Positions 1 through 64,000 of a DNA stretch of 64,000 bases are shown here, piece after piece. Made by a program: the position numbers and the translations under genes. The stretch spans positions 54,378-118,377 of the forward strand of contig JAEWMX010000006.1 in NCBI GenBank assembly GCA_023393065.1. Reading direction: 5' to 3'. Position 1 is the stretch's first letter. Each line of letters begins with the position of its first letter. Below the pieces are notes generated by a model. That model made no database searches and was not told where the DNA came from. It saw only the letters and a program-made list of their open reading frames with translations. This DNA comes from Bacillota bacterium. Lineage in GTDB: Bacteria > Bacillota_I > Bacilli_A > RFN20 > CAG-826.

Positions 1-205
1 GTCCTGCGGCTATAATTTTGAGAATTGATTTGAACTTTGAATCTTGGGGAGTCGGCTTTAGGTTTCTTAGCAAAGCTAAACCAAGGCCGAGAAGAAGGCC
101 GATGCCTGTCCCGACAACCGCTAAGAGCAAGGTGACGCCGACGCCCTTTAAAAAGAGGTCACCGTATTTACCGAGCAAGTATCCTATTCGATCTGCCGTA
201 GACAT
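1..205 (-). CDS. amino acid ABC transporter permease, N-terminal fragment running off the window edge
   Basis: Minus-strand ATG at 205..203 lies 4 nt after the SBP stop. Reads MSTADRIGYLLGKYGDLFLKGVGVTLLLAVVGTGIGLLLGLGLALLRN, typical of polar amino acid ABC permease N-termini. Not in the ORF track because it is truncated by the window edge. Confidence 0.6.
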   Translation of the reverse strand, partial: MSTADRIGYLLGKYGDLFLKGVGVTLLLAVVGTGIGLLLGLGLALLRNLKPTPQDSKFKSILKIIAAG

Positions 206-209
206 GGCT

Positions 210-1025
210 TTATACTCCGGAACGGCTGATTGCGCCGTCCATCATCGCCTGCCGCATATCTTCGGTCAAAGAAGAAAGCCCATCATTGATAAGTCCGAGC
301 AATTCGCTGTTACCGTCAGCAACGGCGACGGAAACGCTTAACTCGTTTTCATCGATGCCGGTGAAACCCACTTCAAATTCGACGATAGCTAGAGTCGGAT
401 TAGCGTTGACGATTGCTCTCGCCACCGGATACTCGGCGATCATGGCGTCGCTATCACCAGCAATTACAGATAAGGCTGCGGTATTAAAAGTATCGGTGCC
501 CGGTTGGTGGATGACACCGACGATTTGGTCGATGACCGAATCTTGAATCGTACCAAGCTGGGTAACGACTTTATAACCGCTTAAGTCTTGAATCGAGTCG
601 ATGCCGACTAAATCGGAATCGCCGCGGACGACGGCGACGAGATCACTTACATAGTAAGCGCCGCTAAAATCGACGCTGACATCGCGTTCCTCGGTATAAC
701 TCATGCCAGCGATAATGGCGTTGATATCGCCGGTTTGAAGGGCGGGGATGAGCGCGCCCCACTCAATTTTCTTGATGACGACTTCTTTGCCCATCTCCAA
801 AGCGAGATGCTTGGCGATTTGAATGTCGTAGCCATCCGCGTATTGGCCGGCGATGCCATCGATGGGCAGGGAGTAGGCTGATGCCGTGGTCGCCGTCCAG
901 TTAAACGGCGCGTAGTCGCATTCGAGCCCGACAATAAGTTTTTGGTTATCAAAATTATTGCCGACGCAACTTGCGACCAGTAGCGATGATGCGAGTAGAA
1001 CGCTTTGTCCTAGTCTAGTCTTCAT
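210..1025 (-). CDS. amino acid ABC transporter substrate-binding lipoprotein (family 3 SBP)
   Basis: 271 aa. Signal peptide with lipobox LLVASC. SBP_bac_3-like pattern (GIDSIQDLSGYKV, AIIAGMSYTEER). RBS GGAGGG upstream at ~1031-1038 on the minus strand. Confidence 0.85.
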   Translation of the reverse strand: MKTRLGQSVLLASSLLVASCVGNNFDNQKLIVGLECDYAPFNWTATTASAYSLPIDGIAGQYADGYDIQIAKHLALEMGKEVVIKKIEWGALIPALQTGDINAIIAGMSYTEERDVSVDFSGAYYVSDLVAVVRGDSDLVGIDSIQDLSGYKVVTQLGTIQDSVIDQIVGVIHQPGTDTFNTAALSVIAGDSDAMIAEYPVARAIVNANPTLAIVEFEVGFTGIDENELSVSVAVADGNSELLGLINDGLSSLTEDMRQAMMDGAISRSGV

Positions 1026-1052
1026 TTTTATTCCCTCCTTAAGAAATAAAAT

Positions 1053-1076
1053 GCTGCGTCGCTAATGACGCAGCTC
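1053..1076 (-). promoter_or_regulatory. perfect 8-bp stem hairpin (GCTGCGTC-gctaat-GACGCAGC) just upstream of the SBP RBS, followed by a U-rich tract on the minus strand
   Basis: Read directly from the sequence. Could be a leader attenuator or terminator-like element in the 5' UTR of the SBP operon. Confidence 0.3.
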
Positions 1077-1429
1077 TTAAAGAAGAGATTCTGACATCAA
1101 TAGCGCCTCTGCCAGGTAGTTGGCAGGAGTCCATAGAAGTATTCCTTCATAGACCAACCACTCACTCCGCCGAATGAATGTTTCGGCGACTTTGCCTTTC
1201 CTTGCTTTCTTCGAATGCCTTCTCGAGCAAGTACTAATCGCAGTCGCGCCTCTATTAATTGATGGCGTTATATTAACACCGCATTTTTCGAATTAAAAGA
1301 ATTATTTTTATGATGCCGAAAAATATTTTTTTGAATGTGCAAAAACGCTCTTTAGCAAGCACCTTCAATGATTTATTTGTTTGTTTATTTTATACTGACA
1401 TCACAAGTATATTTCAGGAGGAAATAATC

Positions 1430-1987
1430 ATGAATACCATCAATGTCGCCGTCATCGTCGGCAGTTTACGCCAAGAATCTTTTTCAAAGAAAATCGCCCT
1501 AGCTCTTAAAGAGCTGAGTCCACAATCACTCAATCTCGAACTCATCGATATCAGCACCTTGCCCTTATACAATCAAGACCTCGAAGAGCAAGGCACAGAA
1601 CCGGAGACTTGGAAAGCCTTTCGCAAGAAAATAAAAGAATTCGACGCTTTCCTATTTGTCACCCCCGAATATAATCGCTCGATGTCGGCCGTCTTAAAAA
1701 ACGCCATCGATGTCGGCTCCCGCCCATATGGTTCAAGCGTTTGGAATGGCAAACCTGGGGCCGTCGTCAGCGTCTCACCGGGCGCGATTGGCGGTTTTGG
1801 TGCGAATCACCACCTGCGCCAAGTCCTCACTTTCTTAAATGTCGCGACTATGCAACAACCGGAAGCCTATATCGGAAATGTCCACAAATTATTGGATAAA
1901 GATGGCAGAGTCAGCAACGAAGATACCTTGAAGTTCTTGAGCCAATTTGCCAACGCCTTCTTAAAATGGATACAAGCCAACTCCTAA
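1430..1987 (+). CDS. NADPH-dependent FMN reductase family protein
   Basis: ATG at 1430 preceded by CAGGAGG. MNTINVAVIVGSLRQESFSKK and FVTPEYNRSMSAVLKNAIDV are characteristic of the FMN_red family. The ORF-track N-terminal extension from 1310 lacks an RBS. Confidence 0.85.
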   Translation: MNTINVAVIVGSLRQESFSKKIALALKELSPQSLNLELIDISTLPLYNQDLEEQGTEPETWKAFRKKIKEFDAFLFVTPEYNRSMSAVLKNAIDVGSRPYGSSVWNGKPGAVVSVSPGAIGGFGANHHLRQVLTFLNVATMQQPEAYIGNVHKLLDKDGRVSNEDTLKFLSQFANAFLKWIQANS

Positions 1988-2022
1988 GCAATAAAATATT
2001 ATTTTATTAATTCACCCAACTA

Positions 2023-2075
2023 GTCTTGTCGCTATTCACATCAAATTAAAATAGATGACAAGACTTTTGTTATAT
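2023..2075 (+). terminator. intrinsic terminator-like hairpin after the FMN reductase gene
   Basis: AGTCTTGTC ... GACAAGACT (9-bp perfect arms with a long loop) followed by TTTTGTT. Confidence 0.45.
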
Positions 2076-2113
2076 ATTAAGATAACGAGACCAAATGTTA
2101 TAAAGGAGAAAAA

Positions 2114-2989
2114 ATGAAACAGTATATACTGGCAACCGACGCTTGTTCCGATCTGCCTTTGGATGTCGTTAAACAGCATGACATCGCCATCGTCCCGATG
2201 CTTTTAGAGATCGAAGGCAAAAACTACAGCCACAACCTCGAAGAAAAACACTTAAAATTAAAAGATTTTTATGATCAGCTACGCGACAAAAAGGTTTCGC
2301 GTACCTCGCTTGTCAATGTCGGCGAATTCGTTCAATTTTTCACCGAACTGCTCAAACAAGGCAAAGACATTCTTTATATCGCCCTCTCATCGGCCCTCAG
2401 CGGAACCTACCAATCGGCGATGATGGCTATCGACATGCTCAAAGACGATTATCCCAATCAGCGCATTGTGGCCGTCGACACCCTCAGCGCCTCTTTGGGT
2501 GAAGGCTATCTCGTGTGGCGGGCCGCCCTTTTAAAAAAGGAAGGCAAACCACTAAACGAAGTCGTCGAATGGCTCGAGGCTAATAAATATCACCTGCGTC
2601 ATCTTTTTACCGTCGAAGAACTGGGTACTTTAAAGCGCGGTGGTCGCTTGAGCGGAACCGCGGCGTTCTTCGGCACTTTATTAGGCGTCAAGCCGATTCT
2701 CCACGTCACTCGCGAAGGCAAGCTCGATGTTCTTAAAAAGTCCGTAGGACGCAAAAAATCGCTGACCGAGATGATCGAAGTTATGAAAGATCAAATCGTT
2801 GTTCCTCAGGAGCAGACAATTTTCATCGCTCATGGCGATTGCCTCGAAGAAGCCAAAGAAGTCGGCGGCTTAATTAATGCCAGTATGAAAGTCAAAGATT
2901 TGTTTTATAGTTATATCGGCCCCGTCATCGGTTCGCACTCTGGTCCCGGAACGATTGCCGTCTTCTTCATGGGCAAAGAACGCGAATAG
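2114..2989 (+). CDS. DegV family fatty-acid-binding protein
   Basis: 291 aa. N-terminal MKQYILATDACSDLP...IAIVPM and overall length typical of DegV/DUF194. RBS AAAGGAG upstream. Confidence 0.85.
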   Translation: MKQYILATDACSDLPLDVVKQHDIAIVPMLLEIEGKNYSHNLEEKHLKLKDFYDQLRDKKVSRTSLVNVGEFVQFFTELLKQGKDILYIALSSALSGTYQSAMMAIDMLKDDYPNQRIVAVDTLSASLGEGYLVWRAALLKKEGKPLNEVVEWLEANKYHLRHLFTVEELGTLKRGGRLSGTAAFFGTLLGVKPILHVTREGKLDVLKKSVGRKKSLTEMIEVMKDQIVVPQEQTIFIAHGDCLEEAKEVGGLINASMKVKDLFYSYIGPVIGSHSGPGTIAVFFMGKERE

Positions 2990-3051
2990 CGAACGATACA
3001 TTAATTAGGTATTTCTCGATTCTTTTGAATCGAAACCTTTTCCTTTGCCGC

Positions 3052-3080
3052 TTGATAAGTAAGCGCTTTCAGTATAATAT
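3052..3080 (+). promoter_or_regulatory. sigma-A-like promoter TTGATA-17-TAATAT upstream of gdhA
   Basis: Hexamer match and spacing read from the sequence. Implies a ~100-nt 5' UTR. Confidence 0.4.
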
Positions 3081-3183
3081 ATTATGAGGTAATTTATAAT
3101 TACCAAGTCGCTTGACACTATTAATCGTGCGTTCTGGAAGGCGCGAATGTCCTCCCATGACAAACGGCAGGAGGAAACCACAA

Positions 3184-4530
3184 GTGTATCAGAGCAGTTA
3201 TCTCAACAAACTATTCGAAGATGTCAAAAAGAAATATTCCTCGGAACCTGAGTTTATCTCGGCGGTTGAGGAATTTTTTGATTCGATGGACTATTTGGTC
3301 GACGATGAACCAAACATCGAAAAATACGCTATTCTCGAACGCATTCTAATTCCCGAAAGAGTTATCTCATTTCGCGTAGCTTGGGTTGACGACAAAGGCA
3401 AAGTCCAAGTCAACAAGGGCTGGCGCGTCCAGTTCAATTCAGCGATTGGTCCATATAAAGGCGGTATTCGCTTTGACGGCTCCGTCAATCTTTCCATTCT
3501 TAAATTCTTGGCTTTTGAACAAACCTTCAAAAACAGTTTAACCGGCCTTCCCTTAGGTGGCGGAAAAGGCGGTGCGGACTTCTCGCCCCGCGGCCGTTCC
3601 GATGAAGAGATCATGAGATTCTGCCAAGCCTATGTCTCCGAATTATTCCGCCACATCGGCCCTGATACCGACGTTCCCGCCGGTGATTTCGGTGTCGGCG
3701 CTCGCGAGATTGGCTATATGTATGGCATGTATAAGAAGCTTTCCAACGATTTTGTCGGTACCTTTACCGGCAAAGGCATTTCTTACGGTGGCTCGCTCGG
3801 CCGCAAGGAAGCGACCGGCTACGGTCTTTTATACTTCGTCGCCGAAATGCTTAAAACTTTCCATAACGACACCTTGAAAGGTAAGCGCGTCATCGTCTCC
3901 GGCTCCGGCAAGGTCGGAAAGCACGCCGCCGTCAAAGCTCATGCTCTCGGAGCGAAAGTCGTCGCCATGTCCGACATCAACGGCTTCGTCTATGACGAAA
4001 ACGGGCTTGATGTGCCATTAATTGATAAATTATCCGAACCCAAAGGCGAGTATTCTCTCGAATACATGAAATCTTATCCAAACGCTAAATTTGTCCCGAC
4101 TCCGAAATTGATGTGGGGCATGCCTTGCGATATCGCCCTTCCGTGCGCGACACAAAATGAAATTGATTTGGAAGATGCAAAAAAGTTAAAAGCCAATGGC
4201 TGTTATATGCTCGTCGAAGGCGCGAATATGCCGACATCGGTCGAAGCCATTCGCTACTGCAACGATAACGACATTCTCTTTGCTCCTGGCAAAGCCAGCA
4301 ACGCCGGCGGTGTCGCCGTCTCCGGCTTAGAAATGAGTCAGAACGCCATGCACTTGTCTTGGACTTATGAAGAAGTCGATCAAAAACTCGAACAAATCAT
4401 GAAGAACATCTTCCGCAAATGTCACGAGACCGCGACCAAATACGGTCAGCCAAAGAACTTGGCGCTCGGTGCCAACATCGCCGGCTTTATCAAAGTTTAC
4501 GACGCGATGCTTCAAGAGGGCGTCATTTAA
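3184..4530 (+). CDS. gdhA: NADP-specific glutamate dehydrogenase
   Basis: GGGKGG nucleotide/substrate motif (LGGGKGGADFSPRGRSDEEI) and conserved GdhA N-terminus (EPEFISAVEEFF). Likely GTG start at 3184, 9 nt after GGAGGA; the in-frame ATG at 3157 has no RBS. Confidence 0.88.
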   Translation: MYQSSYLNKLFEDVKKKYSSEPEFISAVEEFFDSMDYLVDDEPNIEKYAILERILIPERVISFRVAWVDDKGKVQVNKGWRVQFNSAIGPYKGGIRFDGSVNLSILKFLAFEQTFKNSLTGLPLGGGKGGADFSPRGRSDEEIMRFCQAYVSELFRHIGPDTDVPAGDFGVGAREIGYMYGMYKKLSNDFVGTFTGKGISYGGSLGRKEATGYGLLYFVAEMLKTFHNDTLKGKRVIVSGSGKVGKHAAVKAHALGAKVVAMSDINGFVYDENGLDVPLIDKLSEPKGEYSLEYMKSYPNAKFVPTPKLMWGMPCDIALPCATQNEIDLEDAKKLKANGCYMLVEGANMPTSVEAIRYCNDNDILFAPGKASNAGGVAVSGLEMSQNAMHLSWTYEEVDQKLEQIMKNIFRKCHETATKYGQPKNLALGANIAGFIKVYDAMLQEGVI

Positions 4531-4532
4531 TA

Positions 4533-5753
4533 ATGAAAATCGTCAATCCGATTCGCGCTCCTCACATTTTGCTTCCGAAAGCCGGCGTTGATATGAACGC
4601 CTTTGCGGTTATCGCATGCGATCAATTCACTAGCCAGCGCGATTATTGGGATGGTTTAAAGAAGACGATTGGCAGCAAGCCATCGACTTTTCACATGATC
4701 TTTCCCGAAGCCTATTTGAACTCGGTCGACGAAAAAGAATATATCAAGAGTATCAATCAAAATATCGATCGCTATCTCAAGGAAGAGATTCTCAAAGATA
4801 TCGGGGCTTGCTTCGTTCTTGTCGAACGGGAAACGCCACACACCAAGCGGAGGCTCGGACTCGTCATCGCAATCGATGTCGAAGCCTATTCTTACAAGAA
4901 AGGCGCCAAAGCTTTGATTCGGGCGACGGAAGCCACCATCGTCGAGCGCATCCCGCCTCGTTTAAAAATCCGCGAGAATGCCCCCGTCGAATTAACTCAC
5001 ACGCTCTTTTTGTTTGATGATCCCAAGAAGTCAATTATTGAGAAATTGTATGAAAAACGTGCAGAAATGCCATTATTGTACGATTTTGACCTCAATCAAA
5101 ACGGAGGTCATCTGCGGGGATATCAAGTCAAAGACACGCAAATAGTTATCGATGCCTTTGCTAAACTCACCGAAGAAAACGGCAAAGGATTGATGTTTGT
5201 GGTCGGCGATGGAAACCACTCCTTAGCAACCGCGAAAGCCCATTGGGATCGCATCAAAAACAATCTATCAATAGAAGAAAGAAAAACACATCTAGCGCGC
5301 TTTGCTCTCGTGGAAGCGATCAATCTTTACGACGAAGGATTGGAATTTGAGCCGATTCACCGCGTCGTTTTTGAAGTAAAATCCGACTTTGTCCCCGGCC
5401 TAAGAAAAGTGGTAGAAGGAACTCGCGAAGTCCATGTCTACTGCAAGCCCAAGGGACAGGCGCCTTTATTTATTCCAGAAAATACCCCCCTCGCTTATCG
5501 CCTCATTCAAGACTATATCGATGACTATGTTAAAAAGAATCCCGGTTCATCGGTCGATTATATTCACGATGTCGCTCACGCTCACGAGGTGGCGGACAAG
5601 CACCCGACTTCGGTCGCCGTAGCGATGCCGGCCCTCAGTAAGAGCGATCTGTTCGCTTTTATCGCAAACGGCGATGTCTTGCCCCGCAAAACATTTTCGA
5701 TGGGGCACGCTGTTGAGAAGCGTTATTATCTCGAATGCAAGAGAATCAAATAG
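4533..5753 (+). CDS. DUF1015 family protein
   Basis: ATG at 4533 is 2 nt after the gdhA stop. ~406 aa. This family is typically found next to serC/serA. The N-terminal 38 aa in the ORF track overlap gdhA and are not coding. Confidence 0.75.
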   Translation: MKIVNPIRAPHILLPKAGVDMNAFAVIACDQFTSQRDYWDGLKKTIGSKPSTFHMIFPEAYLNSVDEKEYIKSINQNIDRYLKEEILKDIGACFVLVERETPHTKRRLGLVIAIDVEAYSYKKGAKALIRATEATIVERIPPRLKIRENAPVELTHTLFLFDDPKKSIIEKLYEKRAEMPLLYDFDLNQNGGHLRGYQVKDTQIVIDAFAKLTEENGKGLMFVVGDGNHSLATAKAHWDRIKNNLSIEERKTHLARFALVEAINLYDEGLEFEPIHRVVFEVKSDFVPGLRKVVEGTREVHVYCKPKGQAPLFIPENTPLAYRLIQDYIDDYVKKNPGSSVDYIHDVAHAHEVADKHPTSVAVAMPALSKSDLFAFIANGDVLPRKTFSMGHAVEKRYYLECKRIK

Positions 5754-5772
5754 ATAACGGAAGGAGAAACAT

Positions 5773-6858
5773 ATGAAACGTATCTACAACTTTTCTGCCG
5801 GACCTGCCGTCCTGCCCGAGGAGGTCTTGAAACAAGCCGCCGACGAAATGCTCGATTACAAAGGTTCGGGAATGTCGGTCATGGAAATGTCGCACCGCTC
5901 GAAAACCTATCAGACAATCATCGACGAGGCCGAAGCTGACTTGAGGAAAATCCTCAACATCCCTACCAACTACAAAGTGTTATTCGTCCAAGGTGGAGGC
6001 ACCATCCAATTTGCCATGGTTCCGATGAACCTATCAAAGAATAGAGTGTATGACTTCATCATGACTGGCCACTGGTCCAAAGCCGCCAAAAAAGAAGCGG
6101 AAATCTTTGGCAAGGTCAATGTCATCGCCTCTTCAGAAGACAAGAACTTCTCCTATATTCCAAATCTTGACAATGTTAAAGCCTCGCCTGATTCAGACTT
6201 TGTCTGCATGTGCGATAACAACACGATTTTCGGCACCAAATACAAAAAGTATCCTGAATTCCCCGGTAAAATTTTAGTTAACGATGCCTCCTCTTCGTTC
6301 CTCAGCGAACCGATGGATGTCACAAAGTTCGGCCTCATCTATGCCGGCGCGCAGAAAAATGTTGGACCAGCTGGCGTCGTCATCGTCATCATTCGTGAAG
6401 ACTTGCTCGAAAACGAGCCTCTCCCTGGCACGCCGACTTTATTAAAATACAAAGTGCTCGCCGACAATGGTTCGATGTATAATACCCCACCGACATACGG
6501 CATCTACATCTGCGGTCTCGTCTTTAAATGGATTCTCGCGCACGGCGGACTCGAAGCCATGAAAGAGAGAAACGAAAAGAAAGCCGCGATAATTTATGAT
6601 TACCTCGATAGCAGCAAAATTTTCAAAGGCACTGTCGATAAAGGTTCCCGTTCATTAATGAACGTCTGCTTTAGAACTGATAGCGAAGAGCTGAATGAAG
6701 CCTTCTTGGAAGGGGCTAAAAAAGCCGGCTTTGCTAACCTTAAAGGCCATCGTTCCGTCGGCGGAATGAGAGCTTCAATTTATAATGCTATGCCGCTCGC
6801 GGGCGTTGAGGCCCTAGTTAAATACATGCGTGAATTCGAAGCCGAGCATGTGAAATAG
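5773..6858 (+). CDS. serC: phosphoserine aminotransferase
   Basis: MKRIYNFSAGPAVLPEEVL N-terminus and 361 aa length typical of SerC. RBS GGAAGGAG upstream. Confidence 0.9.
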   Translation: MKRIYNFSAGPAVLPEEVLKQAADEMLDYKGSGMSVMEMSHRSKTYQTIIDEAEADLRKILNIPTNYKVLFVQGGGTIQFAMVPMNLSKNRVYDFIMTGHWSKAAKKEAEIFGKVNVIASSEDKNFSYIPNLDNVKASPDSDFVCMCDNNTIFGTKYKKYPEFPGKILVNDASSSFLSEPMDVTKFGLIYAGAQKNVGPAGVVIVIIREDLLENEPLPGTPTLLKYKVLADNGSMYNTPPTYGIYICGLVFKWILAHGGLEAMKERNEKKAAIIYDYLDSSKIFKGTVDKGSRSLMNVCFRTDSEELNEAFLEGAKKAGFANLKGHRSVGGMRASIYNAMPLAGVEALVKYMREFEAEHVK

Positions 6859-6866
6859 GTCGCACC

Positions 6867-8048
6867 ATGAGAAAAATACTTTGCTTAAATAAGATATCTC
6901 CGGTCGGATTAAAAACCTTACCAATAGACTATGAAGTAACGGCTGATATAAATGAGGCCGACGCTATCTTAGTCCGCTCTGCCGTCATGCACGAAATGGT
7001 TTTACCAGACAATGTCATGGCCGTCGCCAGAGCCGGAGCCGGCGTCAACAACATACCTCTTGATGTCTATGCGAAAGCCGGTGTCGTCGTCTTCAACACC
7101 CCTGGGGCCAACGCCAACGCTGTCAAAGAATTGACAATTGCCGGCATGCTTCTCGCCGCTCGCGATATTCACGGCGGAATGAAGTGGGTGGAAGCCAACA
7201 AACAGGATGCTGAAATCAATAAGAATATGGAAAAGGCTAAAGCCGCTTTTGCCGGAACTGAAATTCTCGGTAAAACGCTCGGTATTTTCGGATTAGGCGC
7301 AGTTGGTACTTTAGTCGCTCAAGGAGCATCGGGCATGGGCATGGATGTTGTCGCCTATGAGCCATCGCAAGCGACGATCGATCGCAATCGCGACCTGTTT
7401 CCCAAAGGGCTTCGCCTCCTGGCCAGTGCCGACGAATTATACGCCGCTGCCGATTATATTAGCCTCAATGTTCCGCTTCTACCAGCCACCAAAGGCATGA
7501 TCAATCGCGAAAGCATCGCTAAGATGAAAGATGGAGTGGTCATCGTTAATCTCGCCCGCGATGCCATCGTCAATGATGACGATATTCGCGAGGCACTAAA
7601 AGCCGGAAAAGTCCGTCGCTATGTTACCGATTTCCCAAACTATGCAACGGCGAATATGGAAGGCGTTATCGCCATCCCCCATTTAGGCGCATCGACCGAA
7701 GAAGCCGAAGATAACTGCGCGACGATGGCGATTAAGCAACTCGTCGACTTTATCGAAAATGGCAATATCGTCAATTCCGTCAACTTTCCAAACATCGAAT
7801 TAGGCCCGAAAACCGAAGCTCATCGCCTCGTTGTTTTGCACGATGCCACCGAGGGTCTATCAAGCCAAATCATCAAGACTGTCGGAACCCGCGGCGTCGT
7901 TAAGCAATTTGCGAGTAAAGTCAAGGGTTCCTTTGGCGTCACGATCGTCGATTTTGTCAAAGCGGAAGGCGAATGCGGACAAGGTGGTTGCCTCGGCGAC
8001 AAGCTTGCCGAACTTGCGGGCGTCATCGGTCTCAACGTCATTCACTAA
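6867..8048 (+). CDS. serA: D-3-phosphoglycerate dehydrogenase (2-hydroxyacid dehydrogenase family)
   Basis: 393 aa. NAD-binding GxGxxG (GIFGLGAVG). Context immediately after serC. Confidence 0.8.
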   Translation: MRKILCLNKISPVGLKTLPIDYEVTADINEADAILVRSAVMHEMVLPDNVMAVARAGAGVNNIPLDVYAKAGVVVFNTPGANANAVKELTIAGMLLAARDIHGGMKWVEANKQDAEINKNMEKAKAAFAGTEILGKTLGIFGLGAVGTLVAQGASGMGMDVVAYEPSQATIDRNRDLFPKGLRLLASADELYAAADYISLNVPLLPATKGMINRESIAKMKDGVVIVNLARDAIVNDDDIREALKAGKVRRYVTDFPNYATANMEGVIAIPHLGASTEEAEDNCATMAIKQLVDFIENGNIVNSVNFPNIELGPKTEAHRLVVLHDATEGLSSQIIKTVGTRGVVKQFASKVKGSFGVTIVDFVKAEGECGQGGCLGDKLAELAGVIGLNVIH

Positions 8049-8055
8049 ACAAAAT

Positions 8056-8105
8056 AAAAACACCGCAAAATCTGCATAAAACCAGCAATTACGGTGTTTT
8101 TTTGT
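8056..8105. terminator. bidirectional intrinsic terminator between convergent serA and arcC
   Basis: 10-bp perfect stem AAAAACACCG/CGGTGTTTTT flanked by an A-run and a T-run. Confidence 0.6.
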
Positions 8106-8115
8106 TATCAATTAG

Positions 8116-9036
8116 CTAAGATTTGATGATTGTGCCCGTTTTTTCCAAGAATGCTTCTTTGGCTTTTTCAAGGGAACTGATGATTGCTGTTTTACCCTTT
8201 TTGGCTTTTAAAAACATGAGACAGGCTTGGACTTTTGGATACATGCTGCCTTTTGCAAAATAGCCTTCATCGGAGTATTTTTCAATTTCCGTCATCGAGG
8301 TGACTTCAAGGCGTTTTTCACCAGGTTTTTTATAGTTGATGTAGGCGTTATCGACGGCTGTGAGAATGACTAAGTAATCGGCATCGACCAAGGCCGCAAC
8401 TTTGGCGCTGGCGTAATCTTTGTCGATGACGGCCGCAATTCCTTCGAGACGATTATTTTTAACGATGACGGGAATTCCGCCTCCCCCGGCACAGATGACG
8501 ACATGCTGGTCTTTGATTAGAGAGAGAATCATCTCTTTTTCGACGACATCGACAGGAATGGGCGAGGCGACGACGCGGCGATATCCGCGACCGCTGTCCT
8601 CTTTCATGACATAGCCTTTTTCCGCGGCGATGATTTCCGCTTCTTCTTTACTATAAAATGCCCCGACCGGTTTGGTTGGATTTTGAAAGAGTGGATCATG
8701 CTCGTCGACGACCACTTGAGTGACGATCGTGGCAACGTGTTTTTGAATGTTTTGCTTTGCAAGTTCATTGTTAATGGCATTTTGCAGATGGAATCCGATA
8801 TATCCTTGGCTCATCGCTCCGCATTCAGGGAAAGGCATATCGGGAGTGGATCTTGATTCGGCAAAGGCTAAATTGATCATTCCGACTTGCGGACCATTTC
8901 CGTGGACGATGACAACTTCGTGTCCGGCTTTGATTAAAGCGACGATTGGCTCAGCGACATTGACTAGTAATTTCTTCTGTTCTTCGGCATTGTTTCCGAG
9001 GGCATTTCCCCCCAGCGAGACGACGTATCTGCTCAT
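8116..9036 (-). CDS. arcC: carbamate kinase
   Basis: 306 aa. MSRYVVSLGGNALG N-terminus and amino acid kinase fold motifs. Counterpart of yqeA in the E. coli ygeW neighbourhood. Confidence 0.9.
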   Translation of the reverse strand: MSRYVVSLGGNALGNNAEEQKKLLVNVAEPIVALIKAGHEVVIVHGNGPQVGMINLAFAESRSTPDMPFPECGAMSQGYIGFHLQNAINNELAKQNIQKHVATIVTQVVVDEHDPLFQNPTKPVGAFYSKEEAEIIAAEKGYVMKEDSGRGYRRVVASPIPVDVVEKEMILSLIKDQHVVICAGGGGIPVIVKNNRLEGIAAVIDKDYASAKVAALVDADYLVILTAVDNAYINYKKPGEKRLEVTSMTEIEKYSDEGYFAKGSMYPKVQACLMFLKAKKGKTAIISSLEKAKEAFLEKTGTIIKS

Positions 9037-9077
9037 GTTATTTTTCCTCTATACGCTCAAAATTGCGCAACTTAAAT

Positions 9078-9106
9078 ATTATACAACCCCCATGAATTAT
9101 CAACAA
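9078..9106 (-). promoter_or_regulatory. putative arcC promoter (minus strand TTGTTG-17-TATAAT)
   Basis: Hexamers read on the minus strand ~45 nt upstream of the arcC start codon. Confidence 0.35.
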
Positions 9107-9120
9107 TGATTTACCTTAAT

Positions 9121-9136
9121 GTGCAATTTATTGCAC
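9121..9136. promoter_or_regulatory. perfect inverted repeat GTGCAAT-TT-ATTGCAC in the arcC / mocA-xdh divergent region
   Basis: 16-bp palindrome centred ~60 bp upstream of the predicted arcC promoter -10. Loosely resembles Crp/Fnr (TGTGA-N6-TCACA) or Rex (TTGTGAA-N4-TTCACAA) half-sites. Confidence 0.35.
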
Positions 9137-9198
9137 GGAAAGTGTCATCTCGGGCTCGCTGGTGAGCAAGCGACTGCTCGCCGAGCGCAAATACGCGT

Positions 9199-9227
9199 TT
9201 GCATTGAAAGTCCCCAACATTTATAAT
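9199..9227 (+). promoter_or_regulatory. sigma-A-like promoter TTGCAT-17-TATAAT for the mocA-xdh operon
   Basis: Hexamers and 17-nt spacer read from the sequence. Leaves a ~85-nt leader. Confidence 0.4.
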
Positions 9228-9318
9228 TTAGTTGTTGTAAACACATCACGAAGTCGTCGCGGTTTGTCATACTCCAAGTCGTTAATGACAGGCCGCTATC
9301 TAACAAGGAGCGAACTTA

Positions 9319-9897
9319 ATGATCCACGGGATTATTCTGGCGGCCGGTTACTCAAGCCGAGCTGAGACGAATAAGATGCTATTGATGCACAAGGGTAAGT
9401 TTTTACTATCCCACGCGATTGATGGCATGCTTCCCTTCGTCGACGAAGTCATTGTCGTCACCGGACATTATCACAAAGAAATTTCCGAAGTCTTAAATAC
9501 TTACCAAAAAGTTACCTGTGTCTATAACCCGCGCTACGCTGAAGGAATGTTCACCTCCGTGCAAGCCGGTGTGACGAAGACAAAAGGTGATTTTTTTATT
9601 CTGCCCGGCGATTGTCCGTTTGTCACCGCCGACACCTATCAAAAAATGCTGTCTGGCACGAAGGATTTACGCGTTCCGAGCTTTCATAATCACACTGGCC
9701 ATCCCCTTTTTCTTAAGCAATCTCTTAAGGATGAATTGCTTAACGAACCAGCGGAGTCAAACCTCAAAGTATTTCGAAATCGCCACGATTATGAAATAAT
9801 CAAGACAGAGGATTCTCAAATCTTGATGGACATCGACACACCATCTGACTATCAAGCTTTAGATAAATTAGGAAAGGAAACCAAACATGGAAGCTAA
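9319..9897 (+). CDS. mocA: molybdenum cofactor cytidylyltransferase (MocA/MobA-like nucleotidyltransferase)
   Basis: MIHGIILAAGYSSRAETNKMLL matches the MobA-like NTP-transferase N-terminus. Sits directly upstream of xanthine-dehydrogenase-family subunits, as ygfJ does in E. coli. RBS AAGGAG upstream. Confidence 0.75.
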   Translation: MIHGIILAAGYSSRAETNKMLLMHKGKFLLSHAIDGMLPFVDEVIVVTGHYHKEISEVLNTYQKVTCVYNPRYAEGMFTSVQAGVTKTKGDFFILPGDCPFVTADTYQKMLSGTKDLRVPSFHNHTGHPLFLKQSLKDELLNEPAESNLKVFRNRHDYEIIKTEDSQILMDIDTPSDYQALDKLGKETKHGS

Positions 9898-10684
9898 TCG
9901 CTATTTACGACCTGCGACCTTGGAAGAAGCATATCAACTGTTGCTTCAAGACCCCAAAAACATTTTGCTCGGCGGAGGCCTTTGGCTTAAAAAGTCCACC
10001 CCTTCAGCCAACGCTCTCGTCGATTTGAGTGCCCTCGGGCTCGACGCAATTAAAGATCTCGGTGATCGCCTTGAAATTGGGGCGATGGTCACTCTTCGCG
10101 ACTTTGAGTTAAGTCCTCTTATTAAAGAGATATGCGGCGGAGTCTTAACTGAAGCGACCAGCCAAATTATGGGCGTCGCTTTTCGCAACGGCGCGACGAT
10201 CGGTGGTTCGGTTGCCGGAAGATTCCCTTTCTCAGATATAATCACGCCGTTACTTGCCCTTGACGCGCAACTAGTTTTTTATCCCCACAAAGAAATGAGC
10301 CTCGCTGATTTTTTGGCTCTTAAAGGACGCCTTAGCGATATCCTCACTCATGTTGTTATCAAAAAAAGCAAAGGGCGCTCGTTTTTTAAGAAAGTCAAGA
10401 CGACAGCCCTTGATTTTGCCGTAATCAATGTTGCCATCGCATCTATTGATGGCAATTATCGCGTAGCGATAGGCAGCCGTCCTTCGGTTGCGTCTTTAGC
10501 GTTAAAGACCATGGATTCAGTCAACAATAAAAAGAAATTATCTAAGGAGGAAGTTCTTAAAGCCGCCGAGATAGCGTCTGAAGAACTATCCTATGCATCG
10601 ACTAACGCCGCGAGTGCCGAATATCGAAAAGCACTCGTCAAAGCCTATGTCAAGCGCGGTCTTGAGGAGGTCAGCAAAGAATGA
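9887..10684 (+). CDS. molybdenum hydroxylase FAD-binding subunit (XdhB/CoxM family), triad 1
   Basis: 265 aa. FAD-binding molybdopterin-dehydrogenase pattern (ILLGGGLWL, AFRNGATIGGSVAG). Confidence 0.85.
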   Translation: MEANRYLRPATLEEAYQLLLQDPKNILLGGGLWLKKSTPSANALVDLSALGLDAIKDLGDRLEIGAMVTLRDFELSPLIKEICGGVLTEATSQIMGVAFRNGATIGGSVAGRFPFSDIITPLLALDAQLVFYPHKEMSLADFLALKGRLSDILTHVVIKKSKGRSFFKKVKTTALDFAVINVAIASIDGNYRVAIGSRPSVASLALKTMDSVNNKKKLSKEEVLKAAEIASEELSYASTNAASAEYRKALVKAYVKRGLEEVSKE

Positions 10685-11133
10685 GAGTCAATTTTGTACT
10701 AAACGGACGAAACGTTATTTTTGATATCGCTCCCGGCGAATATCTGGCTGACACTTTGCGCGCCAATCACATTTTATCCGTCAAAAAAGCTTGTGATGAA
10801 TCCGCTTGCGGCGCCTGTACCGTCTTAGTTGACGGCCGCCCAATTCTATCTTGCTCTTATTTGTCCGCTCGCGTCGAAGGACGGAGCGTGACGACCGTCG
10901 AAACCATTCAAGACGAAGTCAATCAAATCAGCGACTTCTTTTCAGATGAAGGCGCTGATCAATGCGGCTTTTGCAACACCGGTCTCGCCTTGACGATTTA
11001 TGCTTTGCAAAAGGAAATGCCAAATGCCAGCGATGACGAGATACGACACTTTGTGGCCGGCAATCTCTGCCGCTGCTCGGGCTATCAGGCGCAATTCCTC
11101 GCCATCAAACACTATTTGGAGGCCCATAGATGA
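10681..11133 (+). CDS. molybdenum hydroxylase 2Fe-2S iron-sulfur subunit (XdhC/CoxS family), triad 1
   Basis: 150 aa. Two [2Fe-2S] cysteine clusters (CDESACGACTV; CGFCNTG...CRCSGY). Confidence 0.9.
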   Translation: MRVNFVLNGRNVIFDIAPGEYLADTLRANHILSVKKACDESACGACTVLVDGRPILSCSYLSARVEGRSVTTVETIQDEVNQISDFFSDEGADQCGFCNTGLALTIYALQKEMPNASDDEIRHFVAGNLCRCSGYQAQFLAIKHYLEAHR

Positions 11134-13433
11134 AAACGGTAAATCACAAGACTCCTTCCGTCGACGGCAAGGGCATCATGATGGGGCGGGCCGCCTTTAC
11201 CGATGACTTCGCCGAACCCAATTCCCTAATCGTCAAAATGCTACGGAGCCCCCACGCTTTTGCTCGCATCAAAAACATTGACACTTCCAAAGCTCGTGCC
11301 CTTCCCGGCGTCGAGATTGTCTTGACCCACCACGACGTCCCTCGCAAGTCGTTTACGAGGGCCGGACAAGGCTATCCCGAACCATCTCCACACGATAAGT
11401 TCATCTTAGATGAATATGTTCGCTATGTCGGCGATGAAGTCGCTTGCGTCGCGGCCATAAACGAAAGCGTTGCCGACCAAGCTTTGAAACTAATCGAAGT
11501 TGAATACGAGGTCCTTGAACCTGTGCTCGACTTTGAAAAAGCCTTTGAACACCAGAGCGTCATTCACCCCGAAGAAGGAATTTGCGAGATGTTTCCCATC
11601 GGTTTTGAACCGAAGAAAAATGTCGCTGCTTCTTATCACATGCATGTAGGAGATGTCGATGCTGTCATGGCTAAATGCGATGTGGTTGTCGAAGAAACTT
11701 ATTACACTCAAGCTCAAGCTCATGCGATGCTTGAACCGCATTCGACAAATGCCCGTTTGGATTATCATAATCGCCTCGTTATCTACTCTTCGACGCAAAC
11801 GCCTTATCACGTGCGTCGCATCTTGTCACAAACCCTTGATTTACCAATCAGCAAAATTCGCTTGATTAAGCCGCGTGTCGGCGGTGGATTCGGTGGCAAA
11901 CAGGCCCTGCATGGCGAGTTCTTTGTCTCTCTAGTGACTTTAAGAACCAAAAAACCATCCAAGATGGTGTATTCGCGACAAGAAGTATTTGAGTCCTCAT
12001 ACACTCGTCACCCGATGCGCATCACCATGCGTCTGGGAGCTATGAAAGACGGAACGATACGAGCGATCGACTGCTATAGTTTGTCCGATACCGGAGCTTA
12101 TGGCGAACACGCTTTAACCGTCTTTATGATTACCGGATCAAAAGTCTTGCCTTTATATAATAAAGTCGATGCTGTCCGCTTCGGCGGCCGCGTCGTCTAC
12201 ACCAACCACGTATCCGCTGGCGCTTATCGCGGTTACGGCGCGATTCAAGGTAATTTCGCCCTTGAATCAGTCATTGATGTCCTGGCGAAGAAGCTCAACA
12301 TGGATCCTTTGGAATTGAGACGCAAAAACATGATGGAAGAAGGCGAGACGAGCCCAATTTTTGAAATCATGGGCGAAGGCACCGAAGGCACGGCCATGAA
12401 TATGGATACGTGCAAACTCCGCTATTGTCTCGATCGCGGCGCCGAACTGATAGGGTGGAAAGACAAATATCCATTTGTTCGAGTCGGCCCCCACAAAGTC
12501 CGCTCGGTCGGCATGGCCATTGCTATGCAAGGTAGCGGCATTCCCTACATCGATATGGCAGCCGCCACTATCAAACTAAATGATGATGGCTTTTATAACC
12601 TGACCGTCGGGGCGACCGATATCGGTCAAGGCAGCGATACGATACTCACGCAAATTGCCGCTGAAACCCTGATGACAACCATGGATAAAGTCGTGATTTA
12701 CTCATCTGATACCGACTTGACGCCGTTTGATGTCGGTGCCTACGCATCTAGTACGACATATGTTTCTGGCAATGCCGTGCTTAAGGCCGCGAAGAGCATG
12801 AAGACCATGCTGATTGAAGAGGCGGCCCATTATCTGAAAGTCTCCGTAGATGAAGTGACATTCGATGGCGAAAAGTTCGTCGCCAAAGATAAGATCATCA
12901 CTTTATCGGATATGGCTAATAAACTCTACTACAACGAAAATCAACACCAACTGACAGCGACCGAAAGTTATGTCGGTCACAAGTCGCCGCCGCCTTTTAT
13001 GGCCGGTTTTGTCGAAATCGAAATGGATACTGAAACTTATGAGTACAAAATACTTCATTATGTCAGCGTCGTCGATTGCGGCACGACAATTAATCCGATG
13101 CTCGCCCGCGGTCAAGTCGAAGGCGGCATCGTCCAAGGACTGGGCATGGCTTGCTTTGAAGAAGTCAAATACAGCAATCGCGGAAAGCTTAACAGCAACA
13201 GCTTCTTGTATTACAAGATTCCGACGATGCTCGACATCGATAAGTTAACTACCGAGTTTGCGGAAAGCTATGAGGAAAGCGGTCCTTATGGGGCTAAGTC
13301 AGTCGGTGAAATCGGAATTGACACGCCGCCGGCAGCCATTGCCAACGCGGTCGCCAATGCCGTCAACATTCGCATTAATAAATTACCAATCACTCCTGAA
13401 AAGATTTTTCAGGGGGCAAATCAAGAAAAATAA
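11130..13433 (+). CDS. molybdenum hydroxylase molybdopterin-binding large subunit (xanthine dehydrogenase family), triad 1
   Basis: 767 aa. Aldehyde oxidase/xanthine dehydrogenase a/b-hammerhead and MoCo-binding domain pattern (GGGFGGK, GQGSDT, EIG). Confidence 0.9.
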   Translation: MKTVNHKTPSVDGKGIMMGRAAFTDDFAEPNSLIVKMLRSPHAFARIKNIDTSKARALPGVEIVLTHHDVPRKSFTRAGQGYPEPSPHDKFILDEYVRYVGDEVACVAAINESVADQALKLIEVEYEVLEPVLDFEKAFEHQSVIHPEEGICEMFPIGFEPKKNVAASYHMHVGDVDAVMAKCDVVVEETYYTQAQAHAMLEPHSTNARLDYHNRLVIYSSTQTPYHVRRILSQTLDLPISKIRLIKPRVGGGFGGKQALHGEFFVSLVTLRTKKPSKMVYSRQEVFESSYTRHPMRITMRLGAMKDGTIRAIDCYSLSDTGAYGEHALTVFMITGSKVLPLYNKVDAVRFGGRVVYTNHVSAGAYRGYGAIQGNFALESVIDVLAKKLNMDPLELRRKNMMEEGETSPIFEIMGEGTEGTAMNMDTCKLRYCLDRGAELIGWKDKYPFVRVGPHKVRSVGMAIAMQGSGIPYIDMAAATIKLNDDGFYNLTVGATDIGQGSDTILTQIAAETLMTTMDKVVIYSSDTDLTPFDVGAYASSTTYVSGNAVLKAAKSMKTMLIEEAAHYLKVSVDEVTFDGEKFVAKDKIITLSDMANKLYYNENQHQLTATESYVGHKSPPPFMAGFVEIEMDTETYEYKILHYVSVVDCGTTINPMLARGQVEGGIVQGLGMACFEEVKYSNRGKLNSNSFLYYKIPTMLDIDKLTTEFAESYEESGPYGAKSVGEIGIDTPPAAIANAVANAVNIRINKLPITPEKIFQGANQEK

Positions 13434-13445
13434 AGGAGTCTTGTT

Positions 13446-14138
13446 ATGAATAACAAAAAAAGTGTCTCAAACTCACTACTAGCCATTGTCTTTTTTGGAG
13501 CCGCTTGGGGCTTGCTAGAAGCCACGATGGGCTACCTCCTTCACTGGTTACCCGGCATGTGGTCGGGTCTGGTGATGTTTCCAATTGGGTCAGCTCTGAT
13601 GTATTGGGCCTATCAAAACACCGGACGTAGGAGCGCCATTCTCTATGTCGGTTTGCTAGCTGCTAGCATCAAGGCCATTAACTTCGCATTCCCAATTCAT
13701 TGGGAAGGATGGATGAGAGTGTATACGCCGATGATTTCGATCGTCTTAGAATCATTGACGGTTTTTGCCGTCAGTTACATCTTTGAGAAGAAAGCCTCGC
13801 CTATCAGACAGATTTTCATTCACCTCGGGGCGATGGTCCTAGCCATTGTTTCTTGGCGCCTTCTCTTCTTAGGCAATCAAGCCATTCAGTCGCTGATTAG
13901 CGGGAATCTCGCCAACCAACTTAGTTCTTTTGGAGCGGCGGCCAGCTTCGTTTTTGTTAATGGTGGCTATGAGTTGCTCGTCTTCGCCATCATTTACGGT
14001 ATTTATCGCCTCGTCCAATTCCTAATCTTGACGTTTAATAAGACAAATGTAAAAGCTCCGAATTGGCTGATGCCCGTTCTTTCGCCTCTAACTTTCGTCT
14101 TCGCTGTCTTGGCAGTTATTTTGCCAAAGCTTTTATAA
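13446..14138 (+). CDS. uncharacterised integral membrane protein (about six predicted TM helices, possibly ECF S-component-like)
   Basis: 230 aa, hydrophobic throughout. No recognisable catalytic motif. Embedded in the Mo-hydroxylase cluster. Confidence 0.55.
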   Translation: MNNKKSVSNSLLAIVFFGAAWGLLEATMGYLLHWLPGMWSGLVMFPIGSALMYWAYQNTGRRSAILYVGLLAASIKAINFAFPIHWEGWMRVYTPMISIVLESLTVFAVSYIFEKKASPIRQIFIHLGAMVLAIVSWRLLFLGNQAIQSLISGNLANQLSSFGAAASFVFVNGGYELLVFAIIYGIYRLVQFLILTFNKTNVKAPNWLMPVLSPLTFVFAVLAVILPKLL

Positions 14139-14192
14139 GGAAGATAGAAATCGCCACCATGTCAACAATCATCGTTCAAAGAAAGGCTCTCC

Positions 14193-14678
14193 GTGGTTAA
14201 GATAATCAGCGGGAAAGTCGATTCTGGAAAAACGACGGAGATGATTCGGCGCTACGAAGCCACGCGTTCAGGCGATGGCTTCGTAGCCCTTAAAAAAATG
14301 AAGGGGAACGATATTTACGGATATTGCATTCGACGCCTTGGCAACGATCGTTCGCTCATGTGGATGATTCATCAAAAACACTATCAGGACGACTTTAAGA
14401 ACCATAGTAAGTTCGGTCCTTATTACCTCAATCTCGACGTTTTGCATCTGATGGAATCCGATGTCGATGAGTTTATCGCAAAAAACATCGCCCCCATCTT
14501 CCTCGACGAAATTGGAATCCTCGAACTTAATGGCGGAGGCTATCACAACATTTTGAAGAAACTATTAGCAAGCGGTCTCAATCTCGTCATCGCCGTCCGC
14601 GAAGACCTCGTCAAACCCATCGCGAATTACTTCGCTATCAAAGACTATGAACTGATACAAGTTCAAAGAGAGGAGTAG
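14193..14678 (+). CDS. small P-loop NTPase (MobB-like; candidate molybdenum hydroxylase maturation accessory protein)
   Basis: GTG start. Walker A at residues 6-14 (ISGKVDSGKTT). 161 aa. Context similar to yqeC/mobB-type accessory genes. Family assignment is tentative. Confidence 0.5.
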   Translation: MVKIISGKVDSGKTTEMIRRYEATRSGDGFVALKKMKGNDIYGYCIRRLGNDRSLMWMIHQKHYQDDFKNHSKFGPYYLNLDVLHLMESDVDEFIAKNIAPIFLDEIGILELNGGGYHNILKKLLASGLNLVIAVREDLVKPIANYFAIKDYELIQVQREE

Positions 14679-14682
14679 AACC

Positions 14683-15990
14683 ATGTACGATTATGCAATC
14701 ATGAATGGCAAGCTCTACATCAACGGTCATTGGGAAAAGCACAACCTCTATATCGCAAAGAGCAAAATCGCCTTGATCAGCGATGACTTTTTGGATGCAT
14801 CGGAAGTGGTGGACGCCGACGGACTAGAAGTCTTGCCGGGCATCGTCGACCCGCATGTTCATTTCGAACTCGACTTAGGCAAATACAAATCCGTCGATGA
14901 TTTTTATCATGGCACGGTAGCAGCCGCCTACGGCGGAGTAACCTCCATCGTCGACTTTCTCGATCCGGTGAGCAATGCCGAAGAACTCCAAGTCGCCTTT
15001 GATAAGCGCATGGCGTTAGCTAAAAAATCCGTCGTCGATTTTCGCCTCCACGCCTGTTTAAAAAACCCGACGGGCGATCTCGAAGAATTCGTCAAAAAAA
15101 TGAAGAGCCTCGACATGCACACGCTCAAGATTTTTACGACTTACTCCGACTCTGGCCGCCGGACTTATGAAAAAGATATCATCAAGCTGCTCGAGCTGTC
15201 TGACAAGTATAAATTTTTGCTCCTCGTCCATGCCGAAAACGATGATTTGATCGTTCTAAAAAAAGATTTTACGTACCAGGATTTGCCGATTAGCCGTTCC
15301 TCGGAAGCGGAAAGAACCGAAGCCCTGCACCTAGCGAAACTCGTCCGGCATCACGGCGGGAAACTATATATGGTTCATCTAAGTGACGGCCACACGCTAG
15401 AAGCCCTTATTGAAAACTATAGCGATATTTTGAATAAGCATTTCTTTGTCGAAAGCTGCCCGCAGTATTTTACTTTTACCAACGACGACTTGCAGAGAGA
15501 AGATGGCTACTTGTATTCGTTTGCCCCACCTCTTCGGGATTTCGTCTCGCGTAAAATGCTTTTCGTCAATCAGAAACACATCGATACGATCGGTACCGAC
15601 CACTGCGCTTTCAACGTTGCCGACAAAAAAGGCAAGATGCTTTTTGAAATGCCATTAGGCATTGGAGGCATCGAGCACTCGTTTACGATTATGCGTCATC
15701 ATCTCGGTGATGCCGTCATTAATAAGATGACCGCCAATGTAGCCCGCATCCAAGGTCTCGAAGGCAAAGGCGAAATCAAAGTCGGAAACGATGCCGATCT
15801 GCTCATTTTCAAACCCGAACCACGCAGCCTGATTCTTGACAAGCACGGCCGCGCCGATTACTCCTTGTACATCGGTCAGCCCGCGCACGGTCAAGTTATC
15901 TCAACGATGATTCGCGGTCATTTTGTGATTCAAAACCGCGTCTATCAAGGCGGACAAGGACAGTGGATCAAAGGGCGGGATATCGCATGA
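14683..15990 (+). CDS. cyclic amidohydrolase of the hydantoinase/dihydropyrimidinase family (HyuA-like)
   Basis: 435 aa. N-terminal metal-binding DPHVHF motif and the family's GxxDxH pattern near the C-terminus. RBS AGAGGAG upstream. Confidence 0.8.
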   Translation: MYDYAIMNGKLYINGHWEKHNLYIAKSKIALISDDFLDASEVVDADGLEVLPGIVDPHVHFELDLGKYKSVDDFYHGTVAAAYGGVTSIVDFLDPVSNAEELQVAFDKRMALAKKSVVDFRLHACLKNPTGDLEEFVKKMKSLDMHTLKIFTTYSDSGRRTYEKDIIKLLELSDKYKFLLLVHAENDDLIVLKKDFTYQDLPISRSSEAERTEALHLAKLVRHHGGKLYMVHLSDGHTLEALIENYSDILNKHFFVESCPQYFTFTNDDLQREDGYLYSFAPPLRDFVSRKMLFVNQKHIDTIGTDHCAFNVADKKGKMLFEMPLGIGGIEHSFTIMRHHLGDAVINKMTANVARIQGLEGKGEIKVGNDADLLIFKPEPRSLILDKHGRADYSLYIGQPAHGQVISTMIRGHFVIQNRVYQGGQGQWIKGRDIA

Positions 15991-17291
15991 AAAAAGCCAT
16001 AATTAACATTAAAATTTATGATTTTGCGAAGTTTTCGAATGATAGCTTTGTTATCTTTGACCAGGCAATTTTGCATGTTGGCGCAATGTCTGACTTCGTC
16101 GATGAAGGTTTTGAAATCATCGATGGCCGGGGCGCATTGCTCATGCCCGGACTCGTATGTGCTCACACCCACATCTACTCGAAATTTGCTCGTGGCCTAG
16201 CCCTTCCTTTTAATCCTAAAAATTTCCAAGAAATTCTTGACCAGATGTGGTGGAAACTCGACCGCCACATCGATAATGAAACATCATACTACAGCGGCAT
16301 TGTCGCCGCCGCCGATTTTCTTCGCGACGGCGTGACGACAATTATCGATCACCACGCCAGCGGCCAAGAAATTAGCGGTTCGCTCGCCTCGCTTAAAAAA
16401 GCCGTTTGCGACGAAGCTTCGATGCGGGCTCTGTTCGCCTTCGAAGTCAGCGATCGTTTCAATATCGAAGAAGCGATTGAAGAAAATATTTCGTTTATCA
16501 GAAATTTCAAGACGCCACATACCGCCGGTCTCTTCGGTCTTCACGCCTCGATGAGCCTTTCGGAGGATACTCTCAATCAAGTTGGCGCTCGCCTTAAGGG
16601 GGCCCCTATTCACATTCATGTCGCTGAAAGCGAGATGGATGAAGAAGATGCTATTAACAAATATGGCGAACGAGTCGTAGAACGTCTTGATCGCCATGGT
16701 TTGATCAACGAAGATAGCCTTTTGATTCACTGCGTCCACGTCAATGACAAAGAGCTTGATATCATCAAAAGGCGTCAGGCCGCAATCGTCGTCAATGTCA
16801 CCTCTAATATGAACAACGCGGTCGGACTTCCAAACATTAATAAATTCCGCGAGAAGGAAATTCCCGTCATGATTGGAAACGACGGCCTTTCCAGCGGTAT
16901 CGCTAATGAGTATATAAATGTCTTGTATAGTGCACATCTGCTTAATAAGAAGCCGACAGCCTTTGATCTCGGCAATCTCTTAGAGATGATTAATCAAGGT
17001 TACGAATATGTCTCTCGCCATCTCGGCGTCAAACTCGGTCGCATCGAAGCTGGTTACGAAGCTGATTTGCTTCTCATGCCGTATGTTCCTCCGACCGCCC
17101 TTGACAAAAGCAACGCCCTCGGCCATCTTTTCTACGGCTTGATGCACGCCTTTAAACCGAGTGATGTTTTTGTCGCCGGCAATCATTTGCTTAAAAATTA
17201 CGAACTTGCAAATAAGAAATTAGTGTTGGAGTACGAAAAAAGCCAAGGAGTTGCCGATCGACTCTGGAATAGAATCAAAGGAGAAAAATGA
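15987..17291 (+). CDS. ssnA: SsnA-type amidohydrolase (chlorohydrolase/aminohydrolase family)
   Basis: ATG at 15987 overlaps the upstream stop (ATGA). ~434 aa. HTHIYS metal-binding motif. Conserved membership in the ygeW/xdh neighbourhood. Confidence 0.75.
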   Translation: MKKAIINIKIYDFAKFSNDSFVIFDQAILHVGAMSDFVDEGFEIIDGRGALLMPGLVCAHTHIYSKFARGLALPFNPKNFQEILDQMWWKLDRHIDNETSYYSGIVAAADFLRDGVTTIIDHHASGQEISGSLASLKKAVCDEASMRALFAFEVSDRFNIEEAIEENISFIRNFKTPHTAGLFGLHASMSLSEDTLNQVGARLKGAPIHIHVAESEMDEEDAINKYGERVVERLDRHGLINEDSLLIHCVHVNDKELDIIKRRQAAIVVNVTSNMNNAVGLPNINKFREKEIPVMIGNDGLSSGIANEYINVLYSAHLLNKKPTAFDLGNLLEMINQGYEYVSRHLGVKLGRIEAGYEADLLLMPYVPPTALDKSNALGHLFYGLMHAFKPSDVFVAGNHLLKNYELANKKLVLEYEKSQGVADRLWNRIKGEK

Positions 17292-18379
17292 TGGATTTAT
17301 CGACCAAGTTTGATGGATTAGTTCTCGCCAATCCGCTCATGCCCGCTGCCGGTCCTCTCGTCGGCGATACCGAACGCCTCGTTTTCATGAAAGACGCCGG
17401 CTGCGGCGCCATTGTCACTAAGACAATTTCCACCAAAGACGCCCATATTCCTCGCCCCTGCATTTACGGCGACCGCGAATATATCATGAACAGCGAATTG
17501 TGGAGCGAGTACAACAAAGAAAAGTGGATTGAAGAGTTCTTACCGGAATTCGTCGCTCAAAATGATGGCCGCCCCCTTATCGTAAGCGTCGGCTACACGA
17601 AGGAAGACATGGAAGTTCTCATCCCTCTGCTTGACCGTTTCGCCGATGCTTTTGAAGTATCGACTCACTATGTGGGCACAGATCATTCTGTCATCGCCGA
17701 AACCGTTCGTGCGATTCGCAAGCACACAAACAAGCCCCTCTATATGAAAATCAGCCCTCATATTCCTGATCCTTCAGGATTTGCCAAGGCCATCAAGGCC
17801 GCCGGAGCCAACGGCGTCGTCGCCGTCAACTCTTTGGGTCCGACGATGAAGATAGATATTAAAAAGCGTCGAATCATCTACGGAAACGAAAAAGGTTTCG
17901 TGTGGACGAGCGGACCAGTCATTAAAAATCTCGCATTCGCGACCGTCTATACGATCAAACGAGCCGAGCCATCCTTGACGGTCATCGGCGTCGGCGGCAT
18001 CGCCACCGCGGATGATGTCATCGAATTTTTGCTAGCCGGCGCGAGCGGCGTGCAAATGCTTTCGGCCGCCCTTTTAAAAGGCAAACAACTATACGCCAAG
18101 ATTATCGAAGACCTGCCCAAGGCTCTTGAAAGAAATGGCTTCTCCTCAGTTCAAGAAGTTATTGACACGCAACTAACTAACAAAGTTAGATATGAAGGCA
18201 ATACTCCATATCTCATTCCTGAAAAATGCATTCGCTGCATGTTATGCGTGAAGATTTGTCCATATTTTGCCATCGAGATGAAAGATGTCATCACCTTTGA
18301 TTCGACGAAGTGCTTTCAGTGCGGTCTTTGCCCTGTGAAGTGCCCGACTGGCGCGATTGTCATGGAAGAAAAGGAGTAA
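17288..18379 (+). CDS. dihydroorotate/dihydropyrimidine dehydrogenase-like flavoenzyme with C-terminal 2x[4Fe-4S] ferredoxin domain (PreA-like)
   Basis: 363 aa. DHOD-like TIM-barrel N-terminus. C-terminal CIRCMLCVKICP and CFQCGLCPVKCP motifs. Confidence 0.75.
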   Translation: MMDLSTKFDGLVLANPLMPAAGPLVGDTERLVFMKDAGCGAIVTKTISTKDAHIPRPCIYGDREYIMNSELWSEYNKEKWIEEFLPEFVAQNDGRPLIVSVGYTKEDMEVLIPLLDRFADAFEVSTHYVGTDHSVIAETVRAIRKHTNKPLYMKISPHIPDPSGFAKAIKAAGANGVVAVNSLGPTMKIDIKKRRIIYGNEKGFVWTSGPVIKNLAFATVYTIKRAEPSLTVIGVGGIATADDVIEFLLAGASGVQMLSAALLKGKQLYAKIIEDLPKALERNGFSSVQEVIDTQLTNKVRYEGNTPYLIPEKCIRCMLCVKICPYFAIEMKDVITFDSTKCFQCGLCPVKCPTGAIVMEEKE

Positions 18380-18382
18380 CGA

Positions 18383-20476
18383 ATGTTCGATCCGAAGAAA
18401 TCAACACCGAAAGTCGACCACGAAGAAAAGTGCTCCGGCCAAGCCCAATATGTCTCGGACATCGTTTTAGACGACATGCTCTATGCTAAGACGGTGCGCT
18501 CCACGATTGCTCGAGGATATATTCGCGCGATTGGCATTCCCACCCTTCCTCGCGGTTATCACATCGTCGACCACCGCGATGTCGTCAAAGAAAATTATGT
18601 CAAAATGATTTTTAATGACTGGCCCGTTTTTACCGTCGACCGCGTCAACTACATCGGCGAACCGATCATGCTCGTGGTCGGTCCCGACAAGCGCGTCATC
18701 GACGAAATCATCTCGGAAATTAAAATTGATTACGAAGAGGAGACGCCGGTTTTTGATTATTCAAAAAGCGTCGTTCACAAATCTTTCACCAAAGGTGATT
18801 TGAAAGCGACGAGCAAAGATGCCGTTCGCGTCATCAAAGAAACTTTTAATACTGGATATCAAGAGCAAGCGTACATTGAACCGCAAGGCATGCTCGCCTA
18901 TTTAGAAGAGGGCGGCAAAGTTACTTTAGTCGGTTCGATGCAGTGTCCCTATTATATAAAAAACGCCGTCATCAACACTCTGGGATATCCCGAGGATAAG
19001 GTGCGCGTCATTCAACCCGCCGTCGGAGGCGCTTTTGGCGGCAAAGAAGAATTTCCTTCGACGACCGCCTGCCAACTCGCGACGGCTGTCGTCAAAATCA
19101 AGAAGCCGATTAAGATGATTTTCGAACGCGAAGAGGATATGCTCGTCACGACGAAGCGCCATCCTTCGACGACGACCCTCGAAGTTCTCATCGATAAGAA
19201 CAATAAAGTGCTGGGGATTAAAGCCCATGTCAGCTTAGACGCGGGGGCCTACATCGGTTTAAGCGGTGTCGTCTTGTCGCGTTCGATGCTCGCTGTCACC
19301 AATGCCTATACCATCAATAATCTCGATGTCAGCGGTGATGTCTATATTACGAACACCGTTCCGACCGGAGCCTTTCGCGGCTTTGGTTCGCCGCAGATGA
19401 TCTTTGCCATCGAAATGTTTATGAATCACCTCGCCAAAGATTTAGGCCTTGATCCATTCGAGTTTCGTCTTAATCACTTAGTAAAACAAGGTGATCTAAC
19501 CTCGACATCCGGAATCTTCCGCGACCCGATCATCATGAAAGATATGATTGCTAAAGCCGCTGAGATTTCCGACTATCACAACAAGACTAAAGAATATGCC
19601 AAACCAGGCGTTTACAAAGGAATCGGCATGAGTTGGTTCTTACACGGGTGCGGTTTTACCGGCGATGGTGAGAGCACGCACATTAAGGCCAAAGTCCGAC
19701 TCGTCAAAGACGAGCAAGACTATGTTCGTTTGCATATCGCCGCCGTCGATATGGGGCAAGGCGCTAAAACCTCGCTTAAGCGCATCGTCGCCATGACCTT
19801 AGGTATCGACAACGAAAAAGTAATCTTTGATTATCCCGACACCGATTTGGCACCTGATTCGGGGCCGTCCGTCGCATCGCGCACGGTGATGATTGTCGGC
19901 GGTCTATTAGCCCGAGCCGCTCAAAATCTCAAAGACAACTGGAAGAAAGGCGAACGCCAGGAAATCATCGAGCACTACAAACAACCGGATTACATCGAAT
20001 GGGATGAAAGCAAACTGCGCGGAGACGCTTATCCGGCTTATTCGTGGGGTGTCAATGTCGTCGAAGTTGAAGTCTCTCCGATTTCTTACGAAGTCGAGCT
20101 CAAAGGTATTTGGAGCGTCTACGATGTCGGCAAAGCCATCGATGAAAGAATGCTCGTCGGACAAGCCGACGGAGGCATTACCCAAGGCGTAGCCTATGGC
20201 TATCTAGAAGTTATGCGCCACGAAAACGGCAAACTGAAACAGAAGAATTTAACTGATTACATCATACCGACATCGATGGATATGCCGCCGATGGAAACCG
20301 TGATAATGGATAATCCGTTTGCCTATGGTCCGTATGGCGCGAAAGGCGCTGGCGAACTGACCTTAGTCGGAGGGGCGCCGGCTGTCGCTTTAGCGATTGA
20401 AAATGCCATTAAACGCCGCATCAATCGCATTCCCGCCACCCCTGAACACATCATGGAGTTATTAAACAATGAATAA
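18383..20476 (+). CDS. molybdenum hydroxylase molybdopterin-binding large subunit, triad 2
   Basis: 697 aa. Paralogous to 11130..13433 (GGAFGGK, MGQGAKT, GELT motifs). Confidence 0.9.
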   Translation: MFDPKKSTPKVDHEEKCSGQAQYVSDIVLDDMLYAKTVRSTIARGYIRAIGIPTLPRGYHIVDHRDVVKENYVKMIFNDWPVFTVDRVNYIGEPIMLVVGPDKRVIDEIISEIKIDYEEETPVFDYSKSVVHKSFTKGDLKATSKDAVRVIKETFNTGYQEQAYIEPQGMLAYLEEGGKVTLVGSMQCPYYIKNAVINTLGYPEDKVRVIQPAVGGAFGGKEEFPSTTACQLATAVVKIKKPIKMIFEREEDMLVTTKRHPSTTTLEVLIDKNNKVLGIKAHVSLDAGAYIGLSGVVLSRSMLAVTNAYTINNLDVSGDVYITNTVPTGAFRGFGSPQMIFAIEMFMNHLAKDLGLDPFEFRLNHLVKQGDLTSTSGIFRDPIIMKDMIAKAAEISDYHNKTKEYAKPGVYKGIGMSWFLHGCGFTGDGESTHIKAKVRLVKDEQDYVRLHIAAVDMGQGAKTSLKRIVAMTLGIDNEKVIFDYPDTDLAPDSGPSVASRTVMIVGGLLARAAQNLKDNWKKGERQEIIEHYKQPDYIEWDESKLRGDAYPAYSWGVNVVEVEVSPISYEVELKGIWSVYDVGKAIDERMLVGQADGGITQGVAYGYLEVMRHENGKLKQKNLTDYIIPTSMDMPPMETVIMDNPFAYGPYGAKGAGELTLVGGAPAVALAIENAIKRRINRIPATPEHIMELLNNE

Positions 20477-20942
20477 GATTAGATTTAATTTAAATGGACA
20501 AGATGTCGCCGTCGAACTCAATCCGAGCTTGCGCTTGCTTGATGTTTTACGCGATCACTTCCATCTGACTGGCACCAAAGAAGGGTGCGGTGAAGGCGAA
20601 TGCGGAGCGTGTTCGGTTTTAATTAACGGTCGCGTCGTCAACAGTTGTTGCTTTCCACTGGCTAATGCCAATGGCAAAAAAATAATGACAATCGAAGGGC
20701 TTGCCGCCACCGAGCGCTACCAAGTGCTTAAAGATGCCTTTCACATCGAAGGTGGTTCGCAATGTGGCATTTGCACACCGGGGATGATCATGGCGGCCGA
20801 AAGCCTTCTTTCAATGAATCCTCATCCGACCGATGAAGAAATTCGAATCGGCCTCTCCGGCAATTTGTGCCGCTGCACCGGTTACAACATGATTATCAAG
20901 GCGGTTAAAGTCGCCGCCAAGTTAGGAGAAGGTTTATGGTAA
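20469..20942 (+). CDS. molybdenum hydroxylase 2Fe-2S subunit, triad 2
   Basis: 157 aa. CGEGECGACSV and CGICTPG...CRCTGY motifs. Confidence 0.9.
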   Translation: MNKIRFNLNGQDVAVELNPSLRLLDVLRDHFHLTGTKEGCGEGECGACSVLINGRVVNSCCFPLANANGKKIMTIEGLAATERYQVLKDAFHIEGGSQCGICTPGMIMAAESLLSMNPHPTDEEIRIGLSGNLCRCTGYNMIIKAVKVAAKLGEGLW

Positions 20943-21784
20943 GACACATTATTCCTAACAATCTCAAAGAAGCCCTTATTTATTTAACCGAGGGTCCTTT
21001 TCACATCATGGCCGGCGGTACGGATTTGATGATTCAAAGGCGCAGCTCGGCTGGCACACCACCGAAATTTGCCAAAGATGTGCTCTACATCGCAAATCTC
21101 GAAGAGCTTAATTACATCAAAAAAGACGAAGAGCACAATTGCTTGAGAATTGGCGCGGCGACTAAACTTGAAGATATCTGCCATCACGATGATGTTCCGG
21201 CCTTGCTTAAAGATGTCATCCGCGAGATTGGAAGCCCCGGCATTCGCCATAGTGGAACCTTGGGAGGAAACATCGCAAATGCATCTCCTGCGGGAGACAG
21301 TCTCGTCGCTTTATATCTCTTTGACGCCGAAGTCGTTTTGTTAAGCGTCGATGGCGAGCGCACCATGCTTCTTAAAAACTTTATCACCGGTGTTCGCCGC
21401 ATCGACCTTCACGCTAACGAGCTGATCAAAGAAATCATCATTCCAAATGTTTTAATGACTAATTATAAATGGTATAAAGTCGGAGGGCGACGCGCAGATT
21501 CGATCAGCAAAGTCTCTTTCGCCGGATTATATCTAGTCAATTTTGGATTAGTTGCCGATATCCGTTTTGCTTTCGGCTCCGTTTCAGCGACCGTGGCGCG
21601 CAGCCTCGAACTGGAAAATTCATTGAAAAACCGGCCTATCGAGCAAGTTATCGCTGAATTGCCGCGTATTTTAGAAGAGACAAATAAGTTGATTTCGCCG
21701 ATTGATGATCAGCGCTCAAACAAAATTTATCGTCGCAAAGTAGCAAACAATATCATGGAACGCTTTATTAAAAGCATGAAGTAA
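20936..21784 (+). CDS. molybdenum hydroxylase FAD-binding subunit, triad 2
   Basis: 282 aa. FAD_binding_5-like motifs (IMAGGTDLM, HSGTLGGNIANASPAGD). Confidence 0.85.
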   Translation: MVRHIIPNNLKEALIYLTEGPFHIMAGGTDLMIQRRSSAGTPPKFAKDVLYIANLEELNYIKKDEEHNCLRIGAATKLEDICHHDDVPALLKDVIREIGSPGIRHSGTLGGNIANASPAGDSLVALYLFDAEVVLLSVDGERTMLLKNFITGVRRIDLHANELIKEIIIPNVLMTNYKWYKVGGRRADSISKVSFAGLYLVNFGLVADIRFAFGSVSATVARSLELENSLKNRPIEQVIAELPRILEETNKLISPIDDQRSNKIYRRKVANNIMERFIKSMK

Positions 21785-21797
21785 AGAAGGTGTGATA

Positions 21798-23042
21798 ATG
21801 CATAAGTTCAAAGGTTATCGCTGCACATTATGCGGCAAGACTTATAGCCCTGATGAGGCGCTTTATACCTGTCCTTCTTGTGGCGAAAAAGGCATTTTGG
21901 ATGTCGAATACGATTATGAGAAATTAAAGAATACGATAACGCTTGATTACTTTAAAAATAATCGCGATTATTCGATGTGGCGCTACGCCCCGCTCATGAG
22001 CATGCCGGACGATCACATCAAGGAGATGCTCAGAATTGGCTGGACGCCACTATATAAATCAAAGCGCCTCGCCGAATATCTAGGTATCAAGGAGCTCTAC
22101 ATTAAAGATGAAGGTCTGAATCCCAGCGGTTCAACTAAAGACCGAGCCAGCGGCGTCGCCGTCTTAAAAGCCATCGAAGCGGGGGCGCAAACCATTTCCT
22201 GCTCATCGACAGGCAACGCTGCATCAAGCTGTGCATGCCAAGCCGCGCACATGGGCTTAAAGAGCGTTATTTTCGTGCCCAAAAGAGCGCCGATTGGCAA
22301 GTTGACGCAACTATCCATTTACGGAGCGACAGTCATCTGCGTCGACGGCGATTACAAAGACACGTATAACTTATCGCGTAAAGCGATTGAAACTTATCAT
22401 TGGTATAACCGCAATGCGGCGATTAACCCGCACATGGTCGAAGGCAAAAAAACCGTCGCTTTAGAAATTGCCGAGCAACTCGATTTCGCACCGACTGACT
22501 GGGTGGCGATTTCCGTGGGAGACGGCTGTAGCGTCGGTGGTGTTTACAAGGGTGTCTTCGATTTGTATCAATTAGGCCTCATCAAACGCATTCCCAAAAT
22601 TCTCGGAGTGCAGAGTTCAGGATGTGCGCCGTTCGTGACGGCGTTTGAAAATAACGAACCGCTTAAGGAAGCCGATGAAAACACTTTGGCCGACTCTATC
22701 GCCGTCGGCATTCCCCGCAACCCGAATAAAGGCTTAAATGCCATCAAAAAGAGCGGCGGGCACTTTATAAGTGTCAGCGATAAGCATATACTAGAGAGTA
22801 TGGCGCTTTTAGGGCGCCTGGAAGGCATCTTCGGAGAACCGGCTGGCGTGACTGCGCTAGCGGGCGTCGAAGAGGCTCTGCATAGAGGTGTAATCAGACC
22901 CGATGAGTCGGTGACATTCATTGTTACCGGCAACGGATTAAAAGACCCGACCAATGCGCAAAAAGCAATCAGTCCACCCATCCTTCTCAAGCCCGATATC
23001 GAGGCCCTAAACAAGTATTTAAAAGAAAAAGGAGTCAAATAA
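21798..23042 (+). CDS. fold-type II PLP-dependent enzyme, threonine-synthase-like, with N-terminal Cys4 zinc ribbon
   Basis: CTLCGK...CPSCGEKG zinc ribbon. PLP-lysine motif NPSGSTKDRAS plus SSTGNAASS, closely patterned on ThrC (NPTGSFKDRG...STGNTSAS). ATG 21798 chosen over GTG 21792, which lies inside the RBS AAGGTG. Confidence 0.75.
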   Translation: MHKFKGYRCTLCGKTYSPDEALYTCPSCGEKGILDVEYDYEKLKNTITLDYFKNNRDYSMWRYAPLMSMPDDHIKEMLRIGWTPLYKSKRLAEYLGIKELYIKDEGLNPSGSTKDRASGVAVLKAIEAGAQTISCSSTGNAASSCACQAAHMGLKSVIFVPKRAPIGKLTQLSIYGATVICVDGDYKDTYNLSRKAIETYHWYNRNAAINPHMVEGKKTVALEIAEQLDFAPTDWVAISVGDGCSVGGVYKGVFDLYQLGLIKRIPKILGVQSSGCAPFVTAFENNEPLKEADENTLADSIAVGIPRNPNKGLNAIKKSGGHFISVSDKHILESMALLGRLEGIFGEPAGVTALAGVEEALHRGVIRPDESVTFIVTGNGLKDPTNAQKAISPPILLKPDIEALNKYLKEKGVK

Positions 23043-23044
23043 AC

Positions 23045-24412
23045 ATGACAAAAATTCCCTTTGGACCGACCTATGATGAGATGCTTCATCCGGATCACAT
23101 CGACCCGGAAATTCGCGCGAAAGCCCTAAAGGCTAAATACGCCGATGAGCTCGATCCCATCAATCTTTTCAACATCAATTGGAAAGATGATAATGGCCAG
23201 GTCCGCAAAATTGTTCTCCCCAAAGCTCTGACCGGCGTCGAAGCCAACATCGTCGTGCTCTTAGGAAAGCAATTCCCCTCTGGTTCCCACAAAGTCGGAC
23301 CAGCTTATTCAACCCTGATTGAAGGATGCATCGATGGAGATATCATTCCAGGCAAACACACGATTTTAGGACCATCGACCGGTAACTTTGGCATCGGCGT
23401 TTCCTACATCGCCAACTTGATGAAATATCAAGCCATCGTCATCATGCCCGACAACATGTCGAAAGAGCGCTATGATCGCATTCAGCGCTATGGAGCCAAA
23501 CTCGATTTGACACCAGGTTCCGAATCCGATGTCATCTTGACTCTTGAAAGAACGTACGAACTTAAGAAAAATCCTAATTATCGCACTCTCGCCCAATTTG
23601 AATTGATGCCGAACTATCGCTTTCATCGCCACGTGACTGGCAACAGTTGTGTCGAAGCCGTTAAAGGCGTCGGCAATGGCCGTATCGCCTGCTTCGCCTC
23701 GGCGCCAGGAAGCGCGGGCACATTAGCAGCCGGCGACGGCATCAAAGCCGTCTTCCCCGAATGTAAAATTGCCGCCCTCGAACCTTATGAGTGCTCAACT
23801 CTTACCAATGGTGGACGCGGCCAGCATCGCATCGAAGGCATCGGCGATAAGATGTGCACCCTGATTCACAATATCATTACGACCGATTTCATCGCTTTAA
23901 TCAAAGATGACGATTCGGTTCGCGGTCTTAAAATTATCCATGACGCCCCACAGGTTTTAGTCCGCCACGGCGTCGACAAAAAGGTCGCCGAAGGCATGCG
24001 TGAATTATTTGGCGTATCCGGCATTTGCAACATCTTAGGCGCCATTAAAATGGCGAAGCACTTGAGACTAGGTCCTGGAGATAACGTTGTGACGATTGCC
24101 ACCGACGGCTACGATCGCTATGAGAGCGTCCTTGAACTGCTCGAAAAGCGCGAGCTCGAAACGGCCGACTATGTCTTGGAACGCTGGTATAAGGATATCT
24201 TCCTCGGCGCCGAAGACGCCTACATCGAAGATGCTCGCTTGCCGAAAGTCAAAGAGCGCCTCTTCAAGCAGAAGGAAAACGACTGGCTAAAATTTGGCTA
24301 TACGCAGCAATATCTCGATGCGATGAGACATCCCGAATTCTGGGAAGCCGAATATCACAAAGTCTTCGAATATGACGAGAAGATCAAAAAAATGAGAGGA
24401 AAAGCACTATGA
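23045..24412 (+). CDS. fold-type II PLP-dependent enzyme (CysK/TrpB-like core with ~100-aa C-terminal extension)
   Basis: 455 aa. [10 protein letters not shown] (PLP lysine) and [13 protein letters not shown] glycine loop. The region after ~330 aa has no CysK counterpart. Confidence 0.7.
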
Positions 24413-25626
24413 ACAAAAAAATCCCTTTTAGCGAAATCCTAAAAAAAGCCGAATCTTACAAAAAAGAGATGACGGCCTTTCTCCGCGACATGATTGCCCT
24501 ACCGAGCGAATCGTGCCAGGAAAAAGAAGTTATTCACCGCATCAAACAAGAGATGGAAAAAGTTGGTTTCGACCGTGTCGTCATCGATAAGATGGGTAAT
24601 GTCTTAGGCTACATCGGCCACGGCAAACACCTCATTGGCATGGACGCTCATATCGACACCGTCGGCATCGGTGACATTCGCAACTGGACTTTTGATCCAT
24701 ACAAGGGCTACGAAGACGATGTCCACATCGGCGGTCGTGGCGCCAGCGACCAAGAAGGCGGCATGGCCGCGATGGTCTACGCTGGGAAAATCATTAAGGA
24801 TTTAGGTCTTGAAGACGACTACACACTGGTTGTTACGGGCACCGTCCAAGAAGAAGACTGCGACGGACTCCCTTGGCAATATATCATTGAGGAAGACAAA
24901 GTTCGCCCCGAATTCGTCGTGATTACCGAACCGACCTCGTGCCGCATCTATCGCGGCCATCGCGGAAGGATGGAAATCAAAGTGACGACGCGCGGCATCT
25001 CTTGCCATGGCAGCGCCCCGGAAAGAGGCGACAATGCCATCTATAAGATGGGACCGATTATCGGCGAGATCAAACAACTCAATGAGCGGTTGAAATTCGA
25101 TCCGTTCCTCGGCAAAGGCACGATGACGATCAGCGAGATCTTTCACACCTCGCCATCGCGCTGCGCGGTTGCCGACAGCTGCTGGATCTCCATCGACCGC
25201 CGTTTGACGATGGGCGAGACGCATTTAGGCGCCCTTGACGAAATCAGAGCTTTACCCTCGGTTAAAGCTGCTGGTGCCACCGTCGAAATGTACATGTATG
25301 AACGTCCGTCATGGACGGGCTTAGTCTATCCTACCGAGTCCTATTTCCCGACGTGGGTTATTCCCGCCGACCATGTCATTTGTACGTCCTCGGTCGAAGC
25401 TTATAAAGGCTTATTTAGCAAAGACCCGGTCGTTGACAAATGGACCTTCTCGACGAATGGCGTAACCATCATGGGACGCTATGGCATTCCCTGCATCGGC
25501 TTTGGGCCCGGTGACGAAAAAGAGGCACATGCGCCAAACGAAAAGACGAGAAAAGAAGATCTCGTCATCGCCGCTGCGCTCTATGCCGCCATTCCTTTGA
25601 TGTATGTTAGTCAACTCAAAAAATAA
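24409..25626 (+). CDS. ygeY: M20 family metallopeptidase/amidohydrolase, YgeY-type
   Basis: 405 aa. Typical M20 metal-binding His/Asp/Glu pattern ([15 protein letters not shown]). Conserved context next to ygeW. Confidence 0.8.
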
Positions 25627-25637
25627 GGAGAAAATGA

Positions 25638-26648
25638 ATGAGTAAATTGTTCTACAAAAAAACGATGAAACCCCTCTTCAAAGGTCGTCACTTCATCACC
25701 CTTGAAGAATGGACCAAAGATGAAATCGACAAGCTGCTTGAAGTATCCTACGATTTAAAAAACAAATTCTATAAGAACATTCCGACCCCATATCTCGAGA
25801 ACAAAACCGGCTTCTTGATGTTCTTTGAACAATCGACGAGAACGAGAAACTCGATGGAATCAGGTCTCGCCCAGCTCGGCGGACACGCGACGTTCCTCGA
25901 CACGTCAATGATGCAGATTTCACACGGCGAAAGCGCGAAAGACACCGCCGTCATCCTCTCTTCTTTCGGACACGGCATCGCCTGCCGCTACTGCAATTAC
26001 GGCGTCGGCAATAAATACATTCGCGAGATGGCTGCGCATTCGACTGTGCCGGTCATGAATTTGCAATGCGACCTGTATCACCCGATGCAAGCCTTGGCCG
26101 ACTTGATGACCATTCAGGAAGTCTTTACGACGACCAAACATCTCAAAGTATCAATTATATGGGCCTACGCCGAAAGCCATAAAAAACCGATCAGCGTCCC
26201 TCTTTCACAAATTCTGCTCTTCCCTCGCTATGCGATGGATGTCACCCTCGCTTATCCGGAAGGCTATGACCTCCCAGACTGGGCGATTGAAAAAGCTAAG
26301 AAAAACGCTGAAGAAAATGGTGGCTCTTTCCGCATTACGCATGACATGAAAGAAGCCTTTAAAGACGCCGATGTCGTCATTCCGAAGAACTGGGGCAGCT
26401 GGGTTAAGAACCAGTCGACCGTCGTCGTCGATGATTACATCAAGACGCTAAAAGACTGGAAGTGCACCGAAGAGATGATTAAACTCGCCAGCCCGAATGT
26501 CAAATACATGCACGCTCTTCCGGCTGACCGCGGTAACGAAGTTGAAGACTCCGTCATCGACGGCCCGCACTCGATCGTCTATCAGGAAGCCGAAAATCGC
26601 TTGCACACCGCCAAAGCTGTTATGGCGATGACGATGGGCGACAAGTAA
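25638..26648 (+). CDS. ygeW: YgeW-type (knotted) carbamoyltransferase
   Basis: 336 aa. Carbamoyl-phosphate-binding STRTR motif (FEQSTRTRNSMESG) and HALP-like HxLP. RBS AAGGAG 8 nt upstream of ATG 25638. Confidence 0.85.
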   Translation: MSKLFYKKTMKPLFKGRHFITLEEWTKDEIDKLLEVSYDLKNKFYKNIPTPYLENKTGFLMFFEQSTRTRNSMESGLAQLGGHATFLDTSMMQISHGESAKDTAVILSSFGHGIACRYCNYGVGNKYIREMAAHSTVPVMNLQCDLYHPMQALADLMTIQEVFTTTKHLKVSIIWAYAESHKKPISVPLSQILLFPRYAMDVTLAYPEGYDLPDWAIEKAKKNAEENGGSFRITHDMKEAFKDADVVIPKNWGSWVKNQSTVVVDDYIKTLKDWKCTEEMIKLASPNVKYMHALPADRGNEVEDSVIDGPHSIVYQEAENRLHTAKAVMAMTMGDK

Positions 26649-26748
26649 AACCCCAAATCTCTGACGAGGATTGCCAAGAAATTGGCAGTCCTTTTTTATT
26701 TCTTTTGTTACAAATACTTGAGTATTACAATAAATACAGGGGAATTGC

Positions 26749-27126
26749 ATGGACATTTTTAATGATGAACGGCGATTGAAAAGTCGCGTCAATAACCTCA
26801 TGGCGGCGATGATCGTCGGCCGCCAACTCAGAAACAATATACGGCTGAGAACCGCCTCTTTTAGCGGAGTTAAGACCATTGGCTTTTTTTATGTTCGCGA
26901 AAACATATCGTGTCGCCTAGATATCGATTTTGAAGTCATGAGCGGTCGGGCCAAGGTCATTCTCGTTCACAAGGATACGATGGTCGATGTCGCCACCAGC
27001 ACAGGCAAGGAAGCCCGCATCGTTAAATTGGATAAAGGTTTTAATCGCTTGCGCCTCGTTGGTGAAAAAGCCGATGTCAAGCTCACTCTTGTTTTGACCA
27101 AAGGAATAACATATCTTGACGAGTAA
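26749..27126 (+). CDS. hypothetical protein, 125 aa
   Basis: RBS-like AGGGGA 6 nt upstream. No recognisable domain. Follows a weak hairpin and T-run after ygeW. Confidence 0.35.
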   Translation: MDIFNDERRLKSRVNNLMAAMIVGRQLRNNIRLRTASFSGVKTIGFFYVRENISCRLDIDFEVMSGRAKVILVHKDTMVDVATSTGKEARIVKLDKGFNRLRLVGEKADVKLTLVLTKGITYLDE

Positions 27127-27706
27127 ATTTTCTTTACGGGATATTACGATTAGAAGCGAAACGGAAAAGGATTTCTTATTGGTCGAAAAAATGATTCGCC
27201 AGTCCTTTTGGAATGTCTATAAGCCCAAGTGCGACGAGCATTATTTGACACACATTCTTCGCGTGCATGAAGACTTTTTACCCGAGCTGACGAGGATTGC
27301 GATATATCAAAGTCAAATCGTCGGAGCGATTTTTTACGCGAAGTCGCACATTGTTACAAAGGAAACGAGGCACGATGTCATCACCTTTGGGCCACTAGCC
27401 GTTCATCCCGAATTTCAACGCCAAGGCATCGGGGCGATACTCATGCGTGAAACTATTCATTTAGCTAAAAAGCTAGGTTATAAAGCTATCATCATTTATG
27501 GCGAACCTAATTACTATCCGAAGTATGGATTTAAACGAGCCAAAGATTTTGAAATCACACAGCCGGACGGGACTTATCTCGATGCCTTGATGACTTATGA
27601 GCTCGAAGATGGTTATCTACAAAACAAGAAAGGTTATTTTCTAGTCTCTGAGGTATACTTAAATATCGAAGCCGAAGATGTCGAGAAATACGACCGACAA
27701 TTTTAA
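27116..27706 (+). CDS. GNAT family N-acetyltransferase
   Basis: 196 aa. Acetyl-CoA binding pattern (QRQGIGAILM). Start codon uncertain (TTG 27116 or ATG 27191). Confidence 0.7.
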   Translation: MTSKFSLRDITIRSETEKDFLLVEKMIRQSFWNVYKPKCDEHYLTHILRVHEDFLPELTRIAIYQSQIVGAIFYAKSHIVTKETRHDVITFGPLAVHPEFQRQGIGAILMRETIHLAKKLGYKAIIIYGEPNYYPKYGFKRAKDFEITQPDGTYLDALMTYELEDGYLQNKKGYFLVSEVYLNIEAEDVEKYDRQF

Positions 27707-27718
27707 CAATAGGTGAAT

Positions 27719-28567
27719 ATGGATTATATCCTCGATGTAAAAAATCTAACGAAAAGATACGAAAACTTTACCTTAAATAAAGTATCTTTTTCTTTAGAAA
27801 AGGGCAAGATTACCGGCTTCATTGGTCGGAACGGTGCAGGAAAGACAACAACTTTTAAATCGCTCTTTAATTTTGTTCATCCCGACGCGGGAGATGTCGT
27901 TGTTTTTGGCAAGTCCTTTAAAGAATACGAATTAGATATTAAAAGCCGTATTGGCTTTGTCCTCGGTGGAGCCTCTTATTATCTGAATAAGAAGGTTAAA
28001 ACGATTACGGAAGCCGCAAAAACTTTTTATTCGCGATGGGATGATGACGAATATCGCTTTTATCTCGAGCGTTTCGGAATTGATGATAACAAAACGGTTT
28101 CGAAGCTCTCGTCGGGCACGAAAGTCAAATACGCTTTAGCATTAGCCCTTTCTCACCACGCTGAACTCTTGATACTCGACGAACCGACAAGCGGACTAGA
28201 TCCCGTTTCGCGCGATGAAATTTTGCAGATATTCCTCGATTTAGTCGAGCGCGGAATCACGATTCTCTTCTCGACTCACATCACCTCCGATTTAGACTAT
28301 TGCGCCGATAATATAATATATATTAAAAATGGTGAAATTATCGCCGAGAATAAACTATCCGTTTTTATCGATCAATACCAAATTTTGGAATTCAATAAAG
28401 AATATTTAAACGAAAATCTAATAACAAAAGCGCTTGGTCATCGACGCACAAAAAACGGCACCTCGCTGCTCTTTTTCAAAGACGCCGTTGTCCAAGAACC
28501 GCACAAGCGAATAAAAACCGACCTCGATGCGATTATGGTTCACCTCGAGCAGGAGAATCATCTATGA
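27719..28567 (+). CDS. ABC transporter ATP-binding protein
   Basis: Walker A GRNGAGKTT, signature LSSGTK, Walker B LILDEPTSGLD. Confidence 0.85.
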   Translation: MDYILDVKNLTKRYENFTLNKVSFSLEKGKITGFIGRNGAGKTTTFKSLFNFVHPDAGDVVVFGKSFKEYELDIKSRIGFVLGGASYYLNKKVKTITEAAKTFYSRWDDDEYRFYLERFGIDDNKTVSKLSSGTKVKYALALALSHHAELLILDEPTSGLDPVSRDEILQIFLDLVERGITILFSTHITSDLDYCADNIIYIKNGEIIAENKLSVFIDQYQILEFNKEYLNENLITKALGHRRTKNGTSLLFFKDAVVQEPHKRIKTDLDAIMVHLEQENHL

Positions 28568-29212
28568 TTAAACTCTTAAAAAAAGAGCTTTTGCTCTCCT
28601 TTCATCCGACCGCGGCCATTTTCGTTTTGATGGCGGCGATGGTGCTAATACCTAATTACCCGTATTATGTCGCCTTTTTCTATTCCGGTCTCGCCACTTT
28701 TTTCACGTGCGTAACGGGTCGTGAAAACAATGATGTATTCTTCTCGTTGATGCTTCCGATCAGCAAACGCGACATCGTCAAAGCTCGTTTCGGTTATGTT
28801 TTAATCCTCGAACTCGCGCAATTGATATTAGCGGTTGGTTTTGCCTTTCTTCGCAGCGCTCTTGGCTTTCCTTCAAACGAAGCCGGCATCGAAGCGAACG
28901 TCGCGATGTTTGGAATTTCCTCGTTTATGCTAAGCGTATTCAATCTTATCTTTTTTGCGATTTTTTATCGCAACATCAAAAAACCTGGGGTCGCCGCCAT
29001 TTTTGCCTCCGTAACTTATTTTTTATTGCTTGGGCTCTTTGAAATGCTCGTTTTTTTCGTTCCCTTTGCCCGCGATAAAATCGATACCGCCGATCCGCTT
29101 TTTTTGGGAATACAAACTCATAATTTTAGCTGTGGGAATCATTTCGTTTGTCATCATAAATGCCATCTCTTATTTGTCCTCGATTAAAAACTTCGAAAAA
29201 CAAGACATTTAA
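28564..29212 (+). pseudogene. ABC-2-type transporter permease, reading frame interrupted by an apparent +1 T in a T7 homopolymer (~29099-29105)
   Basis: Frame A (28564..29187) ends in non-membrane-like HFVCHHKCH. Removing one T gives ...ADPLFWEYKLIILAVGIISFVIINAISYLSSIKNFEKQDI, a canonical final TM helix that continues into ORF 29030..29212. Confidence 0.55.
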
Positions 29213-29326
29213 TTTTATTAACGAGCCTTGAGCATTATGCTGGAATATAGGTCTTTTCTCGCATAGAGTATTTGTAGATAAATAGTCTTTTGACCGCTAT
29301 ATATATAATCAATCGGAGGAATAATT

Positions 29327-29653
29327 ATGGAACAATTAATTTTTGGAAAAAATAAAGACCGCTTCTACATGGGAGAAAGCGAAGAGAAAGCCCTCGCTGA
29401 GGTCACTTTTAAAAAGCATAAAGACAATGTCATCATTCTCGACCACACTTATGTGAATCGCTCGCTGAGAGGACGCGGCATGGGCAAGATTCTCGTCGAC
29501 CGCGTCGTCGCCTACGCTCGCGAGAACAATTTGAAGATTATTCCGACTTGCCCCTTTGCCAAAGATATCATGGAAATGTCGAAGTCATATGCGGATGTTT
29601 TGCTCTCTGACCCCGTCGTTCAAGAAGTAAAAGACATGGCTTGCCCCCTTTAA
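29327..29653 (+). CDS. small GNAT-like acetyltransferase-domain protein
   Basis: 108 aa. RGRGMGKILVDRVVAYAREN resembles the GNAT acetyl-CoA motif. RBS GGAGGA upstream. Confidence 0.55.
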   Translation: MEQLIFGKNKDRFYMGESEEKALAEVTFKKHKDNVIILDHTYVNRSLRGRGMGKILVDRVVAYARENNLKIIPTCPFAKDIMEMSKSYADVLLSDPVVQEVKDMACPL

Positions 29654-29748
29654 GGCAAAAGCGAAAATAGAAATAAATAACTGCAAAAGCAGTATTTTTT
29701 GCTTAAAAAATGTCAAATTATTTAATATAATATCCGAGGGTATTTATT

Positions 29749-30318
29749 ATGTCATTATTTGAATTTAGAAGAATTGCTGATCAAAAACTGGATGGCAAGT
29801 GGAGCGAAGCCGCTCTCGTTCAGTTCCTCTATAGTCTTTTTGTCGGTTTTGTCACCTCGATCGGAGGCATCGGCATGTTTGTCTTGGGCGGACCAATTAA
29901 TATTGGTTACGCGATGTTTATCGATGAAGTGTATCGCGGAGAAAGACCGAATATCGCCACTTTAGTCAAAGGTTTTGACGACAAGCTCGGCGATCGCATT
30001 TTGCTCGGCCTCGTCAGTCAGCTCTATTTGATGCTGTGGTCCATGCTCTTCATCATTCCCGGCATCATCAAGTTCTTTTCTTATTCGATGATCTATTTCA
30101 TCCATCTCGAAAACCCCGACATGCATTACGAAGACATCATCATGAGAAGCCGCAAAATTATGAACGGCAACAAGTGGCGGCTCTTTTGCCTTTATCTCAG
30201 CCATATCGCTTGGTATATCCTCGTCTTTTTAACCTTTGGCATTCTGAGCTTCTGGGTCGAACCCAAAGTCAATCTCGCCAAATATGCGATGTATCAGGAA
30301 ATCAAACACAACTTCTAA
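29749..30318 (+). CDS. DUF975 family membrane protein
   Basis: 189 aa with four hydrophobic segments. N-terminus MSLFEFRRIADQKLDGKW typical of DUF975. Confidence 0.65.
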   Translation: MSLFEFRRIADQKLDGKWSEAALVQFLYSLFVGFVTSIGGIGMFVLGGPINIGYAMFIDEVYRGERPNIATLVKGFDDKLGDRILLGLVSQLYLMLWSMLFIIPGIIKFFSYSMIYFIHLENPDMHYEDIIMRSRKIMNGNKWRLFCLYLSHIAWYILVFLTFGILSFWVEPKVNLAKYAMYQEIKHNF

Positions 30319-30327
30319 AAAATAAAA

Positions 30328-30360
30328 GGTCGGTTCACAAAACAACCGGCCTTTTTGTTT
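30328..30360 (+). terminator. intrinsic terminator
   Basis: GGTCGGTT-cacaaaac-AACCGGCC stem (one G-U wobble) followed by TTTTTGTTT. Confidence 0.6.
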
Positions 30361-30427
30361 AGATGTTGTATAAATACAAGTAATCCTTTGTTAATATAAT
30401 AGTGTTCGCTTTTTTGGGGGTTATAAA

Positions 30428-31132
30428 ATGTTAGAAATCAAAAATGTCAGCAAATCATACGATAAGAAAAAGCTAGCCATCAATAATGTCACGATGACTC
30501 TTGAGCCAGGCGACCTGTATGGCTTTGTCGGCCCAAACGGCGCCGGCAAAACGACGCTTATCAAATCGATTGCCGGAATCATATCCTTTGACAGTGGTAC
30601 CATCACTTTTGATGGTCACACCATCGACAAAGAGCCAATCGCGTTTAAAAAGCAGCTCGCCTATATTCCCGATCACCCGGATTTATATGAGACTTTATCG
30701 GGCCGCCAATTCGTCGATTTTATCGCTGACGCGTTTGATGTCTCGCTCGAACGCCGCAATCAATTGATTGGCCAATATGCCGCCGAGTTTGAAATGCTCG
30801 ACGCCCTTGATAAGCCAATCTCCTCCTATTCACATGGTATGAAACAGAAGGCCGCTCTTATCGCCGCCCTCGTTCATGAGCCAAAACTTATTTTACTCGA
30901 TGAGCCATTTGTCGGTCTTGATCCTAAAGCCGCCTTTGCCCTTAAAAAGACATTTAAAGATATTACTGATTCCGGGACGATTATCCTCTTTTCCTCCCAT
31001 GTCCTCGAAGTCGTGGAAAAATTGTGTAACAAAATCGCCATCATCAAGCAAGGCGAAATCATCGCTGATGGAAAGACGCATGAAGTGCTAAAAGATCGTT
31101 CGCTCGAGAACTTCTTTATGGAGATTGCCTAG
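30428..31132 (+). CDS. ABC transporter ATP-binding protein
   Basis: Walker A GPNGAGKTT, signature YSHGMKQK, Walker B LILLDEPFVGLD. Confidence 0.85.
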   Translation: MLEIKNVSKSYDKKKLAINNVTMTLEPGDLYGFVGPNGAGKTTLIKSIAGIISFDSGTITFDGHTIDKEPIAFKKQLAYIPDHPDLYETLSGRQFVDFIADAFDVSLERRNQLIGQYAAEFEMLDALDKPISSYSHGMKQKAALIAALVHEPKLILLDEPFVGLDPKAAFALKKTFKDITDSGTIILFSSHVLEVVEKLCNKIAIIKQGEIIADGKTHEVLKDRSLENFFMEIA

Positions 31133-32702
31133 CGTGTTTTTGAAATTGCTTAGAATATTTCTTAAAGAAAATTTTGGCGCCCGTCGCCTTTTTGGCAGCA
31201 AAGCCGCCCAATCAAAAGGACGAAAGATAGCCCTGTCGTTTCTTTTCGTCTACTTATTCGCCAGCATTGGTTTTTCGACGGGCGCCATGTTTTATTTCTC
31301 GGGCCTCACTCGCGAATTGATGCTCTATGTCGCTTCTTATGCAACTGGCCTAGGTTTTTTGTTCGCGCTCCTTCAAGCTAGCGGCTTTCTCTTTCATTTT
31401 AAAGACTATGAAATAATCGGACCCCTTCCGATAAAACCCCTCTCCCTTCTTTTGGCTAAGCTGATGACGATGATGGTTTTTATCTATATCGTCTTGACGG
31501 CTTTGACGCTCCCCATCTTTATCGTCTATTACATATTCGTGCCTTTTGATATCCTCGGTTTTATCTTGTTGCTTCTTGGCTATTTCCTACTTCCCTTACC
31601 GGCGATTATCCTCGGATCTTTCTTGTCGTTGATTATCGCTCGAATTTCGAAGCACTTTGCAAAATCCAATCTCATCCAGACAATTCTCATGTTCGTCATC
31701 TTTCTAACCATCTTTGGCATCTCGTTAATCGGCGGCGCTTCTGGTGATCAAGGATCCATGATTCCGGTTTGGGTCATCGATGCCATCTCCGCTTTTTATT
31801 TGCCAAATGAATGGTATGCCTCTGCCGTCCACGAAAACAATCTGTTAAACTTTGTTTATTTATTGCTCAGTCACGCCTTGGTCTTCACCATATTTCTTCT
31901 CATAATTTCGAAGTTGAGCGTTAAGACGAATCAGAATCGAACCGCCAACAAGCAAGTCATCATCAAAAGCAACAAATTGCGGAAGACCCCAATTCTCACC
32001 GCTCTTATTAAAAAAGAGTGGCGGAAATTCGTCGGCACGCCCATCTACATCTTCAACTGCGGATTCGGTTTGATAATGTTGGTCATCATGGCGGTGGCGT
32101 CAGTCTTCTTGAAAGATGCGATTGCCGCCGAAGTCGGTTTCTTTTCACCCTTTATCTTGCTCATCGCCTATGGTTTTTGCGTCGTCACGGTGTATACACC
32201 GGCGATTAGCCTCTCGTTAGAGGGACGAAATTTTGGCTTGTTAAAAACCCTTCCGATTAAAGGCGAGACGATCATGAGCGCAAAGATTATCTTCAACTTG
32301 CTCTTGCTCCTTCCGGTGATAATCATCACCTTGCCCTTCGCATCGTACGGTCTCGGACTCGATATATGGACGGCGCTTTCGGGCTTTTTGGTCCTTGTTT
32401 CCTTTACCATACTAACCTCGATTTTCTTCGCTTGGCTCAATCTCTTTTTCCCGCGATTTGATTTCAAAACGGAAGCCGAAATTGTCAGGCAGAGCATGTC
32501 ATCATTTATCGCCGTCTTCGGCGGCATGGGTTTTATGGTTCTCGAGGGGGCGATGCTGGTCGGCATCATGTTCCTTCTATCCTCCCTCCACATCGCTTTC
32601 TCTTTGCTCGTTTTGGTGATTGTCAACGCTTTATTGTCTCTCGCAATCTATTGGCCGATGCACAAGAAAGCCGACAGGCGCTTGCAAAAGATGGAAGCTT
32701 AG
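31125..32702 (+). CDS. ABC transporter permease (large multi-TM, ABC-2/exporter type)
   Basis: 525 aa, ~12 hydrophobic segments. TTG start overlapping the ATPase stop. Confidence 0.7.
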   Translation: MPSVFLKLLRIFLKENFGARRLFGSKAAQSKGRKIALSFLFVYLFASIGFSTGAMFYFSGLTRELMLYVASYATGLGFLFALLQASGFLFHFKDYEIIGPLPIKPLSLLLAKLMTMMVFIYIVLTALTLPIFIVYYIFVPFDILGFILLLLGYFLLPLPAIILGSFLSLIIARISKHFAKSNLIQTILMFVIFLTIFGISLIGGASGDQGSMIPVWVIDAISAFYLPNEWYASAVHENNLLNFVYLLLSHALVFTIFLLIISKLSVKTNQNRTANKQVIIKSNKLRKTPILTALIKKEWRKFVGTPIYIFNCGFGLIMLVIMAVASVFLKDAIAAEVGFFSPFILLIAYGFCVVTVYTPAISLSLEGRNFGLLKTLPIKGETIMSAKIIFNLLLLLPVIIITLPFASYGLGLDIWTALSGFLVLVSFTILTSIFFAWLNLFFPRFDFKTEAEIVRQSMSSFIAVFGGMGFMVLEGAMLVGIMFLLSSLHIAFSLLVLVIVNALLSLAIYWPMHKKADRRLQKMEA

Positions 32703-32770
32703 CGATATTTGTTAATAAGAATTGTTTGTTTTTGATGTGCTAATATAAAATTAGAAAAAGAGGTGGATTT

Positions 32771-32902
32771 ATGGCAAAAGGTGTCAAAGCAAAAGTCCCG
32801 CCCTTCATGCAAGGGCCGAGTGGCAATCAGATTCGCCGCCAGAATATCAGAGTCAAACAGAAGCCGCAACGCTCGAATATCACAAGCCGGCGCGGCAGTT
32901 AG
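32771..32902 (+). CDS. putative small basic protein (43 aa) or leader peptide
   Basis: ATG 7 nt after AGAGGTGG. MAKGVKAKVPPFMQGPSGNQIRRQNIRVKQKPQRSNITSRRGS. Followed by a GC stem and a T6 tract before the next gene's RBS. Confidence 0.3.
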   Translation: MAKGVKAKVPPFMQGPSGNQIRRQNIRVKQKPQRSNITSRRGS

Positions 32903-32944
32903 TTTTTTACACTTCCGAACCGGAGGTGGCACAAGGGGGAGCAA

Positions 32945-34696
32945 ATGAATAAATTTGCGTTATTTTTAAAAGCATCGCTTCTCGATCCGTTTGTCCGCAG
33001 TTTTCAACGCTTTACCGATTCAATCGTTTTGAGCATCGTCCTCGTGATGCTCAGCATTATCAATCTCGAGACGAATGGGGGCCTCGCTATTTTTGGCGAG
33101 ATGCTGCCTTTTTTGTGGTTGACTCTTCCGCTATTGATTTTCAAAACCTTATTAGTGGAACGAATCAAGTTTAAAGGATACTGGAAATATGTATTTACCG
33201 GTGCCGCTCTTCTGATCACGATGTCGTTCTTTTTGATATCTCGCTTTTGGCTGACCACCACGGATCTCATCTTGCAGCTTAGAATGGCGGCGGCTTGGGT
33301 CCTCTTCGTCTTGCTCGCTCTCCTCGTTAATTATTATCCTAAACGGGAAAACTTCGCCTATTATCTCGTCTTTTTGTTGACGAAGTTTTTTGTGACCGTA
33401 TTTTACGCGGCCGTGCTCTATGGTGGCATCTTCGCCATCTTAGCTAGCATCGAAGCTCTATTCGGCATCAGCCTGAGCGAGTTCATCTTCATCGATTTGT
33501 TCTTTGCCGTCATCGGTTTGGTGGCCGTCCCGGTCTTTATCGGGTTTCTTCCGGGCCACGATGAGGAAAAGCAAGCTGGCGACTACCACGTTGTTTGGAA
33601 GACGGTTTTCGCCTTTATCGTCGTGCCTTTGATCATGGTTTTCTCGGTAATTTTAATAATTTATATTATTACTTCTTTCGCCAACGCCAACTATTATGGC
33701 TTCGTCTATCTAATTTCCGCTTTGGCGACCGCCTTTTTGACGCTGGCGATGATCTTTTTGCTCGAGAAATTCGAAGTGCATTATCCCCATGTTCGCTTTT
33801 TTAATAGATATTGGCCTTTCGTCTTGCTGGCGATTCTCGGCGGCTTTGTCTATGAACTCGTCATCGCTTTGCTCGCCAGCGGTTTTACCTTGACGACGAG
33901 CACTTATTTCTATCTCGGTATCGCGTTAATCGCTTTGACGATTGTTCGCTTAATCCGAAAACCTTTGCGGCTCGGATATGGGCAAATCATCGGTGTCACT
34001 TCAATCGTCAGCGCGTTGGCGATTGCCTTCGTTCCGTTTATCAATATTTTGAATTTGGCCACATATTCGGCAAATTCGCGCTTTGAAAAACTTCTCAGCG
34101 CTGCCGACATGCTCGTCGATGGTGAAGTCGTGCCCGCGGGACCGGAAGTCACCCGCGAACTGAAAGGCGAAATCTCGGTCTCCATCCTCTCTTTTCGCGA
34201 TCTAGGATATGACCGCATCCGCTGTTTACCCGATGACTTTGTCCTCGATGATTTTGAAGAAGTATTTGGTTTTGAGCTCTATGACTACTATACTGATGAC
34301 CGCATTCCATTAAATTACTACGCTTCATACGATGTAATTGATTTTTCAGAGATGAATGCTAATACATATACCGATTTTCTATACATGCCGTCCTTGCTCA
34401 CGTATGAAGAAAGCGAAGGGACATTTTCCTACACCTATGATTTAGATACCGGCCTATGGTCACTTTCAAAAAACGATGTCGACTATGTCGCAATCGATAT
34501 GGGACAAGTCATTAGCACTTTCTATGCGCGCTTTGATGTGGCCACCGATTTCTCGCTCGATTTGTATACGGATTTAAAATACACACCCCTTAGCAATGCC
34601 TATGATGTGTATTTTGTCGGTATTAGCGGCACTTACGATCCGAGCGAAGACACCTACTATGTTGCTGAAGCCCAATTCTATTTAGGCGTCTACTAG
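32945..34696 (+). CDS. large membrane protein with C-terminal extracytoplasmic domain (DUF4153-like)
   Basis: 583 aa. ~10 TM helices in the N-terminal 350 aa, then an acidic, Tyr/Asp-rich C-terminal domain. RBS GGGGGAG upstream. Confidence 0.6.
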   Translation: MNKFALFLKASLLDPFVRSFQRFTDSIVLSIVLVMLSIINLETNGGLAIFGEMLPFLWLTLPLLIFKTLLVERIKFKGYWKYVFTGAALLITMSFFLISRFWLTTTDLILQLRMAAAWVLFVLLALLVNYYPKRENFAYYLVFLLTKFFVTVFYAAVLYGGIFAILASIEALFGISLSEFIFIDLFFAVIGLVAVPVFIGFLPGHDEEKQAGDYHVVWKTVFAFIVVPLIMVFSVILIIYIITSFANANYYGFVYLISALATAFLTLAMIFLLEKFEVHYPHVRFFNRYWPFVLLAILGGFVYELVIALLASGFTLTTSTYFYLGIALIALTIVRLIRKPLRLGYGQIIGVTSIVSALAIAFVPFINILNLATYSANSRFEKLLSAADMLVDGEVVPAGPEVTRELKGEISVSILSFRDLGYDRIRCLPDDFVLDDFEEVFGFELYDYYTDDRIPLNYYASYDVIDFSEMNANTYTDFLYMPSLLTYEESEGTFSYTYDLDTGLWSLSKNDVDYVAIDMGQVISTFYARFDVATDFSLDLYTDLKYTPLSNAYDVYFVGISGTYDPSEDTYYVAEAQFYLGVY

Positions 34697-34697
34697 A

Positions 34698-35114
34698 TTA
34701 TTCGCCGATTATCTTGATTAAAACACGCTTTTTGCGCATGCCGTCAAATTCACCGTAGAAGATTTGCTCCCACGGCCCGAAATCGAGTTTTCCTTCGGTG
34801 ATGGCGACGACGACCTCACGACCCATAATCTGCCTTTTCAAGTGGGCGTCGGCATTGTCTTCGAAGCCGTTATGCTCGTACTGATTATATGGTTTTTCGG
34901 GAGCGAGTTTCTCTAAGAAACGCTCGAAATCATGATGGAGACCGACTTCGTCGTCATTGATGAAAACACTGGCGGTGATATGCATGGCGTTAACTAAGAC
35001 GATACCATCGCTGATCCCGCTTTTTTCAATCGCCCGTATGACGTCTGGCGTTATGTTGATAAATTCGCGTCGATTATCGGTTTTGATCCAAATCTCATCA
35101 CGGTACGTCTTCAT
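34698..35114 (-). CDS. YjbQ/UPF0047 family protein (secondary thiamine-phosphate synthase-like)
   Basis: ATG 35114 preceded by AGAGGAGG. ~138 aa. The upstream in-frame ATG 35147 has no RBS. Confidence 0.75.
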
Positions 35115-35206
35115 AACTACCTCCTCTTTTATCTTGGCAACATCCAAATATATTACAAGTGTTTGCGCAAAACCACGAGACGGGCGCAGTAGTTATAAAC
35201 ATAATT

Positions 35207-35235
35207 TTTGACACATGTTTTAAATCGTAATATAT
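35207..35235 (+). promoter_or_regulatory. sigma-A-like promoter TTGACA-17-TATATT
   Basis: Read from the sequence upstream of the 35261 gene. Confidence 0.4.
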
Positions 35236-35260
35236 TGAAAACGTAACGGAGGCTTTTTTA

Positions 35261-36721
35261 ATGGAGCGAAAAAAAGTATATGCTTTGGTTTTGGCCAGCG
35301 TTTTAGCGCTTGGTGGAATCCTTGTCTACAACTCCCTCAATCAGGACGGTATATTAGGCCGTGTCAACGCTGAACCGATTACCTATCAGCGCGAATTCGA
35401 CGAGAGCGTCGGACCCGCCTCAACCGCTAAGCACGGTTTCATACCGAATGTTAACATGTCACTGTTTTATCTCTCCGAATCAGCGCAGACAAGCAGTGAA
35501 TTTATTCGCCTAAAAGCTAAGGATGCGAACACACCGGCGATATTGATGAATTTTACGGTCGCTAATGGCCTCAAAGGCATCGCGGTCAATTATACGGGCG
35601 GAAATGCGCCTCTATATGCGCTGTATTCGCGTAGCGCTTTTGAAGATTACGCGCCGACTGTGGACGACATTATTCCGACAGGAGAAACCGGCTTGGCAGC
35701 GGAAGATTACACAGCATGTGGCTATTTTCTTTTGATGACTTATTCGACGACCGATATCATCATCGAGGATCTGACCGTTTACTATAGCTGCCAACGCGAA
35801 ATCGAATCACTCTTCTATTATCAGGGCAATTGGGAAGGGACTGAAACGCTCAATCATTATACCGGCGCTCGCTCGTGGGGCAATCTGATGGGCTATAAGC
35901 CCGCTCAAGACGGCTTTCAGTTTATGACCAATCCTACCTCAACCACCAATAATTATTCTTCAGGCCACACCCATTCTCCAACATATGATGATTCTTGGTA
36001 TCGATGGAACGGCGTCAGCATGAGAAACTATGTTGAGACAGAAGAAGAAGTAGAAGGGGAGATCGTCAAAGGAAAAGACTACTCAAATACTCCCCAAGGT
36101 GGATTTGCCAGCAATCATTTTGAGGTGACGACAACCGTCATGGTTGATCCCGATATCTTTTATGATGAAGATGCATGGTTTCACGTCTGTCCTTGGGTCA
36201 GTTTGGCTACGGCTGATCATCAAGCGCTACCTGATGCTGGTGGGCTTGTCTACATGCAGTCATACATCGGTAACGATAACTTTGATCCGATTGGCGGAAT
36301 CAAGACGCGGACCGATACGTACCGCGGCCGGTTTTTCACCAATTACGCCGCAAATGGCGGAGGCTATGCGTGGGGCTTTCAAGATCCTGACACCACAACG
36401 GTCATCGGCGATCCCGGCACGACGCTAAGAGAAGCTTATGAAGCTATCAATTTGCCGATTTTTAATGTTCGCTATGTCGTCTCTGGCAATTCGTATGATG
36501 TGTTTATTAACGGCTTTAATGTCTATCATGAAAATGAAGCTTTTTATCTCGATGAGAATTATGTCGATCAAGAATACAGCCTTGAGACCATCGAATTTCA
36601 TGGTGTGAACTATGGCGATGGTGTCGATAGCGACGGTGAGGGACCAGACACGATTGCCACACCGCTTGCCGGATATCTTGTATCATATACAAATCCGATT
36701 GTTAGAGAGATATTCTCCTAA
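35261..36721 (+). CDS. secreted or membrane-anchored hypothetical protein
   Basis: 486 aa. N-terminal signal/anchor (VYALVLASVLALGGILVY). Rich in Tyr/Asn/Gly/Asp. No recognisable catalytic motif. Confidence 0.55.
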   Translation: MERKKVYALVLASVLALGGILVYNSLNQDGILGRVNAEPITYQREFDESVGPASTAKHGFIPNVNMSLFYLSESAQTSSEFIRLKAKDANTPAILMNFTVANGLKGIAVNYTGGNAPLYALYSRSAFEDYAPTVDDIIPTGETGLAAEDYTACGYFLLMTYSTTDIIIEDLTVYYSCQREIESLFYYQGNWEGTETLNHYTGARSWGNLMGYKPAQDGFQFMTNPTSTTNNYSSGHTHSPTYDDSWYRWNGVSMRNYVETEEEVEGEIVKGKDYSNTPQGGFASNHFEVTTTVMVDPDIFYDEDAWFHVCPWVSLATADHQALPDAGGLVYMQSYIGNDNFDPIGGIKTRTDTYRGRFFTNYAANGGGYAWGFQDPDTTTVIGDPGTTLREAYEAINLPIFNVRYVVSGNSYDVFINGFNVYHENEAFYLDENYVDQEYSLETIEFHGVNYGDGVDSDGEGPDTIATPLAGYLVSYTNPIVREIFS

Positions 36722-36740
36722 TAGATAATCAAACGACTAT

Positions 36741-36765
36741 GGCCGCATTAACGCGGCCTTTTTAC
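36741..36765 (+). terminator. intrinsic terminator GGCCGC-attaac-GCGGCC followed by TTTTT
   Basis: Perfect 6-bp GC stem and a T-run, read directly from the sequence. Confidence 0.7.
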
Positions 36766-36788
36766 TATGATGCTGATATAATGTTCAT

Positions 36789-37304
36789 ATGTCGATAAAT
36801 AGAGCCAAAATCAGAATCCTTAATCATCCCTTTCCGCTTCTTTACGACGCAAACTCCAAGGTGCTTATCCTCGGTAGTTTTCCTTCGGTGAAGGCCGTCG
36901 AAGAAGGTTATTACTATGCGAATCCGCATAATCGCTTTTACAAGTTGATGAGCGCATTGTTCGACGAGGATTTTGTCGATGTTCCTTGGCCGAAGAAAAA
37001 AGAGTTGCTCTTAAAACACCACATCGCCTTACACGACGCGATTGGATACTGCCAAATTCTCGGTTCGAGCGACGCCAAAATCAGCGATGTCAAGCCTTCG
37101 GGCATTCGCGAGATTTTCGATAATGCCAAAATTAAGAAAGTAATATGCAATGGCGCGAAAGCCTATCAGGAATACATGCGCTTCTTTGCTGATATCGCCA
37201 TCCCCGTCGTGCAAGCGCCATCCACCAGCCCTGCCAATGCCAAGATGCGGTTGACCGATCTAATTGTCGCTTGGAAGGATGCTCTACAAGACATTTTCTC
37301 CTAG
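36789..37304 (+). CDS. uracil-DNA glycosylase superfamily protein (Mug/TDG-like or hypoxanthine-DNA glycosylase)
   Basis: 171 aa. ILGSFPS...ANPHNRFYKLM corresponds to Mug motifs (GINPGL...HPANRFWK). Confidence 0.65.
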   Translation: MSINRAKIRILNHPFPLLYDANSKVLILGSFPSVKAVEEGYYYANPHNRFYKLMSALFDEDFVDVPWPKKKELLLKHHIALHDAIGYCQILGSSDAKISDVKPSGIREIFDNAKIKKVICNGAKAYQEYMRFFADIAIPVVQAPSTSPANAKMRLTDLIVAWKDALQDIFS

Positions 37305-37338
37305 CTATTCGCCGTTAATCGATGATAGATTTGTAAAT

Positions 37339-37362
37339 AGACACTATGTGTCTGTTTTTTTG
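37339..37362 (+). terminator. intrinsic terminator AGACAC-tat-GTGTCT followed by GTTTTTTT
   Basis: Read directly from the sequence. Confidence 0.7.
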
Positions 37363-37387
37363 TTAGGAGGACCCAAATGATAATTCG

Positions 37388-37416
37388 TTGACTAAGTCAA
37401 TGAAAAATAATAAAAT
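37388..37416 (+). promoter_or_regulatory. promoter TTGACT-17-TAAAAT overlapping the palindrome TTGAC-TAA-GTCAA (candidate MarR autoregulatory operator)
   Basis: Hexamers and inverted repeat read from the sequence immediately upstream of the MarR gene. Confidence 0.4.
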
Positions 37417-37439
37417 GCGATAGTCATGGGGGAATCAGC

Positions 37440-37841
37440 ATGAATATGAAAGAATGGAACGCAAAGTTCATTATGTATCGCCGAACGATTAAACATCTAA
37501 AAGATGCCGTCAATCGCGATCTTAGCACGCAAGGCATCTCGCTACAGCATGCCACCTACTTACTCCTATTGGCGGACAAAGGTCAATTGCGAATAAAAGA
37601 TCTGAGCGCCTTATCTGATAATGACGGAGCCTTGACGACAAGGGCTTTAAAAGTACTTAAAGATAAGAATCTAATCGATCGCACTTGCGACAGCGTTCGA
37701 CGCTGCAAAATATTTTTGACGGATAAAGGTAAAGATGTCGTCAATTACATCGGCGAGGTTTTCGCCCGCCTTCGCGATGAGCTTGCCAAATCGGCGGCCG
37801 GAGAAGGTCAAGAAGCGCTTTTAAGCGCCATTTTAAGTTAA
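37440..37841 (+). CDS. MarR family transcriptional regulator
   Basis: 133 aa. Winged HTH pattern (ISLQHATYLLLLADKGQLRIKDLS). Confidence 0.8.
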   Translation: MNMKEWNAKFIMYRRTIKHLKDAVNRDLSTQGISLQHATYLLLLADKGQLRIKDLSALSDNDGALTTRALKVLKDKNLIDRTCDSVRRCKIFLTDKGKDVVNYIGEVFARLRDELAKSAAGEGQEALLSAILS

Positions 37842-37859
37842 TATCAAGGATTAAAAACG

Positions 37860-39146
37860 ATGGAAGTCATCATTGAAAACGCACTACGCATATATCTGTT
37901 ACTTTGTTTGTTACTCCTCATATTGTATATTCCGCGAATCGCTTATTATTTTGCGGCCTTTCGCAAACAGCCCAAATTGATTAACGATAAGAAGAATCGC
38001 CTCGCTGTCTTGGTTCCGGCTAAAAATGAGAGTAAATCCATTCAAGCTCTGTTTGATTCTATAAATAAGCAATCATACGACCGCGATTTTTTTGATGTCC
38101 ATGTCATCGTTGAGGATTTGCGAGATCCGACGGTGGCGATGGCCAGAGCGGCAGTTGATGCGACGGTTCACATCGTTCCCGATCAAACCCGTAAAGGCGA
38201 AGCACTCGATGGCGCGTTGAAAAAGATTCTAAAAGACAGCCCCGATAAATATGATGCTTTTGTTATCATCGATGCCGATAACCTCGCTCACGAAGACTTT
38301 CTTCTTGAGATGAACAATTCCTTAGCTAGCGACCGCCAGATCATCGTCGGCAAGAAGCGCATTAAGAACTGGGAATCCGTCAATCGTCGCGATCGTTCTT
38401 TAGTGAGTAATTGCACATCTCTCGTCTATTCGATGGTTGACGATTTAGGCAATCGCCATCGCACCAATCGCCACATTCCCGTCAGCATGTGCGGAACGGG
38501 CATGATGGTGCGCGCGGATGTGATTAAACAATTGGGAGGCTGGCCTTATCGCACGCTGACCGAAGACTACGAAGTGATGATGGATTGCCTGCTCCGCGGC
38601 TTTACATCAATGTACTATATGCATGCCATCGTCTACACCGAAGAAGCCGTCGAGCATCGCACCTCATTTAAGCGTCGCATGCGGTGGTTGACCGGTTACA
38701 CGCAGTGCAATAAAAAATACCGCAAAGCAGTCGTTAAAAAAACGTTTGGTGAAGGCAAGATCGTCTGGAAGAATTTTGACTTTCTCTACTCGCTTATTCC
38801 GGTTTATATCTTCGCGGCGGCCAGCTTGATTCTCGGCATCGTCTGCCTATTGGCGGCCGGAGCCTATGCTATTTTCTTTCAACCTTTATGGTGGCCGATT
38901 CTCCGCGTCGCCCTCATCGCCCTCGGCTTGGTGTATGGCGTCTTATCGCTATTTACGATTCTGACTCTCATCGTCGATCGCAAAAATATCAAGATGAGCG
39001 CTTTTGAAGTCATCTCGGTCATAATTTTTAATCCCCTCATCCTCGCTGAATTCATCTGGATTTTTATTCGTATTTTTACCGCGACTAACAATCTCGAATG
39101 GGATAATGTCGAACGCATTGCCTACACCCCTAAAAAGGATAAATAG
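37860..39146 (+). CDS. family 2 glycosyltransferase (membrane-associated, processive type)
   Basis: 428 aa. LAVLVPAKNES, the DxD-like IIDADN, and C-terminal TM helices. Confidence 0.8.
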   Translation: MEVIIENALRIYLLLCLLLLILYIPRIAYYFAAFRKQPKLINDKKNRLAVLVPAKNESKSIQALFDSINKQSYDRDFFDVHVIVEDLRDPTVAMARAAVDATVHIVPDQTRKGEALDGALKKILKDSPDKYDAFVIIDADNLAHEDFLLEMNNSLASDRQIIVGKKRIKNWESVNRRDRSLVSNCTSLVYSMVDDLGNRHRTNRHIPVSMCGTGMMVRADVIKQLGGWPYRTLTEDYEVMMDCLLRGFTSMYYMHAIVYTEEAVEHRTSFKRRMRWLTGYTQCNKKYRKAVVKKTFGEGKIVWKNFDFLYSLIPVYIFAAASLILGIVCLLAAGAYAIFFQPLWWPILRVALIALGLVYGVLSLFTILTLIVDRKNIKMSAFEVISVIIFNPLILAEFIWIFIRIFTATNNLEWDNVERIAYTPKKDK

Positions 39147-39148
39147 AC

Positions 39149-39994
39149 ATGGGTCTTCCAAAGGAAGAATTATTGCAAAGAATTCGCGAAGCCGAAGCGA
39201 GAGGCGATTTTCATTTTACGGCTGAACCCATCGATCCCGACAGCTTTGATCACGTCGACGAAAAATATGAGCATCTATGCACTGGCTTTTTCGAGTGCCT
39301 ATTTCACCTCTTTATGCGATTTATCGCCATGCTTGCCGGCGTTTTTATCAATGGTTTGGCTTTTGGCATGAAAGTAAAAGGACGGAAAAACCTTCGCCGA
39401 GTTAAGTCGGCTATCATCACCTGCAATCACGTTAATAACTTTGATAACCTTATGGTGCGAAACGCCCTTTTTGGTCATCGCCTCTATATTGTCGTCGGCG
39501 AATTCAATAACAAAAAAGGCTTTTTTGGCAAGTGTTTAAAAGCCGGTGGCACTCTCCCTTTAAGCGCTAATCTCAGAGCGATGGTCAATCTTCGCAAGGC
39601 GATTGAAAGATTGCTCAAAAAGCGCAACTATGTCCTATTTTATCCCGAGGAATCAGAGTGGTGGATGTATGAAAAACCCCGTCCCTTTCGCAACGGTGCC
39701 TTTCATTTCGCCGCGACGGCAAACGTGCCGATCATTCCAATCTTTTTAACCTTCTCTGATCCGAAAGGACTGCGCGCAAAAATCGTTAAGAGTAAAGTCG
39801 TCACCGTCCACATCATGCCCCCTATCTACCCGCAAGAACATCTGAGCGTCAAAGACAATGTCGATTATATGAGGGACGCCAACTACCAATTGTGCGTCAA
39901 TAAATACGAAGAATTCTACCAGAAAACCTTAGTTTATGACATCGTCGATTCTCGCGACGAAAATAGCGAAGACCAAGCCTCTGCCCGAGGATAA
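39149..39994 (+). CDS. lysophospholipid (1-acyl-glycerol-3-phosphate-type) acyltransferase
   Basis: 281 aa. HX4D motif CNHVNNFDNL and FYPEES(E) acceptor-binding motif. Confidence 0.75.
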   Translation: MGLPKEELLQRIREAEARGDFHFTAEPIDPDSFDHVDEKYEHLCTGFFECLFHLFMRFIAMLAGVFINGLAFGMKVKGRKNLRRVKSAIITCNHVNNFDNLMVRNALFGHRLYIVVGEFNNKKGFFGKCLKAGGTLPLSANLRAMVNLRKAIERLLKKRNYVLFYPEESEWWMYEKPRPFRNGAFHFAATANVPIIPIFLTFSDPKGLRAKIVKSKVVTVHIMPPIYPQEHLSVKDNVDYMRDANYQLCVNKYEEFYQKTLVYDIVDSRDENSEDQASARG

Positions 39995-40008
39995 AATGTT
40001 ATAATAAC

Positions 40009-40728
40009 GTGGTGAAAATTACGATGTCGGATAAAACCGCGACCATTATCAAAGTATTAGCTTTCGTCATCGTTTTCGGTACGTTACTTGGCCTCTTTAT
40101 CGCCTATTTTGACTTTTTCTATTCCCTTCTAAATGTCGCCAATAGACAAGCCCTTCGCGATTCGATGTTAGACATGGGGCTATGGGGCTATGGCCTAGCC
40201 TTTTTGATTCAATTCGCCCAAGTTGTCATCTCCTTTTTGCCGGGCGAGGTTGTTGAACTCTTTCTTGGTATGGCCTACGGTCCATTTATCGGTTTGATCA
40301 TCGCCATCGTCGGAGTGCTGACCGGCACGACGGTCGCCTATTATCTTGCGAAGTGGGTGGGCATACCCTTTGTTAAGTTATTTATTAAAAAGAACTACTT
40401 CGCGAAATACGCTTTTTTACAAGATGAGAAGAAAGTCGCTCTCGGCGTTTTTATCGTCTATTTGATCGTTGGTCTTCCGGTCGATACCGCCACCTATCTG
40501 GCGCCGAGCCTAAAAATCAAATTTTGGAAATTTCTTCTTCTTTCAACACTCGCCCGCATTCCTAAAATCATCTCCTCGACCATCGTTGGCCATTATCTGG
40601 TGGAAGATAATATCTGGGTATCCGCCAGCGTCTTTTTTGGGACCGCGCTATTAAGCCTGATCGCCGTGCTAATTTTTCACCTCGTCAATAAACATAAGCA
40701 ACAAAAAGCATCGAATAACAAAGCGTAA
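40009..40728 (+). CDS. TVP38/TMEM64 (DedA/SNARE-associated) family membrane protein
   Basis: 239 aa. LPGEVVELFLGMAYG motif. Start uncertain (GTG 40009 or ATG 40024). Confidence 0.65.
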   Translation: MVKITMSDKTATIIKVLAFVIVFGTLLGLFIAYFDFFYSLLNVANRQALRDSMLDMGLWGYGLAFLIQFAQVVISFLPGEVVELFLGMAYGPFIGLIIAIVGVLTGTTVAYYLAKWVGIPFVKLFIKKNYFAKYAFLQDEKKVALGVFIVYLIVGLPVDTATYLAPSLKIKFWKFLLLSTLARIPKIISSTIVGHYLVEDNIWVSASVFFGTALLSLIAVLIFHLVNKHKQQKASNNKA

Positions 40729-40785
40729 TCATTGTCTCTACTTGAGAAACCAGCTTGCTTTTGGTATGGTATTTGTTGTTGATAT

Positions 40786-40801
40786 CCATCATTAATGATG
40801 G
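40786..40801. promoter_or_regulatory. perfect 16-bp palindrome CCATCATTAATGATGG immediately upstream of the RBS of the first P-loop kinase gene
   Basis: Read directly from the sequence. Operator or RNA hairpin candidate. Confidence 0.3.
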
Positions 40802-40813
40802 CGAGGTAAGATC

Positions 40814-41299
40814 ATGAGTAAATTGATAATCCTATCCGGAATACCCGGATCGGGCAAAACCACATATGCTTTAGGTATTAAAAATATTTTGCCTCGCGTG
40901 GCGATAATTTCAAGTGATGAAGTTCGCAAAGATGTGACCGGAAACGCGTCAGATGGCTCGCAAGAGACACATGTTTGGCAAGAGTTTGAAAAGCGCGTCG
41001 TCGAAGCTAGCGTCGAACATGACATTGTCATCGCCGACTCGACCGCCCTCACTAATCTGTTGCGCATGAAATGGTATCGCGCCTTTCGCGAGGCTTTCGA
41101 AAAAATAGAACTAGTCTATCTCGACTTACCGTTTGCCGTGTGTTGGGAGCGCAACATCGCTCGCGAACGGAAAGTGCCGCTCAATCCGATGGCTGGCATG
41201 TTTAAACTCCTTGAAGAGCCCAATGAAGAAGTTAATAATAGTTTTGATTCGATTATCGTGATTAAAGAAGAAGATAAGGATACATGGAAAAGAAGCTGA
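40814..41299 (+). CDS. small P-loop kinase (AAA_33-like), copy 1
   Basis: 161 aa. Walker A GIPGSGKTTYA. RBS GAGGTAAG upstream. Confidence 0.7.
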   Translation: MSKLIILSGIPGSGKTTYALGIKNILPRVAIISSDEVRKDVTGNASDGSQETHVWQEFEKRVVEASVEHDIVIADSTALTNLLRMKWYRAFREAFEKIELVYLDLPFAVCWERNIARERKVPLNPMAGMFKLLEEPNEEVNNSFDSIIVIKEEDKDTWKRS

Positions 41300-41745
41300 T
41301 TGTTCTCTCAGGAATTCCCGGTTCGGGCAAGAGTACTTACGCCGCGAATTACGCAAGTAAAAACCCTGAGACATTTATCGTCGCAAGCGACGCGATTCGC
41401 CACGAACTTTTCGGACGCGTCGATGATTTCAGCCAAGAAGAAATCGTCTGGGCAAAATTTGAGAACTTGGTGCGTGAAAAAGCCAAGACTCACAAGACGA
41501 TCATCGCTGATTCATCGGCGACTACGAATGTTCGTCGCCTGCGGTGGGCGCAGATTTTTCGCGATCTTTTCGATAAAATCGAACTAGTGTATTTCGATAT
41601 TCCCTTTGACGTTTGCTTGGAGCGAAACGAAAAGCGCCATCTGACGATTCCGTATTCCGACATGGTGGTGATGCGCGACTCATTTGAAAAGCCTTCTCTA
41701 GAAGTCACCTTGGCATACGACGAAATTACTAGAATTAAAGAATGA
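41284..41745 (+). CDS. small P-loop kinase (AAA_33-like), copy 2 (tandem paralog)
   Basis: 153 aa. GIPGSGKSTYA. Aligns along its full length with copy 1 (shared ADS(T/S)A and KIELVY(L/F)D(L/I)PF motifs). Start overlaps the end of copy 1. Confidence 0.7.
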   Translation: MEKKLIVLSGIPGSGKSTYAANYASKNPETFIVASDAIRHELFGRVDDFSQEEIVWAKFENLVREKAKTHKTIIADSSATTNVRRLRWAQIFRDLFDKIELVYFDIPFDVCLERNEKRHLTIPYSDMVVMRDSFEKPSLEVTLAYDEITRIKE

Positions 41746-41760
41746 GGTAGCCCTCATTTT

Positions 41761-43074
41761 TTATAATAAGACGATAAAAAGACCGAATAGAGCGGCTCCC
41801 AAGGCGATGAGCGAAGGAAGGACGCCCAGCTTGAGAAAGCGCAAAAAAGTAAATTTTACTTCATGACTTTTTAATAAACCCATCCACATCATGCCTGCCA
41901 GGGCGCCGATCGGAGTTAAAAAAGCTCCGAGATTGCTGCCGATGATTGAAGCATATACGGCCGGAAGCGCGATTGTGTCAGACGCATACGAAGTCACAGA
42001 CGAGAAGAGGACGCTCATCGGTATATTATTGATGAAGTTCGACATCAAAAACGAGGAGAGGCCGTATTTTAAAATAGGCAGCGAGTCAGAGAAGACAGCT
42101 CCTAGATATTGAGTGACACCATGCTTATCAAGAGCCAAGACGATGACAAACATCGAAATGATAAACGGAATCAAATCCCACGGCAGGCGCCGAAGAGTTG
42201 TTTGTAACTCAGACGGCCGCGCCCTGTTTAGGGCTTTGTAAACGAGTACGACGACAATAAGCGCCAGCGCAAAGACGAGAGTAATCAAATACATTTCCAA
42301 CCCGATATAATTTGATATCGCCAGAAGAATCGTACACCCGCCAAGCGCTATTAAACCAACGATTAGCAGGAATTTATCCTTGATTTGCGCGGATTCTACC
42401 TCTTCGCCAAGGGGCGCCGATAACTTCTTGCGAAAGATTAAAAAGAGGATCCCAAATGAAGCGAATCCGGCTAAGATTGTGGGCAGGTACATGACTTGTA
42501 CATAGTCGATGAAATTAATTCCGTGGCTCGAAGCCAAGTAGATATTAGTCGGATTGCCGATGATAAACATCATGCTCCACGTATTGGCGGCGACAAAGCT
42601 GGCGAACAAATACGGGATGGGATCGATCTTGGCTCGTTTGGCGAAGTAACATATAAACGGCGTAAATGTCAAAATGATGATGTCGTTGCTCGTAAACATC
42701 GTCAAAAAGGACACGAGAGCATAGAGGATGACAAACATCGTGATTTGATTCGTCTTTGCCCTTTTTAATGCGATTGACGCCAGAAAGCGAAAGAGGCCCA
42801 CCTCATCAAGAAATATCGACATCAGCGTCATCGATAAAAAGAGAGCTAGAATCTTTAGAGGATTAATTGGGGTATCGGCGCTTAGACCCGCCAGCACCTC
42901 AGAGAATGCGATGAGGCCGGCCGCCAATAAAACAAGAGCTCCCGCAAGAGGAACAATCCAGTAAGTATTAATACTTAATTTCTTTATTTTTAAATCGGGC
43001 TTAAAGAGAGAAGCGCCAATCATGGTCAAGATTGTAAGAAGCGATAAGGCAATCGTCCATGCCATCATAAGCAC
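41761..43074 (-). CDS. ArsB/NhaD-superfamily anion permease-like membrane transporter
   Basis: 437 aa, ~12 TM helices. Repeated GNPTNI-like motifs typical of this ion transporter superfamily. Confidence 0.65.
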   Translation of the reverse strand: MLMMAWTIALSLLTILTMIGASLFKPDLKIKKLSINTYWIVPLAGALVLLAAGLIAFSEVLAGLSADTPINPLKILALFLSMTLMSIFLDEVGLFRFLASIALKRAKTNQITMFVILYALVSFLTMFTSNDIIILTFTPFICYFAKRAKIDPIPYLFASFVAANTWSMMFIIGNPTNIYLASSHGINFIDYVQVMYLPTILAGFASFGILFLIFRKKLSAPLGEEVESAQIKDKFLLIVGLIALGGCTILLAISNYIGLEMYLITLVFALALIVVVLVYKALNRARPSELQTTLRRLPWDLIPFIISMFVIVLALDKHGVTQYLGAVFSDSLPILKYGLSSFLMSNFINNIPMSVLFSSVTSYASDTIALPAVYASIIGSNLGAFLTPIGALAGMMWMGLLKSHEVKFTFLRFLKLGVLPSLIALGAALFGLFIVLL

Positions 43075-43222
43075 CTTCTTTTTTATACCGATTTCATTCT
43101 CGGTAAGATAAATCTTAATCTTTTTTAAATCTTTTTCAATATCTTTAATACGGATCGGTTTTTACCGCGCAAACATGCTAAAATAAGGGCACATTTCGCC
43201 GCGTCTAATCAAAGAGGAATTT

Positions 43223-44197
43223 ATGGCACTTATCGTATCCGAATCCTGGAAGAAGAAATATCAAATTTCCGAAGAACTAAAAGACTATGCTCGCTTGATT
43301 ACTTTAGGTTCGATAAAAATCACGCCTGCCAAAATAGCCTTGAGCAATACGGGAGCTGCGATTACGACGCGAGCTCCGGTTATCGACTTGCGCGTCAAAG
43401 TGATCAAAAAGCGCATTCGCACTTACGATGGAAAAAGTATTGGCTTAACAATCTATGAGCCGAAAAATATCAAAGAGCAAAAGGCGCCCGCCATCTTATA
43501 TTTACATGGTGGCGGTTTCATGATTCGCGAGGCTAGCCATCATCACAAGGTGAGTCGCGACTACGCGGTTGGGGCTAAGGCCAAACTCGTCTTTGTCCAT
43601 TATCGCCTCGCCCCTCGCTATTCTTTTCCCTATCCGGTCGAAGATTGCTATTCGGGATTGCTGTGGCTCTATCGAAACGCCAGCAGACTCGGCATCGATA
43701 AAAATCGGATTGCAGTTGCCGGCGATAGTGCGGGAGGCGGTCTTTCGGCAGCCCTCACCCACATGAGTCGCGATCGCGGGGGACCCAAAATCTGTTTTCA
43801 AATGTTGATATATCCCGCTCTTGACCATCGCCAGAAAACAACCTCGATCAAAGAGTATTACGACGCGCCTGGATGGAATTCGCTACTTAATAAGCAAATG
43901 TGGAAGATTTACTTGAAGAACGGGCACTTTGGCATGCTCTCATATGCTTCGCCGAGCGTCTCAACATGCTTTGAACAGATACCTCCTGCCTACATCGAGG
44001 TCGGTCAGTACGATTGCCTGCGCGATGAGGGAATCGAATATGCCCAAAAACTTGAGGAGCACGGCATCGAGGCCGAACTCAATTACATCGAAGGCGCCTT
44101 TCACGCCTATGATATTATGCAGAGTAAAAATATTGTGAAAAAAGCGATGGCGAGGCGTATCGCCGCCCTTAACCGCGCTTTGCACGCATCAAAATGA
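43223..44197 (+). CDS. alpha/beta hydrolase fold-3 esterase/lipase (HSL family)
   Basis: 324 aa. Oxyanion motif HGGGF and nucleophile elbow GDSAGG. Confidence 0.8.
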   Translation: MALIVSESWKKKYQISEELKDYARLITLGSIKITPAKIALSNTGAAITTRAPVIDLRVKVIKKRIRTYDGKSIGLTIYEPKNIKEQKAPAILYLHGGGFMIREASHHHKVSRDYAVGAKAKLVFVHYRLAPRYSFPYPVEDCYSGLLWLYRNASRLGIDKNRIAVAGDSAGGGLSAALTHMSRDRGGPKICFQMLIYPALDHRQKTTSIKEYYDAPGWNSLLNKQMWKIYLKNGHFGMLSYASPSVSTCFEQIPPAYIEVGQYDCLRDEGIEYAQKLEEHGIEAELNYIEGAFHAYDIMQSKNIVKKAMARRIAALNRALHASK

Positions 44198-44234
44198 TTT
44201 ACGAAATTACGACAATCACGTATAGTATGAGCAA

Positions 44235-44250
44235 GTCGTGTTAACACGAC
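44235..44250. promoter_or_regulatory. perfect 16-bp palindrome GTCGTGTTAACACGAC upstream of the acyltransferase gene, just downstream of a TATAGT -10-like hexamer
   Basis: Read directly from the sequence. Confidence 0.3.
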
Positions 44251-44264
44251 TAATTATTTAAAAG

Positions 44265-45560
44265 ATGAAGAAGAAAATAAATGGTATTAATCAAGATTGG
44301 TATCGCCTTGATAACGCCGCCAAAATTTATCCGGCTATGGTCAGCCGCCGCAACAGCTGCGTCTTTCGCTTTGCCATCAATCTAAAAGAAGAAGTCGACC
44401 CTTATGTTTTGCAAAGAGCTTTGCTTGATATGAGGAGTCGTTTTCCCGCGATGTTCGTCCGCGTTCGCCACGGCGTCTTTTGGTATTATCTTGAAGAAAA
44501 TAAGAAAATGCCTCGTGTTCGCCCAGAGGATAGCCGCATTAATAAAGCAATTGATTATTATAGTAATAATTATTTTCGCTTCACTGTTTTTTATTACGAA
44601 AACCGCATCAGCCTCGAAGTGTTTCACAGCTTGACCGACGGGACGGGCGCTGTCACCTTTTTGAAAGCCCTCGCCTATCGCTATCTTGAGCTTAAAGGCT
44701 ATCAGCTAAAGAGCGAAGGATTAGTGCTGACGGTCGATCAAGAGCCATCGATTGAAGAGCTCGAAGATAGTTTCTTTAAATATGCGACGATGAATCCGCA
44801 CAAGCGCTATGTCGTCCCCAAACCCTTCAATATAAACGACGAACGCTTTCCAAGCGGTCAGGGGCGAGGCGTCATCAACGCGCGCCTCGATTCGCAAGCC
44901 TTATACGCTTTGGCCAAGGAACACGACGCCACAATCACCGAATATTTATCGGCTCTTTTAACACAAGCCGTCTACCAAGTATACGGTGAAAGAATGATTA
45001 AAAATGATCGCGTCAACATATGTATTCCTATCAATCTCCGCCGTCTTTTTCCATCTGAATCACTGAGAAACTTCACCCTCTTTTTCCACACGACCGTCAA
45101 AGATAAAAAACATATTGAAATCAAAGATATCTTGCCGCAGGTGAAGAAGAGCTTCGCTGAAGGCTTAACCAAAGATAGCATCATCGAAAACATCAATGTC
45201 AACATGCAGGCTGAACGGAATATGGCGATGCGCCTCACCCCGTTATTCCTCAAGAAGCCGGCCATGACGATTGCCGGGACGATGTACGGTGGCAGGCTTA
45301 ACACTTTGACTATGTCAAACATCGGTATTATTCAGCTGCCGCAAAGCATGGCCGAACATGTCCAAGACTTTGAATTCAATCTTTCAAATGACATTAATTG
45401 CGCTTATGGTATCGGCATTATCACATTTAATAACATCATGACCATCAGCATCCTTCGCGAAGTGCGCGACACTTTGCTTCCGATGCAATTCCTGCGCAAT
45501 TTAGTGAGTCTAGGACTCAAAATAGAAGTAGAAAGTAATTATTGGGAGGAGGTTGCCTAA
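44265..45560 (+). CDS. HxxxD-motif acyltransferase (condensation-domain / WS-DGAT-like fold)
   Basis: 431 aa. FHSLTDGTG matches the HxxxDG catalytic motif of CAT/condensation/wax-ester-synthase-type acyltransferases. Confidence 0.55.
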   Translation: MKKKINGINQDWYRLDNAAKIYPAMVSRRNSCVFRFAINLKEEVDPYVLQRALLDMRSRFPAMFVRVRHGVFWYYLEENKKMPRVRPEDSRINKAIDYYSNNYFRFTVFYYENRISLEVFHSLTDGTGAVTFLKALAYRYLELKGYQLKSEGLVLTVDQEPSIEELEDSFFKYATMNPHKRYVVPKPFNINDERFPSGQGRGVINARLDSQALYALAKEHDATITEYLSALLTQAVYQVYGERMIKNDRVNICIPINLRRLFPSESLRNFTLFFHTTVKDKKHIEIKDILPQVKKSFAEGLTKDSIIENINVNMQAERNMAMRLTPLFLKKPAMTIAGTMYGGRLNTLTMSNIGIIQLPQSMAEHVQDFEFNLSNDINCAYGIGIITFNNIMTISILREVRDTLLPMQFLRNLVSLGLKIEVESNYWEEVA

Positions 45561-45561
45561 C

Positions 45562-46293
45562 ATGGATTATTGTCCATCTTGTAAAGTTCATGTCGTTTCA
45601 AGAGGCGAAAAGTGCCCTCTTTGCCAAGGTGAGCTCGAGCGCGGAGAAGTCGCCGCCGCCAAAAAGCCTTTCCCTTCATACATTAAGTTTATTAACTTGC
45701 GCAAAAGGTGGGCTCGCGGCATTTCGATTGCCGCGCCGGTCATCATCGGCCTCTGCGTATTGATAAACCTTTTGACGTGGAACGGATTTTTATGGTCGCT
45801 AATTGCCGGAGTGGCAATATTATACGCTTGGCTCGTCGGCCTTTATACGGTGCGTAGAACTGACCATCTCGGCCAAAAATTACTCCTGCACGCTATCGGC
45901 ATCTCGACTCTTTTAATCGTCATCAATTTTGTGACCGCTTCGCCATCGATGACTTCCTCGCTCTTTCTTAAAAACTTTTCCGAAATCGCCAGGTGGTCGC
46001 TCGATTATGCGATGCCGGCGACTTTGATGGCCTTCATCTTGGCGATTAATATCGCCACACTTTCGCAAAGGCATCGCTTTCGCGACTATATCATCGCTCA
46101 GTTTTCCCTTTCATTTATTGGCTTTATCCCTTTCGTTTTGATTATGATTGATGTCTTTTCGGGCATTGATATCTTAGGCTCTTTATTCATGTCGATTGCG
46201 GCCTCGTCCTTTTCTTTACTAACGCTTATCGTCTTCATCGTTTTCGCTCCGAAGCTCGTCTTAAAGGAATTTGGAAGAAGATTCCATATCTAG
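45562..46293 (+). CDS. membrane protein with N-terminal Cys4 zinc ribbon
   Basis: ATG 45562 is 9 nt after GGGAGGAGG. CPSCK...CPLCQ, then ~6 TM helices. Confidence 0.55.
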   Translation: MDYCPSCKVHVVSRGEKCPLCQGELERGEVAAAKKPFPSYIKFINLRKRWARGISIAAPVIIGLCVLINLLTWNGFLWSLIAGVAILYAWLVGLYTVRRTDHLGQKLLLHAIGISTLLIVINFVTASPSMTSSLFLKNFSEIARWSLDYAMPATLMAFILAINIATLSQRHRFRDYIIAQFSLSFIGFIPFVLIMIDVFSGIDILGSLFMSIAASSFSLLTLIVFIVFAPKLVLKEFGRRFHI

Positions 46294-46305
46294 TAAAATA
46301 GAAAT

Positions 46306-46641
46306 ATGAAATACCATCATCCCGAAACCGCACTGGTGACGATCATCGGCCCCGATCAGACGACTTGGATTGGCAATATCAAAGTCGAAATATTTTTCGA
46401 AGGCGAGCTCGTCGGCGTCATCAAGGGTCAAAAATCCGTTCAGTTCGAAATTAATGAAGATAGCCGTTTTGTGGTTCGCACGGCTAATGAAGATCTTCCG
46501 AGATCAGAAGTGACGGTCGCCGGCTTGTTGCGCTGCCCGACAACCATTAAATTGTTTTTGATTGGCGGCGCGATAGATAGCGCCAAGTTAGTTGCCAAAA
46601 CAACATACGGAGAAAACTATTCCAGCAGGAGAAATAAATGA
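46306..46641 (+). CDS. hypothetical protein, 111 aa
   Basis: No recognisable domain. Translationally coupled to the downstream nucleotidase gene (the ORF end overlaps its start). Confidence 0.4.
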   Translation: MKYHHPETALVTIIGPDQTTWIGNIKVEIFFEGELVGVIKGQKSVQFEINEDSRFVVRTANEDLPRSEVTVAGLLRCPTTIKLFLIGGAIDSAKLVAKTTYGENYSSRRNK

Positions 46642-48164
46642 AAAAATCGATTTTGTTCTTACCTCTTTTAGCCCTCGCTTTAGCGGGTTGTGATAATACA
46701 AACACTTCCACTTCGAGCGGCGATCCTCTTCCGGCCCCCTCGCTAGTCGATCCAAATCAAGAAGAAATAACTCATGCCCCTATGGATGGTGAGATTATCA
46801 AAGTGCTGCATCTTAATGATACGCACGGCTCGATTGAATATCTGCCGGAAAACAATGAACCGGGCATGGCTCGCATCGCTGGCTATGTGAATGGAAGGCG
46901 CTACGGAGCCAATACCAATGTCGTCCTTCTATCTTCTGGCGACATGTTTCAAGGCAGTCTAGATTCCAATATCAACAAAGGCCGATTGATGATCGACATT
47001 ATGAAAGAGATGCGCTTTGACGCCATGACGATTGGCAATCACGAATTTGACTGGGGCGTCAATGTTCTTTCGGATAACGCTTTGTATGCGATGAATAAAG
47101 AACAAGGAGATTGGTCCTTCCCCTTTCTCTCCGGAAATATTCTTAATCCTGAAAACGAATATGATTTTGGCTATCTTTCTACGACTTTTAATCGCGGTCC
47201 AGCCCGTGTCAGCATTATCGGTTCGACCGATAGTGGGGTTTACAGCTCGATTGATGCGACAATTGTCGAAGGCTATGATTTCGTCGGTGCGACCAACATG
47301 GTTATTGCCGAAGCGCAGAGGCTTCGCGCTGCTGGCTCCGACATTATCATCTACTCGACTCACGACGGAGATAAAACCGTCGATGTGGCAATCGCCGACT
47401 ATGTCGATGCCGTCTTCACTGGTCACAATCACCATAATTCCGTTTTGACGATGACATCTTCAAGTTCAAAAGTCGTACCCATCATCGAATCTTCATCTAA
47501 TGGTCGCGCTATCGGCGAAGTCGATTTTATCTACGATGCCGAAAGCGGCGATTATCAACTTAGCAATTACAAAAACTCCTATCCTTTGGATGCCACACCG
47601 TTAACCGAGGATGTCGGAGTGAAGGCCATCTATGATGCCTACCTTGATGCTCCCGCGCAAGATGGACCGGTCTCGGCATCGAGTCTTCGCGCTTTGAAAA
47701 CCGAGCCAGTCGGCGAGATCACGAATGATTCCACTTTTGCTTCATATGGTTCAATCAGCAAGAGCGGTGTTCGCAGAATGTTTCTTCTTGCCCAACTTGA
47801 AGCATATTCGTCGTATGACATCATCGCTTCTTCTTATAATGATGCTCGCTCAGAATGGAGCGTCGGGGAAATAACCTATTCCGACATTTATAAAGCTTTT
47901 CCCTTTGATAACGCCACTGTTATCGTCGAAGCGACAGGAGCTCAACTGCGCAACTGGAGCACGGCCACAGAGTACGCGGAAGGATATTCGAAATACACAT
48001 TAAGCAATACGACGACATACCGCATCGTGACATCGACATACATTATTAATAATAATGAAACCTACAACTATACGAGTGTTTATCACGCTGATGAAGATAT
48101 TTTCCAACGCCATGTCCTGTATCAAGAATTTCTAAAAGCCACCGAACCGAATCCTTGGGGCTAG
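46638..48164 (+). CDS. lipoprotein metallophosphoesterase / 5'-nucleotidase family
   Basis: 508 aa. Lipobox LALAGC. Calcineurin-like motifs HLNDTHG and GNHEFDWG. Confidence 0.8.
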   Translation: MKKSILFLPLLALALAGCDNTNTSTSSGDPLPAPSLVDPNQEEITHAPMDGEIIKVLHLNDTHGSIEYLPENNEPGMARIAGYVNGRRYGANTNVVLLSSGDMFQGSLDSNINKGRLMIDIMKEMRFDAMTIGNHEFDWGVNVLSDNALYAMNKEQGDWSFPFLSGNILNPENEYDFGYLSTTFNRGPARVSIIGSTDSGVYSSIDATIVEGYDFVGATNMVIAEAQRLRAAGSDIIIYSTHDGDKTVDVAIADYVDAVFTGHNHHNSVLTMTSSSSKVVPIIESSSNGRAIGEVDFIYDAESGDYQLSNYKNSYPLDATPLTEDVGVKAIYDAYLDAPAQDGPVSASSLRALKTEPVGEITNDSTFASYGSISKSGVRRMFLLAQLEAYSSYDIIASSYNDARSEWSVGEITYSDIYKAFPFDNATVIVEATGAQLRNWSTATEYAEGYSKYTLSNTTTYRIVTSTYIINNNETYNYTSVYHADEDIFQRHVLYQEFLKATEPNPWG

Positions 48165-48233
48165 TGTTATAAAATCATAATTTCTTGTTCATTTACTTGA
48201 TTTGTGCCACGATAATTGGCAAGAGGTTTTGGT

Positions 48234-48500
48234 ATGGTTAAACGCATCTTTGGAATCATTTTTGCCCTTGTAGGTCTCGCCGCGATAACCGTCGCCGTAA
48301 TATTCGGCATTCAAGCCGTTCAAGATTTATTGGCATATGTTGCCGGCGGTATCGATCCCTTAGCCCCAATTGCGTTTGTGATTTTTATTGTCATGGTCGC
48401 GGTGTGGGTCGCCCTTTTCATCATCGGCGTCGTCATTTTTATCCCGAGCCTCATCGTTGCGATCAAAGGTCCGAAAAAGAAAAAGTCAACCACAGCATAG
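48234..48500 (+). CDS. small membrane protein (two TM helices, Lys-rich C-terminus)
   Basis: ATG 48234 is 8 nt after AAGAGG. 88 aa. Confidence 0.45.
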   Translation: MVKRIFGIIFALVGLAAITVAVIFGIQAVQDLLAYVAGGIDPLAPIAFVIFIVMVAVWVALFIIGVVIFIPSLIVAIKGPKKKKSTTA

Positions 48501-48546
48501 AGTTCGTGGTTTGGCTAATTAAACCCATTCGGCTATAATTGAGTTA

Positions 48547-49209
48547 ATGATTGACAAAAACGAGAATAATCTCAAAGAAACGCAAGTTGATAGCGATCAA
48601 ATACAAGATATAAATAGCAAGAAAAAAGGGCGGTTGATTTCTTATCTGCCAGCCCTTTTTATCGCTTTGATAACGATTAGCCTGCTTCTTTTGATTATTC
48701 TTGGAACGATTTTTGGCGGAGGCGCGAATCCAGAAAATCAGGAGCGGGCCTTACACAGCATTGAATTCACTGGAGAAATCGCCGCTTTTGATGAGAATTA
48801 CACTTATGTCGCGACCGTCGATGAAGAACCCGTTTTTGTCATCGAACAAGGCTTTCGTTGGGATAGTTTGAAATCAGAAGTACATATTAATATACCATCC
48901 TATGAAGAGAGTGTGAGCGTCGATATTGATTTTGGATTGTTCAATCTCAAAACATATGGCGATTCGGCATCCAATGGCGAGAACTATGTTTTTAAAGCCT
49001 ATGATTCCACGAATAGTCTTTTGAACTCCAAGGCGTTAACGAATGCTCAAAACGACAGCCAAGGCCAAGTGGTATTTGAATACGAAAATATCAATTACAT
49101 TTCAATTGTCTTCAATGAGCCGATCACGACAATCGGCGAAGACACGACAAGCGGATACTTGTACTTAAAGAGTATATCTGTTCACGAAATTTTGAATTAT
49201 TCAAAGTAG
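48547..49209 (+). CDS. membrane-anchored hypothetical protein
   Basis: 220 aa. Single TM helix (LPALFIALITISLLLLIILGTIF), then a soluble domain. Confidence 0.5.
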   Translation: MIDKNENNLKETQVDSDQIQDINSKKKGRLISYLPALFIALITISLLLLIILGTIFGGGANPENQERALHSIEFTGEIAAFDENYTYVATVDEEPVFVIEQGFRWDSLKSEVHINIPSYEESVSVDIDFGLFNLKTYGDSASNGENYVFKAYDSTNSLLNSKALTNAQNDSQGQVVFEYENINYISIVFNEPITTIGEDTTSGYLYLKSISVHEILNYSK

Positions 49210-50348
49210 ATTGAAAAATATAGTTTTTGAAATGGCGAATACTCGCTGATGTAATAGACGGTATCGCCGGTTTCGGGATCGGTTGTTTCGCCGATATCGG
49301 GATTGTCGACATAAGAGGACACGCCTTCATTTCCGACGATCATGAGATAGAGGTTATTAAACCAAGTCGCTAAATCGTCGAGAAAATTATATTGTTTCCA
49401 GTAGTTGCGAGAATACTGGTAATCGCCTTTGATCTCAGGACGTAGCGAATTCGATAATTCAGCGTATTTATCGTCATCTCCAACATAGTTGGCCAATGAG
49501 ATGAGGCTATAAAAAGTCGTGAAGTAGCCCGAATAGCGAAGATAAGGGTTTTCACTGTTTAGAAGCACGCAAGCGGCAACCAAATTTGCATCTTGTTCGC
49601 GCATCGCACCCTTGGAGTGGGCAATTTCGTGTGCCATCGTCGAGACGAGTTGCGAGTCCGGTGTGAGATAGTTGATGTTTGGCTCCGTCGTCGGAGCAAA
49701 CGAAATACCTGTAATGTTAAATTCGCGAAATAAGAAAGAGAGAAACATCGGTTTGACATTTGGTGTGAAGTCCGTGAAGTAATCGGATTCCAGGCGGTCG
49801 AATTCAATCTTAAGCAGAACGCTCAATTCACGAATTGTATAAGGTTTTATAACACTTCCGCTCTCATTGAATTCAAGTTCGTCCGCACACGAATTAAAGT
49901 CGTTTAGAAAGTGCTCGATAATAGGGACGTAATCGGTATTTTCAACATCTTCTTGATACTGGGGAATGTCAACCGGATAACGGCCATAAGCAACACCGGC
50001 CGTTGAAAAATAATAAGCAAATGTCGAAGCGACAACAAGGATTAGAACAAGTGCTTTATTTAGTCCTAACAAACCTCTTTTTTTGCTTAAATCGATAATT
50101 ATAAAAACGATGAGAACTATTATCGTGACGCCGAAAAGAATAAAGAAAGCCTCGGCAATAGAAAACGGAATGAGGCTGATAAGAGGACCAATAGCTGATT
50201 GGATAAATCGATAGTAGGTCCGCGTCCAAAATTCAGAAGAAGAGGGAAACAAGCGAATAATAATCAGCGCAATAAACGCCAAAATAATGGCGATTAGAGC
50301 ATAAATCTTCGCAAAAATGGCTTTTTTTAGCTGATCTTTTTCTATCAT
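49197..50348 (-). CDS. DUF3810-like membrane protein with HExxH zinc-metalloprotease motif
   Basis: 383 aa. N-terminal TM helices. STMAHEIAHSKG. Confidence 0.65.
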   Translation of the reverse strand: MIEKDQLKKAIFAKIYALIAIILAFIALIIIRLFPSSSEFWTRTYYRFIQSAIGPLISLIPFSIAEAFFILFGVTIIVLIVFIIIDLSKKRGLLGLNKALVLILVVASTFAYYFSTAGVAYGRYPVDIPQYQEDVENTDYVPIIEHFLNDFNSCADELEFNESGSVIKPYTIRELSVLLKIEFDRLESDYFTDFTPNVKPMFLSFLFREFNITGISFAPTTEPNINYLTPDSQLVSTMAHEIAHSKGAMREQDANLVAACVLLNSENPYLRYSGYFTTFYSLISLANYVGDDDKYAELSNSLRPEIKGDYQYSRNYWKQYNFLDDLATWFNNLYLMIVGNEGVSSYVDNPDIGETTDPETGDTVYYISEYSPFQKLYFSIYFE

Positions 50349-50380
50349 GTGCTTATTATATAATGACTTAGATAGATTAT

Positions 50381-51427
50381 CTATTTTCTCTTTTTCCCAT
50401 CGCTTTTTGCCGTTTTTTCTTTTCTAGACATCAAATCGCGAACGGTGTCTTCAATCGTATTATAAAAAGGTCGGACTCGAAATCCCAATTCTCGAACGGC
50501 TAAAGCGTTTGAAAAGTTTGAATTAGACACCAGCGTATCCATCGAGTAGGCGGTGAAAATAGGCGGCTGCCTTTTAATTTTCGACCATAGAGCGGCGAGG
50601 GGCGCAAACATTTTGACAAACCAGATTGGAAGAACGCTGCGAATTTTTCTTCGCCGCGATACGCGGCTGGCAATCTCGATAATCTCGTAAACCGTGTGAT
50701 ATTGTCCGGATAAGAGATAGCATCTTCCTTCAACGCCACGGTCAGCTGCTTTTATTATTCCATCTGCGACATCGCGGACATCGACGATGTTATAGCCTCC
50801 TTTAACAACTGAAGTCAAAGAGCCGTCAAGATAATTATTTAAGACAGCCGTGAAGTGTCCATTCATCTCATCGTTGGGGCCAATGATTCCCGAAGGATGG
50901 ACGATAATCCCTCTGAGACCTTCTTTGACCGCATCCAATACATATTGGCTCGCTTCGGCTTTTGTCTTTGCGTAAAAGCCATTGACTTCTTCGGGACTAA
51001 AATGGTCCTGTTCGGTAATCACTTTTTTCTTTGATAATTCCTTAAGGGCGTGGACGCTGGAGACATAGATAAATTTCTCAACATTGCGCTTTTTTGCAAT
51101 GTCGGTGATGTTTTTCGTACCGGTGACATTCACATCATAGACGAGTTGATTAAACGAGCTTTCGACCGTGATGATTCCCGCGCAATGAATGACTATTTGC
51201 GTCGCCTCTTCAGATTTAAAAGATAAGAAATTTTCGACATCCTCGTATTTGCGGATATCTCCTTCGACAAAGTATATTTCGCCTTGTTTTTGGTTTTCAA
51301 ACTCACGTTTTTTATCGTGAGGTAAAATGAAGGCGACGATCGTTTTCTTAAGCCCCAGCAAAAGGTTGACGATCGTGCGGCCGAGGTGCCCGGTCGCACC
51401 GGTGATATAGTAAATAATATTTTTCAT
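50381..51427 (-). CDS. NAD(P)-dependent epimerase/dehydratase (extended SDR, 3-beta-HSD-like)
   Basis: ATG 51427 preceded by GGAGGTG. Rossmann TGATGHLG and YxxxK (YAKTK). The ORF-track N-terminal 23 aa are not coding. Confidence 0.8.
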   Translation of the reverse strand: MKNIIYYITGATGHLGRTIVNLLLGLKKTIVAFILPHDKKREFENQKQGEIYFVEGDIRKYEDVENFLSFKSEEATQIVIHCAGIITVESSFNQLVYDVNVTGTKNITDIAKKRNVEKFIYVSSVHALKELSKKKVITEQDHFSPEEVNGFYAKTKAEASQYVLDAVKEGLRGIIVHPSGIIGPNDEMNGHFTAVLNNYLDGSLTSVVKGGYNIVDVRDVADGIIKAADRGVEGRCYLLSGQYHTVYEIIEIASRVSRRRKIRSVLPIWFVKMFAPLAALWSKIKRQPPIFTAYSMDTLVSNSNFSNALAVRELGFRVRPFYNTIEDTVRDLMSRKEKTAKSDGKKRK

Positions 51428-51550
51428 AAATACACCTCCTTCTTTATTATGGAATAAAAAAGAAATAATATGCAAATAATCGAAGTTGCGCGCCAAGAAA
51501 AAATAGTATTGTTATTAACTAACAACTGTCGAGTATGTTAATATATTGAT

Positions 51551-52039
51551 ATGATTAAAAAAGCAATTTATCCTGGTTCGTTTGACCCCGTGTCTAACGG
51601 CCACATCGATATTATCGAGCGCATCTCGCGGCTTTTTGAGCGCGTGTTCGTGGTCGTGGCAGTCAATCCCAATAAGAACTATATATTTACGGCCGATGAA
51701 CGCGTAGAAATGCTGCAAAAAGCGACGCGCCACCTCTTAAATGTGAGCGTTGAAAAAAGCGATCAGATCCTCGTCGATTATGTTCGTCAAAAAGGCGAAG
51801 GCGTCATTATTCGCGGCGTGCGCAACGTCAACGACTATCAAAACGAAATTACGATGTATCAATTCAATCACACGAGCGATCCAAATATCGAGACGCTGAT
51901 CATGTTCCCTTCTAGTCACAATCTCTTTATCTCCGCTTCTTACATAAAAGAATTAGCTCTTTTTAATGCCGATATTTCGCCATATGTCCCAAAGGGACTC
52001 GCTGATTTTATCTCTCAAAAAATTCGCGAAAGAAAATAA
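51551..52039 (+). CDS. coaD: phosphopantetheine adenylyltransferase
   Basis: 162 aa. YPGSFDPVSNGHIDII with the (T/H)xGH nucleotidyltransferase motif. Confidence 0.9.
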   Translation: MIKKAIYPGSFDPVSNGHIDIIERISRLFERVFVVVAVNPNKNYIFTADERVEMLQKATRHLLNVSVEKSDQILVDYVRQKGEGVIIRGVRNVNDYQNEITMYQFNHTSDPNIETLIMFPSSHNLFISASYIKELALFNADISPYVPKGLADFISQKIRERK

Positions 52040-52115
52040 GAATAAACTTGAGCTCTAATCATTTTTTTAGCATTTTTAATAATTCGATTTATAAATAGGA
52101 AAAGGGGGTGTTGAT

Positions 52116-53030
52116 ATGTTCATCTTTCGACCATCGCTAAAAATCTTTAAGCGCAGTCTTGACTTATACGAATATAAACGGATACGCAAGACCAAACCTT
52201 TTGCCGAAATAAGCGGATGGAAAGACATTCCTTATATCGCCGATAATAATGTCGAACACCTCCTCGATATTTATCATCCTGTCGGCCCGCGAAACAATCA
52301 CCTCATCCTCGATATTCACGGAGGCTCTTATGCCTTTGGCTTCAAAGGTCTAAATTACATCTTCAATTCGTATTTCGTCGCCAAAGGCTTCTCTGTTGTC
52401 GCAATCAATTACACCCTCGTCAAAAAAGGTACGAGCATCTACGAGCAAGTTCTCGACATTTTCGCGGCTCTTAATTTTCTTGAAGCGAACAAGGAAAAAT
52501 ACGACTTGCCCTTAGATAACTTTATCCTCTTGGGCGATTCGGCGGGTGGTCATCTAGCTCTCTTGACTGATTTGATATTTAAATCAAAAGAAGCGCAGGA
52601 TTACTACGGCATCAAACGCCTTCCCGACATTAAAATCAAATGTGTTGCCACTAATTGTGGAGTCTATGATTTTGAGGAAGTCGTCGAATATGCCAAGCGC
52701 GTTATTCACAAGTCGGCTATGCCGTATTTATTCTCAAATAGATACCTCGAAAGAGACTTTTTGAAAATGAACAATCCGGCTTATTACATAAGAAAAGTTA
52801 AACCTGATCCCGTTTTTGTCTCTTCTTGCCATTACGACTTTCTTAAGAAGCACAGCTTTATGCTTCGCGATGAGCTTCTGAGGCAGGCGTTGACCCACCA
52901 TTATGAATTTGAACCTTCTCTCGATATCAAAATCGGCCATGTTTACAATCTCGTCTTGCCGGATAGCAAACAAGGCAAGCGCACCAACGATGCGATGGCC
53001 GAATTTTTCCTTCGCGATTTCTCGAAATAA
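52116..53030 (+). CDS. alpha/beta hydrolase (esterase/lipase family)
   Basis: 304 aa. HGGSYAFG and GDSAGGHLAL motifs. Confidence 0.75.
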   Translation: MFIFRPSLKIFKRSLDLYEYKRIRKTKPFAEISGWKDIPYIADNNVEHLLDIYHPVGPRNNHLILDIHGGSYAFGFKGLNYIFNSYFVAKGFSVVAINYTLVKKGTSIYEQVLDIFAALNFLEANKEKYDLPLDNFILLGDSAGGHLALLTDLIFKSKEAQDYYGIKRLPDIKIKCVATNCGVYDFEEVVEYAKRVIHKSAMPYLFSNRYLERDFLKMNNPAYYIRKVKPDPVFVSSCHYDFLKKHSFMLRDELLRQALTHHYEFEPSLDIKIGHVYNLVLPDSKQGKRTNDAMAEFFLRDFSK

Positions 53031-53104
53031 TTACGTTTTATAATTTTCATTGAAAATTACTTTTGGTTGCGCGCATAACGAAGATAATATAAGATTTATG
53101 TGCT

Positions 53105-55714
53105 ATGAAATTAAACCAAAACCAAACGCCGTTTCTCGATGCCTTAGTCAAATACGTCAATGAAAATATATCCCCTTTTGATGTTCCCGGACACCATATG
53201 GGCAATGTCGAAAATCGCTTAAAAGATTTTTTAGGCACGAAAACTTTTCGTAGCGACGTCAATGCCCCTATCGGTCTCGATTCCCTTCAACATCCGACTG
53301 GGGTCATCGCTCAAGCCCAAGAGTTGATGGCTGATTTTACAGGCGCTGACCACAGTTACTTTTTAGTTAATGGCACGACCAGCGGCATCATCGCGATGAT
53401 TATGTCGGTTTGCAAAGCCGACGACAAAATTATCTTACCGCGCAATGTCCACAAATCGATTATCAGCGCTTTGGTGTTATCGGGTTCGATTCCGATTTAT
53501 GTAATGCCAAAAATTGATCGGCAATTAGAAATCGCCAACCAGCCGAGTCTCGAGGACTACAAGCGAGCGATTCTCCGCTATCCGAGCGCCAAGGCCATAT
53601 TGGTAATCAACCCCACTTATTTTGGTGCGGTGAGCGATCTTCGCGAAATAACCGCTTTTGCCCACGCCCACAACGTGACTGTCTTAGTTGACGAAGCTCA
53701 CGGGGCGCATTATTACTTTAGTAAAAACGGACCACTCTCGGCGATGGCCTGCGGTGCCGATCTCGCCAGCGTCTCCTTTCACAAAACGGGCGGATCCTTG
53801 ACTCAATCAAGCGTTCTTCTTTTAAAAGGCGATCGCGTTTCGCCCAGCGAAGTTCAAAAATCATTGAGTATCATCAACACGACATCGCCATCGAATATTC
53901 TAATCGCCAGCATCGATGCCGCTCGCCACTTCGCCGCGACCAAAGGCCAAGAAGCGATGGATCAAGTTCTTGAATTAGCGCAACATGCCCGCGAGCAAAT
54001 TTCGAAAATTAAAGGATTTATTCCCCGCGGCCGTGAGCACTTTTTACAAAAAGGCTGTTTTGATTATGACGAGACCAAGTTGGTAATTGAACTTGATCAT
54101 CTCGATTTGAGCGGCTTTGACCTCTACTATCTCCTTAAGGAGAAGTATCAGATTCAAGTCGAATTGGCCGAGACATATGTCGTTCTTGGAATTTTGGCCA
54201 TCGGCACCAAAAAAGAACACCTCAAGCATTTATTCTCCGCTCTAAAAGATATTAGTCGCGAGCATTATAATCGCAAAATTACTTATCCTCGCCACTCTTT
54301 TAGCGTCGGGTTCCCCTATCTTCTCGTTCGCCCTCGCTCGGCGTTTTACGCACCGAGCAAGCGAATCCCAATTATTGATGCCGCCAACGAAATATCAAAG
54401 GAATCAATCATGATTTATCCACCCGGAATCCCCTTAATTATTCCCGGTGAGATTTTTACCAACGACCTGATTGAGAGAATCAAAACATATAAGCAGACAG
54501 GAATCACGATGATCAGCGATTATAGCGACGGCACCGTAAATGTGATTGATAAAGAGCATTGGAATCGCTTCTCTTCTTATCAGAAAGCATATCAAGACTA
54601 TTCCACAAAACGCATCACGACACCACATAACGACGGCTATTCCATGCCTTTTGAGGGCGATGCCCATCAGGCGACATTCGTCCTTCTTCCTTTCCGCAAA
54701 GATACATGGCGCGAGGGAGCCAAACCTGCTCGCGAAGCATATAAAGATGTGATTCGCGCTATCGCTCATTTCGAGCCGGTCATCGTCGGTATTCATCCAA
54801 CTATTTACGATGTCGCTGCGGGTGAATTTTCGAATATTGACAATGTGAATATCATCAAAATTAAATACAACGATGCCTGGGCTCGCGACAACGCGCCAAT
54901 CTTTGTCAAGAAAGGCGCGAAAGTTCGCTCCGTTGATTTCCGTTTTAATGCCTGGAGCGGCGATGAAGGCGGACTATATTCCAATTACTTCGACGACGAT
55001 CGGCTCGCTAGCGTCTTGTCAAAGAAGCTGAACATCAGCAGTTATTATATCGAGGATTTTGTTCTGGAGGGCGGAAGCATCCATGTCGATGGTCAAGGCA
55101 CATGTCTTGTCACGGAAGCATGCCTTCTTTCCAAAGGCAGGAATCCCCACCTTAGCAAACAAGAAATTGAAGAGACGCTAAAAACCAATCTCGGCATCGG
55201 CAAAGTCATATGGCTTAAAAATGGCATTTATCAAGATGAGACGAGCGAACACGTCGATAACATGGCTTGTTTTGTCCGCCCGGGCGTGATTGCGCTAGCG
55301 TGGACCACGGATCGCAGCGACCCCCAATACAAGTATTCGCAAGATGCATATCGAGTTCTCAAGAATGAAACGGATGCCAATGGAAATCCGCTCACCATCG
55401 TCAAAGTTCGCTTGCCCAAACCAATGTACATGAGCAAGGACGAAGCAAAAGGTATTCGCGGTTCTCGATCAAACGCCAAAAAGCGCGAGCCAAACATGCG
55501 CTTGGCAGCATCTTACATCAATTACTATCAAGGCAAAGATTTTGTCATCCTTCCCGCCTTTGGCGTCAAGGAAGACAAGGCGGCTTACGACCAATTCGTG
55601 GAGCTTTATCCTGACAAAAAAGTTGTGCAAGTCAATTCTCGCGAGATACTTCTCGGGGGCGGTAACATCCACTGCATAACAATGCAAATACCTGAAGCGA
55701 AAAAAGGAGAATGA
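53105..55714 (+). CDS. bifunctional fusion: Orn/Lys/Arg decarboxylase-family arginine decarboxylase (SpeA-like, N-terminal ~500 aa) fused to agmatine deiminase (AguA, C-terminal ~365 aa)
   Basis: Single 869-aa ORF. N-terminal half colinear with Bacillus-type SpeA (PGHHMG, SFHKTGGSLTQSS PLP-lysine region). C-terminal half has AguA motifs (YSMPFEGDAHQATFV, GGGNIHCITMQ catalytic Cys). Confidence 0.85.
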   Translation: MKLNQNQTPFLDALVKYVNENISPFDVPGHHMGNVENRLKDFLGTKTFRSDVNAPIGLDSLQHPTGVIAQAQELMADFTGADHSYFLVNGTTSGIIAMIMSVCKADDKIILPRNVHKSIISALVLSGSIPIYVMPKIDRQLEIANQPSLEDYKRAILRYPSAKAILVINPTYFGAVSDLREITAFAHAHNVTVLVDEAHGAHYYFSKNGPLSAMACGADLASVSFHKTGGSLTQSSVLLLKGDRVSPSEVQKSLSIINTTSPSNILIASIDAARHFAATKGQEAMDQVLELAQHAREQISKIKGFIPRGREHFLQKGCFDYDETKLVIELDHLDLSGFDLYYLLKEKYQIQVELAETYVVLGILAIGTKKEHLKHLFSALKDISREHYNRKITYPRHSFSVGFPYLLVRPRSAFYAPSKRIPIIDAANEISKESIMIYPPGIPLIIPGEIFTNDLIERIKTYKQTGITMISDYSDGTVNVIDKEHWNRFSSYQKAYQDYSTKRITTPHNDGYSMPFEGDAHQATFVLLPFRKDTWREGAKPAREAYKDVIRAIAHFEPVIVGIHPTIYDVAAGEFSNIDNVNIIKIKYNDAWARDNAPIFVKKGAKVRSVDFRFNAWSGDEGGLYSNYFDDDRLASVLSKKLNISSYYIEDFVLEGGSIHVDGQGTCLVTEACLLSKGRNPHLSKQEIEETLKTNLGIGKVIWLKNGIYQDETSEHVDNMACFVRPGVIALAWTTDRSDPQYKYSQDAYRVLKNETDANGNPLTIVKVRLPKPMYMSKDEAKGIRGSRSNAKKREPNMRLAASYINYYQGKDFVILPAFGVKEDKAAYDQFVELYPDKKVVQVNSREILLGGGNIHCITMQIPEAKKGE

Positions 55715-56580
55715 CGAATATGAAAGTTGCCATAACCCAGTTTAAAATGTCGTGGAATATTGAAGAAAACCTCTCAAAAGCTGAACAAATGGTTCGAAAA
55801 GCAGCACAAAAAGGCGCGCAAATAATTCTTCTTCCTGAACTTTTCAAAACTCCGTATTTTTGCCAAAAGGAAAATTATGACTACTTCGACTTAGCGGAAG
55901 AAAGCGAATCCTCACCGACGATTTCGCGCTTTCAGAAATTGGCCGCAGAACTGAATGTCGTCTTGCCAATATCCTTTTTTGAAAAATCCGGCAATGTCCA
56001 TTTTAACTCTTTAGTCATGATTGATTCCGACGGCAAGAATCTAGGCTTATATCGCAAGTCGCACATTCCGACTGGAGAATGTTATGAGGAAAAATTTTAT
56101 TTTTCGCCAGGCGACACCGGCTTCAAAGTATTTAAAACAAAATGCGGGCGAATCGGAGTCGGCATTTGCTGGGACCAATGGTTTCCGGAAGTGGCGCGAA
56201 GCCTCGCCTTGCTCGGAGCCCAACTTATCGTCTATCCAACCGCAATCGGAAGCGAGCCGGTTCTCCCTAAAGATTCCAAAGATCACTGGCAGAATACTAT
56301 GCGTGGGCATGCAGCGGCCAATATCATTCCGGTCTTAGCTTCAAACCGCATCGGAACCGAATCTGATAAGGACTCGGCCATGACCTTTTTTGGCAGTAGT
56401 TTTATCGCTGATGAAGATGGCAATATCGCCGTCGAGTTGTCGCGCGATGAAGAAAATATTGCCATTGCCGAATTCGATTTGAAGAGCATTGACAAAAAGC
56501 GTATCTCTTGGGGCGTCTTTCGCGATCGCCGCCCGGATTTATATGGAAGCATCATCAATTTTGATGATTCAAAGAAGTAA
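55711..56580 (+). CDS. aguB: N-carbamoylputrescine amidohydrolase (nitrilase/CN-hydrolase family)
   Basis: 289 aa. Catalytic triad context (LPELF, RKSH, GICWDQWFPE). Overlaps the stop of the fusion gene. Confidence 0.85.
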   Translation: MTNMKVAITQFKMSWNIEENLSKAEQMVRKAAQKGAQIILLPELFKTPYFCQKENYDYFDLAEESESSPTISRFQKLAAELNVVLPISFFEKSGNVHFNSLVMIDSDGKNLGLYRKSHIPTGECYEEKFYFSPGDTGFKVFKTKCGRIGVGICWDQWFPEVARSLALLGAQLIVYPTAIGSEPVLPKDSKDHWQNTMRGHAAANIIPVLASNRIGTESDKDSAMTFFGSSFIADEDGNIAVELSRDEENIAIAEFDLKSIDKKRISWGVFRDRRPDLYGSIINFDDSKK

Positions 56581-56585
56581 CTGAC

Positions 56586-57029
56586 ATGGGCATTCACGCC
56601 TTTTTAGCCGGTGCAAATGCCGTCTGCTTTCTTAAAAACAAACATAAGTACGCGATGATTTGCGCATGGGCGACAATGATTGATTACGATGTTGTGGGAC
56701 TCCTGATTGGCGAGCAGAGCGTCACTGGCAAAAACTTGGAAGTAGGAATGATGATTGGCGTATCTGCCCTCAGCAAAGAACAAAAAGACATCGCCATCAC
56801 TTTCGGCAATAATCACAGCGATGAAGTAGATAAATTTGCGAATGTTCCTCATGAAATCGATGAGAGCGCCATTCTTATTAAAAACGCCAAAAACAATCTC
56901 GTGTGCAAAATTGAAAATATTATGCGTTTGAACGCCGAAAACGACGATTTATTTGTCGTCGCTAAATTCGTGAGAACGAAAGAGGATAAAGCAAAAGATT
57001 TTCTTGAGGCTGAAGAAGTTTTTCGCTAA
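56586..57029 (+). CDS. flavin reductase-like (FMN-binding split-barrel) domain protein
   Basis: 147 aa. MICAWATMIDYD... pattern typical of Flavin_Reduct family proteins. Confidence 0.55.
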   Translation: MGIHAFLAGANAVCFLKNKHKYAMICAWATMIDYDVVGLLIGEQSVTGKNLEVGMMIGVSALSKEQKDIAITFGNNHSDEVDKFANVPHEIDESAILIKNAKNNLVCKIENIMRLNAENDDLFVVAKFVRTKEDKAKDFLEAEEVFR

Positions 57030-57400
57030 TGGTTTTTGTCTTTAATCAGGGCTTCGATTTTTTTAAAGGTTTCTTCTGACAATACATGCTCGATCAAGCA
57101 GCAGTCGCGATCGGCATTTTTTTCTGAGACGCCAAGACTAAGCAAATATTTCTTTAAAGTCGTGTGGCGGTGGTAGACCCTTTTGGCGATCCTTTTCCCT
57201 GCCGGAGTGAATTCGATTTCTGAATAGGGCGTCTTGTTGATGAAACCTAAACGCAGGAGTTCGTGTGTGGCTTTGTTGACGGCGGGACGAGAGACATTGA
57301 GCAAGCGTGAAACACGAGCAGATTCCAAGGGTTCTTTATTTTTATAAAGAATATAGAATGCCTCCAAGTAATCTTCGATTGCTTTGCTCGTTTTTTTCAT
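57026..57400 (-). CDS. DtxR/MntR family metal-dependent transcriptional regulator
   Basis: 124 aa. N-terminal HTH (ARVSRLLNVSRPAVNKATHELLRLGF) and metal-binding dimerisation region. Divergent from feoAB. Confidence 0.8.
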   Translation of the reverse strand: MKKTSKAIEDYLEAFYILYKNKEPLESARVSRLLNVSRPAVNKATHELLRLGFINKTPYSEIEFTPAGKRIAKRVYHRHTTLKKYLLSLGVSEKNADRDCCLIEHVLSEETFKKIEALIKDKNH

Positions 57401-57484
57401 ATGAGAATTCCTATGTAAACGCTACCATTATAGCACTAGTAAAAAGCGAATACAAAAAAAGTTAACCAAGGTTTACAATTCAGG

Positions 57485-57513
57485 TTGACTTAGCCATTTT
57501 GGCAACTTAATAT
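57485..57513 (+). promoter_or_regulatory. sigma-A-like promoter TTGACT-17-TAATAT upstream of feoA
   Basis: Read from the sequence. Confidence 0.45.
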
Positions 57514-57546
57514 ATATGCAGCCATTAATCATGGTCGAGAAATCCA

Positions 57547-57837
57547 ATGCAAGCACAAAATAGACATCGTCACGGACAGAGAATGCGCCTCCAAGTTGGT
57601 CAGGAAGGTCATTTAAGCGACCTTGAGCGAGGCCAAAAAGCGATTGTTCTCGACTTTCATAACGACAACGCCGTCTTGCGTCGGCGTTTGCTTGATATGG
57701 GAATTACCAAAGGCGTTGAAATCGAAATCAAAAAGATTGCTCCTCTTGGTGATCCTGTCGACATTCGCCTCCGTGGCTACGAGTTGTGCATACGCCGTAA
57801 GGACATGCGCTCAATCGATATAAAGGTAGTGGAATAG
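57547..57837 (+). CDS. feoA: FeoA family protein (with N-terminal His/Arg/Gln-rich extension)
   Basis: SH3-like FeoA core (LSDLERGQKAIVLDF...). The start may be the later ATG at 57583. Confidence 0.75.
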   Translation: MQAQNRHRHGQRMRLQVGQEGHLSDLERGQKAIVLDFHNDNAVLRRRLLDMGITKGVEIEIKKIAPLGDPVDIRLRGYELCIRRKDMRSIDIKVVE

Positions 57838-57839
57838 CA

Positions 57840-59870
57840 ATGAAAGTAGCATTGGTAGGAAACCAAAACTCAGGTAAGACTACCCTGTTTAATACATTGA
57901 CGGGATCTAATCAAAAAGTTGGCAACTGGCCGGGTGTCACGATTGAGCGAAAAGAAGGCACGATAATCGATACTAATATCGAAATTATCGATTTACCTGG
58001 CGTTTATTCTCTCTCGCCTTATTCGTCGGAAGAGGAAATATCTCGCCAATTTGTCATGGAAGAAAAGCCCGATCTCATCATCAACATCATCGATGCCACC
58101 AGCCTTGAAAGAAGCCTCTATCTAACCACTCAACTCTTAGAACTCGATATTGATGTCGTCATCGCATTAAATATGGCCGATGTTTTAGAAAAAAGCGGCA
58201 TAACCGTCGATGTCGAGAAACTGTCAAAGCGCCTAAACACGACCATTGTCTCAATCTCGGCGAAAAAGAATCTCGGAATTAAACAATTGATTTCCGTCGT
58301 CAAGTCCGGAGAATATAAAAAGAATCACCAAGATTATATCTATGATGAAGAAATTGAAAATGTAATCTCAAATATAGCGAGGTTAATCAGTGTCGGTCAT
58401 AAACGATTTGCGGCCGTCAAGATCATTGAACGAGACCGCGATTATCGCCCTCTTTTAACTGACGAAATAAATGCGCAAATCGAGATATTGGAATATAACT
58501 ACAATATGGATAGCGAACAGCTGATTGCCGATCAGCGCTATCGGCACATCGTCCGCATTAAAAAGGAATGTTCGACTCAAGAAGAAAAAGGCGATACGAT
58601 CACTGATAAATTAGATCGCATCTTTTTGCACAAAATTTTTGGTCTCCCAATCTTCGCTTTAATCATGGGCATTGTCTATTTTCTTTCGGTTGGCCTTATC
58701 GGAGGCTTGACCGTCGACTTTGTCGGAGCCTTATTTGATGGTTCAGAAACAATAAATGTTTTGGGGCGCGAGATGACGTTTGTCATAGCCGGTCTTGGTC
58801 CGACGCTGAGTGGTTGGTTGACGAGCATTGGTGCAAGTCCGTGGTCCGTTTCGCTCGTCGTCGACGGAATTATCGCCGGGTTTGGAGCGGTGAGCAGCTT
58901 TCTCCCACAACTCATCATTTTATTTCTGTGTCTCGCCCTGCTTGAAACGACAGGCTACATGTCGCGCATCTCTTTCTTTCTCGATCGCATCTTTAAGCGC
59001 TTCGGATTAAGTGGAAAATCACTCATCCCCTTTATCGTCGGAAGCGGGTGTAGCGTTCCGGGTATCATGGCTTCTCGAACCGTAGAAAGCGAAGAAGAGC
59101 GGAAGATGACGGTCATGCTCACACCATTTGTGCCTTGCTCAGCAAAACTTCCCATCATCGCTCTTTTCGCCGGATATTTCTTTTCCTCTCTTGCTTGGCT
59201 CGTGACTCTGACCCTCTATTTTATGGCGATTGCCGTCATTCTCCTTTCAGCGCTTATCTTAAAAAAATTCATCTATAAAGGGGCCACTTCTTCATATTTG
59301 TCGGAACTGCCAAATTACCACGCGCCGAGCGCCTTATATGTTTTTCGCGATGTCTTTGATAAAACTTGGTCGTTTATTAAAAGGGCCGGAACGGTTATTG
59401 TGCTCTGCTCGGTGGCTGTCTGGTTTTTAGCCTCTTTCACCTGGTCGTTCAATTACATCGATGGTGTCAATTATCATATCGAAAATAGCATTTTAGCTGG
59501 AATCGGTAATGCTTTTGCTTGGATTTTCTATCCGATGCTCGGCGGAACTTGGTCGTGGGGCGCTACCGTATCGGCCATTCAAGGACTGATTGCCAAGGAA
59601 CAAGTTGTCAGCTCGCTTGAGGTTATTGCCGGTCTCGAAGGTGGAGGCTCAACGGTTTTTGAAAGCGGCATCTTCTCCTTCTTTAATAGCTGGAATGCCT
59701 ATGCTTATATGATTTTTAATTTATTCAGCGCACCTTGTTTCGCGGCAATCGGCGCGATGCGCAAAGAACTAGGATCGACCAAAGGCATGTTCAAAGCCGT
59801 CTTCTTTCAGACTGGCATCGCCTGGGTTCTCGCCACTTTCGTCGGTATGATCGGATGGCTTATCGTATGA
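57840..59870 (+). CDS. feoB: ferrous iron transporter B
   Basis: 676 aa. N-terminal G-domain (GNQNSGKTTLFN, DLPG) plus C-terminal multi-TM nucleoside-recognition-type domains. Confidence 0.9.
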   Translation: MKVALVGNQNSGKTTLFNTLTGSNQKVGNWPGVTIERKEGTIIDTNIEIIDLPGVYSLSPYSSEEEISRQFVMEEKPDLIINIIDATSLERSLYLTTQLLELDIDVVIALNMADVLEKSGITVDVEKLSKRLNTTIVSISAKKNLGIKQLISVVKSGEYKKNHQDYIYDEEIENVISNIARLISVGHKRFAAVKIIERDRDYRPLLTDEINAQIEILEYNYNMDSEQLIADQRYRHIVRIKKECSTQEEKGDTITDKLDRIFLHKIFGLPIFALIMGIVYFLSVGLIGGLTVDFVGALFDGSETINVLGREMTFVIAGLGPTLSGWLTSIGASPWSVSLVVDGIIAGFGAVSSFLPQLIILFLCLALLETTGYMSRISFFLDRIFKRFGLSGKSLIPFIVGSGCSVPGIMASRTVESEEERKMTVMLTPFVPCSAKLPIIALFAGYFFSSLAWLVTLTLYFMAIAVILLSALILKKFIYKGATSSYLSELPNYHAPSALYVFRDVFDKTWSFIKRAGTVIVLCSVAVWFLASFTWSFNYIDGVNYHIENSILAGIGNAFAWIFYPMLGGTWSWGATVSAIQGLIAKEQVVSSLEVIAGLEGGGSTVFESGIFSFFNSWNAYAYMIFNLFSAPCFAAIGAMRKELGSTKGMFKAVFFQTGIAWVLATFVGMIGWLIV

Positions 59871-60049
59871 CCTGGGTAGATGGTGTCATCCTTGGAATAG
59901 TTGTCATCCTGATAGGCTTGATAATCTATTTCGGCTTTGTCAGAAATCGCGAAAAGGGCGGATGTCGCAACTGCCCTGAGGCTAACGGTGTCAAGGCGAA
60001 TCGCTTGCTTAAAGATTACAAAAGAAAATTTGACAAGAAAAGAAAATAA
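59867..60049 (+). CDS. FeoB-associated Cys-rich small membrane protein
   Basis: ATG overlaps the feoB stop (ATGA). 60 aa. One TM helix, then CRNCPEA and a Lys-rich tail. Confidence 0.55.
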   Translation: MTWVDGVILGIVVILIGLIIYFGFVRNREKGGCRNCPEANGVKANRLLKDYKRKFDKKRK

Positions 60050-60058
60050 CGAGAACGG

Positions 60059-60082
60059 ATGGAGATATTCTCCATTTTTCTT
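60059..60082 (+). terminator. intrinsic terminator ATGGAGA-tat-TCTCCAT followed by TTTTTC
   Basis: Read directly from the sequence after the feo operon. Confidence 0.6.
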
Positions 60083-60115
60083 TATGGTCTCGATGTAATA
60101 CAATGATAGAGAAAT

Positions 60116-60979
60116 ATGAAAATTAACAGTGTTGCATTAGTCTTACAAGGTGGCGCCGTGCGCGGAGCTTTTACCGCCGGCGTCCTCGATGTTTTTATGG
60201 AAAACGACATCTATTTTCAATATGTTGTCGGCGTATCTGCGGGCGCTTTAATCTCGCTAAGTTATCTCTCAAAGCAAATCGGTCGTTCTCGCGCGGTCGT
60301 CGTCGACTATATGTCCGATAAAAAATTTGTCAATCCACGCTTTCTTCTGACCAAAAAATCACTTTTCGATTTTGATTATTTGTTTGGCGAGATGGCCACG
60401 AAAATTTTGCCTTTCGACCGCGAAACATATAACAATAGTTCGATTAGATTTATCGTCGGAACGACTTCTTGCTTGACCGGTCGCCCCCTCTACTATGAAA
60501 AGGGTATATCGTCAGACTTTTTTAAAGCGATTGCCGCTTCATCCTCACTCCCGTTCTTTAGCGCCCCGGTAATGGTGGGAGATGAACCATGTCTCGATGG
60601 GGGAATTGCCACACCAATCCCCTTTCAAAAGGCCCTTGATGACGGCTATCAAAAGATGATTGTCATTACCACTCGCGATAAAGAATATCGCAAAGATCTC
60701 AACAAGCCGCAGCACAAAAATGGTTTAAAAGCTCTCTATGGCAAATATCCAAACTTTATTCAAACGGCCCTCGACTATCCTCGCCGCTATAACGAAGACG
60801 CAGCAAAACTCGAAGACTTAGAAAATAGAGGGCTGGCCTTTATAATCAGGCCCAGAAACCCCATCACTCTCAAGCGAACGGAAAAAGACAAAGCAGAGTT
60901 GCAAAAAGTGTATGAACGCGGGCGAGCCGCCGCCACCGAACTCCTCCCGAAAATGATGGAATATATAAAAAATGAATAA
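60116..60979 (+). CDS. patatin-like phospholipase
   Basis: 287 aa. GGAVRG oxyanion motif and GVSAG nucleophile elbow. DGG catalytic Asp. Confidence 0.8.
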   Translation: MKINSVALVLQGGAVRGAFTAGVLDVFMENDIYFQYVVGVSAGALISLSYLSKQIGRSRAVVVDYMSDKKFVNPRFLLTKKSLFDFDYLFGEMATKILPFDRETYNNSSIRFIVGTTSCLTGRPLYYEKGISSDFFKAIAASSSLPFFSAPVMVGDEPCLDGGIATPIPFQKALDDGYQKMIVITTRDKEYRKDLNKPQHKNGLKALYGKYPNFIQTALDYPRRYNEDAAKLEDLENRGLAFIIRPRNPITLKRTEKDKAELQKVYERGRAAATELLPKMMEYIKNE

Positions 60980-61907
60980 AAACGATAAGAGCCGCCCGTT
61001 GACAAAGCGACATGAAGTCGACCCCAAAAACATCAAAGAGTTTGTAGTGAAAGAACCTTGTGAACTCTTATCTTTTCTTTTAGAAAAACTGCCGGCGCTT
61101 TCGCGAAATAATGTCAAGAGGCTGTTGGCTAATCATCAAGTTGCTGTCGACGGCGCCCCAATCAGCCAATTTAATTTTCTCTTAGCCAAAGAAGATATTG
61201 TCATCGTTTCTAACAATCGCATCGCCGCAAAAAAAAGAGAAAATCTCCCGATTATTTTTGAAGATGAAGAGTTCATCGTCATCGATAAGCCATCAGGCCT
61301 TTTAAGCGTTGCTAGCGATAAGATCAAAGGTCGTACTGCTTATCGCATGCTCATGGATTACGTTCAGCAAAAAGATAAGCACAACCGCATCTATGTCGTT
61401 CATCGGCTCGACGAAGACACTTCGGGTGTGATGATGGTGGCCAAAAACAGTATGATTCGCGATGCTTTGCAAAAGAGTTGGTCTAACATCGTTACCTCGC
61501 GCGGTTACTACGCGATAGTCGAAGGCGCTCTTGAAAAGAAAGAAGACACCCTCCATCACTATCTAGCCGAAAACAACCTGAATCTCATGTATGTGACACC
61601 GAATAAAAAAATGGGCAAGGAGTGTATTACTCGCTATAAAGTCATTTCCGAAAATAAAGACTATTCACTGCTTGATGTTCATATATCTTCCGGCCGCAAA
61701 AATCAAATTCGCGTTCAACTTGGCCACATCGGCCATCATGTTATCGGCGACGATAAATACGGTGAACCAGCCGACCCTTTAAAACGCTTAGGATTGCATG
61801 CCTATGAACTGGCGTTTATTCATCCGGTTAAGAAAAAGGAATTCAAATTCGTCTCGCAAATGCCTAGCGAATTCAAGGCTCTGTTTTTTGCAAAGAAAAT
61901 TAAATAA
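60972..61907 (+). CDS. RluA-family pseudouridine synthase with N-terminal S4-like domain
   Basis: 311 aa. Catalytic HRLDEDTSG motif. Confidence 0.85.
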   Translation: MNKNDKSRPLTKRHEVDPKNIKEFVVKEPCELLSFLLEKLPALSRNNVKRLLANHQVAVDGAPISQFNFLLAKEDIVIVSNNRIAAKKRENLPIIFEDEEFIVIDKPSGLLSVASDKIKGRTAYRMLMDYVQQKDKHNRIYVVHRLDEDTSGVMMVAKNSMIRDALQKSWSNIVTSRGYYAIVEGALEKKEDTLHHYLAENNLNLMYVTPNKKMGKECITRYKVISENKDYSLLDVHISSGRKNQIRVQLGHIGHHVIGDDKYGEPADPLKRLGLHAYELAFIHPVKKKEFKFVSQMPSEFKALFFAKKIK

Positions 61908-62007
61908 CGAACTTTTGCAGTGTTATTTTATGCTATTCTCGATATCGTTTGACCTTAAATAGTTATCAAGTTAAGATAAATACTTAAGGGAAGATAAATA
62001 TATATTT

Positions 62008-63555
62008 ATGTCTTTTAGTTGGCTCAACAAATTTAAATCGGCGCTGATTTCGACTATGCCCATGGTCGCGATTGTTTTGATCATCCATTTCTCGGGTTTG
62101 GCAACAATTGATGACACCAAAGATATTGTTATTTTCTCCGTTTCCGCCTTTTTAATTGCCATTGGAATGGGCCTTTTTACGATTGGGACTGATTTGGCAA
62201 TGTCGCCGATTGGCGAATATATCGGTGCATCCATCACGAGCCAAAGAAAAATAGGCTTGATGGTTTTTCTCTTCTTTTTGCTCGGCGCCTTCATCGTGAT
62301 CGCCGAACCTGATTTGCGCGTTCTCGTCGGGCAAGTTCCTCTCGGTCCTCAATGGCTTCCCTTTATAAGCAACGAATGGCTCGTAATAGTTATGATTGGT
62401 GTCGGCTTTGGGGCCTTGATGGTCATTGGAATTATCCGTATTCTCTTTCAAAAAAGCCTCGTTATCTGGCTCGCTATTTTCTATGGACTATTATTTGCTC
62501 TCGCCATTGGCATTAACTATGTTAACCCCTCTTTCATCCCTTTCGCCTTTGATAGCGGCGGAGCCTCGGCGGGCACAATTACCGTTCCCTTCATCTTGGC
62601 CCTCGGCATCGGTATTGCGACGACGCGTTCCGGCAAAAAAACTGATGAAGACTCATTTGGCCTAATTGCTATCACATCTATCGGCCCCGTCTTAATTGTG
62701 ATGATCATGTCATTTTTTGTTGATGATATTCCCTTTACCTACGTGCCTGAAGCAAATCAGTCTTTGGCTGCGATTCTCGGTACGAGCGCTTTAAACGTCG
62801 CCATCGCCATTTTGCCAATTACGGCCTTCTTCTTCATCTATCAAGCGATTGCGATTCGTCTGCCGATGAAGGTTCTAATTCGTATTATCTCGGGCTTAGT
62901 CTACACATATGTGGGCTTGGTTGTTTTCCTAACGGCTGTAAATATCGGCTTTTTACCAATCAGTCGTATCATCGGCAGTAAAATTGCCTCTGAAGGCTCA
63001 GGTCTAGTCATCGTCTTTGGTGCGATTATCGGCATGGCCGCCGTTCTTCTTGAGCCGGCCATTCACGTGTTGGTTTCACAAGTTGAAAACATTACGGAAG
63101 GCACAATCGGAAAGGGCGCGGTTTTGGCGGCAATTGCGATTGGCGCGGGAATCGCTATGTCTCTTGCGATGATGCGGCTTGTTCTCGGCATCACGATTTT
63201 GTGGTTTGTAATCGGGGGGTATGTTATCGCCCTCCTGCTAGCTTTTTTCGTCCCGAAGATTTATTCGGCGATGGCATTTGATGCTGGTCGCATCACGAGC
63301 GGACCAATGAATTCATCGTTTGTCTTGCCCTTTGCTATCGGAGCCGCCATCACCTTTTATCAAAGTGATGGACAAGATATAATGACATATGCCTTTGGCG
63401 TAAATGCTCTAGTGACGATGGTGCCGATCATCACAATTCAAGCTCTTGGCCTCTATGTGACCTATCAGGAGCAGCGACGCATCAAACTCGCAGGCGTTCG
63501 CTTTGTTGAAGAAAACGACGATCAAATTATATATTTGCTAGAGGATGAGCAATGA
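62008..63555 (+). CDS. DUF1538 family membrane protein (duplicated domain)
   Basis: 515 aa, ~12 TM helices. Internal repeat of a ~230-aa unit. Confidence 0.65.
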   Translation: MSFSWLNKFKSALISTMPMVAIVLIIHFSGLATIDDTKDIVIFSVSAFLIAIGMGLFTIGTDLAMSPIGEYIGASITSQRKIGLMVFLFFLLGAFIVIAEPDLRVLVGQVPLGPQWLPFISNEWLVIVMIGVGFGALMVIGIIRILFQKSLVIWLAIFYGLLFALAIGINYVNPSFIPFAFDSGGASAGTITVPFILALGIGIATTRSGKKTDEDSFGLIAITSIGPVLIVMIMSFFVDDIPFTYVPEANQSLAAILGTSALNVAIAILPITAFFFIYQAIAIRLPMKVLIRIISGLVYTYVGLVVFLTAVNIGFLPISRIIGSKIASEGSGLVIVFGAIIGMAAVLLEPAIHVLVSQVENITEGTIGKGAVLAAIAIGAGIAMSLAMMRLVLGITILWFVIGGYVIALLLAFFVPKIYSAMAFDAGRITSGPMNSSFVLPFAIGAAITFYQSDGQDIMTYAFGVNALVTMVPIITIQALGLYVTYQEQRRIKLAGVRFVEENDDQIIYLLEDEQ

Positions 63556-63962
63556 AAATGGCGAAAGTAGAAACAAGCGCTACCGCAGTAGAAAAGCAAA
63601 TGGCAGAAACAAAAGCCCCAAGTCAGCCCAATCCCGTCTCGCGGCTTAAGTTTTTTGTGACGATTGTCGATCACAATCACCACAAAGAAGTGCTTAAAAT
63701 TTTGAGAACCCACGAGAGCGGATTGGGATTTATTACTCATGGAAGAGGAACCGGCACCAAAGAAATTTATGATCTTTTAGGCTTGAGCGATGTGCGCAAA
63801 GATATAATCTTTGCTGTCATTAGATCCGATCAGATCGATAATGTCAAAAAAGAAGTCGCTTCTTATTTTAAAAAAGAAAGCCGAGGGATTGCCTTTGCCA
63901 TCGATATCTCCTCGGTAATCGGAACATCGATTTATAAATATTTATCAAATACGCGAGTCTAA
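63552..63962 (+). CDS. P-II-like (nitrogen regulatory protein fold) small protein partnered with DUF1538
   Basis: 136 aa. FFVTIVDHNHHKEVLKILRTHESGLGFITHGRGTGT resembles the P-II fold. Overlaps the stop of the DUF1538 gene. Confidence 0.55.
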   Translation: MKMAKVETSATAVEKQMAETKAPSQPNPVSRLKFFVTIVDHNHHKEVLKILRTHESGLGFITHGRGTGTKEIYDLLGLSDVRKDIIFAVIRSDQIDNVKKEVASYFKKESRGIAFAIDISSVIGTSIYKYLSNTRV

Positions 63963-63973
63963 GGAGAAATGTC

Positions 63974-64000
63974 ATGGAAAAACACGAACTAATCATCTGC
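63974..64000 (+). CDS. start of a downstream gene (partial, runs off the window)
   Basis: ATG 7 nt after AAGGAG. Only 9 codons visible (MEKHELIIC). Confidence 0.3.

Follow-up and report, generated by a model that had tools for sequence, protein, structure and literature searches.

A single open reading frame joining a short-form PLP decarboxylase to an agmatine deiminase in uncultured Bacilli

The window analyzed is a 64,000 nucleotide stretch of DNA from a Bacillota bacterium. Positions 53105..55714 (+ strand) of the window hold a single open reading frame of 869 amino acids plus the stop codon, and reading of the sequence shows no internal stops. Pfam analysis of the translated sequence displays OKR_DC_1 at aa positions 8–322 (E 1e-73), OKR_DC_1_C at positions 373–454 and PAD_porph, Pfam PF04371, at positions 514–863 (E 6e-107), i.e. 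the gene is laid out as a decarboxylase, a linker and an agmatine deiminase. The initial annotation had described this layout as a one-polypeptide fusion of two complete modules without a stop or frameshift. This description stands, as the frame is unbroken here and likewise in homologous loci, the domain matches and catalytic residues of both modules are present, and the motifs quoted, SFHKTGGSLTQSS with K227 and GGGNIHCITMQ with C857, are found in the sequence. It had also regarded this architecture as not a standard annotated one, and databases do give only single-function names: the fusion protein is named by one half, ‘agmatine deiminase’ at NCBI and ‘lysine decarboxylase’ at JGI. A possible anomaly in GC content, seen as a sliding profile that is higher inside the gene, was dropped; the gene has 46.6% GC and the window 45.6%, thus the GC content is not anomalous.

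The decarboxylase module encompasses residues 1–481 (nt positions 53105..54547, + strand) and is a short ‘ancestral-form’ AAT-fold Orn/Lys/Arg decarboxylase, putatively an arginine decarboxylase. There is no domain N-terminal of OKR_DC_1, hence the module is without a receiver domain, and its length fits the ~480–490 aa class. It is colinear with Bacillus-type SpeA, as had been proposed; alignment with the B. subtilis-group SpeA (P0272) extends over residues 3–481, with 41% identity and 381 bits. The identity to Fusobacteriaceae-type aODC is also 41% (about 380 bits). The S-x-H-K PLP-lysine motif and the D-E-A-H motif are both present. The K227 codon is at positions 53783..53785 (+ strand) and specifies the predicted PLP Schiff-base lysine (SFHK), which falls on the HK motif of 2X3L and LdcC in the alignment. 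N89-G-T-x-S-G, D196-E-A-H and H226-K227 are invariant in 121 fusion-family sequences. As judged from its sequence, the module is a complete short-form PLP decarboxylase. NCBIfam holds no equivalog model for short-form ADC.

Homology to SpeA stops near residue 481 and homology to AguA begins near residue 504. The linker between them is 22 residues long, DKEHWNRFSSYQKAYQDYSTKR, at aa positions 482–503 (nt positions 54548..54613, + strand). A linker at residues 490–505 had been proposed; a linker does exist, but the homology limits place it slightly upstream. W486 in the linker is invariant across the fusion family. The AF2 model of the fusion (pLDDT 88.5, pTM 0.80) displays the domains in a fixed arrangement, with linker helices at positions 487–491 and 493–502 (pLDDT about 88–92).

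The agmatine deiminase module is at residues 504–869 (nt positions 54614..55711, + strand), as delimited by the TIGR03380 match and alignment with the Arabidopsis AIH (AtAIH). On TIGR03380 (aguA) it scores 443.3 bits (cut-off 381.8), and residues 505–863 cover model positions 1–356 of 357. The module matches Arabidopsis AIH 3H7C/1VKP with 318 bits, and its identity to plant and bacterial AIH structures is about 42%. In AtAIH C366 is the nucleophile, H224/D226 the His/Asp pair and D94 the guanidinium-binding Asp; D94/H224/D226/C366 align with D595/H716/D718/C857 of the fusion. C857 is thus the predicted catalytic nucleophile, and its codon is at positions 55673..55675 (+ strand). H716, D718 and C857 do not vary among 121 fusion proteins, and conservation of D595 is 90% or higher. 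Superposition of the AF2 model on 3H7C/1VKP gives a TM of 0.94–0.95 and an rmsd of about 1.6 A; when 2JER is included, the target TM is 0.93–0.95 and the rmsd 1.5–2.2 A, and the predicted fold is a pentein. These comparisons show the module to be a complete agmatine deiminase, with activity predicted.

Downstream is aguB, predicted to encode an N-carbamoylputrescine amidohydrolase (positions 55711..56580, + strand; probable start 55720). The protein scores 448.8 bits on the TIGR03381 N-carbamoylputrescine amidase model (cut-off 410.25) and 338 bits with the Medicago NCPAH 5H8I, and the Glu/Lys/Cys triad of the nitrilase superfamily is conserved at E43/K116/C153. The initial annotation had named this gene correctly and had described a 4-nt overlap (ATGA) with the fusion gene, but the overlap is true of the longest open reading frame only. 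A GGAG Shine-Dalgarno sequence can be read at positions 55706..55709 (+ strand), within the last codons of the fusion gene. It is spaced by 1 nt from the ATG at 55711 and by 10 nt from that at 55720, and most AguB homologues align from residue 4 of the longest open reading frame. Because of the spacing and these alignments, the true start is more probably 55720, 5 nt past the fusion stop. An aguB homologue begins within about 13 nt of the fusion stop in every GTDB locus that reaches that far, and the pair of genes is kept in an unrelated neighborhood at locus L043.

The neighbors of the fusion gene are coaD, an alpha/beta-hydrolase gene, aguB, a flavin-reductase-like gene, a DtxR-type repressor gene (assigned by eye from the sequence and not by HMM) and FeoAB. 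The alpha/beta-hydrolase gene (positions 52116..53030, + strand; Pfam BD-FAE / Abhydrolase_3) adjoins the fusion on its upstream side in 19 loci, with 29–82% identity. It is syntenic, and its membership in the unit is uncertain. The flavin-reductase-like gene (positions 56586..57029, + strand; Pfam Flavin_Reduct) starts 5 nt past aguB and is probably co-transcribed with it; only the 5 loci of the closest relatives have it downstream, and it is outside of the conserved unit. Scans for consensus promoters and terminators gave no convincing operon boundaries.

In other fusion loci the conserved neighbors are housekeeping genes (metG, rsmI, yaaT, holB and tmk), a neighborhood that presumably resembles the yaaO region of B. 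subtilis. This resemblance, together with the many SpeA homologues that are not polyamine enzymes, would favor assigning the N-terminal module to YaaO-like or other PLP enzymes outside polyamine metabolism, or regarding it as a scaffold without activity. Such an assignment is very improbable. The module has 30% identity and 150 bits with the S. aureus YaaO-type 2X3L, against the far higher values for SpeA or aODC given above, the PLP-binding motifs are invariant, and the module is fused to a polyamine enzyme. In addition, the YaaO gene is found immediately upstream of tmk (PMC8503589), whereas at locus L012 recR, which is not a decarboxylase gene, directly precedes tmk. Both sequence and gene order speak against a YaaO identity, which was rejected.

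The architecture is widespread. Database searching shows full-length homologues of 860–900 aa in over 120 protein clusters. The same fusion open reading frame is present in 35 of 36 species-level GTDB loci. An uninterrupted open reading frame of 869–888 aa is found in 32 independent complete loci, which come from different studies and assemblers, and 3 truncated loci also read through the fusion junction. The carriers are all MAGs of uncultured Bacilli, at least one of them from the order RFN20. The habitats of the clade are gut, rumen and digester.

The decarboxylase, linker and deiminase segments all show pN of 0.03–0.19 against pS of 0.6–1.0; pN and pS are given in place of dN/dS because synonymous sites are saturated. 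In the linker-containing segment (471–512), pN is 0.03–0.19 and pS 0.72–1.03. Strong purifying selection acts on each of the three segments. It could be argued that there are really two genes, which a missed stop codon, a frameshift or chimeric assembly has made to look like one. The unbroken frame shared by these clusters and species-level genomes speaks against this, as do the conserved linker with its invariant Trp and low pN and the fact that a separate aguA would have neither a start codon nor RBS context; the artefact reading is effectively refuted. A missed stop or frameshift at the junction, a concern raised with the initial annotation, is thus excluded by comparison of loci, not by reads.

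In a NJ tree the fusion proteins have a single origin (100/100 bootstrap), and SpeA and aODC form a clade that leaves out the fusion decarboxylases. On this tree the fusion arose once. The closest unfused decarboxylases have 44–48% identity to the fusion module and are found in polyamine operons. P0125 (L039) is the nearest unfused relative whose context can be seen; it overlaps an agmatinase gene in a speA-speB arrangement, and this agmatinase scores 277.7 on TIGR01230 (cut-off 174.3). The sister decarboxylases P0127 and P0129 are located after metK, and P0130 (Mycoplasmatota CP074575, L042) is in a speD-DC-speE-speB arrangement. These sister relationships rest on the NJ tree, where support for the group containing P0125 is 79%. 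The fusion would have been formed by one event from a SpeA-type gene in an uncultured Bacilli lineage, at least partly of the order RFN20, and the nearest unfused relatives of that gene are paired with agmatinase or metK instead. The Thermoanaerobacterium sequence P0128 (485 aa, 45% identical) was considered as an O/LDC anchor. The characterized enzyme is WP_013298087 (495 aa), which differs from P0128, hence P0128 is not a valid anchor.

A degenerate relative, P0122 (863 aa, L037), is nested within the fusion clade with 87% bootstrap. Its decarboxylase is intact and 63% identical to that of the window. In its PAD-like domain, which scores only 28.8 bits on Pfam, neither the catalytic Cys nor the WARD motif remains, and the gene downstream is a tmRNA, not aguB. 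The tmRNA is cut by the contig end, which is why its Rfam match (E 6e-10) is below the gathering score; it was missed by ARAGORN. Decay of AguA together with the lack of an adjacent aguB is a co-loss that one would predict if the role of AguA and AguB is to process the product of the decarboxylase.

With the same identity to SpeA and to aODC and a position in a separate clade, homology does not fix the substrate of the decarboxylase. Arginine is suggested by the intact AguA and AguB, the agmatinase beside the nearest unfused relative and the co-loss in P0122. A different view is that the decarboxylase module acts on ornithine (or on ornithine and lysine) and that AguA and AguB scavenge external agmatine, so that two routes converge on putrescine. 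Gut habitats plausibly supply agmatine, and the equal identity to aODC is compatible with this view. There are also precedents, as three cases are described in which context-based inference of substrate failed in this decarboxylase family (PMC8503589): C. botulinum possesses AIH and NCPAH, but its short decarboxylase is ODC-specific; in Fusobacterium a decarboxylase that carries a fused agmatinase-like domain is an ODC, and this partner domain is dead; and the LDC of Leptospirillum adjoins speD/speE. The first two count in favor of ornithine. However the Fusobacterium partner domain is dead, whereas the AguA catalytic residues are kept here throughout the family. No agmatine transporter adjoins the fusion genes, the nearest unfused relative is paired with agmatinase, and AguA-domain decay coincides with the missing adjacent aguB in P0122. 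An ornithine decarboxylase is therefore unlikely.

The best explanation is that the gene probably encodes a bifunctional enzyme of polyamine biosynthesis that converts arginine to agmatine and then to N-carbamoylputrescine, with the aguB product completing the route to putrescine. The N-terminal PLP-dependent SpeA-type decarboxylase would convert L-arginine to agmatine, the C-terminal deiminase would convert agmatine to N-carbamoylputrescine and ammonia, and the AguB protein would release putrescine, CO2 and ammonia from N-carbamoylputrescine. A three-activity route from arginine to putrescine in two genes had been proposed at the outset; the deiminase and AguB assignments hold, and arginine as the substrate of the first step is the presumptive part. 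The arginine-to-putrescine route takes up one proton and yields two molecules each of ammonia and CO2, and the same chemistry might serve mainly for catabolism, pH homeostasis or nitrogen release and not for polyamine supply. Consistent with such a role, tblastn with SpeD, SpeE and SpeB of L042 as queries gave no hit either in the window or in any of the fusion loci, hence spermidine-synthesis genes of these types are absent there, and P. aeruginosa aguBA is used in agmatine utilization (PMC4287709). Unlike the catabolic AgDI system, the fusion locus has no cluster of this type; among the genes annotated within about 20 kb there is no putrescine carbamoyltransferase, carbamate kinase or arginine/agmatine or agmatine/putrescine antiporter, which argues against an ATP-yielding catabolic pathway. 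The neighbors in other loci are housekeeping genes and the sister decarboxylases are in biosynthetic contexts with metK, speD, speE or speB. A mainly catabolic role appears quite unlikely, and the role of the bifunctional enzyme is presumably biosynthetic.

Fusion ensures that the two activities are co-expressed 1:1 and stay close to each other, and it may bring a kinetic advantage. Direct channelling of agmatine had been put forward in the initial annotation, and a further proposal is that the helical linker fixes both domains so that agmatine is handed between the active sites without cytoplasmic equilibration. Channelling of this kind is tentative and rather doubtful. The only hint toward it is the confident fixed-domain AF2 model with its structured, conserved linker. 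If channelling does occur, the P0122 lineage would have kept a pseudo-deiminase as a structural appendage after loss of the downstream steps, a parallel to the Fusobacterium aODC with its dead arginase domain.

The same three enzyme families, with the same presumed chemistry, are found as separate proteins in the B. subtilis-type SpeA, AguA (AIH) and AguB (NCPAH). Here the first two are one polypeptide with a conserved linker that is predicted to be structured, and the decarboxylase is in a clade separate from SpeA. The F. nucleatum aODC-arginase/agmatinase-like fusion (WP_005898385, 783 aa; PMC8503589) likewise has a short-form AAT-fold decarboxylase at its N-terminal end, 41% identical, is of similar size, and has a C-terminal domain that is also from an agmatine/arginine-processing family. 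That domain has an Arginase fold and is dead, with degenerate Mn ligands, and the enzyme is an ODC, whereas the Bacilli fusion has PAD_porph with intact catalytic residues. P0139 shows the Fusobacterium-type decarboxylase-Arginase architecture. The decarboxylase clades separate at 100% bootstrap, thus the fusobacterial and Bacilli fusions are independent. Consecutive agmatine-to-putrescine enzymes are also fused in the aguA-aguB gene of a Ca. Diapherotrites archaeon (PMC10407285), but that fusion joins steps 2 and 3 and not 1 and 2, it is in another domain of life, and its ADC is pyruvoyl and SpeD-derived. The speA-speB (L039) and speD-speA-speE-speB (L042) arrangements likewise display a decarboxylase beside an agmatine-consuming enzyme; however the genes are unfused, and a one-step agmatinase that releases urea replaces AguA and AguB. 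No description of an ADC-AguA fusion was found in the literature covered; most subscription journals are outside this coverage, and the absence is no proof.

The fusion is a real, under-annotated and probably bifunctional enzyme and a new arrangement of well-known enzymes, not new chemistry. As the enzymes and the pathway are well known, the advance is incremental. After the Fusobacterium aODC, P0122 is the second short-form decarboxylase seen to retain a dead partner domain. If confirmed, the fusion would be a natural two-step enzyme, from arginine to N-carbamoylputrescine, in which agmatine channelling could be tested, and it would serve as a sequence-independent marker of arginine specificity where ADC, ODC and LDC are indistinguishable by homology. 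Confirmation would also set right how the protein is annotated throughout an entire clade of uncultured Bacilli from gut, rumen and digester, in which single-function names now hide the capacity to make putrescine; this affects metagenomic inference of polyamine production in the gut.

The fusion gene is a single open reading frame of 869 aa at positions 53105–55714 of the window (forward strand). Pfam places OKR_DC_1 at residues 8–322 (E-value = 1e-73), OKR_DC_1_C at 373–454 and PAD_porph at 514–863 (E-value = 6e-107). The second open reading frame, aguB, is at 55711–56580 on the same strand and encodes 289 aa with a CN_hydrolase domain. The deiminase module passes the curated cut-off of the NCBIfam equivalog TIGR03380 (agmatine deiminase; 443.3 against 381.8), and the aguB product passes that of TIGR03381 (N-carbamoylputrescine amidase; 448.8 against 410.25). 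The initial annotation was thus correct in describing two modules in one open reading frame, with the motifs it quoted and aguB following. The linker it proposed is present, but is located at about residues 482–503 (nt 54548–54613) and not at 490–505; its limits are where SpeA homology stops and AguA homology begins. The 4-nt overlap with aguB, also proposed initially, holds only if the first ATG is taken. Of the start candidates within 55706–55722, the ATG at 55711 (ATGA overlap) is separated from the GGAG at 55706–55709 by just 1 nt. The spacing to the ATG at 55720 is an ideal 10 nt, and most aguB homologues begin aligning where this second ATG would start the protein. These features favor ATG 55720, 5 nt past the fusion stop codon, as the probable start.

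A junction-only probe (alignment A2) run against GTDB species-representative genomes detected 36 genomes, 35 of which encode decarboxylase and deiminase in a single frame. All 32 loci that cover the whole gene display an uninterrupted open reading frame of 869–888 aa, and three incomplete loci read through the junction. Comparison across loci thus shows no stop codon or frameshift at the junction, and because the same open reading frame is found in independent loci, a sequencing or assembly artefact is ruled out without recourse to reads. The best 120 matches from a search of 5.8 billion proteins, drawn from NCBI, JGI, ENA and Logan assemblies, are all 860–900 aa, carry both Pfam domains and have 62%–92% identity to the window protein. 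When 15 billion proteins are clustered at 50%, essentially a single representative, the protein P0121, accounts for the intact fusion. A neighbor-joining tree built from decarboxylase modules recovers the fusion proteins as one clade in all 100 bootstrap replicates, which indicates a single origin. The fusion is real, arose once, and has been conserved as a bifunctional gene accompanied by aguB.

The 36 genomes are all uncultured MAGs. They carry labels such as Bacilli, Erysipelotrichaceae, ‘Mollicutes’ and Bacillota, and their samples are of gut, rumen, faecal and digester type. Among them is Ca. Fiminaster equi, which has been placed in GTDB order RFN20, family CAG-826 (PMC8957277). The closest relative of the window, ‘Bacillales bacterium UBA1424’, has the same gene order and 93% identity in the decarboxylase part.

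Catalytic residues are conserved in both modules. Across 121 aligned fusion proteins the decarboxylase invariants are H226-K227 (the PLP-lysine motif), D196-E-A-H and the N-G-T-x-S-G loop. In the deiminase H716, D718 and C857 are invariant, and conservation of D595 is 90% or more. The counterparts of D595, H716, D718 and C857 in Arabidopsis agmatine iminohydrolase are, respectively, D94, H224, D226 and C366. AguB can be aligned over its full length with the solved Medicago enzyme (338 bits) and retains the Glu/Lys/Cys triad (E43, K116, C153). Among close relatives pS is saturated (0.6–1.0) while non-synonymous differences are 0.03–0.19, alike in decarboxylase, linker and deiminase. The linker contains an invariant Trp (W486) and, in an AF2 model built on these 121 aligned sequences (pLDDT 88.5), forms two short helices (pLDDT ~88–92). 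The pTM of 0.80 exceeds what one well-predicted 480-residue domain within 869 residues can give, and so the predicted model appears to fix the inter-domain arrangement confidently. By Foldseek, agmatine deiminases are the matches of the C-terminal half (TM 0.94–0.95), and LdcI, AdiA and 2X3L those of the N-terminal half; none of the matches is a solved structure spanning both halves.

The closest unfused AguA proteins (~50% identity) are in aguA-aguB pairs with no decarboxylase adjacent (L035:10013–11991 and L040:6001–7970, loci in other genomes); L035 has the LLPFRKD motif that served as the junction probe. An unfused adjacent speA-aguA pair, the arrangement that a direct precursor would show, was not found among the loci examined. 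Distant matches show other unusual architectures: P0225 (L045:580–2844; 754 aa, PAD_porph after an unannotated 400-residue N-terminus), P0213 (556 aa, PAD_porph behind 5-formyl-THF cyclo-ligase), P0148 (734 aa, OKR_DC_1 joined to an NNMT/PNMT-type methyltransferase) and P0267 (2469 aa, OKR_DC_1 at residues 129–604).

The substrate of the decarboxylase module is the least certain part of this reading. Short ‘ancestral-form’ SpeA homologues include arginine (ADC), ornithine (ODC), lysine and bifunctional ornithine/lysine decarboxylases as well as YaaO-type non-polyamine paralogues, and genomic context can mislead: C. botulinum has an ODC despite agmatine iminohydrolase and N-carbamoylputrescine amidohydrolase, Leptospirillum a lysine decarboxylase adjoining speD/speE, and Fusobacterium an ODC joined to a dead agmatinase-like domain (Li et al. 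2021, PMC8503589). The module has 41% identity to a B. subtilis-group SpeA (P0272, which matches entries named arginine decarboxylase at 99%–100%), 41% to the ancestral-form ODC of a Fusobacteriaceae-type OKR_DC_1+Arginase protein (P0139), and 30% to the S. aureus YaaO-type structure 2X3L. The flanks of two fusion loci, L007 and L012 (metG...rsmI, yaaT/PSP1, holB, tmk, recR, ybaB), resemble the B. subtilis yaaO-tmk...metS region. In L012, however, recR and no decarboxylase directly precedes tmk, and this order together with the lower identity to 2X3L rules out a YaaO-type module. SpeA and the ancestral-form ODC cluster together with the fusion clade outside (100%), so that homology would fit ADC and ODC equally.

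Four lines of context favor arginine, making specificity for it quite likely. The fused AguA and adjoining AguB are intact and constrained clade-wide, whereas the arginase domain in the Fusobacterium fusion is dead. The nearest unfused decarboxylases, which join the fusion clade at 79% bootstrap, are in polyamine contexts wherever neighbors are visible: P0125 overlaps a gene that scores 277.7 on the agmatinase equivalog (cut-off 174.3), and metK precedes P0127 and P0129; the more distant P0130 is within speD-DC-speE-speB. In locus L043 the fusion and aguB remain an intact pair in an unrelated neighborhood. Finally, P0122 (L037:8001–10592, 863 aa) is nested in the fusion clade (87%) with an intact decarboxylase 63% identical to that of the window. 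Its PAD-like domain is degenerate (Pfam 28.8 bits), lacks the catalytic Cys and WARD motif, and parallels the dead Fusobacterium arginase domain; a tmRNA, not aguB, is downstream. Joint loss of AguA function and aguB is expected if both process the decarboxylase product. The complete protein is predicted, with slightly less assurance, to convert arginine to N-carbamoylputrescine.

The immediate and conserved neighbors are housekeeping genes (coaD, metG, rsmI, yaaT, holB, tmk, pseudouridine synthase). Genes for putrescine carbamoyltransferase, carbamate kinase or an antiporter are absent from the roughly 20 kb annotated, so an ATP-yielding catabolic agmatine deiminase system does not fit; the presence of AguB indicates a hydrolytic, biosynthetic-type route. 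Neither the window nor the fusion loci contain homologues of SpeD, SpeE or SpeB, and the other window genes looked at are unrelated. An alpha/beta-hydrolase gene (BD-FAE/Abhydrolase_3; 52116–53030) lies directly upstream of the fusion, and homologues (29%–82% identity) hold this position in 19 loci with divergent fusion genes; another Abhydrolase_3 gene is at 43223–44197. The region 3′ of aguB (56586–59870) starts, after a 5-nt gap, with a small flavin-reductase-like gene conserved in the closest relatives only, followed by a divergent gene for what looks like a DtxR/MntR-type metal repressor and by apparent feoA-feoB genes, both assigned by eye from translations rather than by HMMs. Farther downstream come genes for a patatin-like protein, a pseudouridine synthase and a DUF1538 membrane protein. 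Several loci have an Amino_oxidase gene (flavin-containing amine oxidoreductase; L011:174–1754, reverse strand) ~7 kb upstream of the fusion, with homologues in eight loci; it could conceivably be linked to polyamine oxidation.

Public entries take their name from a single half, NCBI using ‘agmatine deiminase’ and JGI ‘lysine decarboxylase’, in agreement with the initial impression that the fusion is not annotated as a two-enzyme architecture. The polyamine-evolution papers catalogue ancestral-form ODC-arginase and aguA-aguB fusions, and an ADC-AguA fusion is mentioned neither there nor in the full-text literature searched, in which few subscription journals are covered. We rate the fusion as a previously undescribed domain architecture that joins two consecutive, well-understood enzymes and is confined to an uncultured clade. 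Its most interesting implication, if true, would be the channelling of agmatine, which is hypothetical.
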